Below are positions 1 to 64,000 of a DNA stretch of 64,000 nt, in pieces. Origin of the DNA: Pelagomonas calceolata (taxonomy: Eukaryota). Position 1 is the first letter of the stretch; every line of letters starts with the position of its first letter. The position numbers were made by a program, and so were the translations under genes. Location of the stretch: contig CAKKNE010000006.1 in NCBI GenBank assembly GCA_918797485.1, positions 3,100,001 to 3,164,000 on the forward strand, read 5' to 3'. The notes under the pieces were generated by a model. That model did not search any database. It saw only the letters and a program-made list of their open reading frames with translations, and was not told the DNA's origin.

Positions 1-1329
1 GATGATCCGGCGCGCGCCCTGCCGGAGCCCTCGGCGCCGGCGGACCACGATCTGCAGTCTTTGCCCCTCGCCGTCAACGACGTCTGCTATCGCGCCTGCC
101 GGGACGGCTCGAAACCCTCGGTTTTGCGGCGCGACGACTGCCCGCCCGGCACCGCCTGCCGCGCCACGCAGCCGCCGGGCGTCTACCTCGACAATTGCCT
201 CGCGCCCGACACGTGCCAGGCGCGGAGCGACGCCGCGCCGGTCCGGAACGCGTCGGGCGCGCCCGGCTCGGGCAGCGCCGTGGCCTGCACTAGTACCTCC
301 GATCCCCACCTGCGGAAGTTCGTGGGCCTGCGGTGCTGCCGCGACCGCGCGACGCGCCGACCCTACACGATCCACGTCGGCCACGCGTCCGGCGGCTTCC
401 GCGGCCTGACCCACGCGGCCATGTACGAGCCCGCGCGCGAGACGCTGCGGCGGGGCTTTTTGGCGCGCGCGGACGAGTGCGGATATACAGTGGCGACCTA
501 CCTCGGCCCGCTGAAGCCAGAAACGCTCCGCGACGGCGACGTCGTCATTTCGATGGGAACGAACGGCCCCTATTGGTGGGGCTTTGCGAAAGTCGCGAAC
601 GACCTCCGCCAGCGGCCGATCGCGTTCATCAACTACGAGACGGAGCCCGGAGGGCTACCGGCGAAGAAGGTCGGCATGCTGCTGCCGCGGCATCATGGGC
701 GGAGTTTAAGACGCGGGCCCGGTGGCATGATGACGGAGATCTGGTCGTACGCCTTCTCGCACGGCGCGAAGGCCAACCGTATTAAAATAGTGCCGCCCGG
801 CTTTCTGGAGCGCTTTCCGATACCGGAGACGGAGCCGGGGCCAGTCCGCACTTTTAAGTGGCTGGGGATGGCGGGCCGCTGCATGGACCGCCTGCCTCCC
901 GATGTTAGGCGCCGCGTCTCCGAGACCTACGGCGTGCGCACTTTGTCGGATTGGCAGAGAACGATGGCCGCGAATCACACGGTGTATTTGAACCTGCACA
1001 AGGAGCACTGCAAGGGCGGCCGGCCGTCGCGAGACCTACCCGCGGAGTACTTCCGGTTGTCCGCCATAGTGTCGGCCGGCGGCCTCGTGGTCTCGGAGCC
1101 GTCGTACCCGGTCGACGAGGCGGCGCTCAAAGACATCGTCGTCTTCGAGCCCTCTATTTACGACAAGGCGGGCGGCTGGAGCGCTTCTACCACCACCCTC
1201 CTCGCCGACGGCGCGCGGCTCCGCGCGTGGCGCGACCAAGCCCTCGCGGCGTACCGGAGCCGCTTCGACCCCGTCGCGCTTCTGCGGCAGGCCGACGCGT
1301 GGAACGAGCGGCCGCGCGGGGATTTGTGA
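1..1329 (+). CDS. Hypothetical protein, 5'-truncated by the window; Cys-rich N-terminal part and possible glycosyltransferase-like C-terminal domain
   Basis: Frame 1 is open from base 1 to TGA at 1329 with high GC3. The segment VYLNLH...EYFRLS...GGLVVSEPS resembles GT-B (CgeB/YkvP-like) C-termini. Confidence 0.55.
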   Translation, partial: DDPARALPEPSAPADHDLQSLPLAVNDVCYRACRDGSKPSVLRRDDCPPGTACRATQPPGVYLDNCLAPDTCQARSDAAPVRNASGAPGSGSAVACTSTSDPHLRKFVGLRCCRDRATRRPYTIHVGHASGGFRGLTHAAMYEPARETLRRGFLARADECGYTVATYLGPLKPETLRDGDVVISMGTNGPYWWGFAKVANDLRQRPIAFINYETEPGGLPAKKVGMLLPRHHGRSLRRGPGGMMTEIWSYAFSHGAKANRIKIVPPGFLERFPIPETEPGPVRTFKWLGMAGRCMDRLPPDVRRRVSETYGVRTLSDWQRTMAANHTVYLNLHKEHCKGGRPSRDLPAEYFRLSAIVSAGGLVVSEPSYPVDEAALKDIVVFEPSIYDKAGGWSASTTTLLADGARLRAWRDQALAAYRSRFDPVALLRQADAWNERPRGDL

Positions 1330-1536
1330 GTAGTGGCGTCGGTGTTCCCAAAGTTAATGACAATATACCTCTCCAAGCGTCCCTCGGCTAGTGGCCTGCC
1401 TGCAAGCTCCCAAGCAAAGTGGTGCAGCGCGCACAAAAGAGGCTGCCCGAAGCCAGCAAAGCGGGCACCTTTGGCTGCCCACCCATCACGAATCCACGGC
1501 CCGCCACGCCATCGCTGCGACCACACGACAAACACC

Positions 1537-2583
1537 ATGGACCTCCGGCCGCCCCGCCTCTACAAATGGTACAAGCCCATCGACGAGCGGGAGAAGGCCC
1601 TGGACCAGCCCGACCTCACTGAGGAGCAGCGCGCGGCCATGGACCTCGCGCGGCCCCCGGCGCCGAGCCTCCCGGGCGCCCCCGAGGGCGAGCCGGGCGC
1701 GGCGCCCGCCGCCGCGCCGGAAGATGAGGGAGAGGGCGAGCCCGTGGTCTTCACGGCGCCGGAGCACGTGCAGATCCAGACGCGCGAGGAGCAGCTCGAG
1801 GAGATCCGGCAGATGGGCCTCGGCGATTTATGCATGGACGATCCAGAACCAAAAATCGCCATGCCCGACTGGGCCGGCGGCGGCAGCGAGTCGTTAGGTG
1901 TAAAATACGACGAGGAACGAGAAAAGTTGGCCCGGGAGTTATGTGAGGACGAGCCGATGGAGTCCGAGGCGCCGGACGCGTGCGCGCCGGCGCCGGCGCC
2001 GGGCCCCGCGCCGGCCGTCGACGACGACCGCGTCCACGAGCCCACGGACCCGGAACTGATCCAGCTCAACGGCTTGCTGCAAAGCGCGCTCACGGAGCTC
2101 GGCCACAAGGTCATTGAATTCGGCTGGGACAAGGATCCATTACATGGCAAGTCGCCGCTCTGTCTCCCGTACGACGAGTACATGAAGCCCATCACCACCT
2201 CAGAAGAGGAGGCGGGCTACGACCCCGAAGTTGACGACCCGGACTGGGACAACTATCCTTTTAAATGGGGCGGCGTCGTGCCCGAGGCCTGGGCGCTCGA
2301 GTTCATCGCGAAGTACCTCAAGGAGCACAATCCCAATACTACTAGTGGGGCGCCGGCGCCCGCGCCCGCGCCGGCGGCCGCCGAGGCGCCCGCGCCGGCG
2401 GCGCCCTCGGAGGCGCCGGCGCTGCCGCGCGACGTGCTTCCTTTACTGAATGAGCCGGGCTACGTCGATACGCAGAAGCGCGTCCTCGGCGCGATGCCGT
2501 CGGAGATCCCAAGCGACACGACGGGCGAGATTCAGGACTCGGACGTCGTCGCGCCGGGGCTCGCGCTGCTGCAGCAGCAGTAA
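1537..2583 (+). CDS. Acidic, Pro/Ala-rich hypothetical protein with a possible Dpy-30-like motif
   Basis: ATG at 1537 (caccATGg) with strong GC3. LLQSALTEL...ALEFIAKYLKEHNP resembles a Dpy-30 dimerisation motif. Confidence 0.65.
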   Translation: MDLRPPRLYKWYKPIDEREKALDQPDLTEEQRAAMDLARPPAPSLPGAPEGEPGAAPAAAPEDEGEGEPVVFTAPEHVQIQTREEQLEEIRQMGLGDLCMDDPEPKIAMPDWAGGGSESLGVKYDEEREKLARELCEDEPMESEAPDACAPAPAPGPAPAVDDDRVHEPTDPELIQLNGLLQSALTELGHKVIEFGWDKDPLHGKSPLCLPYDEYMKPITTSEEEAGYDPEVDDPDWDNYPFKWGGVVPEAWALEFIAKYLKEHNPNTTSGAPAPAPAPAAAEAPAPAAPSEAPALPRDVLPLLNEPGYVDTQKRVLGAMPSEIPSDTTGEIQDSDVVAPGLALLQQQ

Positions 2584-2672
2584 TATCATGGCGTAGTTTT
2601 GTTGGGGTCGCGTGGATGGCGTCACGCCGACGCCGGGACCCGCCGTTGTTGTGGATTCTTAAAGTGGTTATG

Positions 2673-5165
2673 CTAACTACCCGAGGCGTATGTTTCTAGA
2701 AGATCGACGATGGCCGAGTGGCCCTCGTTGGTTGCTGCACTCATCGGCGTGTCGCCGTCGTCGTTCTCGCGGTCCAGGTCAGCCGTTGCACCGCTATCTA
2801 GCAAAAGGCGGGCTATCTCGATGTGCCCCTCATAGCAGGCCGCGTGAAGTGGCGTTGTGTCGTCCGAGTCGCTCCTGTGAACGTCGGCGCCGCGGTCCAG
2901 CAATAGTCGCGCCACGTCCACGTGACCTGCATCGCACGCGACGAAGAGTGGCGTTGTGCCGTCAGGAAGCACCCTATTGACTTCCGCGCCGTCGTCCAGG
3001 AGCCGCGTTATCGCGTCGACGTCGCCTCTCTTTGCCGAAAGATGCAGCGGGGAGTTTATGAGGGCGCTCACATTTTCAAGCTCTTCCCGGCAATCGACAG
3101 TCTCCGAATGGTCCGGGCCGTAGGCACTTTCGTTGATCACGAGTGCACGCTCTAAGATCTCGCGTTGCTTGACAGTGTCGCCGAGGTTCTCGTGCACCAT
3201 GGCGAGGTTCCAAAGCGTAGTACCTACCTCCACATGATCGGGCCCGTACGCCCGCTCCTTGATCGCAAGCGCGCGCTCCAGCATGTCTCGCTTCTTCGCG
3301 TGGTCGCCTAATTTACCGTACGCGGCCCCGAGGTTCGTCAGCGTGATGGCCACGTTCGGGTGGTCGCGGCCGTATGCTCGCTCCTTGATCGCGAGCGCGC
3401 GCTCCAGCATGTCTCGCGTCTTCGCGTGGTCGCCTAAGCTTCCGTACGCTTTCCCGAGGTTCGTCAGCGTGATGGCCACATTCGGGTGGTCGCGACCGTA
3501 TGCTCGCTCCTTGATCGCGAGCGCGCGCTCCAGCATGTCTCGCTTCTTCGCGTGGTCGCCTAAGCTTCCGTACGCGTTCCCGAGGTTCGTCAGCGTGATG
3601 GCCACTTCCGGGTGGTCGCGGCCGTACGCCCGCTCGTTGATCGCGAGCGCGCGCTCCAGCATGTCTCGCTCCTTCGCGTGGTCGCCTAAGCTGCCGTACG
3701 CGCTCCCGAGGTTCGACAGCACGGCGGCCACTCGCGTGCTGTCCTTGCCATCGCGCTCATTGATCGCGAGCGCGCGCTCCAGCATGTCTCGCTTCTTCGC
3801 GTGGTCGCCTAAGGATCCGTACGCGTTCCCGAGGTTCGTCAGCGTGGTGGCCACATTCGCGTGGTCGCGGCCGTACGCCTCCTCGATCGCGAGCGCGCGC
3901 TCCAACACGTCGCGCTGCTTGGCGTAGTCGCCTAATTGGCCGTACGCGCCCCCGAGGTTATTCAACAATCCGGCCACGTTCGTACTATCTTTACCGTACT
4001 CGCGCTCGTAGATCGGGAGCGCCCGCTCCACCACCTCAAGCCTCTTGGCATTGTCGCCAAGGTCCCCGTACGCGCGCCCAAGATCCCACAGCGCCACGCC
4101 CACCGCCTTGCTATCCGCGCCGAACGCGCGCTCCTGCTCCGCCAAGATAGCTTCCCGGACCTTCACGACGCCCGCGAACTCCTGGATTGACTTGAGCAAC
4201 TCGCAGAGCCCATCCAACAAATTCGCGTCCGCCTCGGACCCAAGCACATGGTCCACCAACTCCTCCACATCTTTCGCCTCGTCGACGGGCAATTTGCACA
4301 GCATCTCGAGCCGCTGCGCGACGGCGTCTGAATTGCCCAAGAAAAACGACCGGAAGTACTCGTAGACCGTGTGGCTCTGGTGCAGCGCCTCCGACTCTTT
4401 GATCGGCATGAGATGAATTTGCAGCTCGCACATGTGCGACACCTTCTCAACTTTCACGGCGACGTTCATCAAAATATCCTGATAGCCGTTGAAGAGCGGC
4501 GGCGCGAACCGGTTCTTCGTCCGCACGATATCAACGCGGTCGTCGGCTTCGAGCGATGCGTAGAGCTGCACGATGGCGTCCTCCGTCTGACAGAGGGCCG
4601 CGCCGCGCGTAATATCGAAGAGCCAACTGTAGCACGGCGCCGTCTTGTCCGCGTACTCGTCGCGCGCCTTGGCGCCGGCGCGGTCGCGGCCCTTCAGCGG
4701 CGCGAACATCAGCTTCACACCGCTTTCAGGGCACGCGGCCGTCATGATCTCCTCGAACTGCACCCTCGCCAGCGCGGCGACCTCGTACAGCGCGTCGAGC
4801 GACGCGGCCGGCTCGCCGTCGAGGCCGCACTGGCGACACTCGTCTCCTAAATTCTTGCCCACCCAGGGGATCTTCTTCACATCGCCCTTGATGTGCTCGC
4901 GCGCGATCTCGTCGATCTGCTCCCGCGCGGCCTTGAATGCCTTCAGGTTGTGAAACATGCATTTCCGCGGGTCGAGCGCGCGCTCGTCGTGCTCCTTGGC
5001 GTGGGCCTCTATCGTGGGCCACGGCACCGTGCGCGTCCCGTCCGCGCCCTCGGTCGCGGCCGCATCGAAGGCTCGCTTCGCCTTGTCGTCGAAGAGGACG
5101 CCGACCTCGCTTTTTAGCCTTACTTCGGTGAGCGGTTTCTTGTCGGTCGACGCGCCCGAGCCCAT
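2673..5165 (-). CDS. RelA/SpoT-like nucleotidyltransferase + 42-aa TPR array + ankyrin repeats, with an N-myristoylation motif
   Basis: 830-aa intronless ORF starting MGSGAS. NTase motifs LKGRDRAGAK, LFDITRG, KNRF, GYQDILMN, CELQIHL, HTVYE. About 8 kinesin-light-chain-type TPRs, then 3-4 ankyrin repeats (TPLFVAC, TPLHAAC). Confidence 0.85.
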   Translation of the reverse strand: MGSGASTDKKPLTEVRLKSEVGVLFDDKAKRAFDAAATEGADGTRTVPWPTIEAHAKEHDERALDPRKCMFHNLKAFKAAREQIDEIAREHIKGDVKKIPWVGKNLGDECRQCGLDGEPAASLDALYEVAALARVQFEEIMTAACPESGVKLMFAPLKGRDRAGAKARDEYADKTAPCYSWLFDITRGAALCQTEDAIVQLYASLEADDRVDIVRTKNRFAPPLFNGYQDILMNVAVKVEKVSHMCELQIHLMPIKESEALHQSHTVYEYFRSFFLGNSDAVAQRLEMLCKLPVDEAKDVEELVDHVLGSEADANLLDGLCELLKSIQEFAGVVKVREAILAEQERAFGADSKAVGVALWDLGRAYGDLGDNAKRLEVVERALPIYEREYGKDSTNVAGLLNNLGGAYGQLGDYAKQRDVLERALAIEEAYGRDHANVATTLTNLGNAYGSLGDHAKKRDMLERALAINERDGKDSTRVAAVLSNLGSAYGSLGDHAKERDMLERALAINERAYGRDHPEVAITLTNLGNAYGSLGDHAKKRDMLERALAIKERAYGRDHPNVAITLTNLGKAYGSLGDHAKTRDMLERALAIKERAYGRDHPNVAITLTNLGAAYGKLGDHAKKRDMLERALAIKERAYGPDHVEVGTTLWNLAMVHENLGDTVKQREILERALVINESAYGPDHSETVDCREELENVSALINSPLHLSAKRGDVDAITRLLDDGAEVNRVLPDGTTPLFVACDAGHVDVARLLLDRGADVHRSDSDDTTPLHAACYEGHIEIARLLLDSGATADLDRENDDGDTPMSAATNEGHSAIVDLLETYASGS
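3180..4100 (-). repeat. Coding tandem array of 126-bp TPR units
   Basis: gatcgcgagcgcgcgctccagcatgtctcgc recurs about every 126 bp; two units are one codon short. Confidence 0.9.
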
Positions 5166-5392
5166 GCTCCTATATGGAGGTATCTAGTGCTAGGCTGGCA
5201 GGCTGCCCCCAAATGCCAATCCGCTGCGCGCGTATGGGCAAAAAACTCCCTCTTTTAGCTGCAGCTGGTGTGTTGGCCGCAGCCCCACCGCTTCTTGTGG
5301 TTTAGGGCAGCTGCTCAGATAAGCATTGCGCTGCGCTAGAGCCTAGACGCCGCCGCCGCCGGGAGACTACTACGTGACCACCTCTTTACGCA

Positions 5393-6148
5393 CTAGATCC
5401 CCCCCTTGAAGGGCGCGCGCGACCGCTTGGCTCTTCTTTTCGGTCGATCGATGTCCATCGCCGCGTCGTCCTGCTGCAGCGAGTTCTTGATGTCCTCGAT
5501 CTTCGCTTGTAAGGCGGCAGCATCTCCTTTACGAGCGTCCCGCAGCGCCTTGGCCTGGACCTTGTTCTCCTCGAGCTGCTCCGCGACGGCGTCCGCGCGG
5601 TCGGCCCAGTCCGTGAGCGCGTCGGCCATGGCCGCGACGTCGTCGGGCTTCACGTCCCTGCCACTGGCGCGTTGCACCTTGAACTCCCGCGCCATCTGGT
5701 CCATCTTGCCCGCGACCAAACCCGCGTAAACCGTCTCGATGACCAGGTCTTCCAAGTCCCTTTGTTCGGTCACTTCCAAGGCTTCTCCAATCGCATCGTA
5801 GGGGACTACCGAAGCTTTTCTTGCGAGTGATACGAGAGAGAGTTGTCTCAGTTTGGTTTTTTGCGGCGGCGTCAAGGGCGGTAGTGACGAGGCTTCTTTC
5901 TTGTAGTCCGAGTACGTGCCATAGGCGAAGATCTCCAACAACCTCAGTTGGTTGGCCTGGTCCGTGCTCTTCAAGGCTCTCACGTTCGGTTCGGCCAAGA
6001 GTTCACCAAACACAAAAACTCGTTTCGCATTTAACGCCTGCTGCACAATATCACCGACGGCGCGACTGCCACCGGCGGACTTGGCCAACGTACAGAACTG
6101 CTCGAGGGCGCCGGCCGCGCCCTCGCCCGCGTCGACGGCGGCGGCCAT
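5393..6148 (-). CDS. COPS7: COP9 signalosome subunit 7 (PCI domain)
   Basis: VFVFGELL, LLEIFAYGTYSDY, KLRQLSLVSLA, RDLEDLVIETVYAGLVAGKMDQ and GRDV are CSN7 hallmarks. Confidence 0.9.
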   Translation of the reverse strand: MAAAVDAGEGAAGALEQFCTLAKSAGGSRAVGDIVQQALNAKRVFVFGELLAEPNVRALKSTDQANQLRLLEIFAYGTYSDYKKEASSLPPLTPPQKTKLRQLSLVSLARKASVVPYDAIGEALEVTEQRDLEDLVIETVYAGLVAGKMDQMAREFKVQRASGRDVKPDDVAAMADALTDWADRADAVAEQLEENKVQAKALRDARKGDAAALQAKIEDIKNSLQQDDAAMDIDRPKRRAKRSRAPFKGGI

Positions 6149-6495
6149 TATGAGTGGCTTTTTGGAGAGCGGGAGCTGGGGCGGCTCTTTTGGAGGCGCG
6201 CGGCGGCTCGGTGCACAGTGCGCTGTCGAGCGGTGCTGTGGGAACCTTGCGGCTCTCGGTACTGCACAGCGGCGGCACAGGGTCGCGTTTAAGCTTGACT
6301 CGCTCGAAGCAGACCCGCACGAAATAAACCCGCGTGAAATCTTGGGCAGCCCTAGTTCCAAGGGGATTTCTCTGATGGCTCCGGAGCAGCATGCTAGGGA
6401 CACCTCGAGGGACGCCGCGCAGCGCGACGCGTTCCGCTGTTGTTTTTTGACACACTGCCGCAAGAACTAGCTTCGCTTCGCGAGACGAAGGGCTG

Positions 6496-7119
6496 ATGGG
6501 GTGGTCCTGCTGGGGGCGACGCCGCCGCCGCGCCCGGGACGAGGCGGCTGCCGAGACGCGGCGGTGGTGCGAGGAGGCCGTCGGAGGGACTGCTGCCCCC
6601 CACACGCCGCCGGCGCCGGTCCTCGAGACGCGGACGCCGCTCCACGCGCGGGCCGTACGCCCTTCGCCACTGGAGGCCGAGCTCCACCACCACTCGGCGG
6701 CCGCGCGGCGCGTCGTCGGCTTGGACGCGGCCCGGGCCGCCGTGCCAGCCGCTGGACCAGCACAGCCATCTATAACCCCGGCCGCGCGGAGGACCGTGGA
6801 CCTCGATGCCGCGGCCGCCTTCGCCGCGACGCCGCCGCCGCCGCGCATGCGCACGCCGCTGGCCGACGCGAATGGGACAGTGCCTGCATCTGGGAAGCGG
6901 CGGCCCTATCGCGGCCTCTCGACGCCCGCGCTCGTCGCCGACCTCGAGCGGACGCTCGGCACGCGCCTGCGTCCGCGCCACGCCACCGTGCAGAAGGCGC
7001 GGCGCGGGAACGGCGACGGCTACGAGGGGTGGCTCCGGCGGCACTTCGCGAGCCCGCCGCGACGGCGGTCGAGGACGTCGCCGCCCGCCGCCACGCCGCG
7101 GCCCAAGGTGTGGATATAA
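6496..7119 (+). CDS. Hypothetical protein
   Basis: 207-aa ATG-started ORF with GC3-biased codons, converging on the next gene; no recognisable domain. Confidence 0.4.
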   Translation: MGWSCWGRRRRRARDEAAAETRRWCEEAVGGTAAPHTPPAPVLETRTPLHARAVRPSPLEAELHHHSAAARRVVGLDAARAAVPAAGPAQPSITPAARRTVDLDAAAAFAATPPPPRMRTPLADANGTVPASGKRRPYRGLSTPALVADLERTLGTRLRPRHATVQKARRGNGDGYEGWLRRHFASPPRRRSRTSPPAATPRPKVWI

Positions 7120-7133
7120 CATGAATACTGACA

Positions 7134-8063
7134 TTACACTGGCAAGCCATTGTGGTCGAATGAGAGCACCCACGGCTTGTCCCAGAACGAGACGATGGTG
7201 GGGATCAGCGCCTCCGGGAGGTTCAGGCAGCCGTGCCCGCGCGCGAGGAGCTTGATCGTCAGCAGCTGGCACTGGCGGTTCATCGCGTAGGCAGCGAAGC
7301 CACCCGCGGCGTGTACTGCCTCAACATACGTCCGATGCCGGTCGGTCGGTAGGCGGTTTACCAGCGGTAGAGTCTTCTCAGATGGGTGAGGATGCTCGTC
7401 TGTGGCCAGGTGCGGACGTTCTTCGAACATGTGGCTCACATCTGCTCCCGCGCGCAGAAGCATGAAGGCAATCGCGTGCTTTGTCAGAAAATGCCGCTTT
7501 CGCGAGTCTGCATCTGCCATAGAGGGAGGGTACTCGTTGTCAAAAGCGAGGCCGAGTGGAGTTCTTTCGTTGGTGGGCTCGCGTGCCACGGTATCAACGT
7601 CCGCGCCATGGGATAGCAAGAGGCGAACGAACTCCGGAGAACAATAAATGTGCACCGCCACGTGAAGTGCTCTCAAGCCATTCACCGTATCGAGGTTTAC
7701 TTCTTGGTTTACGTCGGCGCCGGCCTCGAGAAGCGCGACCGCGCAGGCATAACGATTCATCGCTGCCGCAGCCATCAACGGAGTAAGCCCTAACTCGCAG
7801 CCACGAGCAACGTCAGCGCCCGCCGAAATCAGCCGCCGCACTATAGCGTCATGCCCATCCCATGCTGCTGCGAATAACGGCGTCGCCTTTGTTCTTACTC
7901 CAAACTCGTTTTCGTACTCATGCTGTTCGTGCAGCTGCTCCGCGGTCGCGTCCGGCAGGAGCGCGTCGAGCGCCGCGACGTCGCCGTCCCGCGCGGCCTC
8001 GAAGAGCCGCTCGGCGGGCGTTTTCTCGGTTTCGACGCCTTCGGCGCCTTCGGCAGTGGCCAT
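7134..8063 (-). CDS. Ankyrin-repeat protein with a possible SOCS-box-like C-terminus
   Basis: TPLFAAA, TPLMAAA, ALHVAV and TPLGLA repeats; C-terminal LPEALIPTIVSFW. Confidence 0.85.
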   Translation of the reverse strand: MATAEGAEGVETEKTPAERLFEAARDGDVAALDALLPDATAEQLHEQHEYENEFGVRTKATPLFAAAWDGHDAIVRRLISAGADVARGCELGLTPLMAAAAMNRYACAVALLEAGADVNQEVNLDTVNGLRALHVAVHIYCSPEFVRLLLSHGADVDTVAREPTNERTPLGLAFDNEYPPSMADADSRKRHFLTKHAIAFMLLRAGADVSHMFEERPHLATDEHPHPSEKTLPLVNRLPTDRHRTYVEAVHAAGGFAAYAMNRQCQLLTIKLLARGHGCLNLPEALIPTIVSFWDKPWVLSFDHNGLPV

Positions 8064-8441
8064 TCTGTAGCGGAACGGTTATTTTGCGCCGCCGCGCCTC
8101 TCGTGTGCAGCCTGCACAGGGCAGAGTGGGGCCTGGTCAGGGTCTGGATGCGCTCGCGGCGCCGAACCGCTGGACGTACGCCACGAAGGCGTTAGCAGGA
8201 CCAATTACTGCTGCGTGGTAGCGCCTATGACCCGCGTAGCCCGCGTTTGCTGAAGCTGGAAAACCCGAGTTATTTATTAGAGCTAAAGCGGCAGTGCTTA
8301 GCACCGGGGCCATAACTCGAGCCAGTGTGCCCCTCCGAGCCGCGCAGAAGTCTTGTAAGGGCCTCAGTAAAATACGCCAGCAAGGAGAAGCCCGCGCGCA
8401 GCACGCGGGCGCCGCGGGCACCGGAAAACAAGCCGACGGCG

Positions 8442-8498
8442 AAGCGCGCTCCCAGCAGCCAAGCGCGCTCCCAGCAGCCAAGCGCGCTCCCAGCAGCC
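8442..8498 (+). repeat. Three perfect tandem copies of a 19-bp unit just before a start codon
   Basis: aagcgcgctcccagcagcc at 8442, 8461 and 8480; ATG at 8501. Confidence 0.9.
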
Positions 8499-8500
8499 AA

Positions 8501-11500
8501 ATGGAGACGCAGGAGACCCAGGAGGCCGCGGCCCCGCCTCCGCCGCCAGTAAAGATGGAAGTTGAGGCGCCGCCGGCCGCGAGTGCTCCTCCGGCGCCGG
8601 CGACGACCCCCGCGACGCCCAGCGAGCCCGGCGCAGCGCCGCCGACGCCGGGCCCGCCTTTGAAATACCCGCCGGGCTACGGCCCGCCGCCGACGCCGCC
8701 GACGGGCGACGAAGAGAGACACTGGGTTTCAGGGGTGGGTTGGAAGCCCGGCCCCGCGCCGCCCGCCGATTCTTCTAGAGCCGACAACGCGAAACGAGAC
8801 CTGAAGGGCACGCGGGCCTCGTCGCGCGTGCGGCGCGAGTCGGGCCGCTTCGCGGACTTACAAGAAGACGCCCCGAAAAAGAAGAAGAAGAAGAAGGGCG
8901 CGAACCAGTACACGAAGGCGAAAGAACGCGGCGACGCCCCGCCCTCGAAGAAGCAGAAGAAATCCAAAGAACCTAAAAGGATTGCGGAGACGACGACGTC
9001 CGAAGGTCAAACGGGGGCCATTGTAGAAATGTCCCAGAAGGACGCGGCCATGACGTCGCAACGACGGTTGCGAGCGACCTTGGTCGAGCCGCCCTACGAC
9101 CTGGAGTTGGTTCCGGACGCGAAGAGAGATCTGAGCGGTTCGGCACTGAGGCGCGTCGAAGGTACCGCGGAATGGGAGAAATTGCTCGCGGAGGCCATGC
9201 TTTTATGTAATGAAGCGGCCTGGAGGAGATTAGGAAAAGATAGAGGCGGCTCGCAGACCAACCAACGCACTGAATTGTCACCACCGGACGCGAAACCGCT
9301 CATGCTCGAATACATCTCGGACCGCATCGACACGGACGAGCCGCTCTGGGGCTACGCCGTGCGCACGCAGCGCGAGGCCTGGCTGCAGGGCTTCGTGTGT
9401 GTCACGCAGTTCACGACGTGGTGCCCGTCCGTGTGGACATCAAATTTCGGGCGCCCCACGCCATCGACGCGATGTTGTCTCCGTAGCTGCGCCTGCTCGA
9501 TGGCGTGACGATTCCACGCCATCGACGTGACGTCGTCCCCGCGACTGTGGCTGCTCGATGGCGTGGAGGTCCACGAAGAACTCACCGGTCGACGTCCGCG
9601 CAGGTGTCCCTACTTCCGCTGGACCGCTGCTGCTCCCGCGGCTGCGGTGACGTTAGACGACTACAAGACGCATGCGGTGGACGGGGAGGGCCCTGGGTCT
9701 GAAGGAGGCTCATTATGTCGCGAGTTGCAAGCATCTAGAAGATTTGGCGACTGCGATGGCGAAGGGGTGGTGTGGCCGCGCATCGCCGAAGTTTCTCTGT
9801 TAGGTGGTTTAGGTACTGGGAGAACCTTGATGGACACCGTGATAGCCGAGGTGGCGGACCGCGGCGACGCGGACTTTGTGGTGTTGCAGGCCACAGATCA
9901 AGCAGTACCTTTCTACGAGCGTTTGGGGTTCAGTAAAGTGGGCGCGGTCGCCTCCTTCGAGGAGAAGGGCAAGTCCTTGCCGAGAGAAGCGATGTGCGGT
10001 CTGAACGCGTCGTGTGAGCAGCTCGATAATGACGGCTTCACGCCCGGGGAGAGGGCTCGCGCGCGCTTGTCCACGGAATCACTCAAGGCGGCGGAAGGAC
10101 GACCGCTCAAGCTCAGAGACGGCGCCTGGTGCTTCGTCTGCAAGGAGGACGACACGGTGACGTCGGTCTGCGACTTGCTGAAATTACCTGATGCGGCAAA
10201 ACACGAGGTCAGTGACTCAGCGTGATTTCCGAACTTTTCCGAACTTCAAGGTCGCGTCGATGCCACGTCGCCTCGACGCCGTCGACGCGGCCGTCAGAGA
10301 GTCTACGCGTCTCGCGCGGGAGCCGCGGCCGCGTCGCGACGCCGTCGTTCGACACAGGTCGTAACCGCCAATAAGAGCTCTCTGTCGGGCCTGACCCAGA
10401 AGAGTCGGGTCATGGCGTCGACGATCATGGCCCTGCCGGCGGCCTATGCCGAGCAACTCGCAAAGTGTTCTCTAGCGGTCGACGAGCAGACGCTGGAAGG
10501 ATGTAACGGCTCGCTGACGACGACGGACGTCAAGGACTTGCGGGATAGTCCTCAGAAACCACCGACGCCGCCGCCGAAGCCTACATTAGGTGCGCGCTTG
10601 TACTGGGCCCGGAGACTCGCGAGGGCGGCGTTACGGTCGATACAAGCCCTCGACGAGTACCGCGTCTTCTGGGAACCTGTCAGCAGTGACATCGTGCCCC
10701 ACTACCGGTCGTGGGTCGCGTTTCCTTTAGATTTCACGACTATTCGGAAGAGGTTAGTTGATGGGGCCTCACCTTTGGAGTTGCGAGATGCCTACCTCCC
10801 CGAAGATCTCAGTATAGATCTCAAGTTAATCTGGCGGAATTGCGCCCATTTCAACGGCGAAGATTCTTGGTTAGCGTCATACGCAAGAAAGGTCGGCAAG
10901 CAGGCCCAAGACATCTTAGATCGGTTCGCCCGGACGCACGCGCATCTCCACAACCTGCGGGAGGAGCTCCAGAAGGACGACTGGGACCTGGACGAGGAGA
11001 CGCGGAACTTCCACAAGGTCAGTGACAGCGTCTGACCTTCGCGTCGATGGCGTCTTCATGAGACCACGCCGCCGCGGCGCCGTCGACGCGGCCGTCAGAG
11101 CATCTGTCCCACGCAGGCCGCCGAGACCGACCCCTCGTGCATGGGCTACGTGCACTGGACCTTCCCCGACCAGACGGTGGAGGACCAGTACCCTTCCTAC
11201 CTGATGGCGCGGCGCGTGAGGCCGCTCGGCGACGGTGTCCTGAGAACGACCGCCGACGATGCCGTGAACACTTTGAAGGGCGTCGTCGAAGCCGCCTCGT
11301 CCGCCGCGGAGAAGGCGCGACTCGCGTGTGTGCGCTGCGTCAACAAGGCCAAGAAGACCTTCGGCGAGGCGTACGAGGTTTCGTTGGAGGGGCGCCCGCC
11401 GCGCGAGCCGACGAAATACGAGATATCGTCGCAGTTCGTCGGGTCTTCTTATAGACGTAGGATGGAGGACACGGACGAAGCTTCGTTAAGACCGGCGACG

Positions 11501-12514
11501 CAGTGCGTTCCCGCACTAGTGGAGCCCGAGGATATCAATAGACCCGCTCCTTCCAACGTGACGCCGCGAGGGCGCGGCTTCACGGCCAAGCTAGCAAGAG
11601 GCGGCGCCGTGGACTATTTAGGCATATTTCCGGACCGTAGATCAGCTCAAGCCGTCTACGACAAGGCCGCGCAAGAGTGGAAGGAAAAAAACGGCAGTGA
11701 CGAAGAAACGCTGCGGCCGTTTTCCGTGCCGGACCCGCCCCTGTCAGCCTTGGGGCGGCGGGACGAGTGGTTGGCGCGGGAGTGCCCCTCTGCACCTGTT
11801 GCTCTGAGAGCGGCTCACCTCAAATCCGACACTGAACCGAATGATGCTGACAGTCTGAGGTCTAGAGTCGCCGCTTACCTCGATCAACGCGTCGCACCAC
11901 CTCCTCAAGATCCCTACCTGTCGCCTCGTAGTAGAAAGAGACCGCTCTACAACCAGGTCGTGCGCATCATCGACAAGCCGCCGTGCTACCAGGCGAAGTA
12001 TTGGTTCGTCTACCAGTACGTCCCGGACATGGAGTTCTGCCACCTGTGCCCCATGGAGACGCACGGGCTGTTTGATCGCAATACGACGCGCGAGGGGCGG
12101 CCGCGCTGGCGCTTGGTGCCCGAGGGCCAGTGTCGGGAGGTCGACGTCGGGGCTGCTCGAGTGAAATTGGTGAAGCACAAGACCGTGGGCAAGACGCCGT
12201 CGGCGGACAAGGAAGTGTGGGACGTGTTGGAGAGCGACGATGAGAACCTGCGGGAGTGCCTCGCGAAGGGGGCTGTATTTATTGCCGAGGAGTCCGACGG
12301 TGAAGAAAAAGTGGCGCCTTCCGTGGCTTTAGGTACAAAATCTAGGCCGTCGACGGGTCCGACGTACCCCTGTCCGGCCGGTTGTGGAAGGACGTTCAAC
12401 CATCCTCCTGCCGCGGCGATCCACGGCAAAACCTGCCCCGGGGCCAAGAAGGACCCGGCGCTCCCCGCGCCGCCCGCCGAGGCGCCGCCCCCCGCTGCTC
12501 CCGGCGGTGACTAA
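8501..12514 (+). CDS. Chromatin-type protein: GNAT acetyltransferase + LysM-like + bromodomain + AP2-like domain
   Basis: Four same-frame ORFs joined by GT-AG introns 9421-9603, 10208-10357 and 11018-11116. GNAT: VVLQATDQAVPFYERLGF. Bromo: VFWEPV...PLDFTTIRKRL...DLKLIWRNCAHFN. AP2: YLGIFPDRRSAQAVYDKAA. Confidence 0.8.
9421..9603 (+). mobile_element. Introner-derived intron
   Basis: Donor gtgcccgt versus downstream exon gtgtccct (6/8 TSD). TIR-like ccgtgtggacatcaa starts 8 nt after the donor. Two internal acgccatcga/tcgatggcgt hairpins. Confidence 0.75.
10208..10357 (+). other. Intron related in sequence to intron 11018-11116
   Basis: Both begin gtcagtgac and share gcgtcgatg and cgccgtcgacgcggccgtcagag; removal keeps the frame. 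Confidence 0.8.
11018..11116 (+). other. Intron related in sequence to intron 10208-10357
   Basis: GT-AG, 99 nt, contains an in-frame stop; shares sequence blocks with the preceding intron. Confidence 0.8.
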
Positions 12515-12906
12515 TGATCTCGTTCCCCTTTATTATTGACTCTTTCGCGTGGATGGCGCGTTGATGGCGTGGCTCGAGCCTCTGTCTCACGGGTTCACTG
12601 TGGCTAAGCTCCCGACCCCCGACGAGCTTGCATTTTGCGCATGGCTGCGTAGAGTTTAGGAGTGAGGTGAGAGAGACCCTTTAGGGTTCAAAGTGGTCCA
12701 CACGCGTCTAACACGACGCGTGGTTTGCCTCCAGACATCGATCAAAGTTAGCAGGCCTGCCTACTCACTGCAAAACGCGTTGACTTTGGACAACAGCCGG
12801 CGCAGACAGAGTCGCACTTATAGACTCTGCCAAGCATCACGCTATCGTCGCGGAATTGGGGCTTTTTACGTCTCGCGTCTCGACGGTCTCAGACGCCGCC
12901 GCGCCG

Positions 12907-13368
12907 ATGCCGCGACCTAAACGGTACAATGCCTCGCAAGGCACAAGCACGACAATCACGGACGACGAAGGCGAGTCGAAATCGCCCGCGAACGTGTTGT
13001 TAAAGCTCCGCGAATCCACATCGGCAGCCGACCTGAGCAAGCTCCCGGCTCCGACGCTCGACCCGTTCGGGCTCGAGCCGGATCTATCCCTACGCGTCGC
13101 GGGCTTCGCCGACGCCTTCAATGCCGCCCACGCCGAAGACTCGCTCGTGCGCTCGCTGCTGCTACAGTATTCGCGCGCGGCCGCTGCCGTCTGCGCCGAC
13201 GCCGCGGCGACGACGGAGCTGCGGCGGGACGCGGTCCTGCGTATTGTTGATCTTTTGAGGCACGACAAGCGACTCCTCCGGTCGTTCTTGGAACTGCTGC
13301 CACCGTCCCGCGTGCCGGTCGTGACGCCGAACAGCTCCCGGGACGACTCCATGTTCGGAACCGTTTGA
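12907..13368 (+). CDS. Small protein with a possible PAH (paired amphipathic helix)-like motif
   Basis: ATG at 12907; VLRIVDLLRHDKRLLRSFLELLP resembles the end of a PAH domain. Confidence 0.55.
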   Translation: MPRPKRYNASQGTSTTITDDEGESKSPANVLLKLRESTSAADLSKLPAPTLDPFGLEPDLSLRVAGFADAFNAAHAEDSLVRSLLLQYSRAAAAVCADAAATTELRRDAVLRIVDLLRHDKRLLRSFLELLPPSRVPVVTPNSSRDDSMFGTV

Positions 13369-13562
13369 TGCGGCGTCGATGGCGTGGGGGTGGACGGTTT
13401 GCAACCTCCACGCGACCGACCGGGCGGCAGCGTGGCGCGTAAAAATAACTGGCTTGTTTACAAAACAAGAGAGATGCCCCGGTTACCCCCAAACGCCATC
13501 AACGCGGCGCGTAAAGATAGATAAACAGGCTTACAAAGAGAAGTGGGGATGGGAAAAACAAT

Positions 13563-14330
13563 CTACGCGTCGACCTTTTTGTTGTACCGCAGCGTCGGCG
13601 CCGCGACGGCCGCGATGCTCTTCACCTCCAAATGAAAATCGCCCTCCGCGCCCTCGGCCCACAACTCCAGCCCCGTCAGCTCCGCCAGGTCCTTCGATGA
13701 GGGACAGTACTGCTCGAGGTCGCCTTCCCCGCAGCAGTGGTGCTGCACGCCCGTCGGATCTTTCGTGTCGCATTCGCCGGTATACGGCGACCAGTCCCAG
13801 GAGAAGTCCGTGAAGGGCACGAAGACCGTCTGCTCGCGCGCGCCACTGCTCAGCGCGAACGGGGCCTTGAACGTCCCGAAGGGCGTGTAGCGGCTCGAGC
13901 TCTTGGCGTGCTTGGTCGCGAAGGCGACCTTGAAGCCTTTGAAGGTTGGTGTCGTGGAGCGGACGACGAGCTCCAGACCTTTCGACTTGCTCACATCGGG
14001 GTATGAAGCGCGGAGGTGCGTCTTCTCGCTCTGGGCGGAGCAGAAGCCGGGAGCTTGCAGCGACGGCACGATCTTGCAGGTGCCGTTAAATACACCGGTG
14101 CCTTGGCTGATTTTGAAGGTCGCCTGGCTGAGGCCGCCCATGACCTGCGGGGACGGCGGGCGGTGAGCGGTGAGCGGTGAGCGGTGAGGGTCGCGGCGAT
14201 GGCGTACTGGTGCAACACCGCTGCTTACGGGGTCATTGGTCTCGGACCACGTTCTGCTGCCGTCAAATGTCTCCAACGTCTGCGCCGCAGCAGTGCTGAG
14301 GAGGGCTGTGGCAAGGACTAGCTTGTACAT
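13563..14330 (-). CDS. CIA30-domain protein with a signal peptide
   Basis: Leader MYKLVLATALLSTAAA. Splicing the in-frame intron 14145-14228 (gtaagc...cag, with a 7-bp tandem repeat) restores NDPVMGG. Also APGFCS, VFVPFTDF and GDFHLEVKSI. Confidence 0.85.
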   Translation of the reverse strand: MYKLVLATALLSTAAAQTLETFDGSRTWSETNDPVSSGVAPVRHRRDPHRSPLTAHRPPSPQVMGGLSQATFKISQGTGVFNGTCKIVPSLQAPGFCSAQSEKTHLRASYPDVSKSKGLELVVRSTTPTFKGFKVAFATKHAKSSSRYTPFGTFKAPFALSSGAREQTVFVPFTDFSWDWSPYTGECDTKDPTGVQHHCCGEGDLEQYCPSSKDLAELTGLELWAEGAEGDFHLEVKSIAAVAAPTLRYNKKVDA

Positions 14331-14853
14331 CTTGTGTTGTGGTGGTCGAGAGCTGCTCCAATTGGACACACTTCGAGAGTAGCAAGCACTGAGGACTGCA
14401 GAGCACGCACACTGTGCTCAATGTTATTTATGCGGTCGCTTGCGTGCAGCTGCGTCACGGCCTCTGCGAAGCGTGCGCAAAGGGTTAGAGTCGAATGACT
14501 CGTCCTCAGGCCCGGCGCAGTCGTCCATGGCAGCGTGCCGACCGGTCTGAGACCCGTCAGCTAGTGAAAAACGTACTAGTGGAGACCATTCCCGCACCAA
14601 GTCGCTTTGATTGCCGCGACGCGCGCATCGCCGCTGGGCCGCTTCAGGGCTCGCTGAGCAGCGCTGCAGTTCGCCACCGAGCGCACCGGCTGCGCGCTGC
14701 GAAACTGCGCACGTCTACGCCCGCTACGCGGTAAACAGTGGCGCCGACGCGAAAGCGCAGTTTACCTCGCGTCTGCCAGCCAGGCCGCGCCGCGCCAGCC
14801 AGAACGCCGCTGAAACAGCGCCGCAGCCACCGCGCACCACAAAACAGACGACG

Positions 14854-17800
14854 ATGAAGAAGTTCCAACCCCTAGGGGGCGGCGGCCCGCGCAAGGGCCC
14901 GCCCACGAAAAGACTGGGGACCTGCGGCCGGCCCTTGATCTTGAGTGATCAGGAACGTTTCAGAAGGGACTCCTGCAGCCAGGGCGACGGCAACGACGAC
15001 ATGGCCGTCGTACGAGCGCCTTTGGTCCCTGGTCTATTGACGACGGCGCCCGTCTCGCTCAAGGTGCGCCAGAAGTTCCGCCCTTTGGGAGTGGGCGGGC
15101 GGCGCGCCAACGAATTGCTGAAGAAGTCGTGTTTAGGGCCGCGGCGCGTGGCCCCGGGCAAGGCTTTGGTGAGCAAGTTCCTCAGTGGACGGGACTTCAC
15201 CCCCGGCGAAATTCAAGTCCCGACGGACATGGACCTGTCGCTCATGGAGGACTTGAGCGACGCGGAGGCCATGGACGAGGAGGAGCCGCCGCCGAAGTAC
15301 CGTCCGTCGGTCGGCGTCCGAAGTTCCGTCGTGGCGCCTCGCGGCGACGACGTGGCGCCCTCGCGTCGATGGCGTGGAGGTGGCGCCGTCGTCGACACCG
15401 TGACGCCGTCGATACCGCCGCGAGAGAGTCATCGTTTTGACACGCAGGCGAGCACGAACCGTTGGTCCTGTGCGAGGGCGAGGGCGACACGCCGGACATT
15501 GAAGTACCTCCACTACTATGCCAGTGGCTGCGGCCGCACCAGCGTGTATCAGCGTCGAACATCAACCCGTCTCGCGGCGATGGCGTGGAGGCGGAAATTC
15601 GAGGATGAGGCCGTCGACGCACCCGTAGTGAGAGGAGACGCGAACGTACGTCACGCAGGCGCGAGGGCGTCTCCTTCGTCTTCGAGTGCGTCCACGGCAT
15701 GAAGAAGGACCGGTACGGGGGCACCGGCGCGATTCTCGCGGACGACATGGGCCTCGGCAAGACGTTGCAGTCCATAACACTGATGTACTCGCTCCTGAAG
15801 AACAAGGATTCACAAGGAAAGCCGCTCGCGAAGCGCTGCATCGTCGTATGTCCGTGCTCCTTGGTGAAGAACTGGGAGGACGAGTTCGAGAAGTGGATCA
15901 ACTCGAAGGCCCACGACAAGAGCGAGCGCGTCGAGTGCATGGCGTTATCTGATACATCCAGAAAAACGGTCGAAGGCATGATCGACCAGTTCCTGTCGCC
16001 GGCCTGCTACTACGACGTGCTAGTCATCTCGTACGAGACCTTCCGGGCCCAGCACCAGCGCTTCGCGCGTAAAAAAGATAGCGCGGACATCATCGTCTGC
16101 GACGAGGCGCATCGTCTCAAAAACGACGAGGCCCAGACCAGTCAAGCTCTAGCATCACTAGCCTGCCGGAAACGAGTACTACTATCAGGAACGCCGATGC
16201 AGAACGACCTGGTGGAGTTCTTCGCCATGTCGAACTTCACGAACCCGGGCGGTAGTGCACGCGGCGTCCTTTTATCCGTCTTCCGATGCCGGGGGTGGTC
16301 GGAGAGCGCGGTCGCGGCGACGGCGTCTTCGCGACATGACGTCGACGCGTCCCCCGCACGCAGTCTTCGGCACCAAGGACAAGTTCACGAAGTACTACGA
16401 GGGCCCGATCCTGCGGGGCCGCGAGCCCGACGCGACGGACAAGCAGAAGAAGCTCGGCAAGGCGCGCCAGAAGGAGCTCTCCGATTTGAGCGACCACTTC
16501 ATCATCCGACGCATGAACCGGTTGAACGCCGAGCACCTACCGCCCAAGCTCACGCAAGTCGTGTGCTGCAAATTGACGCCCACCCAACAGCGCATGTACG
16601 AGCATGTAGTGAGGAAGCGGGACCGCGTCGCCGCTACCCAAGGTCATGTGAAAGATACATTAGGTGTCATCCAGCGGCTCCAGAAGATCTGCAACCATCC
16701 GTCCCTCGCGACGCAAGTCGACGCGTCGGCGTCTCGCGTCCAGCGCGACGACGCTCGAGAATTGGAGAGCTTGATGCCCGAGAACGACTTCGCGGCATCC
16801 GCGCCGCGGGGCCGAGGTGGCCGCATCGACCACAGATACGCGAGGATGGTCGATCCGGCTTTATCAGGTAAGCTACGGGTCTTGCACGCGTTGATGTCCG
16901 AGCTGCGACGGAAGGGCCGGGAGCGCATCGTCGTCGTCTCCGTCTACATGACGACTTTAGATTTAATCGAGCAGATGTGCAACCAGGAGGACTGGCCCTC
17001 GTGCAAGCTCGGCGGTTCCACTTCTACAAAGAAACGGAAGCAGTTCAACGATGAATTTAACGACCCCACGGCCAATTATTTTGCCTTTTTGTTGTCTTCC
17101 AAGGCCGGCGGGTGCGGGCTGAACTTGATCGGCGGTTCTAGACTGGTGATGTTTGATTTGGACTGGAATCCCGCGACGGACAAGCAGGCGGCCGCTAGGT
17201 GCTGGCGCGACGGCCAGCGCTACCAGTGCTACACGTACCGCTTCGTGTCGTCCGGGACCCTCGAGGAGCGGATGCTCCAGCGGCAGCTCTCGAAGGAGGG
17301 CCTCCAGAACGTCATCGAGGACAAGGACCAGGCGCGTGCCTCGGCGTCTACGCGACGCCGCGCCGCCGCGACGCCGTCGTTCGACGCAGGTCAACTCCTT
17401 CGCGACCGACGACCTCAAGAAATTATTTCTGTTCCGGCCGCACACGGCGTCGGATCTCCACGACGAGCTCCAGTGCCCCGTGTGCACGGGCAAGATAGCC
17501 GCCAAAAAAGATCGAAGCAAGAGAGGCGGCGCGAACGTGCTCTCAGCGAAAGCTGCCCAGAGGTGTCTGGAAGTGCTACAAGCTTCACTACTGAAAGATG
17601 ACGCCGACGCGAAGAAGCGGTTACTCACACCTATTCCTTCCAGTGGTGACGAATTGCATGGTCCCGTCGATAAAAAGCGCTGGACGGCGTCGAAGCCCCA
17701 CGCGGATCTTGGGAGCGTGTTTGCGAAGCTGAAACCGGACGCGCCTGGGCTCTATGGGACCATCCCGGACGTCTTGAAGGATCTTAGACGTATTAAGAGA

Positions 17801-19249
17801 ACAACAGATAAGCTCTGGCCGGATATAAATGAACACCCTACAAGACTAGCGGCCCAGAAACTTGTCCAGGAAGTCGACGCCTTGTGGGAAGGGTTGTGCG
17901 ACGAGATGTACGCCGCCAACGCGGAAAGCAAGACGACTGAGACTTGCTCAATCCTCGAACCGCAGGAGCCGGGCGACGGCTACAAGCCCCAGCAGTACCC
18001 CTTACCGAAGGAGGAAGATCTCAACAACTGGTCGCACCACGCTTCATTGGAGACCTGCGGCGACGAGGTCCTCAAGAAGGCGCTCCGAGGTCGCGACGAC
18101 GTGACGTTCGTGTTTGGCACGTACCAGCGAGGAACTCAATCTTCGAGCGCCCTTCAATTTTTGGTGTGTCGTGGTTTGCGTGAGGTGTTTCTCTCTATAC
18201 TCGGTCGCGTGGATCTCTCGGGGATCGTGTGTAACCTGACTCACTGGTTGATGTCCACACAGGCATGTACCAGGACTGGAATTTGATCCAGCAGGACACG
18301 GCGGCGCAAGCGAAGATCGAGGAGGAGCAGCGCGCTGAGAGGGAGGCGAAGGAGCGGTTGGACGCTGTGTGGCAATCAACCTGTGCGTCGGGTGCACTGA
18401 CGCGGCCGTCCTGGCTCGGTCGAGCGGCGAGGAACCGGCATCGCCGCGCCATCGAGCAGGCGTCGCGTCGATGAACGCGCCGTAAAATTTTGATTTCCAC
18501 CCAGGTTGGACGCCGAGGCGGCGCTGGCCGATGAGGATGACGAGGCTCCTGTCGTGGAAAAGAAGAAGAAGAAGAAAAAGAAGAAGCACAAGTCCGAGTC
18601 TTCTCATGACTCCGGTGCTGATGGTGACGCGGCGATGGCGCCCGTCGAGAAGAAGAAAAAAAAGAAAAAGAAGAAGAAGAAGTCCGCCGACGCCGAGGAC
18701 GCCGCCGCCGCCCTGGAGACGGCCGACGCCGACGCGGCCCTGGCGCCGGCGCACCCCGACGCTGGAGTCGTGGACACAACGCCGCCCGACGCCGTCATCA
18801 CGCAGCCGCCGCCGGCGCCCGCGCCCCGGGTCGACTCCCAGGAGGAATCGTCGCAACCGACGCCGGACTGGCCGCGGCCGGGTCAGGTGGTGGAGTGCGT
18901 CTGGACCAAGGGCACTGCTTTGTCAGATGGCGACGTCGACCGGTGCGTCGTCGAGTCGATCAGAGACCCGGTCCCTCATAAAAAACGCAAGGCCGGCGTG
19001 CCCGAGCACTTGGCGTACCAGTGCTACGCCCAGCTCAAGTCGCTGATCAAGCTCGCGGGCGACACGGACCAGCCATACGAGACCGTGCCCGAGTCCGACC
19101 CGCGGCCGAAGCATATTCATTTGAAGTACAAGCTGGACCTCGCGGACCACGGGCGGACGTGGCGCGTGCTCCCGGTGAGCAAGAAGGCCTCGCAGCGCGA
19201 GTCCGTCGGCGAGACGTTCTCGGCGATGTCGGACCTGACGAACAACTAG
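14854..19249 (+). CDS. RAD54: RAD54-like SNF2 helicase/translocase with a long C-terminal extension
   Basis: LRPHQREGV, ILADDMGLGKTLQSI, CDEAH, SGTPMQNDL, LLSSKAGGCGLNLIG, DWNPATDKQAAARCWRDGQ. Introns 15302-15447, 15542-15658 (GC), 16252-16363, 17332-17389 (GC), 18117-18262 (GC) and 18357-18504 each restore the frame. Confidence 0.85.
18117..18262 (+). mobile_element. Introner intron with a GC donor taken from the TSD
   Basis: TSD gcacgtac/gcatgtac; 3' end ggttgatgtccacacag; degenerate 5' TIR. Confidence 0.75.
18357..18504 (+). mobile_element. Introner intron (element 18365-18504)
   Basis: Perfect TSD gttggacg (18357-18364 and 18505-18512); TIRs ctgtgtggcaatcaa / ttgatttccacccag. Confidence 0.9.
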
Positions 19250-19335
19250 TATCGAGTCTATCCCCCCTCCCCCGTCGGACATAAGGTCTGTGTGATTATC
19301 CTCCCGAGGGATCGGTCATCAGGGGAGGGCCGGTC

Positions 19336-20733
19336 TCAGTCCAACGACGCGTCGAGGTCGCGCCGCAGCGCCTCGACGTCGTCCGAGCGGTATTTGTCCC
19401 GGTACCTGCGTGCGATGTTGTCTCCATAACTGCGTCTGCTCGGCGGCGTCGAGGTCCCACGCCATCGACGCGACTGGTTGATTTCCACACTGGCACGAAC
19501 GCGTCGGCGGGCGTCGAACGGACCTCGAGCCCGCTGGCGCGCCATGCTCGCGCCTCGCCCTTCTCCGGCGCGACGGGCGGCGGCTTCGCGACGCGCGCCG
19601 GCAGGGCCGCGGCCTTCTCCTTGGCGCGCGCCCGCGCCGTTTCCTCGTCCAGTCCCTTCGTGACGAGCTGCTGGAAGAGGGACTCCTCGAACTTGGCCCG
19701 GAAACGGTCTGTGGCCTCGACACCCGACGGGGGTTCGGGCGCCGGCTCTTCCTCGGGCGCGTCCTCGACCTTGCCCGTGATCTCGTTCTCGGCGCCCTCC
19801 TCCTGCTCGACGATGACGCGCAGCGGGTATTCCGAGGGCGGCGGCGGCGGCGGGAGGTTCTCGATGGCCAGCTTGACCTGCTCGGCGTGCGACAGGCGCG
19901 GCTCGGGCGGCTCCTCGAGGATCGGTTTATCGTCGTCGGCCTCGTCCTCATCGTCCGGCAGGAGCTGGCGCAACGTCACCTCGAGGAACTGATCCACGAA
20001 GGTCCCCACGGTGCCCATCTCTTCAAAGTCGAGGGCGTGGTTGTAAAAGACGCGGCCCTGCGCGTCCGACAGGCGCCGGTAGCTATCCAGGGTGGACTGC
20101 TTCGCGGCCTCGTAGTTGTTGTTTTCCCGCCTAGAATCCTTCAGACCTGTGCACAGATCAACCAGTGAGTAAAGCCGCCGTGAAAATTTGATTTATGCTC
20201 AGCTCCAGACCATAGACCTCGAAGTCGCACGTGTTTGCCACCAAATGCAAGGCAACGCCTTCGAACGACCGGGCGATGGAGCCGTACCGCGACAGTGCGT
20301 CGTCGAGCCCATCAACACTTGAGAAGCTCGTGACGAAGAGGATCGCCGCGGCGCCGTCGCGCCAGCGGTCCGGGTCGTCCGGTAATCGTACGAACTTGAC
20401 GTCGGCCGCTTCCAGTAACACTACGCCCGTCGCGACCCGTGCGGCCGCCTCCAACAACAAAGTGTCCGGCTTCGTCGATGCGCCGATGGCCTCGGAAATT
20501 TGTCTCAACAAGAGGGCCGTGTCGGCGGCGTCGGTGCCGGCCACATAAATACGCACTTTGCGCTGCTCCAGGAGATATAGAGCTTCTACTTCTGCCGGTC
20601 CCGCCGTCTCGCAGGCGACGCCCCAATCGATAAGTGCTCTTCGCGCTTCCTCGATGAATGCGAGCTCTTGTTTTGAGTACTTCCTTTTGGTGGTAAGGCT
20701 GCCCAGGGCCTTGATTTTACTTAACAGGCCCAT
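19336..20733 (-). CDS. Degenerate G-alpha/Arf-like protein with an acidic Pro-rich tail
   Basis: Two ORFs are joined by intron 20147-20210, and the last exon by intron 19406-19500. MG start; KVRIYVAGTDAADT, ARVATGV, AILFVTSFS and LHLVANTCD occur in G-alpha motif order. Confidence 0.55.
19406..19500 (-). mobile_element. Introner-derived intron with one recognisable TIR
   Basis: GT donor lies 8 nt before cagtgtggaaatcaacc; splicing gives the high-GC3 frame YRDKYRSDD. Confidence 0.65.
20147..20210 (-). mobile_element. Minimal introner intron (56-bp element)
   Basis: TSD cttcagac/ctccagac (plus strand); ends ctgtgcacagatcaa / ttgatttatgctcag. Confidence 0.85.
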
Positions 20734-21023
20734 CCCCTCGTCGCACGGCTGCCCGGATGTGCTGCCCAGCGAGCGCTGGGCTGCTGGGACTGGGGCCACA
20801 GCGGCTCGAGCGCCGAGCGGCAGATTTTGAGCAGTGCTAGTGTGTGTGGTAAGCTAGGGCCGCATAAATAATCGTGTTTGCGGGCCCGTCCGCGCGAAGC
20901 GTCCACATTGGAGGACGCGCACTCATTTTTTAAGCACCAGCCAGCTTGCCTGAGCCACACTCCAAGTCCCTTCGCGTGAGGAGGCGTGCAAGGCACCCAA
21001 CACAGCTGCAGGGGTGCAGCACG

Positions 21024-21649
21024 ATGGGCCCGCCGCGCGACAAGCAGGTCGCGCTCTCGACGTTCTCGTATGTCTTCAGCGAGCTTGTTCAATACAACAT
21101 GACGAAGATTAGGAGCTCAGCGGAACTCGAAGCCAATCTGGAAAAGCTGGGCAAGGACCTCGGGAAGCGAGTCCTCGATGCTTTGTTTCACCGCGACCGC
21201 CTCACGAAGCGCGAGCTCACTGAGGTGGGAATATTACAATTCATCTCCACGACCGCGTGGAAGGCCTTGTGGGGCAAAGCCGCCGATTCCCTAGAAAGAT
21301 CTACGGATCGAGAGGATGAGTATATGATAGTAGACAGTGCTCCATTGGTCAATCAGTTCGTGTCCGTGCCGGCCAACTTAGGCGCTTTGGATTGCGCGGC
21401 GCTGATGGCGGGGGTGGTGGCAGGGATACTGGTGTGTGCCCGGCGTCCCATACGCCATCGACGCGACTCACCACTCGCCCCGCGCAGGACGGCGCCTACT
21501 TCGCTGCGAAGTGTACCGCTCATCCTAGAGAAGAGGGCGGGACCGTGTTCCTCATACGTATCGGGCACGACGAGGCTGAGGAACAAAAAGAGCCGGAGCT
21601 CGTCGAGATGCGGCCGGTCCTGCCGCTGGCGGACCGGGCGCTGGCATGA
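21024..21649 (+). CDS. TRAPPC5: TRAPP complex subunit 5 (Trs31)
   Basis: VALSTFSYVFSELVQY, WKALWGKAADSLE, EYMI, FVSVP...LDCAALMAGVVAGIL. Intron 21432-21487 gives DGAYFAAKCTAH. Confidence 0.9.
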
Positions 21650-21673
21650 TTCTAAGTATGTAGTAGTGAATAG

Positions 21674-23239
21674 TCACCGAGAACTCTTCTTACTCCACGG
21701 CTTCACGGGCGTCAGCCCGCCCTTCGACGCCCGTTTTCGAGCCTCTGCAATCAACGTGTCGTCGTCCGCCAAGCCGGAGATCTCATCAACAGACAGGAGA
21801 GATATCGCGTCGCGCTCGTGGTCCGGCGCGCGCGCGACCGCGCCCGTCGCGCCCGTCTCGTACGTCTTGTCGCCGGTGCGGCCCGACGCGTACGACCCGC
21901 TCGCGAGCGTCGGTTCTGAGACGTGCGAGGCGTCCCTACTGGCGAACGTCGCCTCCTCCTCCAGAATGTCCTTCCCGGGCGATCCGCTGTCCTCGACAAC
22001 GACTGATTGCTGCCGCTCGAACAATTCCTCGAAGACGTCGCTCACAAATCCATCTCTTTGTTGTCGATCCAGGTCGGCCCAAGCTCGCCTCACCTGATTC
22101 AAGGTCGCTGTCGACGAGCCGGGCGTGCAGGGGGGCAACCTCCGTCTCGCAGCACTCAGCAGCGCGGTCACCTCGAAAGTGCTTGCATTCCGAACCTCTT
22201 CCTGGAGCTCCTGGAGTTTTTCCGATTCAGCTAGTTTGGAATCGCGGTCCGCGCGGGCAGCGGAGAGGCGGCATCTTACAGAAGCGTCGTCAGCGGCCTT
22301 GTACCTATTCTCCGGCGACGCCACTTGCAGCACGGGCCGGCGCTGCCTCCTCATTTTGCGTTTCGTGGTCATGCGCCGCGCCGCCGCGCCCTGACGCCGC
22401 CGCGCATCCTTGAGCCGCGTTTTTAGTTGTGCAGCGTCCGCTTCGAGCACGTCGATCTCGCCCCGCAGTCGCACCTGTGTGGAAACCAACCAGTGAGTAG
22501 ACGCAGGCAACCTCGCGTCGATGGCGTGGAAGCTCCACGCCATCGAGCAGACACAGAATCGCACCATCTCCTCTCTATGCAACACCATCTCGCCGTCCAT
22601 GCGCTCCATCTCGACGACCTGCTGCCGCGTGTTGCGCGACAGGCGCGCCTTGGTCTTTGCCAGCTCGGCTCGCCTAGCGGCTAACAGCGCCTCCTCGGCC
22701 GTCTTCTCCAATTGTCGTTTGTCGCGCGCCACTTTACGGGAGTGTTCTTCCTGTTCCTGGCGCCGCTGGCGCTCGAGATCTTCGCAGAGCGCGTGCGTCG
22801 CGACGAGCTCGGCTTGGGTGCCCTCGCGTTTCTCCGCAAAGTCCTGTAACAAACGCCGCTCCTCCTCCGACGCGCGGGTGGCCGCATCTATGATGAGCAT
22901 CTCCTGGGCCTGTTGCGCGGCCATGGATGCTGCTTCATCTTCAATCTGTCGTCGCTTCGCAAGAGACAATCGATTCGTCTCGCGGACCCGCCGGTCGAGC
23001 TGTTGCAGAGCGTCGCGGTTGTCGCTCAAACGCTTCTGCGCGAACTTAAAGGTCTCGAACTGGACGTCGCGCCGCTTCCGGATCTTGGCCCTTGCTTGTC
23101 TGTTTTTTTTGGACCATGCAATCAGCGCTCTTTCCTCGTCGGCGTGGGCCGCGTGGACCACGGTGCGCCTGAAACTTGTGACGGCGAGTCTCGCTTGCTC
23201 GGCGGCGAGGGGGTCGATCTCCTCGGCCTCGGTCGCCAT
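21674..23239 (-). CDS. Coiled-coil protein
   Basis: Long E/R/A/Q-rich helical ORF with in-frame introner intron 22475-22564. Confidence 0.75.
   Translation of the reverse strand: MATEAEEIDPLAAEQARLAVTSFRRTVVHAAHADEERALIAWSKKNRQARAKIRKRRDVQFETFKFAQKRLSDNRDALQQLDRRVRETNRLSLAKRRQIEDEAASMAAQQAQEMLIIDAATRASEEERRLLQDFAEKREGTQAELVATHALCEDLERQRRQEQEEHSRKVARDKRQLEKTAEEALLAARRAELAKTKARLSRNTRQQVVEMERMDGEMVLHREEMVRFCVCSMAWSFHAIDARLPASTHWLVSTQVRLRGEIDVLEADAAQLKTRLKDARRRQGAAARRMTTKRKMRRQRRPVLQVASPENRYKAADDASVRCRLSAARADRDSKLAESEKLQELQEEVRNASTFEVTALLSAARRRLPPCTPGSSTATLNQVRRAWADLDRQQRDGFVSDVFEELFERQQSVVVEDSGSPGKDILEEEATFASRDASHVSEPTLASGSYASGRTGDKTYETGATGAVARAPDHERDAISLLSVDEISGLADDDTLIAEARKRASKGGLTPVKPWSKKSSR
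22475..22564 (-). mobile_element. Introner intron (90 nt, in frame, no stop)
   Basis: TSD agtcgcac/aatcgcac; ends ctgtgtggaaaccaac...acacag; internal hairpin tcgatggcgtgga...tccacgccatcga. Confidence 0.85.
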
Positions 23240-23730
23240 GGCGGCTGGCGGTGTGTTCGATGCTCCCCGGCGGCGTGTCTGGTGCGCCCTGCACGACGAA
23301 AGACCGGCTGCCCCGGCGCGCCCGGCCGTTCAAGAGAGGCACAGAGGTGCGCTGCGCGAGCCCCCGCCCAAGGAGAGGACGCGCGGCGCTTCAAAACCAA
23401 GGAGAGCGCCGAGCGCTAAAACGAGGCACCCGTACGTTTGCGCCCACTGGCCGGCCGCGCTATAGAAGCCGGGAAGTGCCTTCGGCTGCGCGCTGAGCGG
23501 TAGTGGGCGAGGAGAGGAGTAACCGTACTAGCGTGACGCGCACTTAAAATGGCTCTGCGGAGCCTCCAGGGAGCAGCTGGCACTGCTGCCCCCCTAAACA
23601 AGGAGCACACGTATTCGCGCCCAGGAGGCACCCCTCGGCCGCCCACGTGCACCCGAAGCGCAACGGCCTATCACCGCCCGCCTGCGCCGGAGAGGCAGCC
23701 CCACATCTGAGAGGCAGCCCCATCCACGCC

Positions 23731-24489
23731 ATGCAAGAAGGAGTCGCCCTCGCCGAGCGGTCGCTCCTAAGGACACCAGAAGATCACGTAGCCGCGGCGC
23801 CTCACGACGCTAGCATGGACGACGAGTCCGTGCTCATGCGCCCGTCCCAACGACCCTTCCTGAGAACGATCAAGGAGCACAAGCCCGTCCGAATCGTCAC
23901 GCCGAAGCGACACCTGTTGAAACAAAACAACACCATCTCGGAGACGGGCCTGCAAATTGTGAAGATGACCTGCCGCGACTCGAGTACGAAAGGAGCGCTG
24001 CTGTCGGTCGCTGATCCTGCGGCCTGGGCGATGCTCTCGCCGCCCCGGAAGAAGACCGCGCCCGACTACGAGCGGTGGCGCAACCGCCTCGACTTTCAAG
24101 CCGCCTACGAGCCGGACCTCTCGGCCACGTCGCACCTCGTGACGCCCTCCGAGCCGGCCCTGTCGCCGTCGATGTCGGAGATTAGTGATTGTACTTTTGA
24201 CGGCTATTCCTCACCAATACCAGTCCGGTCCTTCGACGCCGTGTCGCCGCCGCCGCCCGTTTTGTCCGACGACGACATCAGCCACAAGTCGATGCGCGAC
24301 GCGTCGACGGTCTGTTTTCGATTGAATCGGCGGGAACCGCCGCCGCGACGATGGCGGAAACCGCGTGTCAGGCCCCACCAGCGAGCTGCCCTGCGCGCCT
24401 GGCGGGGCGGTAGGCTTGTTTTCGAAGCCGGCCGGACGCACGGGAAGTTCGAGCGACGGCCGCTGCCGGTGGCGTTTAACTTTAAGTAG
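23731..24489 (+). CDS. Hypothetical Ser/Pro-rich protein
   Basis: ATG at 23731, open to TAG; divergent from the previous gene. Confidence 0.55.
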   Translation: MQEGVALAERSLLRTPEDHVAAAPHDASMDDESVLMRPSQRPFLRTIKEHKPVRIVTPKRHLLKQNNTISETGLQIVKMTCRDSSTKGALLSVADPAAWAMLSPPRKKTAPDYERWRNRLDFQAAYEPDLSATSHLVTPSEPALSPSMSEISDCTFDGYSSPIPVRSFDAVSPPPPVLSDDDISHKSMRDASTVCFRLNRREPPPRRWRKPRVRPHQRAALRAWRGGRLVFEAGRTHGKFERRPLPVAFNFK

Positions 24490-24498
24490 TACTACAAC

Positions 24499-25749
24499 TT
24501 ACCGTGACGAGTCGGGAAAGTCCGCCGGAGGCGCGTTCTCCGCAGAAGGCAGCGCGCGCGGGTCGATGGCGTCCGTGCTCCGCGGGAGCACTCCGAGCTC
24601 GTCGCGCCAGTTCTGGACGAAGGCCACGTGTTTTTGTTGCAGCCACCTGACATGAGCCTCGTCGTCGGCGCCCGGGCGCGGCGGCACGCGCATGAGAATC
24701 ATGGCGAGGATCGCGTCCAGCAGCGCCGAGGGCGGTTCTGATGGAGGCGGCGGCGGCGCGGCGGCCACGGCCGCGGCGTGCAGATCCCGGGCCATGCCCG
24801 CGGCGACCGGCAAATGAACGTCGTCGTCCGGCGGCACGGCGGGCGGCGAGGGCGCGCGCTCGACCTCGGGCGCGACATTTGTAGCCGTCGTCTCGGGCGG
24901 CCGCGGCGGTCGTGGTGTCTCGCCCTCGTCGTCGGCGTCGGCGCCCGACTCGTCGCCCTCCGTCGGCGCCTCATCCGACTTGGCGTCGTCATCATTAGTC
25001 TCGGGCTCCGGCGCCGGCTCGTGGTCCGCGAGATCATTAATCAACCCCTCGATCTGTGTCAGGCGGCCCTCTACTTGTGTCAAAACGAACTGATTCTCCG
25101 GGGTATCGTCCTCGAGAGCTCGTGTTTTGCGCTCCGTGAAGGCTCGTTTCGCATCCTTCAACCTTATGAGAGCGGTGTTCCGCCGGTCGCAGCCATTCGC
25201 GAGCTTGTCCAGTTCTCCACTCATGGCCGCGAGCCAGCGCGGGTCGCGCGCGCAGCCCAACAGCAACGATTTGAGGTCCCGGACGACTTCATGCTTGGAC
25301 GGCGTCGCCGCACTTAACAGTAGTTGTCGCGAACTAAACCCGTCTATTTCTTCGGCGTAGGGCGCCAGCACGAGCCCGTCCTCCAGCGCGCGCCGCGTCG
25401 CCTCATCCACTTTATCTTTTGGTACTTTAACGACGGAGGGCGGCGGCCGCACGGACGCACAGAGGGCCTCGATCGCATCGCACGACGCCAGCGGCCGCTT
25501 CGCCTTCGCATCCATCCAAGCGTCCCGCTGAACCAGCAAACAGGGCACCTCGTCGTCGGCCCAGGGCTCGCAGCGCCACAGGTCGTCCTGCGGTTCTTGC
25601 TCGGTTCCTTCGTCTTCCTTTGGTGTCGGCAGCTCGAGGAGGTCGTCCTCTCTTATATCTTCCCAGCCGTCGGGCTTCTTGCGGCTGCGCGGCGGGCCGA
25701 GGCGGCGGCGCGGCTTCGGCTTCTCGGCCGTCTTTGCTTCTTCCGACAT
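24499..25749 (-). CDS. Hypothetical protein
   Basis: MSEEAK start; about 416 aa with typical codon bias. Confidence 0.7.
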   Translation of the reverse strand: MSEEAKTAEKPKPRRRLGPPRSRKKPDGWEDIREDDLLELPTPKEDEGTEQEPQDDLWRCEPWADDEVPCLLVQRDAWMDAKAKRPLASCDAIEALCASVRPPPSVVKVPKDKVDEATRRALEDGLVLAPYAEEIDGFSSRQLLLSAATPSKHEVVRDLKSLLLGCARDPRWLAAMSGELDKLANGCDRRNTALIRLKDAKRAFTERKTRALEDDTPENQFVLTQVEGRLTQIEGLINDLADHEPAPEPETNDDDAKSDEAPTEGDESGADADDEGETPRPPRPPETTATNVAPEVERAPSPPAVPPDDDVHLPVAAGMARDLHAAAVAAAPPPPPSEPPSALLDAILAMILMRVPPRPGADDEAHVRWLQQKHVAFVQNWRDELGVLPRSTDAIDPRALPSAENAPPADFPDSSR

Positions 25750-26200
25750 TGCTGCGATGCTGTTTGTGCGCTGCTGCAGCCTGCAGTGGTGCTGTTTGGC
25801 GCTGCTACAGCCGCTGCACGATTGCAAGCGATGCAGGATCGATTAGGTCGATGCGTGCAGTCACAGATGCTGTGGTTTGCACTATTTTTGCTCTACTCTG
25901 GCGTGCCGCAAGCGGCGCTTTGCCATCGCGGTCTGCAGCAGTCGAGGCCTCGGCGCCTGCGTTATTTCTCCCGTCAGCCTTCTCCACTGGTGCTACAAGC
26001 CTCCTTGAGCGTGCGAGAGGTCCAGACGGACGTCCGTGGAGGCGTCCCTAGTAGCTTCACCATGTGATTTCGGCCTTGCGACGCCGCCTCTGCGCGACGA
26101 CGCGAGCTGCCCAAGGGCGCTCTTGCGACGCGCGGACTAGCCAGAGGGCACGCCAGCGCCGCGAAGGCAGCCCCAACCGGCGACGCGCCGCGAGGCAGCC

Positions 26201-27247
26201 ATGGATAAAAGCTATGGGAGCAACCACACCTACACGCTCCTCGACGACCAGGACGCCCTCGCGCAGCACCAAAAGCCGCAAACGATGTGGCAGTCCCTCC
26301 GCTCCTTCTTCCTCAAGGGCAGCCACAAGTACGAGCATCGCTTGCTGTGCGGCGCGCCGCTCGTTTTGCTAGCATGTCTCGGCTACGCCTATTACTTTGG
26401 GTTGGTGACGATGCGCTGGACCGTGCTGGAGACGTCGTATATGTTCGCCATTTCTGTCACTACGGTTGGATACGGGTTACCTACTGAAAGCGATCTGGAC
26501 GACCTCGACTCGCTCCAAAAGTGGTCTTTAGTTGGTTATAGTTTCGCGATGGTCATTCTAGCTGGATGTGTGTTGGCGGCGATTGTTGCTGCCGTGCACG
26601 AGGCCGCGGAGAACGAGTTCGATGCTCATCATCATGACGAGGAGCAGCATAGAGCAGGGAGGTCTCGAGCCGTGGAGGCCGGAAGACGGCGAGCCATCTT
26701 TTTGAGACAACGAGTTAGACGTCAACTCCTCGAGATCCTCATCCTCGCCTTCGTGGGTGTGTTTGCCATCTCGTTCCTCGAAGAGTGGGGCTTTGCCGAT
26801 AGCAGCATCTGGGTCGCCGAGACGGTGACATCATTGGGTTTTGGGGAGATCCAGGCCGAGTCGACGGGCGGCATGGTCTTCACGATCGTCTACTCGTTGG
26901 TCGCGACGCTGCTGTTCGCTCGAGTTATTGGCGTCATCAGCGCGTATCCCGGGCTGGAGCTCGAAAATGCGTCGCTGTCGGAGGCGTGTGCGAAGCTGGG
27001 CTTCGCGCACGACAAGGGCCCGCGGCCAGCCATGGACGAAGATGTCATAGCGGCGCTGTTTCCTACACAAGCGCCCTTGGCGCGCGGCGACGTGGCGCTG
27101 CGGGTTTTGTTGGAGTTGGGCCGCGTCGAGAAGGCCGACGTGTTGGACGCCTACGAGGTCTTCGACCGGCTGAGCGGTGGTATGAAGGAGCTCAATTCGG
27201 AAGCCGCGGTCCGCGCGGCGCGGGGGCTCGGGTCGAGCGAGGTGTAA
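26201..27247 (+). CDS. Two-pore (TPK/K2P-type) potassium channel
   Basis: Two pore loops, SVTTVGYG and TVTSLGFGE, each flanked by TM helices; EF-hand-like tail VFDRLSGG. Confidence 0.85.
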   Translation: MDKSYGSNHTYTLLDDQDALAQHQKPQTMWQSLRSFFLKGSHKYEHRLLCGAPLVLLACLGYAYYFGLVTMRWTVLETSYMFAISVTTVGYGLPTESDLDDLDSLQKWSLVGYSFAMVILAGCVLAAIVAAVHEAAENEFDAHHHDEEQHRAGRSRAVEAGRRRAIFLRQRVRRQLLEILILAFVGVFAISFLEEWGFADSSIWVAETVTSLGFGEIQAESTGGMVFTIVYSLVATLLFARVIGVISAYPGLELENASLSEACAKLGFAHDKGPRPAMDEDVIAALFPTQAPLARGDVALRVLLELGRVEKADVLDAYEVFDRLSGGMKELNSEAAVRAARGLGSSEV

Positions 27248-27409
27248 CTTCCTGTTTTTGTGATTTAGATTACAGTGACTTCAGGGGGCGCGGCTAGCCC
27301 GAACCCACCAAAGGAGATTCACATTACAAATACACGTCCTCCCGGCCCGTTCCAACCCGTTCAAGTTGACCAGACTTCCCGTCAAACGACGATACTGAGA
27401 CTCCCTCAA

Positions 27410-29107
27410 TTATGGTGGCTTAAAGCTCGCGCCGTCGCCGGGGAGCGGCCGCCGTCTACCGCGCGGCGCCGCGAGGCCGGCGGGTTCTTCCGCGAGCTCC
27501 CGCGCCGAGGCGTTCCGCGGCGGCCGGCAGCACTTTTCGCCGGCGGCCACGCGCCGGGAGATGGCGTCGAAGAGCGCGCGCGCGACCGCCAAGACTTCGT
27601 TCTCGGCGTCGCAGAGCTCGGCGTCGATGTAGTCCAAGACGGCCGGATCGGGCGCGCAGTTGATGCCGGTGCAGGCGTTCCGGTGGGGCGGGCGCTGGCG
27701 GGGCTCGTGGAGGACCGGGGAGAAGAAGCTCGGGAAGGCGCACGCCAGCAGGTCCAGCGTGTCGCCGAAGCGGTCGATGAAGCCCCAGACCGCGTAGTCG
27801 CGGAGGTGGTCGATGGACGCCTCAATCGTCGCGTTCTCGCTGCCGCCGAGGAACTTCAACGCCGTGTTCTTCATCGACCGGAGCATGCCGCCGTACGCGC
27901 CCCGGGCGCAGCTCACGTTCCGCAGGCAGCCCGCGTCGAGGTCCTTGTGCGTGTACACGAGCTTCGAGTACGAGCGCGGGGCGCAGGACCGGAGGAGCTG
28001 GAAGCGCCCGAAGCTCGTGCCGAAGCCCTCGAACTCGGGGTCGAAGTACACGTGGCCCGTCACGAAGACCGACGCGCCGCCCGCGGCCTTCTGCCGCACG
28101 TACTCCCGCTCCTTGATCGCGAGCGCGCGCTCCAGCATGTCGCGCTTCTTTGCGGGGTCGCCTAAGTTGCCGTACGCGTTCCCGAGGTTATTCAGCGTGC
28201 GGGCCACGTTCGGGTGGTCGCGGCCGTACGCCCGCTCGTCGATCGCGAGCGCGCGCTCCAGCATGTCTCGGGACTTGGCGTGGTCGCCCAAGTCGCCGTA
28301 CGCGTTCCCGAGGTTATTCAGCGTGCGGGCCACGTTCGGGTGGTCGCGGCCGTACGCCCGCTTGTCGATCGCGAGCGCGCGCTCCAGCATGTCTCGGGAC
28401 TTGGCGTGGTCGCCCAAGTCGCCGTACGCGTTCCCGAGGTTCCCCAACGTCGTGGCAACGGCAGTGTGGTCGCGGCCGTACGCCCGCTCGTCGATCGCGA
28501 GCGCGCGCTCCAGCATGTCTCGCTTCTTCGCCTGGTCACCCAAGTCGCCGTACGCGTTCCCGAGGTTATTCAGCGTGCGGGCCACGTTCGGGTGGTCGCG
28601 GCCGTACGCCCGCTTGTCGATCGCGAGCGCGCGCTCCAGCATGTCTCGGGACTTGGCGTGGTCGCCTAAGTCGCCGTACGCGCCCCCGAGGTTCGTCAGT
28701 GTCTTGGCCACTTCCGGGTGGTCGCGGCCGTATGCCCGCTCGTCGATCGCGAGCGCGCGCTCCAGCACGTCTCGCGCCTTGGCGTGGTCGCCTAAGTCGC
28801 CGTACGCGCCCCCGAGGTCCCGCAGCATCTTCGCCCGGGCGGCCGGGTTGCGCTTCAAATTGTCCTTCCACTGGCTTGGCGCGAGGCCGAGGAACGCGCG
28901 CTTCGGAGTCTCGCGCGCGTACCTCTGAGCCGTGTTGTCCATCGTCGTCGAGCCGCACTTGCCGAGCTTGTTGTAGAAGATGACGTGTGGTTCGGGCGTC
29001 GCGCTTGTCCTGGCGCACCAGGCGGCGGCCAGGGCCTCGGCGTCCTGCGCGGCCGCCGCCGCGCCGCAGCCGAGGAGGAGCAGCGCGACGCCAGCGAGCC
29101 CGCGCAT
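27410..29107 (-). CDS. Secretory-pathway sulfotransferase-like protein interrupted in frame by a TPR array
   Basis: Signal peptide [14 protein letters not shown]. 5'-PSB-like IFYNKLGKCGSTT lies before the repeats; FVTGHVYFD and LLRSCAPRSYS lie after them. Confidence 0.75.
   Translation of the reverse strand: MRGLAGVALLLLGCGAAAAAQDAEALAAAWCARTSATPEPHVIFYNKLGKCGSTTMDNTAQRYARETPKRAFLGLAPSQWKDNLKRNPAARAKMLRDLGGAYGDLGDHAKARDVLERALAIDERAYGRDHPEVAKTLTNLGGAYGDLGDHAKSRDMLERALAIDKRAYGRDHPNVARTLNNLGNAYGDLGDQAKKRDMLERALAIDERAYGRDHTAVATTLGNLGNAYGDLGDHAKSRDMLERALAIDKRAYGRDHPNVARTLNNLGNAYGDLGDHAKSRDMLERALAIDERAYGRDHPNVARTLNNLGNAYGNLGDPAKKRDMLERALAIKEREYVRQKAAGGASVFVTGHVYFDPEFEGFGTSFGRFQLLRSCAPRSYSKLVYTHKDLDAGCLRNVSCARGAYGGMLRSMKNTALKFLGGSENATIEASIDHLRDYAVWGFIDRFGDTLDLLACAFPSFFSPVLHEPRQRPPHRNACTGINCAPDPAVLDYIDAELCDAENEVLAVARALFDAISRRVAAGEKCCRPPRNASARELAEEPAGLAAPRGRRRPLPGDGASFKPP
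28104..28823 (-). repeat. 714-bp TPR cassette (about 5.7 units of 126 bp)
   Basis: Near-identical units, closely matching the array at 3180-4100; bounded by tcccgc at 28104 and 28818. Confidence 0.9.
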
Positions 29108-29379
29108 GGCGCGCGCACGTTAAGGGGCGGCGCCGCGCCGCGTGCCGCGCTATCGGGCTGCGTTTTGAGGGTGGCGAGACGACGTGCGCAGCTGTTATAA
29201 ATGCCCAAAATTTGCGAGGCTGCAGTGATGGTGATGTTAAAGACGTACGCCGATCTTGGCGCATATAAGTTTTGATGCGGCCGCGCGCGAGCGGCTCAAA
29301 GTGGCGCCACTGCACCCGCACGAGCCCCCATGGTGGCGCCTCCCAGGGTGGCGGTATACGGTCGAACACCAATTACATA

Positions 29380-30522
29380 CTAATACGCGCCCGCAGCCGC
29401 CGCAGCCGCTAAGAGGTCCGCGGGCACGTTGGGCGCGCCGTCGTCGTCGTCGTCCGAGTCCGAGTCGTCCGACGACGAGTCGGAGTCGCTCGACGACGAC
29501 GCGGACTCAAGGCCCGCGGCCGCGGCGGCCACGGCCACGTCCCGGGGCACGCCGCCCGCCGGCGCCGCCGCGGCGCGACGCCGCTTGCGCGCCGGCGGCG
29601 CGACGCCGAGCAGCGGGTGCGACGCCACGACGGCGCCGGCCTCGTCCTCGTCGTCGTCGTCCTCAGAGTCGGAGTCCGCGGCGGGCGCCGGCCGCGCCTG
29701 CTTCTCGACGGCGGCGCGCTGCCGCTCGTCCTCGGCCTCCGCCGCGCGCCAGCCGCGCGCGACGCTCCCCAGCACCTGCGCGACGCCCGCGCAGAGCGTC
29801 GTGTGGCGCTCGCCGTCCTCGGCCGGCGGCGCCCGAAATATAGCCTCGGCGCGCCCGACCGCCGCCGCCATCGAGGCCTCCCGCTTCAGGGCCCCGAGCA
29901 GCAGCTGCTCCAGGAACTTCGGGTCGTGCCGCGCGCGCCTATCCAGTTGCTTCTGCGCGCGCGCGACGGCGAGGTGCTCCTGCACTTTTTCTTTGTGCGC
30001 GTCGGCGAAGGCCTTCACGAGCGCCTCGACGCGCGGCGCGTCCGTCGCCTCCAGGTCCAGGGCCGCGCAGACGGCCGCGCCGGCGCGCGGGCCGTCGCGC
30101 CGCCTCCCCTTGCCCTTGCCTCGACCGCCGCGGCCGCGGCCGCCCTTGCCGCCGCGGCCCCGGCCCTTGCCGCGGCCCTTGCCTTTGCTGCCCTTGCCGC
30201 CGCGGCCGCGGCCCTTGCCGCCCGCGCCGCGGCCGCGACCTCCTCCGTAGTGGTCCGCCCGCGGCGGTCGCGGCGGTCGCTCCTCGCGCGGCCGTTTCGG
30301 CGGCGCGCGCGCGCACGTGGGAATCGTCGGCGCGCCGGGCAGGATGGGCCACGCCCCGAAGATGGGCGCGCTCGTCTTCGGCGGCGCGTAGTCGTCTGGT
30401 GCGATTGTTGTTTTTGTCTTTGGCGCTGCCGGTTCGGTGCCGAAGACGTCGAGGGCGTTCGTTTTTGTTGTTTTTGGCTTTTTTTGTTGCAGCGTCGAGA
30501 GGCTACTCAGGAAGGAGTCCAT
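29380..30522 (-). CDS. RGG/KG-rich probable nuclear or RNA-binding protein
   Basis: ATG at 30522; GRGRGGKG tract and acidic Ser/Asp tail. PKFLEQLL...REAS is weakly NUFIP1-like. Confidence 0.65.
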   Translation of the reverse strand: MDSFLSSLSTLQQKKPKTTKTNALDVFGTEPAAPKTKTTIAPDDYAPPKTSAPIFGAWPILPGAPTIPTCARAPPKRPREERPPRPPRADHYGGGRGRGAGGKGRGRGGKGSKGKGRGKGRGRGGKGGRGRGGRGKGKGRRRDGPRAGAAVCAALDLEATDAPRVEALVKAFADAHKEKVQEHLAVARAQKQLDRRARHDPKFLEQLLLGALKREASMAAAVGRAEAIFRAPPAEDGERHTTLCAGVAQVLGSVARGWRAAEAEDERQRAAVEKQARPAPAADSDSEDDDDEDEAGAVVASHPLLGVAPPARKRRRAAAAPAGGVPRDVAVAAAAAGLESASSSSDSDSSSDDSDSDDDDDGAPNVPADLLAAAAAAGAY

Positions 30523-31018
30523 TTCTTTGGCTCGTTTCGTCGACGGCGCGCGTTTTGCAGCGCTGCTAATGCTGCGGCTTTGTGCAGCACTTTTTATCCG
30601 CCCGGACTTGCCGCGATCGACTGCACGAGGCTGCGCTAGTAGTAAGGCGTCCCAATCACTGATTTTCGCTGCTGTTGGCAATGAATAAGCTCGCTGCGGC
30701 CTTTGGCTCCTAGCTAGCTAGTGTCTTACAGCACGCTAGCTCCACATGCACTTTTTGCGTTGAGGCTCTAACGAGCGCCTTTGCTGCGTCGGTAGAGCGC
30801 CTCGCGCCCCCTCGGCGTTCTCCAGGGACGACTGGGCCCGCCCCTGCCTCCGCTCCCGGCCCCCGACCGTGGACGGGCCCCTACAAGCTTGTGCAACCCA
30901 CAACCAGTACAACCGCACCCCGACGGCGCGCACCGGCACAACGGACAGCCTGAACGCCCAACAACAAACAACGGCTGACGCCATCGCAGCCGTTGTTACA
31001 CAGGCAAATATTGAAGCC

Positions 31019-31933
31019 ATGGCCGCGGCACCCAACATGTCAGCGCTCCCCAAGCACATCCTCACCGCGACGGCCCTCGGCAACGTCTCCGTGCTATCGC
31101 AGTGGATTAATGACGGCGGCGATCCCAATGCGAGGACCATTGACGGGCACACGCTGCCGAGCGTCGCGGCCATCTTCTGTCGTTTAGATTCCATGACTGT
31201 ACTGGTAGAGAGAGGAGCAAGGGTCGACGTCGCGGATGGCGACGGGTGGACGCCTCTCATCGAGGCTGTTGTGTTCCAGCCGGGCATCGAAAGCAACGAC
31301 GACCACCGCGTGAGGAGACGGGAACTAGTCGATCTATTGCTGACGCATGGTGCCTCAGTCGATAGGAGAACGGCCGATGGTATGACGCCGTTGATGTTGG
31401 CCGCAGCTCAAGGACACATGGACATCATAAGGTTGCTGTTACGACGGGGCGCCGTCCTCACTCTGACAGATGGTGCGGGCCGCAACGCGGAGGCCGCGGC
31501 AGAAAGGCGCAATCGCGACGACGCCGCGGAGCTGCTGAAGGAGGTTCGCTTGAGTGGCGGGACCTGGAAACGATATATTTCGGAACCGCGGCGCGACCTC
31601 CTGGTACTGCGTGTGTTGTGCTCTAGGGGCCGGGCCATGCTTTCGCCGAATGAAGGCAGGTTGGTGGGCCCGTCGCAGGGCGGCGCGCTCGCGCGGCTCT
31701 TCCCGGCGCCGCCGGGCCGGACGCGGCGGCAGAAGCGGATGCGGCGGCGCGGTCCGCACCTGCCGGACGAGCTGTTTTGGAGGGTCCTGCAGTTCTGGCG
31801 GTCGGAGCGGGACTTCCCCGAGGAGCCCGAGGACGTCGCCGCAGGCTACGGCGACGACATGGTCGACATCCAGTTCCACGATGAGGAATCGTCTCTCGAT
31901 GGCTGGACCGGACCGCCCGGTGGCCTTGCGTAA
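31019..31933 (+). CDS. Ankyrin-repeat protein with a possible SOCS-box-like C-terminus
   Basis: GWTPLIEA, GMTPLMLAA; C-terminal LLVLRVLC...LPDELFWRVLQFW. Confidence 0.85.
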   Translation: MAAAPNMSALPKHILTATALGNVSVLSQWINDGGDPNARTIDGHTLPSVAAIFCRLDSMTVLVERGARVDVADGDGWTPLIEAVVFQPGIESNDDHRVRRRELVDLLLTHGASVDRRTADGMTPLMLAAAQGHMDIIRLLLRRGAVLTLTDGAGRNAEAAAERRNRDDAAELLKEVRLSGGTWKRYISEPRRDLLVLRVLCSRGRAMLSPNEGRLVGPSQGGALARLFPAPPGRTRRQKRMRRRGPHLPDELFWRVLQFWRSERDFPEEPEDVAAGYGDDMVDIQFHDEESSLDGWTGPPGGLA

Positions 31934-31955
31934 TTTTGTCCCTAGGGCTATGTTC

Positions 31956-32653
31956 TTACTGGCTCTCGATGTCCGCCTGGATGGGCTTGTCGCGCTTCGC
32001 GTCTTCTATCTGCTGCACGGACGGCGCGACCTTCTGCGCGGCGAGGACGAGCCAGCCTGTGTTTGAACGAGTGAGCCGCCGCGTCGATGGCGACGGCGCG
32101 TCGCAAACGTTGAGGCTCGAGGACGCCGAGGCGTGCTCATCCGCGCGGTGCGGAGCCACCGCGAGCACCCGTCCGCGCGGATCCAGGTCGTCAGGTCCGT
32201 GTCGCGTACTTGAACGTCTGAGACTCGCCGTGGTCGCCCGAACTCAAGAGCGCGTGCTCCATCAGGCGCGGGTAGGCCTGCACGAACTTGAGCGCCCGCT
32301 TGACCTCGCCTCTCCAGAAGATGACCCCTGCCAGGGAGTAGCCGGCCCACGCGCCGACCTGTGTGGAAATCGAAATTTTACGGCGCGTTCGCCATCGACG
32401 CGACGCCTGCTCGATGGCGTGGTGATGCCGGTTCGCGCCCGACGCATTGGTTGATTTCCACACAGGCGCCGACGAGATATGGGACGAGCGGGCCCGCTCC
32501 GAGCAACGCGCCGGCCTGTCCAAAGAATAGGCCGGATGTTGTCGAGACAAAGGTGGAGAACGCCACGAATCTCCCGACGAACCGCGCTCGGCACGGGACG
32601 ATTCCCAGGCTGGCACCGAGCAATTTGATGCCTGCATCCTCTACTCTTATCAT
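31956..32653 (-). CDS. Small membrane protein
   Basis: Gly-rich hydrophobic segments. Introner intron 32359-32473, plus a probable GC-AG intron 32057-32228 (donor gcgagt) that restores the frame. Confidence 0.55.
32359..32473 (-). mobile_element. Introner intron (element 32359-32465)
   Basis: Perfect TSD gcgccgac (32351-32358 and 32466-32473); 13-bp TIR ctgtgtggaaatc / gatttccacacag. Confidence 0.92.
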
Positions 32654-32929
32654 GACAGATGTCTCTGCTTCGGTGTGCTTTACGCGTCGACGTTAGAGTT
32701 GAAATCGATCACTCGTGACGCAAACACCGCGATTCAGTCGCGAAGCGTCGGTAAAAAGAACGTAAAAAGTGATTAGACGAGCCGAGCTAGCGGCCTGTAA
32801 GACACTAGAAACACGAGCCTTGCTGCGCTGGCGCTGGCATTGTCGCAGTGATCGACTTGAGACGATCGTGAGCAGATCACGGCTATCTATTACTACTGCA
32901 CAACGGCATTCTACAACTCATCAAAAGAG

Positions 32930-33844
32930 ATGAGGTGCATAGCAGCATTTGTGCTGCTGCATTGCGCCAGTGCATTTGTTGCGCCGACGGCGTCGACGCG
33001 ACGCAGCCATGTCCAGCTGCATGCTGCCGCAGTCATCGAACCTGCGAAGGACGTCCCGAAACTACTCGAGAAACAGCGAGCGACCGTCGATGCATTGAAG
33101 GGCGTGGCTCCCGACTTCTCGGAGGTGGCACTGCTGCGCTTCGCGCTGGCGTTTCCGACGCAGAGCGAAGCGGCGACGGCCCTGAAGGAGACGCTCGCCT
33201 GGCGCAGCGGAGCAGGCAGCGAGATCGTCGCCAAGGCGGGTGCGGCGTACAAGGAGGCGTTCGCTACGGGTAAGTGGAACAACGACCCCGTCCGCGAGGG
33301 CGCGCCGCATGCGAAGACGATCAATCAATACATCACCGAGAAAAATATCCTCACCATGTCGACGGCCGAGGGGGATCTGGTCTACGTGATTCGCGCCTCT
33401 CTCATAGATGATACCAAAATGATGCGTCAAGTGAGTGTCGCGCAGCTGACGGAGTTCCTGCTCTACGTCAAGGAGATTCACGCGCTCGTCGCGGACGCTA
33501 GATCAGCAAGGACAGGCCGACTCTGCACCGTCGTGTTCGCTAACGACATTTCGGGAATCTCACAGATCCCGGACCGAAAGTTCTCCCAAGCCCTGACGCA
33601 GTCATCAGAACAGTACGAGAAGCTGTACCCATCTTTGGCCGGCGCGACAATGATCATGAATCTGCCGTTCGTTTTGCAGGCGTTCGTCGGGCTCTTCACG
33701 CCATTATTCCCGCAGTCGCTTCAGGACCGCCTCAAGTTCGTTCCGGCTCCCTATTTGGGCAAGCTCAAGGACCTCACGCCGCTCGCCGGCGGCGCGAGTC
33801 GAAAGGTCTTCCTCGGCGAGCTCAAGCGGCTACTGAAGAAGTAG
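32930..33844 (+). CDS. Plastid-targeted CRAL-TRIO/SEC14-like protein
   Basis: Bipartite leader with ASA-FVAP; LLRFAL, TLAWR, LYPSL...IMNLPFV. Confidence 0.8.
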   Translation: MRCIAAFVLLHCASAFVAPTASTRRSHVQLHAAAVIEPAKDVPKLLEKQRATVDALKGVAPDFSEVALLRFALAFPTQSEAATALKETLAWRSGAGSEIVAKAGAAYKEAFATGKWNNDPVREGAPHAKTINQYITEKNILTMSTAEGDLVYVIRASLIDDTKMMRQVSVAQLTEFLLYVKEIHALVADARSARTGRLCTVVFANDISGISQIPDRKFSQALTQSSEQYEKLYPSLAGATMIMNLPFVLQAFVGLFTPLFPQSLQDRLKFVPAPYLGKLKDLTPLAGGASRKVFLGELKRLLKK

Positions 33845-33895
33845 GTCTGCGTGTTGTGTGTGTAAATTCAAGAATACTTACAACGATATCATAAT

Positions 33896-36382
33896 TCAAG
33901 CCAGCGGCTCGGACCCGAGCACGGCCAGCGTCGTGTTGAGCAGCTGGAGCTCCGCCGCCGGGTTCGCCGCGTCATCAATAATTTGATGAGTGGGCTGATA
34001 GCCGAGCACGGACGCCTCGAGCTCCTCGAGCTCGCGCATCTCGCACTGGAGGAGCTCGTAGCGCACCAACCCCGAGCCCGCCGGCGCCGCGCCGCCCGGC
34101 CGCGGCCGCAGCCGGGCCGGCACAACCACAGACGCATCTAAAGGTCGTCGCAACTCGCCGCGCGGCGACGCCGGCCTCGCGCCATCCAACCGCGACAACA
34201 AATCCTCCTTCTCGTCCCTACATAACCCCATCAGTTGCTTCAGGCGCCGCGCATCCTCAAGAGCTTCTAACGTCCGCCTCCTGGACCTCTCGGCTAATTG
34301 ATGTCTAACAAACCATCTCCGAAAACCAGCGGGATGCGCCACGAGCCGCGCGTACAGCCTTTCTTCGCGACACGGCAGCCCCACTCGGACTTGCACATCA
34401 TCCCGACACCGCAACGCCGCCGTCGACGACGCCAGCAAAGCTTTTCCGATGTCTTCTTCTTGCGCGACGACCTCCAGCAACGGCCGCACACCACCGGCAT
34501 CGCGGATCTGCAGCTGGTTCGACAGATCTCCGTCCGCGACGTTCCGCAGAGTCTCGGCAAGATCCCGAGCCGCCGTGCCATCATTATCATCCTCTTCAAG
34601 AACATTCTGCAACAAATTGACCACGGTGGGAATCACGGAGTCGTCCTCGTTCACGGCCTCCTTCAGCTGCGTCCGCAAGATGTCCTTTTGGGGCTCTTCG
34701 TGTTCCTGCGGTTCCACGAGAGCTGCGAGAGCGCCCGCCGCTTGGACCGCCGCTGCTGGCCTTTCATGACCTCTGGACAACATAGTAACGAGTTTCTGCA
34801 CCGTGTCCGTCTCGGCGAGCTCCGAACGTAGCGTCTCCTCGTCAACCTCTTCATCATCAACTGCGTCGCCGGCTCGGACGAAGGTCTGGAGCGTTAGTGC
34901 TGCGGAGGCCTGGCCCCACTCGTCGCCGTCCTCCAACAACTCCACAACTTTTTCCACACCGCCGGCGTCGCGCACGGCCTGCAACGCGCCCGGCGGCTCT
35001 TCGTCATCATCTGATAATACTGCTGATTCTTCACAGGCCACCTCCGAATCAATCAGCGTCCGCATCGTCGCCATGGCCGCCTGCTTCTTGGCCCAGTCGT
35101 CGTTGTCTTCTAAAACACCTACTACTGCTTTCGCGGCCTCGCTGATGCCTTCCCTACCCAAACCTACGAGCGCTTTGGTGGCGTTCTGGGCGCTTACTGA
35201 ATTCTCCGTCGTTTGGTCGAGGTCGCAACCGCGCGCTTGCAACGCCGCTTCCTCGGCCGGCGGCAAGGCCCGCGTCGCCGTCGCGACGATGCTTTCCACA
35301 ACCCCAGGCCGCTTCACGATGGCCTCCTTCGCCTCTTGCGACGTCTGTTCGTCGTCCAGCATGAGCTGGAGCACGCCTGTGTGGAATTGACTCCGTCGCG
35401 AAACCGCCGCGGCCCGCCGGCGAGACGCGTGGACCCTCTGGCGGCCACGTCGACGGCGTCGAGGCAACACGCCATCGCAGCGACGGCGTCGACGCGACCA
35501 CGTCACGTTCAAGTTCATTTCCCACGCTGAGTCAGCACCGACGGCGTCGTCGACGTCGCCCGGCTTCTCTTGCAGACATTCTGTGACGTCCAGCAAGCGC
35601 GGCAGTAGGAACGGCTCCGAGAAGACGCGATGTCTCGCTTCGCCACCTGCCCTGGCTAATTGCGAGATAGCGCCTAATGCTGAACTTCGAACTCGTTCAC
35701 GGTCAGAGCCGAGCATGCCTACTATAGGCGCGGTGATGTCTTCGCGCATGACCGTTTCCAGGCGTTGCGGCTGTTGTTGGGGTCTACTCGTAGATACGAC
35801 CTGTCGCAGGACATCGGCGGCGGCGATCTGCGATTCGGGATTTGATTCCTGTGAGAGTAGTCCTACTAAAGGAGCGACGCCGTCGTGCTCGACGACCGCC
35901 CTCACAGCGGCGGCCGGTCGGTGCGCGGGCCCGCCCCACGGGTTCTGTGACGGCTGATGATGCGTCATCAGGCGTAGAGTTTGGACGGCCGACGCTCGGT
36001 TTCTCGGGTCCTCGTCGCCGAGCTGTTCACAGATCACGCGGTAGCCCGGCCATTGAGAAGTAGGCTCCTCCTGGGGCATCGGCTGGAACGGCGGTTGGAA
36101 CGTTGCTGCTACTGCGCTCAACGAGCTCCCCGAGGCGACGGCGGCCCTAGCCGCCGCTCGGGCTTCGCGTCTTCGTTCTAGACTGCCCTGGCCTCGTCGC
36201 TGTTTTCTTGGTTGTGTGCCGTTCGTCGTCCGTCGCACGGGCGGCCGGTCCTTCGGTTGCGTGCGGTAGCCGTTCGTTGCCGGGGCGGCGCGCGCGTAGC
36301 CATTCGGTTGTTGTTGTCTGTGGTAGGGTGCCGGCGGCGGCGGCGGCCGCGGCGGCCGCGCGGCGTAGCCGTGGTAGGCCAT
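33896..36382 (-). CDS. Armadillo/HEAT-repeat protein
   Basis: GVAPLVGLL, DAGGVEKVVELL, DAGGVRPLLEVV; in-frame intron 35377-35538 ending ttccacacag. Confidence 0.8.
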   Translation of the reverse strand: MAYHGYAARPPRPPPPPAPYHRQQQPNGYARAAPATNGYRTQPKDRPPVRRTTNGTQPRKQRRGQGSLERRREARAAARAAVASGSSLSAVAATFQPPFQPMPQEEPTSQWPGYRVICEQLGDEDPRNRASAVQTLRLMTHHQPSQNPWGGPAHRPAAAVRAVVEHDGVAPLVGLLSQESNPESQIAAADVLRQVVSTSRPQQQPQRLETVMREDITAPIVGMLGSDRERVRSSALGAISQLARAGGEARHRVFSEPFLLPRLLDVTECLQEKPGDVDDAVGADSAWEMNLNVTWSRRRRRCDGVLPRRRRRGRQRVHASRRRAAAVSRRSQFHTGVLQLMLDDEQTSQEAKEAIVKRPGVVESIVATATRALPPAEEAALQARGCDLDQTTENSVSAQNATKALVGLGREGISEAAKAVVGVLEDNDDWAKKQAAMATMRTLIDSEVACEESAVLSDDDEEPPGALQAVRDAGGVEKVVELLEDGDEWGQASAALTLQTFVRAGDAVDDEEVDEETLRSELAETDTVQKLVTMLSRGHERPAAAVQAAGALAALVEPQEHEEPQKDILRTQLKEAVNEDDSVIPTVVNLLQNVLEEDDNDGTAARDLAETLRNVADGDLSNQLQIRDAGGVRPLLEVVAQEEDIGKALLASSTAALRCRDDVQVRVGLPCREERLYARLVAHPAGFRRWFVRHQLAERSRRRTLEALEDARRLKQLMGLCRDEKEDLLSRLDGARPASPRGELRRPLDASVVVPARLRPRPGGAAPAGSGLVRYELLQCEMRELEELEASVLGYQPTHQIIDDAANPAAELQLLNTTLAVLGSEPLA

Positions 36383-36923
36383 TTCTGTGGTCGCTTCTCG
36401 TCGGCGCTGTCGCTCTAGCTGACACAAGAAGTGCTCTCTCTTAGCGCCCGGTTTCGCCGGCGCCAGCGAGTTTGAGAGCGTTCCAGCGCTCAAACGACTT
36501 TACGGAGCTTCGAATCTGAGGCCGCGGGTGTGGTCGGTCCGTGTGTGCGCGCGGCGACGACTCTGCTCATACTCTGCTCTACCTCATAAATGGCGGGTTT
36601 TATCGCAGCCCTCCAGCGGCCCCGTCGAGCCGTCCTGATGAATGAAAGGCCCGCCTACGGCGTAGTAGGCTCGCGACGAACCAGCCCGTCCCGACAAGCA
36701 GCGCCCGCTTTTGTTGTCGTCGCGCTACGAGCTTGTAGAGCCGGGGGCAAGTGACGGCGCTGACGGCTGCGGACGGAGCACCGAGGCATCCTATTCAGAC
36801 CTTCACCGGTCCAAGAACAGGCAGCCCCACCGGGACTGGGCAGCCCTCCCACCCGACAACCAAGCCTAATAGCACGACACTAGCCAGGCGCCCGACGCAA
36901 AAAAGAAAGAAGAGCTCGAGACC

Positions 36924-37472
36924 ATGCCCAAGGGCAAGAAGGGCGCCGGCGACCCGGCAGACGGCCCCGACGTCGACGCCGGCGCGAGGGCCATCGCCGA
37001 AGTGATGAGCTTACGAACGCAACTCGGCATGCGCCAGACGGCCCTGACGGACGCGGAAACGGCGAAACGCCAAGCCGAGGAAAAACTAGCCAAGCTGCGC
37101 GCCGATTTTGATCAAGAACAAGAAACCGCTTATGAAATTAGTAAGGACATGACCAGGCAGTACAAGGGCATGCAAGAACAATTGGTGGAGCGCATCACGC
37201 AGCTGTCGAACACGGTGCAGGACCTGCAAGATAAGCTCGATGATGCTGAAAGTCACTTGGCCAAAACGGTGCGGGAGAAGGACGAGATCATAGCTTCAAA
37301 AGATGAGGAAATTTCGCAAATGAAGGCGAAGATGGAGGACATGGCCCGCGAGTTCGGCGGCATGCTCAAGGAGACGCTCGACAAGATGCGCGAGCGCATC
37401 GAGCTGTCGTCGACGAATTTGGAGGTCGACGTCGTTCCCGACGGCGCGGCGGTGGAGGCGTACGGCGTGTAA
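36924..37472 (+). CDS. CCDC153: CCDC153/DRC12-like flagellar coiled-coil protein
   Basis: MPKGKKG start; ISKDMTRQYKGMQEQL and MAREFGGMLKETLDKM. Confidence 0.75.
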   Translation: MPKGKKGAGDPADGPDVDAGARAIAEVMSLRTQLGMRQTALTDAETAKRQAEEKLAKLRADFDQEQETAYEISKDMTRQYKGMQEQLVERITQLSNTVQDLQDKLDDAESHLAKTVREKDEIIASKDEEISQMKAKMEDMAREFGGMLKETLDKMRERIELSSTNLEVDVVPDGAAVEAYGV

Positions 37473-37961
37473 GGGGGTTTCTGAGGTGTCTGTCGGGGCG
37501 CGGCGATGGCGTATTCGTGGGGACGTGGTCGTCGCGCGGTCGTCTAGAGCGGTTGTCGGGGCGTCCAGCGTAGACGTCCAGCGGCGTCCCGGGCCGTGAT
37601 TCGCCGCGCGTCCGTAGGTTCCGTGCGGCGCCGCGTTACCAACGGACGGGAGGAGTGGTGGGAAGCCTCTCTGGCGGGTTCGCGTGCGGCGCGCGACCTC
37701 GGGGTGGGGGCTCGAAAGCCGAAGCCCGGCAGCCCCTCGCGAGGGCTCTATCTACAGCCTGCACAAGCCGCATTCGTGACTGCAGACGCAGCGCGACCGC
37801 GTACGTCACCCCGAATCAGTCATCTAGCCACTCGTGCAGCGAAACTCCGCGCGGCTCGATAATAGACAAGCTAGCAGCACAACAGTCCTCAGCAGAGGCA
37901 AGTAGGCAAGTAGCTGGTCGCGCGCGACCTTAGGCATCACTCGTCACACAAGACAGAAATC

Positions 37962-38654
37962 ATGGATGCTCCTCTGTCGGCCGGCCGCGGCCCGAAAGAT
38001 CCCTCGGAGCGCAAGCCGCGTGGCGGTGGCGGCGGCGGTCCTCGCGGCGGCGCCCGCAGCGGTGGAGGCGGCGGCGGCAGACCTGGCAGAGGCGGCCGCC
38101 CGCAAGTATGCTACAACTGCGGCCAGGAGGGCCACATCTCCGCCGAGTGCCCGAACCCCAAGGTCGAAGGTGGTGTGAAGAAGTGCTACAACTGCGGCGA
38201 GCTCGGCCACATCTCGGCGGACTGCCCGCAGCCGCGCAAGGAGCGCGAGCCGAGAGCTCCCCGCAACGGTGACCGCAAGGGCTATTCTGAGCACGACGAC
38301 CGCGGCGGGAAGCAAAACCGTAAGGAAGACCGGGCGTGCCGCATCTGCGGCAAGATCGGTCACTTAGCGCGGGACTGTCGCAGTGCCGGAGCGAAGACGG
38401 ACAAGACCTGCCGCATCTGCGGCAAGGTCGGCCACCTGGCCCGGGACTGCCGGTCCAAGGGCGCGCAGAAGGGCGGCAAGGGTCAAAAAAGAGGCCGCGG
38501 CGGCCCGCGGTCGGCGTCGGACTTGGACAAAGAAATGGACTTATATCATGGCAAGCCCGCGAAGAAAGGCAAGCCGACCGCCGACGAGCTCGACGCGGAG
38601 ATGGATGCGTACAACAAGGCGGCGGCCACCGGCGCCGTCGCGGCGGAGGCGTAG
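37962..38654 (+). CDS. CCHC zinc-knuckle RNA-binding protein with a duplicated Chtop/FoP-like C-terminal motif
   Basis: Four CxxCxxxGHxxxxC motifs, RGG tracts, SASDLDKEMDLY and TADELDAEMDAY. Confidence 0.88.
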   Translation: MDAPLSAGRGPKDPSERKPRGGGGGGPRGGARSGGGGGGRPGRGGRPQVCYNCGQEGHISAECPNPKVEGGVKKCYNCGELGHISADCPQPRKEREPRAPRNGDRKGYSEHDDRGGKQNRKEDRACRICGKIGHLARDCRSAGAKTDKTCRICGKVGHLARDCRSKGAQKGGKGQKRGRGGPRSASDLDKEMDLYHGKPAKKGKPTADELDAEMDAYNKAAATGAVAAEA

Positions 38655-39042
38655 AGCTCGACCGGTCTATCCCGCGCCACCGACGGCGCGCCGCCCGCAA
38701 AGACTAAGTTCCGCTCGTACGATTTGCTAGCGGCCGGTAAGACACTAGCAAGCCAGTCTCTGGCTGCGCAAAAGGCAGATTCATTGGAATCAGGCACGCT
38801 TTGCTGCGGTTTGCGGCTGGCGCGCTGGCGAATCAACGCGCCTGAGCTGCAGGCCAAAATTCAAGAACAGGCGCCAGTTATTTCGACGCACACCTCTCAG
38901 GCTCTCCCAAGCCAGCCAACCATTCGCCTCACTGCGTCGCGGCGCAAAGCTCGGTTTGTATAGCGCGGGCGCCTGCTGTTGATTTATTTGTGCAGCAGCG
39001 CCGCGGGAGTAACCAGCAGCCGACCCCACAACGCCCGGAGCG

Positions 39043-40287
39043 ATGCCGTGGGTCTGCTGCAGCGCGAAAAACGACGTCGCCGACGACAGCAATCTAAAAC
39101 CGGCCTCGAGCGACGAGGATTTGTTGAGGAGCGCGAGCGAGCCGTATCACGAAGATGAAAAGACGCCCTTCGTGCCGCTGCGGGGGCGCGTCGTCGATCG
39201 AAGATTGGAGCAGCGCGGGACGTTGTTGAGGCCGCCTCCCGAAAAGAACGCCGACCACGCCGAGTGCGACCCGTTAAAGGAAGACGAACTGGCCTTCGCG
39301 GACGCGATCAAGGACAAGCTCAGTCCCGAAGGCCGCCAACTCATCGAGGACGAGGCCGCGTCCCACGCTCTCATAAGAACCGTAAGAGGCTACTGGACTT
39401 ATGATGATCGAGAAAATGAGGCCTGCAAGTCCCTCGAGGCCTTTGTGGAGCTACGAAGGAAGTACGACCTCAATGAACTCGCCAGAGGAGATCAAAAGAC
39501 GATGCGTGAGGCTCTTAGATTACTCAGGCAGTGGCGCTCGATGAGATTTGCGGGGTTTGATGTCTATGGTCATCCCATCGTGGTAGAAAGGGTCGGCCAA
39601 TCCTTAAAATTGACAGATAAAAAGGACATAGAAAAAGAGGAAATTATTAAAGGAAGGGCCGTCTGCACGGAGTTGTTCCAGGCGCTGAAGTACGCCGCCT
39701 CGAAGCACCACGACCCGGCAGATCCCAACAAAACAAAGGTGCTGAAACATATCTATGTGGTCGACATGAGGAACGTCAGGACGTGGCACGTCACGTCGAG
39801 GTGTCGAGACCGCTTCCGGAGCATCATGCAGACCATGGAGTTATCTTATCCCGAGGTCGCGTGGCGGACGTACGTCGTCAATGCGCCAAAGTACCTTACA
39901 ATCATCTGGGTCGTCATCAAGTCCTGGCTCGACCCCGTGACGACGTCGCGCGTGGCTATTCTGGGTACGGACCAGAAGAAAGTTCGTGAAAGGTTGCTGG
40001 CTGATAATATACCGCTCGACGCGATTCCCGCGTGTTGTGGGGGGGAGTCGCGGGACGTGCCCCTGTCCTTGCTGCTCGGGTCGCACGACTCGTCGACGGT
40101 GTCGCACCTGTCGGAGCTGATCACGCCTTTGAATGGAACGTCGCCAAAGGAGGTCGTGGTGGCTTCGGAGGTCGTCGAGAAGGCGCCGGTGGCGGAGGAG
40201 CCGACGACGTCGCCGCGGCTCAAGGCCATCGCGCTGGCCGTCGTCGCGGCGGGCGCGGTCGGCGGCGCAACCATGCTGGGCGCCTAG
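39043..40287 (+). CDS. CRAL-TRIO/SEC14 protein with a C-terminal membrane anchor
   Basis: GFDVYGHPIVVER, YPEVAWRTYVVNAP, WLDPVT, IPACCGG; hydrophobic tail. Confidence 0.88.
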   Translation: MPWVCCSAKNDVADDSNLKPASSDEDLLRSASEPYHEDEKTPFVPLRGRVVDRRLEQRGTLLRPPPEKNADHAECDPLKEDELAFADAIKDKLSPEGRQLIEDEAASHALIRTVRGYWTYDDRENEACKSLEAFVELRRKYDLNELARGDQKTMREALRLLRQWRSMRFAGFDVYGHPIVVERVGQSLKLTDKKDIEKEEIIKGRAVCTELFQALKYAASKHHDPADPNKTKVLKHIYVVDMRNVRTWHVTSRCRDRFRSIMQTMELSYPEVAWRTYVVNAPKYLTIIWVVIKSWLDPVTTSRVAILGTDQKKVRERLLADNIPLDAIPACCGGESRDVPLSLLLGSHDSSTVSHLSELITPLNGTSPKEVVVASEVVEKAPVAEEPTTSPRLKAIALAVVAAGAVGGATMLGA

Positions 40288-40316
40288 TATTAAACTGTGT
40301 AGTGAGTGATATTTCA

Positions 40317-40560
40317 TTAGGATGTCCCCGGCGACGGCGTCTCGCGGGCGGCGAGCGCTGCACGCGACTTTTGTATGTGGTACTCAAATCCCGCTACGGT
40401 CGGATGCTGGCCACCGTACACCCGGCGGGCGCCCCGTGCCGAATCCTCGAGCGTGTTCACGGCTTCGCGGAGATCGGCGAGCGTGGCGTCGCTGTCTTTG
40501 TAGTGCGCCTCCGCGTAAATCCACTGCATCTGGAGTTGGATGCTAACTCGAACGCCGAGG
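40317..40560 (-). pseudogene. 3' fragment of a TPR-like repeat-family gene
   Basis: LREAVNTLEDSARGARRVYGGQHPTV...ARETP followed by a stop; no convincing 5' part. Confidence 0.55.
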
Positions 40561-41172
40561 GCGGGGCGCATGAACGCAAGTCGCTCCGGCGGCCGCAGTT
40601 CGCCGAGGGGCAAGACGACATCCTCAACATGCTGCCGATCCGCGCGGCGCCGGTGCCGCCCGTGCGCGGGGCGCAGCTGACGCCGCCGGCGCCCGCGGCG
40701 GGGCCCGAGCCGGTGGAGCCGACGGCGCCGCCGGCGCCCGCTCCGTGGCCGGCTCCTTCCGATTTAATCCCGCCGGTCGTGGCGGCGGCGGTGCCGCCCG
40801 CGCCGACTACGTCGACGGTTCCGCCCGTTGTGGCGGCAGCGGGCCCGTCCGCGCCTATTGCGCCGACGGTCCCGCCCGTCGTCGTGGCGGCTGCGAAGCC
40901 GCCCGCGTCTATTGCCGACTACGTGACGGCGGCGGTGCCGGCTACGACGATCCCGCCTGTCGTGACGGCGGCGCCTCCTCCTCCGGCCCCCGTGCCCACT
41001 ACGTCGACGGGCCCCGAGCCGGCCGCGCTGCCGTCGCCGGAGCAGTCGCCGCCCGCCGCCGGAGTCTGAAACACCTCCTCTCCGTGTAATATTTCCCCAC
41101 GAATACTGCATTGCCGCCCGTCGCGCCGCCGACGACGAATCGGCAATGCGCAGTGAATGAACACACAGACTA

Positions 41173-42624
41173 TTACCGCTCGCCCCCGAAGACCAGCGTG
41201 TGCGCTTCGCGGGGCGTCCGCCGTAAGGAAAGCGGCTCGGACCGCCGCGGTGTAAGAGGCCGCGCAAGATGCGCTTGCAAGGGATCGAAGACCGACGAGT
41301 ACACGGCCCGCCGCCGGCAGGCGACGGGGTCGTGGTCGTTGTCCCTCAAATTCTCCAGGTACGCGTCGAAGACCTCGGCCTCGCCCGAGTACGGCATCGT
41401 GCCCTCCGTGCCGCTCTGCGCCACGGTCCGCTTAAATGATACCGGTTGTTCCGTGCCGTCCTCGAGGAGCAGCTGCTGGTCCCGTTTCCTCTCGTTCTCC
41501 GACCACGTCGCGTGGGTCGCCTCGGCGTGCCTTTTGAGCTTTTCGCCCGTCATCATGTCGACGATCTGGAGCCTTTCTTTAATAAGTTGGGACATGCCCG
41601 GGCCTCGTTCACTATCCTCGGCCGCTCTTCTACGATATTCCTTGAGGCCTGTTTCCCAGTGCGCGCCACTCCAAGTTCGAGGTGGTAATTCATCGACGTC
41701 GATGTTCCGGGCCTTGGCTTCCAACTTGCGACAGTAGGTCACAAACTCTTTATGGCCGTAATATTCCGCGGTAGCTTCGGGCAGCCAGTTGTCGCCGTCC
41801 GACGCCTCGAAGAGCGGTAAACCGCCTTTCTCGAGCAACGCCTCGGCGACTTCCACCAGGCCTCGCTCCGCGGCGAGGTGCATGGGGGTGCGCCCCTGGG
41901 CGTCGCAGGCCTTCCAGTCCGCGCCTCCTCGCAGTAAACATCTAGCGGCATCGCCTCTTGTGACCAAGTGGAGCGGTGTCGACTTGCAGCCTTTGGTGGT
42001 CCCATTGGGCTTCGCGCCGGCCCTCAACAACACATTGATGGAGTCCGCCGAGCCCGCCGACGCCGCCAGGTGCAGGGCCCGCCAGCCCTGCGGCATCGTC
42101 ACGGACTCTAGGAGCGCGCCTCGCTTCACTAAAACCTCCACCGCTCTATAATTGCCGGCGACCGCCGCGACGTGCAAGGGCCCGAAGCCCAAATCGTCCC
42201 GTTTGTTCACGGGCCCTTCCGGCCCCGCCAACCACCGATCTCTCGCCGCCGGCGCCATATCCCCGCAGTGCTTGCGCACTACACCATCGAGATACCCCTC
42301 GATCTGCTGCGCGCGCATCGCGCCGACGACGTCAGGTAACGCTAAAGGTCGCGAGGCGTCGGGCCGCCCGTACGACGCCGGCCTCCCGCAGCAGCGGCAC
42401 TTGAAAGCACTGGCGACGTTGTCCTGGGCGCAGCAGTGGCACTGCCAGGGCTCGCCGGGCGCGACGCCGTCGCCCCGCCTCGTAAAGTTGCGGGCCTCGG
42501 TCCGGTCCTTCTCGGCCAGCGACTGCCCCAGCAACGCGTCTCGTCTTGACACCGAGTGGTCCTTGAGGCCCAGATTCATGGTCACCGAGGCGTGCTGGGC
42601 CAGGAGGTCCTCGAGCTCATCCAT
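41173..42624 (-). CDS. RanBP2-type zinc finger + ankyrin-repeat protein
   Basis: WQCHCCAQDN...CRCCG; GPLHVAA, ALHLAA, TPLHL and TPMHLAA. Confidence 0.85.
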   Translation of the reverse strand: MDELEDLLAQHASVTMNLGLKDHSVSRRDALLGQSLAEKDRTEARNFTRRGDGVAPGEPWQCHCCAQDNVASAFKCRCCGRPASYGRPDASRPLALPDVVGAMRAQQIEGYLDGVVRKHCGDMAPAARDRWLAGPEGPVNKRDDLGFGPLHVAAVAGNYRAVEVLVKRGALLESVTMPQGWRALHLAASAGSADSINVLLRAGAKPNGTTKGCKSTPLHLVTRGDAARCLLRGGADWKACDAQGRTPMHLAAERGLVEVAEALLEKGGLPLFEASDGDNWLPEATAEYYGHKEFVTYCRKLEAKARNIDVDELPPRTWSGAHWETGLKEYRRRAAEDSERGPGMSQLIKERLQIVDMMTGEKLKRHAEATHATWSENERKRDQQLLLEDGTEQPVSFKRTVAQSGTEGTMPYSGEAEVFDAYLENLRDNDHDPVACRRRAVYSSVFDPLQAHLARPLTPRRSEPLSLRRTPREAHTLVFGGER

Positions 42625-43002
42625 TGTGAGTCGTGGGGCTGCCTCGTTCGATGAGTGACCGCCCAAAATCTGCTCATGGCTCTGGGCGCTGCGACCCGTT
42701 TTTTGTGGTTTTTGCGGTCGGCGGCGCAGCAGCGGGCCCCGTGGCTCTAGGGCACCTATAGATCACTAGCCGAGCGGGTAGCGGCACTTAGACAAACGAC
42801 CTGCTTCACAGGTTTGAGCATTGGGCGCTGGCGCTGTGCGCAGCGCGCAGCGCACACGGCCGCCGGGGCTGCCCAACGACTCTAATCGACCAGTCTGAGG
42901 CTCAAGGATGCTGCCCGGTGACCGATCTGAGCGCTGCCGTGAGCGGTGAGTCCGCTCGTGCACGCTATTGACTGAAGCTCTCACGACCTTGGCGCGCAGC
43001 CC

Positions 43003-44458
43003 ATGGACCTCAAAGTGAGCCCGGCAGCCGAGGACACACCAGAAGCAAAAGCACCGCTGCTGGACCTCGAAGCCGTCGAGCGACGGGTTCGGACCCTCGA
43101 GACCGACGCCCGGACGCCCGATGAGCCGACGCTGCACCATCTCGCGACGCGCGAGCCCACCAGTTTTCACCAGACCACAATATACTACGGGTTGCAACGC
43201 GAGGACACGCCGCCGTGGCGCAAGTACGGGCTCCTGGCCACTAGTATCGGAATCGTGTTTCTGCAGTGCTTCGTCGCTGTTGGACTTGCCCACGGGGTCA
43301 CCTTTAGCACGTGCAGCGAGCATTCCGATTGCTCACGCGGCACGTTCTGCGAGGGGGGCATGTGTGAATGGTGCTATGGGCCACTCAGACCATGCTGTCA
43401 AACCAACTCGACAGACACCTGCGTGCTGGACGAAAAGCAAACAACAGAAGAAGGAGGATTTAGCGATGAATTGAGAGAAGAGAAGAATAGGGAAGCTATG
43501 TGCGCCGCGTGCACGACCAGCAAAGGATTCGAGACTCTGCAGGACGTTGTGAAGGACCGGATGGAATCCATGATGCTTCAGGACTGGCTGACGCTCTTCT
43601 TGGCATCGTTAGTCGTCGCCTGTGCATAAATCAACCAGTGAGCGTCGATGGCCGATGCGACGATTCAGCACGAACGCGCCTGAAATTTTGATTTATGCAC
43701 AGGTCGTCGCGTTCGCCGTGTTCGCAGAGATACGGGATTGTATGCTGTGCGAGATCGCCTTGCGAGAAATATCAAAGCGGCGGGAAGTCCCACGAGGCTG
43801 GCGATATGCCATAAATGGCCTTAATTATGCCAGGTATATCTGTCTGCTTCCAAATATAATTTACTCAGTCATGGCACTTGTATATGAGGACGGCGGGCGA
43901 GTGAAATACTTGTGTCTCAATACCGTTGCAGTACTCTTTTTGTTAGAGGTGGATAACCTGGCGTTTCTGCACGGTCTCGGCGAGCGCACCCGCATGGAAG
44001 CAGAGCAACATGCTCATTCGGGGGCACGCGTCACGGAAGATGACCTGCAGCTCATGGGCGTGGTAAAGCTCGTGTGCGTGATCCTCATCCCCTGCACCGT
44101 TCTCGTCGGCGTCTGTGGCCATAGCTGGGTTCCGGACGAGCCCGACACTTTTATTATTGCGTTTTTTCCTTTACCGTCTATTGCCGTGCTGTTCGTGCAG
44201 CGTGTGATGGCGAGTAGACGCAAGCTCAAGGGGGCCTGCAGCGGGCTCGGCTGGGCAATTCTCAACTACTCTATGTATGGCGTATGGGGGGGTTGTTTTT
44301 ACGCGGTGACGTACATGCAAGCCCAGGGACCAGAGGTCGTTCTTAGTTGGGGACCATTGCCATATGCGCTCGCGGCGATGCTTGCACTGACGCTCGTCAT
44401 ATCGATTCTCACGGATTTCCCACCCTCGCCGTCGACTGCGTCTTCGGGATTGTCATGA
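43003..44458 (+). CDS. Multipass membrane protein with a Cys-rich loop
   Basis: Two ORFs joined by introner intron 43612-43702; many TM segments; LNTVAVLFLLEVDN. Confidence 0.8.
43612..43702 (+). mobile_element. Introner intron (element 43620-43702)
   Basis: Perfect TSD gtcgtcgc and perfect 15-bp TIR ctgtgcataaatcaa / ttgatttatgcacag. Confidence 0.95.
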
Positions 44459-44700
44459 CGCGCGCGTTTCATCCGCGGAAGTAAGTTTTATTTCTAACAA
44501 GCGCCCGCGATAGATACATATTATCCCATTTTTCTAGTGTGTTACAGACCGCTATCTCGATGCCTTGTGCTTTTTTAGCCTCATCATCAGCGCATGCTGG
44601 GAGCTAGAAAGCGTAGAGCAGCGCTTTGCTGTGTTTGAGACTACTTCCAATCATAGATTAGCTGCACAAGTGCGGTGCTGCAAGGCTGCCAGAGAGCCTC

Positions 44701-45375
44701 ATGCTTGCCATCGCGCGCGTCGCGCCGCGCGCCGCGCCGTGCACCACGCTCCGTCTGGCCGCGCACGCTTCGCGAACTGCGTTGCGCGTTGCAGCGCCCA
44801 CTCCACGGCGACCGCTTGCGGGCCGCGCGCGGCGCCCGAAACGACGAGGCCCAGCGAAACCACCGCCGCACAAAGCGCCGGAGACGAGCAAGCCGCCGCC
44901 GTGGACGGGCTGGTGGAAGGACGAGGCGCCGCCCGACGGCGAGAGCGTGGGGCGCACCTTGTGGGGCCTCGCGAAGTTCGGGTTCTACTTCTGGGGCGTC
45001 ACGACGTACGTCGTCGACCTCACGCTCTGCACGGGGCCGTCGATGGAGCCGACGCTGAACGCCAACAGCGACCTCGTGTTGCTGGATCGCGTGTCGCCGC
45101 GGCTCGGCCGCATCGCGACGGGCGACATCGTGGTGGCCGACTCGCCGACGCGGCCCGGCGAGACGGTCTGCAAGCGCGTGGCCGCCGTCGCGGGCGAGCG
45201 CATCCCGGGCAGCTTTTTCGCCGACGTCGTGCCCCCGGGCTGCGTCTGGCTGCTGGGCGACAACCGCCGCAACTCGACGGACTCGCGCATCTATGGGCCC
45301 GTGCCGACGGACGTCATAAAGGGACGGGTCGTTTTGCGAGTCTGGCCGCTGGACCAGGCGCGCTTTTTTATTTAG
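44701..45375 (+). CDS. IMP1: Mitochondrial inner membrane protease subunit 1 (peptidase S26)
   Basis: Arg-rich presequence; GPSMEPTL, VCKRV, VWLLGDN, STDSRIYGPVP and RVWP. Confidence 0.9.
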   Translation: MLAIARVAPRAAPCTTLRLAAHASRTALRVAAPTPRRPLAGRARRPKRRGPAKPPPHKAPETSKPPPWTGWWKDEAPPDGESVGRTLWGLAKFGFYFWGVTTYVVDLTLCTGPSMEPTLNANSDLVLLDRVSPRLGRIATGDIVVADSPTRPGETVCKRVAAVAGERIPGSFFADVVPPGCVWLLGDNRRNSTDSRIYGPVPTDVIKGRVVLRVWPLDQARFFI

Positions 45376-45431
45376 GAGTGTAGGAATGTATATTGTGGTG
45401 CTTACTAGATCACCACCAAAGTATGCCACGC

Positions 45432-48400
45432 CTAGCAGCCACCTGGAGCATCATCATCTCCGTAGTAGTATCCGTCGTCGTCATCCGAGCAGGCGTCCGG
45501 CAGCGCGGCGACGGCCGAGTCGCGCGCGATGATGTAGCCGCCCCAACCTGCGTCTGACACGCACTGGCAATCGTCCTGGCAGAAGCACCAGCCGTCGTCC
45601 TCCCACCAGTCAATTGCCACGAGAGCGTCGCCGAACTCGTCTATGCATATATTCCAGCAGTCGACCGGCGACGCCGCGCAGCCCATATCCTGATCCAGGT
45701 CGCTGTAACACCAGCCTGCGTCTCCGTGGTTCGTCGTGCCGCTCAGTGAGGAGGTGATGTCGCCCGACAGCTCGCAGCTTCCATCGGTTACGCCCTGACA
45801 CGTTTCATGATACCCGCATGTCCAAACCCCCTCGCATTCATCGATGGTACCATCGAGGTCATTGTCCCAACCCCACGAGCCCGTTGCCGGGTTACACCTA
45901 GGAAAGCCGCCCATAGCCACCGTTAAGTCGTACGGATCACAGCCTGAGTTATCACAGGAGTCGCACCTCTCTCCGTGCCACATATGTCCGTTGTCGAGGC
46001 ACTCCATCGTATAGAAGCCGCTCTGACATCGGCCTTCACATGGATTGTCGCTGGTGCACGTGCCTTGATACTCGACGCCGCCGAGGTCGACGTCTCTCGT
46101 GTAACACACGGTTTTGCTCCCAGTGAGCGCGTCGATCGTATGCGGCGTACCGACTGGTCGGAGGTAGCACTTTTGGATTTCTCCGCCGACGCATTCGCAA
46201 AGACTGCCGTCGCCCGAAATTATGGCGGCCTTCGACCAGGTCATCCCCGCGCACTGGTTGAGGCAGTCTTGGGGCGTGCTAGCGGGCAGGAACATTTCTG
46301 TCAGGTACTCCACGTGCGGGCCCTCCGTGTAATCATAGCAATCTCTTGCCCGGAAGGATAGGTCCAGGGAGGAGTAATCTGGAGGATCCATCCGCGCAAA
46401 CATGGAGCAATGGGCCTTGCGCCAACCGGTGCCCTCATCATCCGACCAACACGAATAGCCATCACCTAGGTGAAAGTCGTCATCTTGACCGTCGCACCGT
46501 TCGTCTAAAATGTATGAGTCGCAGACGCCCTCTTCACACATAAGGAAAGGCTGGTCGCAGCCCGGTGTAGCCGCGCAGTCCGCGTAGCAGCTCGATTTTG
46601 CCTCACAGTCCTCGTCGGTCTCGCAGTAGCCGTCCAGGTCGTTGCCCCACTCGTTGCAAAATCCAGTTCCCTCCTCCCCTAATTCTTTATCCTCACACCA
46701 ATCGAAATCGGCGCACCACTCGTCGACGGGTTCATCGGCGCACTCCACCGACAGGACGTAATCGCCGGCAGCAGACGCGCCACGCTCGTTGTCCTCCCAG
46801 CACTCCTGGTCCGCATGTCCGGTGACCTGCAGCACATACGTCTCGCCGGCATCTAGTGGCCCTCTGGTCCAGACATTCTCGAATTCCCTGGACGAACTTG
46901 GAGATTTAAACACGCAGGTCTCCCATCCTTTATCGTTCCACGTTCCGAGCACGTTCGCGTGACCCGCGCCCGGTGCTGGCGCCCGCAGGCAGGTGTCAAG
47001 GGTACTGGAATCCTGTACCTGATATAGGTATAACATCGTATCGAAACTCGATCCGCAGGTCGAGAAGTGATAGTACGCGGTCTCAGAAGGCGTGATCAAA
47101 TAGAAGTGATCGGGCGCGTCGTTGCCTGAGAGCCAGTGCGCCTCGTGAACCGTGGAACCAGTTCGAGTCTCTCCGCACGCGATAGTCTGGACAGGAAGTG
47201 ACGACGTCGGGGCCAGCGACGACGTCGGAACGGCGGTGGTCGGGGCTCGAGAAGGCTCTGGCGAGAACGTCGGCGGGGCTGTGACACCGCCTACGTAGAT
47301 GCGCGTAAACGAAGGCTCGTCGCGGCAATGGCCTAACGCTCCTTCCAACTGATGTTTGGCGTTGCAGACTGCCCCCGACGACCATTTGGTGGCGCCGAGG
47401 CCTAAGAAGCTATCTGATGACATGCAGTTCTCGAGTTCATTAAACCAGATCCCGAGGCGAAGTCTGCAGCTATAGTCCGAAACTTCAACATAACAGCCGT
47501 CCGCGGCCACGTTAAAGCCCTGGCGGTTGCAGTTTTCTTGGTACCCCGCGTTCGGCACGAGGCCGCGCCATTCTTCTAAACTGGCCGACGTTTTCGTGTA
47601 GCCACCGGCAAATAATTCTTTCAGGCTCTTCGGGTGACTGAGCTCGATGATAAGCGTCCTCTCCTCGGACCCCGTCCGCATCAGGACCGTAAACGTGGTC
47701 GAAGGCGTGAAGAATGCGTCCGTCTTCGACTCTCCGCCCTCGTCCAAAAGCTCGTCGTTTGTCCAGAGCGGCGCATCGTAGTAGAAAGTGTCTTTCGTGC
47801 CATCGATTGCCAGAGCCAGAGGCAGGTCCAGGTCCATGGTCGGCTTTGGTGAAACGGAGGGCGCCACCGTCGTCGGTTGTGGCGTCGGCCACGTCCAGGC
47901 GGAGCCCTCGGCCAGCTCGCAGACGAAGGGATGCCGGACCTCCATATCGCAGAATGTGGCGTGCCATTGTCCAAGTGTGGACTGATAGGCGCAATCGAAG
48001 CCCTGGGAGGCGCCCGGGCGCTTGTACCATTCACTGAACGTCGTCGCGTCGCCGGAGGTCCACTTCCAGGACCCGTCGCCTCCCTGCCTGTCGTAGCCGA
48101 TCCAGAAGTCTCGACATCCCATGAGTTCGTTCATCGCGTCCAGGTCCGCCTCGGATCTAATGGTCACTAGGTGCGCGCTGCCGGACGCCCTCACCCACGG
48201 GCTCTCGCAGTACTTCTTCGCATCGTTCCAGGAGAGTTCGATCCCCTCCGGGACATAGTACGAATCCAGCTGTTCGTCAGTGACAGTCGTGCATTGGTCC
48301 GGGATCCCATAGCACGAACACGGCGTGATGTGAGGAATGTGTCGATATTCGCTGCAGAAGAGTTCGTCTCGGTCAACTCTCACGTGGATACCAGCACCGT

Positions 48401-51122
48401 CGCGGCGGGCACCGTCGAACGCGCCGCACTTCACTTTTGGTTTCGATCTAATCGCATTTCGCTGGAGCTCGATGAAACGGATCGAGTCGAGGCCCTCAAA
48501 GGTCCGGGGCTCGAGTTCGTCGATCTTATTGTTCTTCAAGTAAAGTTTTTCGAGGTTCGGGAGCCCTTTGAAGGCTCCCGGGCGGATCTCGGTGATGCCC
48601 TTGTTACTAAGGTAGAGTTCTTCGACGAACGCATTCACGTTTAGTCCGTCCACCAAGGTCAACGACTCCGCTTCGGCGAACACGTCGCAATTATGGAGGA
48701 CGCCATCAGCGTCGCATTCACACGGCTGGCACGTCGAGAACACAGCGTTACCGGAAAGGTAGAGCATGGTCGAGCCGACGACGCATCCGGCCGTAATAAC
48801 AAAGTACGCGGCAGCGCCCCAGCGCGGGAGGCGGCCGTGTTCGGCCGCCACAGCCGCGCGCGTCTGCGGCCCCGTATCCGTTTCCGGCGCAGAAAATAGG
48901 ACTAGGGCTCCGTGAGCGACGAGAGCGAAACTCAAGAACACGGGGCTGGCGCCGGCCCAGAATATCGCTATGTAAACCGGACCGAGGCCGAGGGCCGGCA
49001 TCCACGTCGAGAACGACGGCCGCCCGGCGGCGCGCGCCGCCAGCGGCAACGTTAGACTCATCACAAAGAAGAACGCGGTAGCAGTGATCTGCAGCTCGAG
49101 GCCAATCGCACAGATTGCCACGCACCACGAGGCGACGCACGTGACGACGAGCGCCACATACAGCTGCGGCGCGTATTTGCGGGCTGATACGGCCCCGTCG
49201 CCGGCCGCGCCCGGTGCCGCGGCCGCGCCTTCCTCATCGTTTGGTACTTTGTCTGACGCACCCGACGCCGTCGCGACGGCTACTTTTCGCAGCGCCCGCC
49301 GTTCTTCCGCCGCGCTCTCTAGCACCGATATGACAAAATGAGCGTGGAGCATGGGAAATAGGTTGCTAGTGTACTCAATTGGGTCGTGAGGTATGATCAT
49401 GGGCTGGCTCCGGACGCCCAGCGCGAGAAATACGAATGGCACGAGGGCGTAGATGACGTCGAGCACCGTGTCAGCAATAAATGAGAAGTTCCGCTGATAG
49501 AATACGTGCCGCGACCGCAGAAGGAAGGTTGGGTAGAGGACGTTTACCAACAGCGCCGCGAAGAAAAATATCACGAACGCGTGCAGGAAGGAAGCGCTCC
49601 GGCCCTCGCTCATGGCCTTCCCGAAGCTTTTTGTACAGGTGGCCCGCAGGCAGTCGAAGGGCGACGACCAGATGAGGAATAGCGGTATTTTTCCGTAGGA
49701 CTGCAGGAACACCTCGAAGATTTGGAAGCAGAAGATCTTCCAGACAAACAGCGTGCCGTCGTAGCCGAAGTAGCGCTCGTAGAGCATCGCGACGCGCGTC
49801 TTCTCGTGCCGCTGCTGCCGCGCCTTTTCGCCAAAGAAACCGGCGGCGCGACACAATAGATAGGCATTCGCCCAATACGGCGCGGCCAGAATGAGGCCGT
49901 ACACCCGCAGTAAGACGTAGGGTGGACCGAACCCGCGCGTCGGTAACAGGTCCGCCCGCTTGACGATGAGATTGGCGCCTTTGAGCACGAACGCGTCGAC
50001 GTAGAGCCAGCCGATCACGACGCTCAGCGCCGCGGGCACCATCCTCGCGACGAGGTAGGTGACGCCCTGGCGGCGCACTGAGGCCGTGCAGGTGGTGTTC
50101 TCGACCGGCGGCTCGAGCACGCCCATCAAGTCCATCTCTCGTGCATACTCATAAGCGACGTGCTGCCGTTCGGCGATGGACAGGATCGCCCGGAGGTGAA
50201 TCTGCAACTCGGCGATGAATCCATGGTAGAGAAGGCTGACATTGACGTCGCGATACCCCGACGGCGTCGGATGCCCCCGAAACCGGTTCTTGATTTGGAG
50301 CACTTTCACGGTGCCGGCCGCCTCGAGAGCCCTCAGCTCATCTCCGAGCGTCTGTAACTCGGCCACCGTCTCGCACACGATCGAGGCCCGCAACACGTCG
50401 CGCAGGCGCTCGCCCCTGCCGCCGTAATCCACGGCGACCTTCTCGCGCGCGCGAAACAACTTTTTGAGCTGCGAGGTCTTGGTCTCGCGCGATGCCTCTG
50501 TCGGTGCTCGGCCCGCCCGCGCCAGGCGCTCGACGACTTCCACCTCGAAGCTAGCGAGCCGCGCGCGCGCCAGGACATACAGGCGCCGCAGCTCAGACGT
50601 CGACTGCACGAGCTGCTCATCTTCGCGTGCCTGGGGCTCCGGCCCCGCGTCGGCGTCTTCCACGCCTTCGAGGCACGCTTTAGTGGCCGTGTCGAAGAGC
50701 TTGCTGATCTTGTCGACGTCCTCGATCGTGACCACGGTGCCGCGGATCGTCGGGATCAAGTAGAGCACCGCGACGACGTAGAGCACGAGCGCGGCGATCC
50801 AGGCGGGCGCCGCGGTGGCGACGCTCTTGGTGAGGAACCAGAAGAATACGATGAGCCCCGTCGAGCCGACGAACACCGAGAGTACGAGCCGGTCGCTGGT
50901 CTCGAAGTAGCTCATCACGAGCGTCACCAGCGCGAGATAAGACCGCCGCTGCAGCCGCCCGGTCTTCGCGGCGACGGCAGAGTTGAGCCAGCCGGCGGAG
51001 CACGCCGAGCAGTAGCCGCTCTCATTGCCGTGGAACGCTCCGCAGCGGCCACATGGGTACGGCGCCTCGGCAGCCTCCGCCTCGTCCAGCAGCGGGGATT
51101 TCACGCTGCCCCCCTCCGCCAT
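45432..51122 (-). CDS. Receptor-like protein: A20-like zinc finger, TM helices, RelA/SpoT-like NTase, multipass TM block, LRR, C-type lectin and further Cys-rich ectodomains
   Basis: 1896-aa intronless ORF. NTase motifs LKKLFRAREK, LRDVLRAS, KNRF, GYRDVNV, AELQIHL, HVAYE. LRR LEKLYLKNNKIDEL. CTL SWNDAKKYC...HLVTIRS...FWIG...WKW...FVCE. Confidence 0.85.
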   Translation of the reverse strand: MAEGGSVKSPLLDEAEAAEAPYPCGRCGAFHGNESGYCSACSAGWLNSAVAAKTGRLQRRSYLALVTLVMSYFETSDRLVLSVFVGSTGLIVFFWFLTKSVATAAPAWIAALVLYVVAVLYLIPTIRGTVVTIEDVDKISKLFDTATKACLEGVEDADAGPEPQAREDEQLVQSTSELRRLYVLARARLASFEVEVVERLARAGRAPTEASRETKTSQLKKLFRAREKVAVDYGGRGERLRDVLRASIVCETVAELQTLGDELRALEAAGTVKVLQIKNRFRGHPTPSGYRDVNVSLLYHGFIAELQIHLRAILSIAERQHVAYEYAREMDLMGVLEPPVENTTCTASVRRQGVTYLVARMVPAALSVVIGWLYVDAFVLKGANLIVKRADLLPTRGFGPPYVLLRVYGLILAAPYWANAYLLCRAAGFFGEKARQQRHEKTRVAMLYERYFGYDGTLFVWKIFCFQIFEVFLQSYGKIPLFLIWSSPFDCLRATCTKSFGKAMSEGRSASFLHAFVIFFFAALLVNVLYPTFLLRSRHVFYQRNFSFIADTVLDVIYALVPFVFLALGVRSQPMIIPHDPIEYTSNLFPMLHAHFVISVLESAAEERRALRKVAVATASGASDKVPNDEEGAAAAPGAAGDGAVSARKYAPQLYVALVVTCVASWCVAICAIGLELQITATAFFFVMSLTLPLAARAAGRPSFSTWMPALGLGPVYIAIFWAGASPVFLSFALVAHGALVLFSAPETDTGPQTRAAVAAEHGRLPRWGAAAYFVITAGCVVGSTMLYLSGNAVFSTCQPCECDADGVLHNCDVFAEAESLTLVDGLNVNAFVEELYLSNKGITEIRPGAFKGLPNLEKLYLKNNKIDELEPRTFEGLDSIRFIELQRNAIRSKPKVKCGAFDGARRDGAGIHVRVDRDELFCSEYRHIPHITPCSCYGIPDQCTTVTDEQLDSYYVPEGIELSWNDAKKYCESPWVRASGSAHLVTIRSEADLDAMNELMGCRDFWIGYDRQGGDGSWKWTSGDATTFSEWYKRPGASQGFDCAYQSTLGQWHATFCDMEVRHPFVCELAEGSAWTWPTPQPTTVAPSVSPKPTMDLDLPLALAIDGTKDTFYYDAPLWTNDELLDEGGESKTDAFFTPSTTFTVLMRTGSEERTLIIELSHPKSLKELFAGGYTKTSASLEEWRGLVPNAGYQENCNRQGFNVAADGCYVEVSDYSCRLRLGIWFNELENCMSSDSFLGLGATKWSSGAVCNAKHQLEGALGHCRDEPSFTRIYVGGVTAPPTFSPEPSRAPTTAVPTSSLAPTSSLPVQTIACGETRTGSTVHEAHWLSGNDAPDHFYLITPSETAYYHFSTCGSSFDTMLYLYQVQDSSTLDTCLRAPAPGAGHANVLGTWNDKGWETCVFKSPSSSREFENVWTRGPLDAGETYVLQVTGHADQECWEDNERGASAAGDYVLSVECADEPVDEWCADFDWCEDKELGEEGTGFCNEWGNDLDGYCETDEDCEAKSSCYADCAATPGCDQPFLMCEEGVCDSYILDERCDGQDDDFHLGDGYSCWSDDEGTGWRKAHCSMFARMDPPDYSSLDLSFRARDCYDYTEGPHVEYLTEMFLPASTPQDCLNQCAGMTWSKAAIISGDGSLCECVGGEIQKCYLRPVGTPHTIDALTGSKTVCYTRDVDLGGVEYQGTCTSDNPCEGRCQSGFYTMECLDNGHMWHGERCDSCDNSGCDPYDLTVAMGGFPRCNPATGSWGWDNDLDGTIDECEGVWTCGYHETCQGVTDGSCELSGDITSSLSGTTNHGDAGWCYSDLDQDMGCAASPVDCWNICIDEFGDALVAIDWWEDDGWCFCQDDCQCVSDAGWGGYIIARDSAVAALPDACSDDDDGYYYGDDDAPGGC

Positions 51123-51503
51123 AAAGCTGCCTTCCTCACTGGTTATTCGTGGATAGCAAGCAGATGTTCATATTCGATGTCTCGCGACACTGGTGCCAAT
51201 ATCTGTGCGCGGTTTTACGCAGCTGTCTTTTAATCCCAAACTCTAAAATCTGCCCAGGTATCCTGAGTAAGATAGTTAGCCCACCGATCCCTCCTGCTTT
51301 GCGCTTACTCCATGCTGGTGTTGGGAGGTGTCTAGCAGTATACGCCTCGGTACAAGCACGACGTCCAACGGGTACAATCTGGTAGAGTTACGAGGGATAG
51401 ACGCGTCCCGGACTCGTCAATCAGCTCGTCAATCCCTACAGTACGCCGTTTTGACGCACTGGAGTCCGTGCTAAAGGGGCTAGCTCACTATTCAAAACAA
51501 AAA

Positions 51504-53069
51504 CTACTCATCCACAAACAGCAGCTCCCCGCGCGCGATCAGCTTCGGCGGATCCGCCGCGCGCGTCGGCCGGCCCGCGTGCGGTTGGCGGTGCGGGAAC
51601 ACCAGCAGCGCGCCGCGCTCGGGGTAGACCTCGTCGAGCACGGCGGCGCCGGCGCGGACGTCAGACAGCATCGCCGTCGCGCCGCCATTGGCGCAGGTCC
51701 GCAAGTAGAGGACCCACGTGTGCGTCGTCGCGGCGGCGGTCCCGTCGAGGCACTCCGCCGCCGGCTTCGACAGGTCCACGTGCGGGGCCATCTCGCTGTC
51801 GGCGCGGACGTACTCGACGAACTTGCCGCGCGGCGCGACACGCGCAGTCGGTAAAGCCCGGCGCACGAGCGCGTCGAGCCACCGGTGCGCGTCGACGAAG
51901 TGCCGCCGCTCCAGGCCACACTGGAGCTTGGCGGCCTTTGCGACCGGCAGCGACGCGTGCAATCGCGCGAGCGATTCGACCTCCGCCGCCGAGCAGCAGC
52001 CGCGCACGTAAGTAACACCGGGCGCGCGCTCCTCGACGCGTAGGTCGGCGGGCGCCGGGCCGGGCGCCAGCCGCGCCGCGTCGACGGCGGCGACGTCTCC
52101 GCGGGGCGGCGCCACGGCGCTCGACCGACCCAGGTCCGCGCCGGCGGTCCGCAGGACGTCCAAAAAGGCCGTCTGCCCCGCGAGCGCCGCCGCGAGCGCC
52201 GCCGAGCCGCCCTGCTCGTCGAGCGCGTCGACGTCGCACCCGTCGCCGATCAGCATGCGCTTCAGGCGCGCCACGTCGCCGCGCCGCGCCGCCGCGAAGA
52301 GCGCGTCCGTGATGCGCGTCCGGATTTTGTCGCTCAGGCGCGCGAAGTTCTGGCGCGCCTGGTCCGCCGTCCCCGACACGTCGGCGTCGAGCTCGCGCGC
52401 GCGCGTCACCGGCGCCGGTACGTCGCCGCCGCCGCACGCGGGACACGGTACGAACGCGCCGTAGGGCCGCCGCACCGCGAGGTGGGCGAAGAGGCCCTCG
52501 CCGGCCACGGCGCAGCCGCAGCCGACCCACCACCGCTTCCGCTGGGCTTCCTCGAGCCTCCGCCACGCGAAGCCTCTGGCCTTCGCGCGCGTCGGCAACG
52601 CGTCGCCCTCCTCGTTCGCGTGGCCGTCGAGCTCCACGACAACCTCGGGCGCCGCCTCGGCGAACCGCGCCGCCAGCACAAGACACCGGCTCGCCTCCTG
52701 CACCGGGAGCTGCGTGAGCGACTCCATGTCCACGTTCTCGCCGTCGCAGGGCCAGCAGGCGAGCGAAGCGCCGCCCCGCAGCAGCATCCCCACGATGCGC
52801 TCGCGGCCTCGCAACGACGCGTAGCGCAGGAGCGAGAGCGTCCCGTCGTTATTCGTGCGCGAGACCCAGGCCGGCGCCGGCGCGCCGCCGTCGAGCTGCA
52901 GCCGCGCGAGCCGCTCGATGCCGAAGGCCTGCGACCGCTTCTTGTCGATCGCCGTCACGAACTCACGTTGCGTCGCGGCGTCGGGCGCCTGGCGAGCTGT
53001 AGCACCAGACTGCACCTCCCACCAGGCCTGGCGTCGTCGCCTGAAGCGTGCGCTTTCGCGGCGGCCCAT
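51504..53069 (-). CDS. Ankyrin + 2OG-Fe(II) oxygenase protein
   Basis: LFAAARRGDV ankyrin repeat; PHVD...WVLYL...GGAT...LVFPH...HAG...KLIARGEL. Confidence 0.8.
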   Translation of the reverse strand: MGRRESARFRRRRQAWWEVQSGATARQAPDAATQREFVTAIDKKRSQAFGIERLARLQLDGGAPAPAWVSRTNNDGTLSLLRYASLRGRERIVGMLLRGGASLACWPCDGENVDMESLTQLPVQEASRCLVLAARFAEAAPEVVVELDGHANEEGDALPTRAKARGFAWRRLEEAQRKRWWVGCGCAVAGEGLFAHLAVRRPYGAFVPCPACGGGDVPAPVTRARELDADVSGTADQARQNFARLSDKIRTRITDALFAAARRGDVARLKRMLIGDGCDVDALDEQGGSAALAAALAGQTAFLDVLRTAGADLGRSSAVAPPRGDVAAVDAARLAPGPAPADLRVEERAPGVTYVRGCCSAAEVESLARLHASLPVAKAAKLQCGLERRHFVDAHRWLDALVRRALPTARVAPRGKFVEYVRADSEMAPHVDLSKPAAECLDGTAAATTHTWVLYLRTCANGGATAMLSDVRAGAAVLDEVYPERGALLVFPHRQPHAGRPTRAADPPKLIARGELLFVDE

Positions 53070-53386
53070 ATTGCAGCTTGCAGTTTTTGCAGTACGTAGT
53101 TATTTCTCGCGAGGGTTCGTGGGCTGCAGAGCACGACTCTGGCAAAGCTATCTGCTGAATGGCGATGCTGATTGCTGCATAAACTAGCTACATGTAGCTC
53201 GCTCGACCAAAAGCTGAAAATTAAGTGTGTTTACGCTAGGGCATTAACTCTCGCGTGGTCGACTCGTACGAGGCCTACACGGCACATCGTGCAGTCCAGA
53301 CGCCGCAGCCAGTCGAATACGGTTTTTACCCATCGCTGCGGGTGCCCAAGCCAACTCCGGCTCAAGACGAAGGCCAAAAAAACGCC

Positions 53387-55012
53387 ATGCGCAGCACCAT
53401 GGTCATGATGCTCTCGGCGCGCGCGGCCGCGCTCACGGGCCGTGCCTTACGACCCGCGCCGCGGACGCTAGTAAGAGCCGCACCCGTCTCGTCGTCGACG
53501 CCGTCGCAGAACCTCCTCCAGCGCCTGCAGGGCGTCGCCGAGGACGCGCTCAAGGTCGCGCAGGAGACGGGTCCCCGCGCCGCGCTGGCGCGCACGGTCC
53601 AGGGCCAGCGCGCCGTCCTCGAGACGCTCCTCGAGTTAAGGACTGAATTACCAGCCCCGCCGCCGCCCGCGACGATCCTCAAGGCGACGCAGGACGCGCA
53701 ACGAGCCGCCGCGAGTGGTGGCGACGCCGCCACGGCCTTCGCCACACCTTTGTTGGAGTGGGGCCGCGAGAACGTGCCTCCGGAGCTCGCCCCTCGCATT
53801 GCGAGGAAGCTCGCCGAAAGACTAGGAGCAACTTATGTGAAACTCGGCCAATTCGTGGCGTCGTCGCCGACCTTGTTTCCGGCGGAATTCGTGCGCGAAT
53901 TCGAGAACACGTTGGACGCCGTGCCGGCGATTTCGTATGAAGAAGTTAAAAAAGTTGTGGAGAGCGAACTCGGACCTCTTTCAGACATGTATGCGACGTT
54001 CGATCGGGAACCGGTGGCGGCCGCAAGTGTCGCGCAAGTCCATAGAGCGACCCTCAAAGATGGTAGAACTGTAGCAGTCAAGGTGTTGCGACCGGGCGTC
54101 GACAACCTCCTGAAAGCTGATTTAGGATTCTTAGAGGTCGCGGGCAAGGTCACGGAGGCCATCGCCCCGACGTTCGCCCGCGTGTCGCTGGCGAACGTCC
54201 TCGCGGACTTGCGGTCTACCATGCTTGATGAGTTAGATTTACGCAAGGAAGCCGACAATCTGGAAGTGTTTGACAAGTGGTTAGTTGAATCACAATTGGA
54301 CGGCGTCGCGACGTGCCCGCTACCGGTGAGAGAAGCTTGTTCGGAACGAGTGCTGACCATGGACTTTCTCGATGGCGTTGCTTTAACCGATTTGGATGCG
54401 TTACGTAAGATGTACGGTCAAGATTTCGATGCGGAACGAACACTATTAAATGCGCTGAATACGTGGTCGCTGGGAGTACTCAGTTGTGATTTCTTTCACG
54501 CGGACGTGCATGCTGGTAATCTCCTGGCCATGGAGGACGGGCGCGTGGCCTTTCTGGACTTTGGGATTGTGGGTCGAGTGCCTCCCAGAATCTGGACAGC
54601 ATTAAGGGATGCTGGTGCTTCTGTCGCGGCGGAAGATTATAAAGGCTTGGCCCAGGCGCTTTGTGACATGGGCGCCGCCGATTCGGTAGATATCGACCAG
54701 TTCGCGACGGATCTGGAAGCCTTGATCAAGTCGCTGGACGACGTGAACCCGCAGATCGCTCTCCAGGAGGCGGAGGGCGGCGTGGCTGCACAAATCGCGG
54801 TGGACGATTCGGAAATAACCGAGGTGCTGTTGAAGCTCGTGCAGCTCACGGAGCGCAACGGCATCAAGCTGCCGCGGGAGTTCGGGTTGCTCGTGAAGCA
54901 GGCTTTGTATTTTGATCGTTATACCAAGTTATTGGCGCCGGACCTGGACCTCGTGCGGGACGACCGCGTCGTGGGGTTTGACGATCAAAGGGCGGGGGCG
55001 ATCGACGTTTGA
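53387..55012 (+). CDS. ABC1/UbiB atypical kinase, probably organellar
   Basis: LGATYVKLGQ, AAASVAQVH, VAVKV, FFHADVHAGN and FLDFGIVG. Confidence 0.92.
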   Translation: MRSTMVMMLSARAAALTGRALRPAPRTLVRAAPVSSSTPSQNLLQRLQGVAEDALKVAQETGPRAALARTVQGQRAVLETLLELRTELPAPPPPATILKATQDAQRAAASGGDAATAFATPLLEWGRENVPPELAPRIARKLAERLGATYVKLGQFVASSPTLFPAEFVREFENTLDAVPAISYEEVKKVVESELGPLSDMYATFDREPVAAASVAQVHRATLKDGRTVAVKVLRPGVDNLLKADLGFLEVAGKVTEAIAPTFARVSLANVLADLRSTMLDELDLRKEADNLEVFDKWLVESQLDGVATCPLPVREACSERVLTMDFLDGVALTDLDALRKMYGQDFDAERTLLNALNTWSLGVLSCDFFHADVHAGNLLAMEDGRVAFLDFGIVGRVPPRIWTALRDAGASVAAEDYKGLAQALCDMGAADSVDIDQFATDLEALIKSLDDVNPQIALQEAEGGVAAQIAVDDSEITEVLLKLVQLTERNGIKLPREFGLLVKQALYFDRYTKLLAPDLDLVRDDRVVGFDDQRAGAIDV

Positions 55013-55223
55013 TGATCGCGGTGACGGCGTCGATAGTGGATATATCTTGTTTTGTGTGCAATCCATTTTCTTGGCAGCCATCCGAGCTAGCGCCTGTAAG
55101 ACACTAGCCACCTGCTGTGAGAGCCAAGCGGCGTGTGACACCGCCAGGAGCGCGTTACGTGCAGCTCGTCTGTTCGTTGCTCCACAGCAGCCGTGAGGCG
55201 TAAGCGCACAACTTGAGCAACGT

Positions 55224-56377
<1,154 letters not shown>

Positions 56378-56725
56378 TCAGATAGCGATGCGACCGTCCG
56401 CCGAACCTCTGAGGACGACAGGGCACGCTACGCTGCGCTTCGACAGCCGAGTAAAAATGCGAGCTAGCGTCTCTAGGATACTAGCAAGCAAGCAGAAGCG
56501 TAACGAAACGCGTCCGTGGCCGCCGCCAGGCATCCCTCCGACCCCTCCAGAGACAGATCGCCGCGCAAAACCCGGGCCTCAAACCAAAATCAGCGCAAGA
56601 GAGGGCTGGGCAAAGCGCAGCCCGCCGTGCGCACGATGACGGGCAGCCCACGGCCCCCCGAGCGCTAGGGCGCCCACCGACCCATCACCCGGCACCGGGC
56701 ACACCACCAGCACCAGGGGGCAGCC

Positions 56726-59218
56726 ATGCCCACCTCCCTGCCCCGCCTCACGCCGGCGCGCCAGAGCACGGTCAGCACGCTCGGATCGTTAGTAAGCCGC
56801 GCGAGGCAAGCCATCCAGCCCCCGAAGGCGAAAACCAAACGAGAACAGCAGAAGGAGGAGCTCTTTTCGCACTACGTCCTCAACAAGGACCCGGAAGCGT
56901 CCAAGTACATGCCCTACGACGAAGTAGCGTATCCCTCGTTAGTAAGGAAAGCTAGAGATGTGGGGGAACTCCAGGAAAGCGCGCCCCAGGAGCTGGAGCA
57001 TTTATATTTTGCCGGCCACTTGGACTACCTGCGGAGGACGGAGCAGAAGCGCGTCCAGGCCTCGTTCAAGCCGTTTTTAGCTCCACCTGGTGGCAGGATG
57101 CTGCCCGGCGCGGCCCTCGAGATGCGCAAGCATAGTGAGAGGCAACGGAGCGTCGCCAGACGAGAAGCCGCGCAGCAGAAGCGGGATAACGAGCGGGACT
57201 TTCTTGGTTTTCGTAAGAAGCCGCATTTGTTACGACAGAGTAAACCGGAGACTACAGAGTTATCAGATCTGGGCAAGTCGCTCTCGGAGCACGAGGAACT
57301 AAGGCTGAGGCACCTGGCCTCTTCCCTACTATTTGACGATAAGAAGCAGAACCCTTATGAGCGAGCGAATCGGTCGTTGAGGAGGGCCATCCGCAAGCGG
57401 AAACCAAGGCGAGTGGTCGCGTCGTTGTCGGTGGCACACGTCGGCGACGCCGTCGATCGGTATCGCGAGGAGGCTCGCGCTCAGCGAGTTATAGGAAGAG
57501 CCTTCCGCATCTTCGTGAAGCGGAGGAGGTTAGAAAGACGATTAGAACAAAACAGAGTTGTGGTGTCCTTACAAGCTGCGATGCGCGGGGTCATTGCTCG
57601 GAAACTCGTGGCCGTGTGGTACCGCAAGTTGGTGATCGTAACCATAAAATGGCAGGCGCGCATTCGACGCGCGTTATGTCAATTGCATCTTAAGAGGAGG
57701 TGGATTCACGAGCGGCGTTTATATGTTGTGATCCACAGCGCCGTGCGCATGTTTCTGGGGAAGTGTAGGGTGCGACGACGACGCTTCGACACGTGCGCCC
57801 GGCACATCCAATCTTTATGGAGAGGTTCTCGCGCGAGGTGCGTCGCCGACCGGACGTGGCTGGAATCAGTCGTCATACCCATCCAGAAGCAGGCTAGAGG
57901 CATGCGAAGTCGTAGTCGGTACGCGAAGATCCGGGAGGAGGTCTACGCGGCGACGTTGAGGATTTCGAGGTGTTACCGCGGCTACTCCGGGCGGCGAGAC
58001 CGGAACAAGGCCTTGTATGAGCGGGAGTCGGGCGACCTGCGGGACTTACTCGCTCTATTGGGTAGTGAAGCCCAGGCCATGCAAGATAGGGCAAAAAGAA
58101 CGGAAAAGCGGATCACGAAAAAGAACTTGCGGGCGAAGCGCGACGCCGCGAAGGATCGGGTCGATTCGCTGGCCGACGAGGTCATCACGATGGAGGCGCG
58201 CTACCTCCTCCTCATCCAGGAGAAGGAACGATTAACACCGAGAGCCATTAGTGGAGGCTACCGCGACGAGATGGACGCGAACATTAGTGAATACCGGCAG
58301 ATCGTCACGAAGCTGAAAACGGAGCTGTTATTTGGGGCGTTGGTCGATCTGCGGGCCTTGGAGGGCGAGATCCGCGAGTCGGAACTAGTCGTGGAGCAGG
58401 CGCAGTTTTTTGCTGAAGAGGCGAACGCGGCGCGCGACGAAGAACTAAGAGCGATCTGGCGGCGGGAGTCGCGCATGAGGCACGACGCCGCGGCCCTCGA
58501 CAAGAGACGGGCCATCGGCGACCAGAAGCGGGCCTGGCGCGTGAAATTCTTCACGGCGAGCGGCAAGCCGAAGAAGCGCGTCCCGAGCAATGATCCGATG
58601 GCCCAGGCGCATACGGGAGTCTACTGCGGGGGCACGGCTAATTTGTTAGCGTTCGAGGACACGGAGAAGCACCGCATCGGCTCCGACGAGGCCCTGGAAG
58701 CCTTAGACGATAAAATTCGGTTGCAGTCGTGGCTCAACCAGGTGGCCCAGGTCGAGCAGCTCTTCGAGCCGCTGGCCGAGCCGCTCCAGCGCATGCATCG
58801 CGCGGCGTCCGATATGAACGATGTGGATGGGCGCGACTTCACGAGGGTGTGCATGGGTGAGGAGGAGGCGCCTCCTCCGGTCGTTGTGGAGGCGCCCGTC
58901 GTGGAGTCGACGGCGCTCGCCGTCGTGCCCGGCTCGCCCGCGGACGAGTCGTACGACTTCTTCGGCGACGCGTCGCGGCCCGAGAGCCCGGCGCGCATCG
59001 CCTGGGAGCCGCCGCCCTCATCAAGGCCGAAGCGCGTCTACATGCCGAAGCGGCGGACGCGGCGGCCGCCCGTGTCGCGCGTGCCCTGGTCATTGCTCGA
59101 CGAGCTCGACGCGGAGAAGGAGAAGTTCGCCATGCAGCAGGTCGGCGACACGTTCAAGGACCGCTTCGAGGCGGCCGACGCGAAGAAGAAGCGCGTCCGC
59201 CAGCGGTTCGTCGAGTAA
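56726..59218 (+). CDS. IQ-motif, coiled-coil protein
   Basis: LQAAMRG, WQARIRR, IQSLWRG and IQKQARG repeats followed by coiled coil. Confidence 0.8.
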   Translation: MPTSLPRLTPARQSTVSTLGSLVSRARQAIQPPKAKTKREQQKEELFSHYVLNKDPEASKYMPYDEVAYPSLVRKARDVGELQESAPQELEHLYFAGHLDYLRRTEQKRVQASFKPFLAPPGGRMLPGAALEMRKHSERQRSVARREAAQQKRDNERDFLGFRKKPHLLRQSKPETTELSDLGKSLSEHEELRLRHLASSLLFDDKKQNPYERANRSLRRAIRKRKPRRVVASLSVAHVGDAVDRYREEARAQRVIGRAFRIFVKRRRLERRLEQNRVVVSLQAAMRGVIARKLVAVWYRKLVIVTIKWQARIRRALCQLHLKRRWIHERRLYVVIHSAVRMFLGKCRVRRRRFDTCARHIQSLWRGSRARCVADRTWLESVVIPIQKQARGMRSRSRYAKIREEVYAATLRISRCYRGYSGRRDRNKALYERESGDLRDLLALLGSEAQAMQDRAKRTEKRITKKNLRAKRDAAKDRVDSLADEVITMEARYLLLIQEKERLTPRAISGGYRDEMDANISEYRQIVTKLKTELLFGALVDLRALEGEIRESELVVEQAQFFAEEANAARDEELRAIWRRESRMRHDAAALDKRRAIGDQKRAWRVKFFTASGKPKKRVPSNDPMAQAHTGVYCGGTANLLAFEDTEKHRIGSDEALEALDDKIRLQSWLNQVAQVEQLFEPLAEPLQRMHRAASDMNDVDGRDFTRVCMGEEEAPPPVVVEAPVVESTALAVVPGSPADESYDFFGDASRPESPARIAWEPPPSSRPKRVYMPKRRTRRPPVSRVPWSLLDELDAEKEKFAMQQVGDTFKDRFEAADAKKKRVRQRFVE

Positions 59219-59605
59219 GTTTACTGGTCTTGTGAATCCGAGTCGCGCGCGCTGCGCCCGGCCTCGCGGAGCCGCGACCTCCACGTATCACCGTGGAGCG
59301 GCTTCCACGTCGTCGCGGCAGGCCTGGGGCCGCGGCGGACCCGGCCGGCGGGACGCGAGCCGACGGTGCCGCAGAAACGGCAGATACAGCAGATTGCAGA
59401 TTGGCCCAGTCTGCCTCAGATTGAGATTGAGAGAGAACGAACGACCGCGGCGCCGGCGCCCGCCGCGAGCGGGCGCGCGCGCGGCAACCTCGCTGCTCCT
59501 CCGAGGTCGCCCGACGCGGCCCGCGGCCGCGAGGTAGCGCTACCTCCTGGTGAGCTAGCGCGAGGTAGCTCACCTCCGAGGAGCGTGTCGCGCCAGGGCT
59601 GCCCC

Positions 59606-60420
59606 ATGAGGCCCCTCCTGCTCTACATCGCAGTGTTGGGCTGCCCCCGGCGGCGGCCGACACCTGCAACAAAAACAAACACTGTGAAGATGACGAGTTC
59701 TGTAACTGCGACACGAACGGGGGCAGCTGTAAGAACCGCCTGTCGCAGTGCCAGACTGCGCGAGCGTCGGGCAGCCGAGCTTCGCCACGGGCACGGACAC
59801 CTGCGAACGCTACGAGTCCGCCTGCGGCTACAACTGCGACGGTTCGGACTACCCGGCGACGGCGCCGGCGCCGACGCCGCAGCCGCACCGTGGCGATCGA
59901 AGGGGACACCATCGTGGTCGGGGCCCACTACGACGACGACGGCGGCTCCAACTCGGGCTCTGCCTACGTCTTCCGCACGAGCGACGATGGCGCCACGTAC
60001 GTTGAGGTGGCCAAGCTGACGGCCGCCGATGCCGCGTCGTCCGACTACTTCGGCGCCTCTGTGGCGATCGCCGGCGATACGATCGTGGTCGGGGCTATAG
60101 GCGACGACGACGACGCCTGTCCCGACAATATGAACTGCGACTCGGGCTCGGTCTACGTCTTCCGCGAGGAGGGCTCGGGAGGCGCGGCCGGCGCGGCCAC
60201 GGCGAGCGTCGGCCTCATCGTCGGCCTCGTCGTCGTCGCCGCCGTCCTCGTGGTCGCGGGACGCCTCGCGCTGAACCGCTTCCGGTCCCAGAGCCGCGCG
60301 AGCGAGCAGGCCGCGGCCGCCGACGCCGAGGACATCAAGCTGGAAGCGGCGTTCTCGGACGCCGCGGACGAGATGGCGGCCGCCGAACCGTCGACCGGCC
60401 AGAAGCAGGCCGCGCCCTGA
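59606..60420 (+). pseudogene. Frameshifted surface protein: signal peptide, Cys-rich region, FG-GAP repeats, TM helix
   Basis: The coding signal switches frame near 59650, 59750 and 59885 with no intron-sized gaps. VAIEGDTIVVGA...GSAYVF and FGASVAIAGDTIVVGA; TM VGLIVGLVVVAAVLVV. Confidence 0.65.
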
Positions 60421-60565
60421 AAAAATCATCCCCTCCCCTCCCCTCCCCATACTTGGAACCGACGAACCCCTCTGCGCTCCAAGAGTGCAAGGCCCTTCGC
60501 GCCCGCGCCGGCGACACGTCGGCGCGCGGAATACTAACCATCGATAAATCGCACAAACACAACAT

Positions 60566-62144
60566 TTACCCGAGCGCCCGGAGCGCCCGCGCAACTCGCA
60601 CGTCGCCCGGCGCGAGGGCGTCGGCCGCGAGGAGGTCGGCGCGCGCGCCCGGCGCGTCGCCCAGGCGCTGCAAGGCGTAGGCCCGCTCTAGAAGGGCCTC
60701 CGCGTACGCCGGCCGGAGCTGTAGCGCGTCGCCGAGCGGGCCCAGCGCGGCGTCGAACGCGTCCGCGCCGAGGTAGAACCGCGCGAACTTGAGGTGCGCC
60801 GCCGCGAGCGCCTCGGAAGAAGGCGGGTGGGCCCGCGTCGGCGCCGCGCGCTCGGCCGCGTGGGCGCCGCGGCACCGCTCGATCGTTTCGGAGGCTTCCT
60901 CGGGCCGGCCCGCGGCGTGCAGGGCCTCGGCCAGCAGCACGGCGACCTCGGGCTGGAGGCACCGCGTCAGAGCCACGGCCCGCCCGAGGGCCGCGACGGA
61001 CTCGTCAAAGCGCCCCAGGTGCGCCGCGGCGACGCCCGCGGAGTGCAGCGCGCGGACGTCGTCGGGCGCGCGCGCCAGGACGGCGCGCGCGCGCCGCAGG
61101 CGGTCCGTCGCCGGCCACTGCGCCTGCTCGCCGACGGCGAGGGCCTCGCCGACGTTGAGCGTCGCGTGCGTCCAGCCGCGCGGCACGTACAGGACGTCGC
61201 CCGGCGCCTGGAGGCAGCCCCCCCGGAGGATCGCCGCCCAGTCCCGGATCGACGCGAGGGGGTGGACCTGTGTGGAAATCAACCAGTGCGTCGGGTGCAT
61301 CCGACAATTCTTCACTAAGTCATTTCTCGGCGATGGCGCGGCCGTTCTGGCCCCGTCGAGGAAAGAGGAACCGGCGTCGCCACGCCATCGAGCAGGCGTC
61401 GCGTCGATGGCGTGGAGGTCGACGCGACGATTCAGCACGAACGCGCCGTAACATTTTGATTTCCACACAGCGGTGGACGGCCCCCTCTTCATCGATCGCG
61501 GTGCCCGGCGCGCGCAGGAACCAGCGCTTGCGGCCGGCGACGAGGCCGAGCCACGCCTCGCCGTGCGCATGCGGCGGCAGGCCCGACCGCGAGGGCCCGA
61601 GGCTGAGGAGGCCGTAGGACGCCGCCGCCGGGAAGGCCCGCGCCAGGACCGGCGGCGCCGCGAAGTCCCTCGCGAGCTCCGGCAGCGTGCCGAGGAGCCG
61701 CGCGTCGAAGGCGACGGCGTCGGACCCGTTCCGCATCTGGCGGAGGAGATCTCTAAGAGTGGCGTGGTTCGCGGCGCCGCCGCCCGCGTATATAATGTCC
61801 GAGCCCGTGCCGACGTTCGCCGCTCGATCGCCGAAGTGCTCGAGCAGGTACGCACGCGTCCACTTTTCGAGCGCGGGCCAGTGCGCCGCGGCCCCGCGCA
61901 GCAGCAGGGGCTTCTTGCCGCGGTACTCCGCCTCGAAGTCTCGTAACGAGATCGCGGCCGCGGCGTCGACGTCGCAGCCGTTTGGTGGGAGGCCGCGGAG
62001 CAGGTCCGCCGCCCCGGCGTCGCCGCGCCAGCCATTCCTCGGCGCTACTTTCTGCCGCGCCGCGAGGCGTCCGACGACTGCTACGGCTGCCGCGGCGGCC
62101 CACCACCACTTGTTGTGGCTCTGTCGTGCGCGCTTCCGCGGCAT
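60566..62144 (-). CDS. JmjC (JMJD8-like) + TPR protein
   Basis: N-terminal TM; KPLLLRG, GLPPHAHG...GRKRW, PGDVLYVPRGWTHATLN; C-terminal TPRs; intron 61268-61478. Confidence 0.85.
61268..61478 (-). mobile_element. Longest introner copy in the window (203-bp element)
   Basis: Perfect 15-bp TIR ctgtgtggaaatcaa / ttgatttccacacag; TSD gggtggac/cggtggac. Confidence 0.95.
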
Positions 62145-62480
62145 CTGGCGCTAGGGAACCATTGCTGCACTCTTGGGGCAGCGCGATTAGGCTGCCTTGC
62201 AAAGCCCACTCTGGGATGCTTGCTGTGAGATGCTAGTGCCTTACATGCCGCTAGCTACGCGGGGCCCCGGGGGGTGCCTGGCATCGTAAGGCATCATTGG
62301 AGATCATCATTGGTGCGTTCATACACACCAAACGATATATTTCCTGCCGCGACAGCGTCGCAAAGCTCAACCGCTTCGACGCGCGCTCAAGCGACACCCC
62401 AGGAACGAGGCTCACGCTAATTACGTCGCGGGGGTCCCCCTAGCCCTCCCGCTCCCCCACGGGCAGCAGCGACCTCAAAT

Positions 62481-63251
62481 ATGCCGGCTCCAACAAAAGC
62501 CTGCATCATATGTGGTGAAAAAGCGTCGCTCCGATGCAGCCGCTGTCGCCGAGGGCCGTTCTGCTCGGCGCCGTGCCAGCGAAGGGACTGGCCCGCGCAC
62601 CGGAAGTTGTGCGTCCAAGAGTCCCGCAAACCCGAGGTCGAGGCCAGGGCCGCGCGCAAGCCCAGCCCGATGGCGGACGTCGCGGCGGCGCTGGGGCCCG
62701 TGGAGGCCTGCATTAAGAGGAAGGGCGCGGCCGCACCGGAGGATATACAAAGGAGCGACCGGTGCGTGCTGACGCTCACGCCGATGCTCTTCGGGCGCTG
62801 TGGGGAGAGGGAGTGTGGCGGGGAGGGGGACGACTACGACCGGCTCCTGGCGTCGCCGCGGTCGCTGCGGAGCGAAGCCGACGCCTTCGCGAAGGCCTGT
62901 GGACGGTTCGCGCTGCTGGAGCTGCTGCGGGACCCCGCGGCGGCCTTTTCGACGCTCGCCGGGCGCGACGGCGAGTGCTGCGTCGTGGAAGATTGCCGGG
63001 ACCTGGGCGACGACGTGTTCTTCACGCTGGCGCCCGCGAACGCGCCGCTGGACCGCACGCGGCGCGCCGAAGTCAATAGGGCGGTGCAGCGCGGCGCGGG
63101 CCGGTTGGACGACGTCACGGCGGCGACGGCTCAAAGATGCGGCAAGGGAGACGAGTGGGACCGGGCGTTCCGGGCCTGCGGCTGCGACCCGTCCAAGGTC
63201 GTCATAAGGGTCGACTGCGCGGACCCGGCCGCGACGTTCGAGCCCGAGTAG
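62481..63251 (+). CDS. MYND zinc-finger protein
   Basis: CIICG...CSRC...FCSAPCQRRDWPAHRKLC. Confidence 0.88.
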   Translation: MPAPTKACIICGEKASLRCSRCRRGPFCSAPCQRRDWPAHRKLCVQESRKPEVEARAARKPSPMADVAAALGPVEACIKRKGAAAPEDIQRSDRCVLTLTPMLFGRCGERECGGEGDDYDRLLASPRSLRSEADAFAKACGRFALLELLRDPAAAFSTLAGRDGECCVVEDCRDLGDDVFFTLAPANAPLDRTRRAEVNRAVQRGAGRLDDVTAATAQRCGKGDEWDRAFRACGCDPSKVVIRVDCADPAATFEPE

Positions 63252-63264
63252 GAACACACTTATG

Positions 63265-64000
63265 TTAGATTAGAGGATCCCACGCCGCGCGCGCGCCGCA
63301 GTAGACCGGCGCGTCGTTCTGGACGAGGTGCAGGACGTGCGTCAGACATCGGAGGTGCTCCGACGTGTGGTGCGTCACGAAGACGAGCGTGCCGCGGGCC
63401 GCGTAGGCCTCGGCCAGCGCCAGGACGCGGCCCCGCTGGAAGGCGTCGAGGCCCTGCGTGACCTCGTCCAGGATGAGGAGCCGCGGCCGCGCGGCGACGG
63501 CCGCGGCCACGAGCAGCAACTTCTGCTCGCCCTGCGACAGCGCGCGAAAGGGCCGCTCGAGGTCGCGCAGGCCGAGGCCCGCCGCGAAGGGCGCCGCGTC
63601 CTCGGCGCCGAAGAGCGCCAGCATGGCCCGGGCGCTTTGCGCGGACGCGGCGGCCCGCAGGTGCAGTTCCGTCGAGACCCAGGCGACGCTGCGGGTCGTC
63701 CGGACCTCGCCTTCGATGGATCGCGTCGCCGCCGGGCCCCACCGTACGCCGTCGTCGCCCGCGGGCCGCGTCAACAGCGCCGCGAGCGTCGACTTGCCGG
63801 CGCCGTTGCCGCCCGCGACGAGCCAGTGCTCGCCCGGCGCGACGGTCCAGTCGACGCCCCGCAGGATCGTCGTGTCACCGGTCGTGACGCCGAGGCCGCG
63901 CGCCTCGACTAACAAATCGTCTCCATCTAAAGGCGGGCCGAGGTCCCGTATCAGATCGGCGACGGGCGCGACGTCCGCGCGGGCCGTCGCCGCGAGCAGG
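63265..64000 (-). CDS. ModF-like soluble ABC ATPase; 5' part lies outside the window
   Basis: GEHW...GGNGAGKST, LSQGEQK, LLILDE...GLD and FVTHH. Confidence 0.8.
   Translation of the reverse strand, partial: LLAATARADVAPVADLIRDLGPPLDGDDLLVEARGLGVTTGDTTILRGVDWTVAPGEHWLVAGGNGAGKSTLAALLTRPAGDDGVRWGPAATRSIEGEVRTTRSVAWVSTELHLRAAASAQSARAMLALFGAEDAAPFAAGLGLRDLERPFRALSQGEQKLLLVAAAVAARPRLLILDEVTQGLDAFQRGRVLALAEAYAARGTLVFVTHHTSEHLRCLTHVLHLVQNDAPVYCGARAAWDPLI

What the first reader, a model, noticed from the sequence alone, without database searches (positions are those of the whole stretch)
45432..51122. Candidate receptor nucleotidyltransferase: RelA/SpoT-like domain coupled to LRR and C-type lectin ectodomains
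Seen: at about 50140-50590 the ORF has five motifs in the order of RSH synthetase motifs: LKKLFRAREK, LRDVLRAS, SGYRDVN, AELQIHL and HVAYE. About ten hydrophobic segments follow, then a Cys cap, LRRs, a C-type lectin domain and further Cys-rich domains. Known: eukaryotic RSH enzymes are mainly plastid-targeted long RSHs, and LRR and CTL domains are pattern-recognition modules. There is no plastid leader or HD hydrolase domain here. Inference: a surface receptor that makes an alarmone-like nucleotide, or modifies RNA, on ligand binding. That could be an algal immune or sensing pathway; I know of no characterised example.
Basis: partly seen in the sequence, partly recalled or inferred. Interest (0 to 1): 0.92.

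Follow-up and report, generated by a model that had tools for sequence, protein, structure and literature searches.

The report
Algal surface receptor with alarmone enzyme
A tiny marine alga has an intact, transcribed gene, one of a conserved family, that joins an enzyme domain related to bacterial and phage alarmone-making toxins to many membrane spans and to leucine-rich-repeat and lectin-like domains, so it is likely a surface receptor that would make a bacterial-type alarm nucleotide inside the cell when something binds outside.

Summary
ORF 45432-51122(-) is one 1896-aa frame. PolyA reads cover it on the coding strand without introns, and the named members of its 90% cluster are Pelagomonas calceolata proteins. 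Residues ~170-335 have the RelA/SpoT synthetase fold (VIA Z 13.6 to SAS2, 11.3 to Tas1). By sequence they are nearest to Tas1/Apk-type (p)ppApp toxins (family profile: Tas1 E 1e-19, SAS2 5e-10), not to canonical long RSH. It is not a one-off: 15 of 89 long relatives scanned also carry LRRs. Membrane-type members form one clade (99/99), and 13 of 14 keep all 13 core residues at 31-47% domain identity. Charge asymmetry predicts enzyme inside, LRR outside. A second gene in the window (2673-5165) fuses the same domain to TPR/ankyrin repeats. Best reading: a ligand-controlled receptor pyrophosphokinase, probably making (p)ppApp, in defence or microbe sensing. Activity, product, ligand and role are untested. 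Nine paper searches found no such receptor; the nearest precedent is RelA_SpoT on cytosolic fungal NLRs.

The parts
45432..51122 (-). Intron-less gene, 1896 aa (P0001): Zn-knuckle, membrane block, Apk/Tas1-like RSH synthetase, multi-pass membrane module, LRR, lectin-like and further Cys-rich domains
   Evidence: Open frame; stranded polyA reads, no joints or indels; exact contigs from a second study, RNA a guess; full-length 1899-aa relative on an independent 9.5-kb contig (9, 55)
51000..51062 (-). N-terminal Cys/His knuckle (C24,C27,C38,C41); resembles an A20-type zinc finger (recalled), predicted cytosolic
   Evidence: Pattern found in 10 of 10 relatives examined; Pfam did not call zf-A20 at E<=1
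50742..50942 (-). N-terminal membrane block, three hydrophobic helices (aa ~61-75, 79-98, 107-127); the number of true crossings is unresolved
   Evidence: Hydropathy, AF2 helices, conserved across the family (56), flank charges
50118..50615 (-). RelA/SpoT-type synthetase domain of the Tas1/Apk branch (aa ~170-335), core residues K220 R224 K228 D242 R245 K278 G289 Y290 D292 E305 Q307 H321 Y324
   Evidence: Foldseek 30 of 31 rows shown are RSH; VIA Z 13.6/11.3; profile to Tas1 E 1.1e-19; conservation
49848..50057 (-). Membrane hairpin a-b after the enzyme (aa ~356-425)
49308..49757 (-). Conserved four-helix membrane module c-f, preceded by the family motif R-V-x-L-L-Y-x-x-Y-F-G; no Pfam, Atlas or structure match
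   Evidence: Alignment; 21-70% identity across relatives; no hit
48888..49157 (-). Four extra membrane helices (aa ~656-745) found only in the query's subclade; low model confidence
48753..48818 (-). Last membrane helix g, basic residues on its N-terminal side
   Evidence: net K+R-D-E +2.21 before, -0.26 after
48438..48737 (-). Cys cap (C-x-P-C-x-C) and leucine-rich repeats, predicted extracellular
   Evidence: Pfam LRR_8 E 6.5e-17 (5); VIA matches to TLR/Slit/VLR ectodomains Z 7-9.6 (91); cap conserved
47916..48236 (-). C-type lectin-like domain without canonical sugar-binding motifs
   Evidence: Pfam Lectin_C E 5.5e-15 (5); sequence
47313..47825 (-). Domain that is probably fibrinogen-related (indirect)
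   Evidence: 41% identical over 152 aa to P0263, whose adjoining N-terminal part hits Fibrinogen_C (E 2.6e-7), and 35% to an octocoral protein; no Pfam hit on the query itself
45435..47180 (-). Acidic, Cys-rich C-terminal modules, shuffled among paralogues; unassigned
   Evidence: No Pfam or PDB hit; pieces recur at other positions in relatives
2673..5165 (-). Second gene of the same enzyme family in the window: MGSGAS start (myristoylation-like, recalled), RSH domain at ~4341-4805, near-identical TPR repeats, ankyrins; a predicted cytosolic sensor-effector
   Evidence: Six-frame profile hit E 2.8e-21 (108); translation; Pfam TPR/Ank; RelA_SpoT E 0.025 (132); TPR clade 100/97 (120)

Best explanation
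This is a multi-pass membrane protein with a Tas1/Apk-like RelA/SpoT synthetase domain and an LRR/lectin-like C-terminal region, and it is likely a cell-surface receptor enzyme whose predicted cytosolic domain would transfer pyrophosphate from ATP to a nucleotide 3'-OH, most likely making (p)ppApp, when the predicted outer domains bind a ligand. Shown: gene integrity and transcription, fold, kinship to Tas1/Apk, an intact active site, and a conserved enzyme-membrane-LRR architecture with variable outer parts. Predicted: topology (enzyme in, LRR out). Inferred: the enzyme is held off at rest, because unregulated Apk enzymes drain ATP; binding is relayed through the conserved membrane module; the product acts as a second messenger or, at high level, stops growth of the cell; and the trigger is a microbe, virus or other non-self surface. 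The TPR-ankyrin gene at 2673-5165 would be the cytosolic counterpart. Rough odds by step: fold 0.98, active enzyme 0.9, opposite-side topology 0.85, ligand control 0.65, adenosine product 0.5, defence role 0.5.
For: Fold. Branch: Tas1 ranks first in 4 of 4 sequence-profile or relative-based PDB searches and has the highest identity of the RSH rows in VIA (26%). The only annotated phage found by tblastn (2 records of one phage, 34.5%, E 4e-12) encodes the domain between a portal gene and a 69-aa ORF plus an HD hydrolase, the toxin-immunity-hydrolase order described for Apk2 (PMC10083569 section 5). MuF, PAAR and eCIS fusions are among the relatives. Active site: D242 158/158, E305 154/154, R245 156/158, K228 154/155 (the numbering printed there is 5 too low); 13 of 14 LRR-bearing relatives keep all 13 core residues and the 14th begins after the first three; E305 aligns with the Glu of Tas1's E-x-Q motif. 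Architecture: 15 of 89 long relatives carry LRRs; 18 membrane-type domains form one clade, 99/99 (120). Topology: net charge alternates as expected at 6 of 7 conserved helices between enzyme and LRR; 18 of 23 countable rows have an even number of helices between the enzyme and the basic RVxLLY loop; Cys-rich inserts fall in loops predicted outside (P0026, P0091, P0053). The AF2 model of aa 15-901 has pLDDT 79, pTM 0.77. Variability: against its paralogue, enzyme 92%, lectin-like 80%, C-terminus 70% identical; parts after the LRR differ between relatives.
Against: There are no activity, product, ligand or localisation data. Structure alone does not single out Tas1: SAS2 and SAS1 (ppGpp makers) and CapRel (tRNA) score Z 13.6, 12.7 and 11.8 against Tas1's 11.3, and the tree backbone between the receptor clade and the toxin groups is unresolved. 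The query differs from the family at two conserved sites (A317 where 134/151 have K; R236 where 125/158 have D). Helix c shows no charge asymmetry, 5 of 23 rows give an odd helix count, two rows give 5 helices between f and g, and the three N-terminal segments do not fit a simple parity. The predicted ectodomain has 0 N-glycosylation sequons against 4.7 expected, and 22 against 34.8 over 17 family members. RNA depth over the enzyme half is low (2-9x in one run, zero in several bins of the other three; one sample; paralogue reads can map), and no record bridges enzyme and LRR. No cognate hydrolase was found; the whole genome was not available.
Confidence: 0.55

Rival explanations
1. Same receptor enzyme, but the product is (p)ppGpp or another nucleotide used at low level as an ordinary second messenger for non-immune sensing (prey or partner bacteria, mates, nutrients).
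For: The top structural scores are SAS2/SAS1. The gene is expressed in culture-type polyA libraries and in field RNA assemblies. The family is deep and its membrane core slow-evolving.
Against: Sequence profiles favour Tas1 by about nine orders of magnitude over SAS2. The family reads GY-x-D-x-N/L, whereas E. coli RelA/SpoT read GYQSxH (96). Sister architectures are TPR sensors and phage/T6SS toxins.
Confidence: 0.2
2. The receptor pyrophosphorylates an RNA 3' end (tRNA CCA, as FaRel2/CapRel do) and blocks translation as a suicide defence.
For: CapRel Z 11.8 and FaRel2 entries among the structure hits. tRNA-targeting toxSAS are sensor-fused anti-phage effectors (PMC11245113 passages). The query lost a conserved Lys near the acceptor end.
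Against: No tRNA-type toxSAS appears in the sequence-profile PDB hits, and PADLOC gives no match for the query domain (104). The basic patch that FaRel2 uses was not tested.
Confidence: 0.12
3. The topology differs: the enzyme faces the outside or a vacuole lumen with the LRRs, or the protein is an adhesin whose enzyme is not controlled by binding (for example acting on engulfed or attached bacteria).
For: Three N-terminal hydrophobic segments after a basic N-terminus would, if all cross, put the enzyme outside. There is one sequon in the enzyme domain and none in the ectodomain. An anti-bacterial use was proposed for fungal NLR RelA_SpoT (PMC4986451).
Against: Charge alternation downstream. 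The enzyme needs ATP (established RSH chemistry). In the AF2 model, LRR-protein matches extend to the loops after helices c and e, which the topology puts outside (ranges starting at model residues 470 and 557; indirect).
Confidence: 0.08
4. A dead enzyme domain used as scaffold, or a gene-model artefact joining neighbours.
For: The query misses the Pfam RelA_SpoT model, and no record spans the whole message.
Against: One uninterrupted 5.7-kb frame; the same order in 15 separate 50%-identity clusters; invariant catalytic set; continuous stranded coverage in run X24, 24 of 24 bins.
Confidence: 0.05

Closest known systems
Tas1/Apk1 (PAAR T6SS effector) and Apk2 (MuF phage toxin), (p)ppApp synthetases
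   Same: Nearest characterised enzyme by sequence (E 1.1e-19; 26% in the structural alignment); shared N-terminal helix and K..R..K...DY.G..D..R and GY..VN..E.Q motifs; relatives with PAAR, MuF and portal-linked immunity/HD-hydrolase genes.
   Different: Those are delivered prokaryotic toxins with adjacent immunity genes. This is a eukaryotic multi-pass membrane protein with outer LRR/lectin-like domains and no delivery domain; its flanking genes are a signal peptidase and an ankyrin/2OG-oxygenase gene (5).
Fungal NLRs with an N-terminal RelA_SpoT effector domain (Dyrka 2014, PMC4986451)
   Same: An RSH synthetase used as the effector of a putative eukaryotic non-self receptor with repeat sensor domains; the window's TPR-ankyrin gene follows the same logic.
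   Different: Those are cytosolic with a NACHT domain and no LRR, and are known from annotation only. Here there is no NOD in either gene, and this one is membrane-spanning with an LRR. Kinship of the two RSH domains was not tested.
Plastid long RSH of plants and algae (RSH1/RSH4; Avilan 2019, PMC6881373)
   Same: Synthetase fold; same broad algal lineage.
   Different: No HD, TGS or ACT hit; the N-terminus is a Cys knuckle plus membrane block; the motif differs; E. coli RelA/SpoT sit on a very long branch away from the family (96, 120). Plastid RSH themselves were not in the tree.
Small alarmone synthetases SAS1/SAS2 and toxSAS (FaRel, FaRel2, CapRel)
   Same: Same fold, Z 11.8-13.6 (91); CapRel also couples a sensor to the enzyme.
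   Different: Small soluble bacterial proteins; weaker sequence match.
Receptor enzymes with LRR ectodomains (Toll-like receptors, LRR receptor kinases, receptor guanylyl cyclases; recalled)
   Same: Outer LRR with Cys cap matching TLR/Slit/VLR ectodomains and an inner signalling domain.
   Different: The enzyme is N-terminal, the protein is multi-pass (about 13 crossings predicted), and the output domain is an RSH; no kinase, TIR or cyclase hit.
XopAD/SKWP effectors' C-terminal RelA/SpoT-like domain (Zhang 2012, PMC3482391)
   Same: The query domain hits NCBIfam PRK09169 at E 1.2e-5 in that region.
   Different: Those are injected bacterial effectors with SKWP repeats; only the domain is shared.

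Membership tests
RSH synthetase superfamily | Synthetase fold | tested here: met
   VIA Z 13.6, rmsd 3.1 A over 151 aa to 6fgk_A; Foldseek E 1.9e-5 (45)
RSH synthetase superfamily | Catalytic Asp, Glu and basic ATP-binding residues | tested here: met
   D242, E305, K220, R224, K228, R245 present and near-invariant; aligned to Tas1 and SAS2. Which residues are catalytic is recalled.
RSH synthetase superfamily | PF04607 over the curated cut-off | tested here: not met
   No hit for the query; close relatives 23-26.5 bits against 27 (33); the phage relative passes at 30.6 (89). This is a model limit, not a fold test.
RSH synthetase superfamily | Pyrophosphate transfer from ATP to a 3'-OH | not testable with these tools
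   Needs an assay
Apk1/Apk2 (p)ppApp synthetases | Toxin domain closer to Tas1 than to SAS | tested here: inconclusive
   Met by sequence, tied by structure, tree backbone open
Apk1/Apk2 (p)ppApp synthetases | PAAR or MuF delivery domain and adjacent immunity gene | tested here: not met
   No such Pfam hit and no such neighbours
Apk1/Apk2 (p)ppApp synthetases | Makes (p)ppApp and depletes ATP | not testable with these tools
   Needs nucleotide profiling
Plastid long RSH | HD domain (intact or degraded) with or without TGS/ACT | tested here: not met
   No such hit at E<=0.05 (5); membrane helices occupy that position (69)
Plastid long RSH | Bipartite plastid leader | tested here: inconclusive
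   No predictor was run; the first 60 residues hold no hydrophobic segment
Fungal-type NLR with RelA_SpoT effector | Central NACHT/NB-ARC domain | tested here: not met
   No such Pfam hit in either window gene (5, 132)
Surface pattern-recognition receptor | Sensor domains outside, signalling domain inside | tested here: inconclusive
   Charge alternation and parity support it; sequon counts do not; no dedicated topology predictor was available
Surface pattern-recognition receptor | Binds a non-self ligand and triggers a response | not testable with these tools
   Needs experiments
Ca-dependent sugar-binding C-type lectin | EPN/QPD and WND motifs | tested here: not met
   Absent from the sequence of aa 956-1075 (127); motifs recalled
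A20-type zinc finger | C-x2-4-C-x11-C-x2-C and a Pfam zf-A20 hit | tested here: inconclusive
   Spacing x10; no Pfam call at E<=1 (33); one relative has x4/x11 spacing

The most novel reading that the evidence does not exclude
Marine algae and other protists run an undescribed alarmone-based immune or sensing system built from captured phage/bacterial Apk toxin domains: surface LRR receptors (this gene), cytosolic TPR sensors (the second gene in the window), kinase fusions and double-enzyme membrane proteins (Guillardia), all of which make (p)ppApp as a cytosolic second messenger or death signal. This would be a eukaryotic receptor class and messenger alongside receptor kinases, cyclases and TIR NADases.
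Probability: 0.35. Interest if true: 0.95.

Novelty: categorically new. Interest (0 to 1): 0.85.

Why it matters
Alarmone signalling in eukaryotes is known from plastids, and how picophytoplankton sense viruses, bacteria or grazers at their surface is largely open. A conserved family that wires an outer LRR/lectin-like sensor to an intact alarmone-type enzyme gives a direct test: one 170-aa domain, known catalytic mutants and established nucleotide assays. If active, it points to a cytosolic (p)ppApp-type messenger in eukaryotes and to a toxin domain turned into a receptor output. The domain family is large (4439 clusters at 50% identity with E<=1e-3, prokaryotic ones included) and mostly below the Pfam cut-off, so databases name this cluster only 'C-type lectin domain-containing protein'. 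The parts are known; the receptor class was not found in print in searches, which cover only open-access papers.

Tried and rejected
The whole genome is not held, so paralogues were not counted and no hydrolase partner was sought genome-wide. The first AF2 model (29 close sequences) was poor in the membrane part (pLDDT 48) and was replaced by a 45-sequence model; Foldseek with the better whole model gave no row at E<=0.001, best 1.4e-3, all rows shown RSH. The membrane module found no match in Pfam, the Atlas or the VIA list, but it was not folded alone, so no claim of a new fold is made. That it resembles oomycete membrane-LRR proteins is my recollection and was not tested. Scans of bacterial genomes for relatives could not be set up, because the alignments had no stretch conserved enough. 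The viral scan gave 4 loci; I read one, a phage portal-linked gene. Viral fold search: the best rows are phage polyvalent proteins, with giant-virus rows weak (E>=0.15). A single origin of all eukaryote-type members was neither rejected nor shown (AU p 0.31; labels by architecture, taxon unknown for most). GC3 does not mark the gene as a recent import (0.75, against 0.69-0.88 for six other window genes). Sequon counts did not support the outside assignment. PADLOC: no match for the query domain. Earlier-finding look-ups returned nothing. The Tas1 primary paper was not held. bioRxiv supplements were closed. Of Avilan 2019's supplements only term hits were seen (no 'LRR' or 'lectin' in its domain table), and the Ahmad 2023 dataset of Tas1 homologues was not read; either may list eukaryotic members.
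Full report
1. The gene. The minus-strand frame 45432-51167 is open from stop to stop; from the ATG at 51122 it encodes 1896 aa. Pfam finds LRRs at 834-891 and a C-type lectin domain at 963-1069 but no RelA_SpoT. The named members of its 90%-identity cluster are Pelagomonas calceolata proteins, among them a 2473-aa paralogue on another contig, all labelled only as lectin-domain or unnamed proteins. Raw polyA reads from four runs of one sample (6-12% of each run read) lie on the coding strand, while the convergent neighbour shows the opposite strand. Run X24 covers 24 of 24 bins of the frame and the other three cover 23, 19 and 17; there are no joints or indels, depth falls towards the 5' end, and nothing lies in the last upstream bin. 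Depth over the enzyme half is only 2-9x in X24, and reads of the paralogue can map. Contigs from a second study (RNA is a guess there) match exactly from 45429 to 51213 in pieces, the longest 3609 nt; no piece bridges enzyme and LRR.

2. The enzyme domain. A single-sequence PDB search gave Tas1 only at E 0.29, but with every motif in register. Five relatives at 57-60% domain identity hit PF04607 below its cut-off. Profiles settle it: close relatives only, Tas1 E 0.016 as the sole hit; a mixed profile, Tas1 1.4e-8 and SAS2 1.4e-4; a 20-sequence family profile, Tas1 1.1e-19, SAS2 4.7e-10, RelSeq 3e-3. In the AF2 models, 30 of 31 Foldseek rows shown are RSH enzymes, and VIA gives Z 13.6 for SAS2 (rmsd 3.1 A, 151 aa), 12.7 for SAS1, 11.8 for CapRel and 11.3 for Tas1, which has the highest identity, 26%. 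Structure therefore fixes the fold but not the subfamily. Across 158 non-redundant domains, D242 (158/158), E305 (154/154), R245, K220, R224, K228, G289, Y290, D292, Q307, H321 and Y324 are near-invariant and present in the query (whose printed numbering is 5 too low; 47 near-copies were dropped from 205 domains). The query departs at A317 and R236. The only annotated phage found by tblastn carries the domain (34.5%, E 4e-12) between a portal gene and a small ORF plus an HD hydrolase. That is the toxin-immunity-hydrolase order that PMC10083569 (passages and section 5 read) describes for the (p)ppApp synthetase Apk2.

3. A family, not an oddity. The profile finds 4439 clusters at E<=1e-3; I examined the best 150, and scanned the 89 new ones of 330 aa or more. 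Of these, 15 carry LRRs, 10 TPRs, 3 kinases, 2 MuF, 2 eCIS core and 1 PAAR. The LRR-bearing ones share the same order: a three-segment membrane block, the enzyme, two or four helices, a basic R-V-x-L-L-Y-x-x-Y-F-G loop, four more helices, a last helix, a Cys cap and LRRs. Thirteen of 14 examined keep all 13 core residues at 31-47% domain identity; the 14th begins after the first three, and P0179 was left out as a fragment. In a 57-row tree, 18 membrane-type domains form one clade (99/99), the backbone is open, and E. coli RelA/SpoT lie far away (a 156-row FastTree gave 97 for the corresponding clade; Tas1 and plastid RSH were not in either tree). Named relatives outside this clade are Guillardia theta proteins with two membrane-enzyme units and a Pylaiella TPR protein. 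The hosts of the divergent LRR members are unnamed, so the taxonomic range of the receptor is not known. Outer parts vary: the paralogue is 92% identical in the enzyme, 80% in the lectin-like domain and 70% in the C-terminus, and other relatives lack the lectin or carry Cys-rich modules in a membrane loop.

4. Topology (predicted). Net K+R minus D+E in 12-residue flanks, averaged over 19-24 rows, alternates from the enzyme to the LRR: a +0.79/-0.46, b -0.62/+0.83, c 0/+0.09, d -0.17/+1.38, e +1.48/-0.35, f -0.73/+0.90, g +2.21/-0.26. With the query's four extra helices, this gives 11 crossings, enzyme inside and LRR outside. Eighteen of 23 countable rows have an even helix count between the enzyme and the basic loop. 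The 45-sequence model of aa 15-901 is confident overall (pLDDT 79, pTM 0.77), and LRR-protein matches extend to the loops after helices c and e (indirect). Against this: helix c is neutral, five rows count odd, two rows give five helices between f and g, and the three N-terminal segments need one non-crossing helix. Glycosylation sequons are fewer than chance in the predicted ectodomain (0 against 4.7; 22 against 34.8 over 17 proteins).

5. A cytosolic counterpart. The family profile finds a second copy in the window at about 4341-4805 (E 2.8e-21), inside a gene that starts MGSGAS and continues with near-identical TPRs and ankyrins. It is 31% identical to the receptor's domain and falls in a TPR clade (100/97). 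One genome thus pairs the same enzyme with an outer LRR sensor and with an inner TPR sensor. Its expression was not checked.

6. Mechanism. Shown: the points above. From established RSH chemistry: pyrophosphate transfer from ATP to a 3'-OH; Tas1 and Apk2 make (p)ppApp and drain ATP, whereas FaRel2 and CapRel modify tRNA (PMC11245113, passages). Inferred: the enzyme must be off at rest; binding to the LRR, lectin-like or fibrinogen-like parts (the last an indirect assignment) is relayed through the conserved membrane module; and the product signals or halts the cell. I put the receptor-enzyme reading with an adenosine-type product first (0.55), a ppGpp-type or non-immune messenger at 0.2, tRNA modification at 0.12, another topology at 0.08, and a dead domain or artefact at 0.05. 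Hydrolase-only RSH were reported in Aureococcus and Emiliania (PMC3153485, passages) and could be the off-switch; this was not tested.

7. What is known. RelA_SpoT is listed as an N-terminal effector of fungal NACHT NLRs (PMC4986451, passages; PMC10197012, passages); a later survey found no cluster with adequate coverage (10.1101/2022.03.16.484565, passages). RelA/SpoT-like toxin domains on MuF proteins and XopAD are described in PMC3482391 (passages), and the query hits that XopAD-type region. Algal RSH surveys cover plastid-type long RSH (PMC6881373: passages, section 8 and supplement term hits) and mention unplaced SAS in diatoms. Nine searches of open-access papers (listings only) showed no membrane receptor with an RSH domain. 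UniProt's automatic 'RelA/SpoT domain-containing' label on Guillardia members shows that the domain has been machine-noted in protists. The protein works like an Apk-type enzyme and like an LRR receptor, but fails the membership tests for Apk1/2, plastid RSH and NLR.

8. Verdict. This is a real, expressed gene of a conserved family that I did not find described. The architecture is strongly supported, the topology is predicted, and the chemistry and role are untested. Interest 0.85.

Noticed in passing
window 2673-5165 (-): Second Tas1/Apk-like RSH gene, fused to near-identical TPR repeats and ankyrins, with a myristoylation-like start; an NLR-like effector-sensor without a NOD.
   Followed up: partly
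window 27410-29119 (-): TPR array of the same repeat type as the gene at 2673-5165, inserted in an ORF with a signal-peptide-like start whose flanks look sulfotransferase-like (recalled, no Pfam call); it suggests a mobile TPR cassette.
   Followed up: no
window 45653-45685: About 60-120 RNA reads per run match only this short stretch and run on into other sequence: a more highly expressed gene elsewhere shares this Cys-rich module.
   Followed up: no
proteins P0192-P0196: Full-length database proteins that are mosaics of this gene and its paralogue P0191 by region: either chimeric assemblies or real recombinants.
   Followed up: no
proteins P0063, P0096, P0105, P0030, P0079, P0102: A separate clade with two enzyme domains, in most members each behind a membrane block (three are Guillardia theta), an adenylyl-cyclase-like layout (recalled) that hints at paired enzyme domains.
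   Followed up: partly
proteins P0093, P0135, P0170, P0101, P0140: The same domain fused to protein kinases, a globin and an annexin-bearing giant protein.
   Followed up: no
L001:3401-7411 (Bordetella phage PHB04): Portal, then an RSH protein without a Pfam MuF hit, a 69-aa ORF and an HD hydrolase: an Apk2-like cassette whose RSH gene is annotated only as hypothetical.
   Followed up: partly
window 42976-44458 (+): Two adjacent open frames with a Cys-rich stretch and several hydrophobic segments and no Pfam hit; probably one spliced membrane-protein gene.
   Followed up: no
window 47235-47825 (-): Fibrinogen-like domain shared with an octocoral protein and a prokaryote-looking lipoprotein-like protein.
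   Followed up: partly
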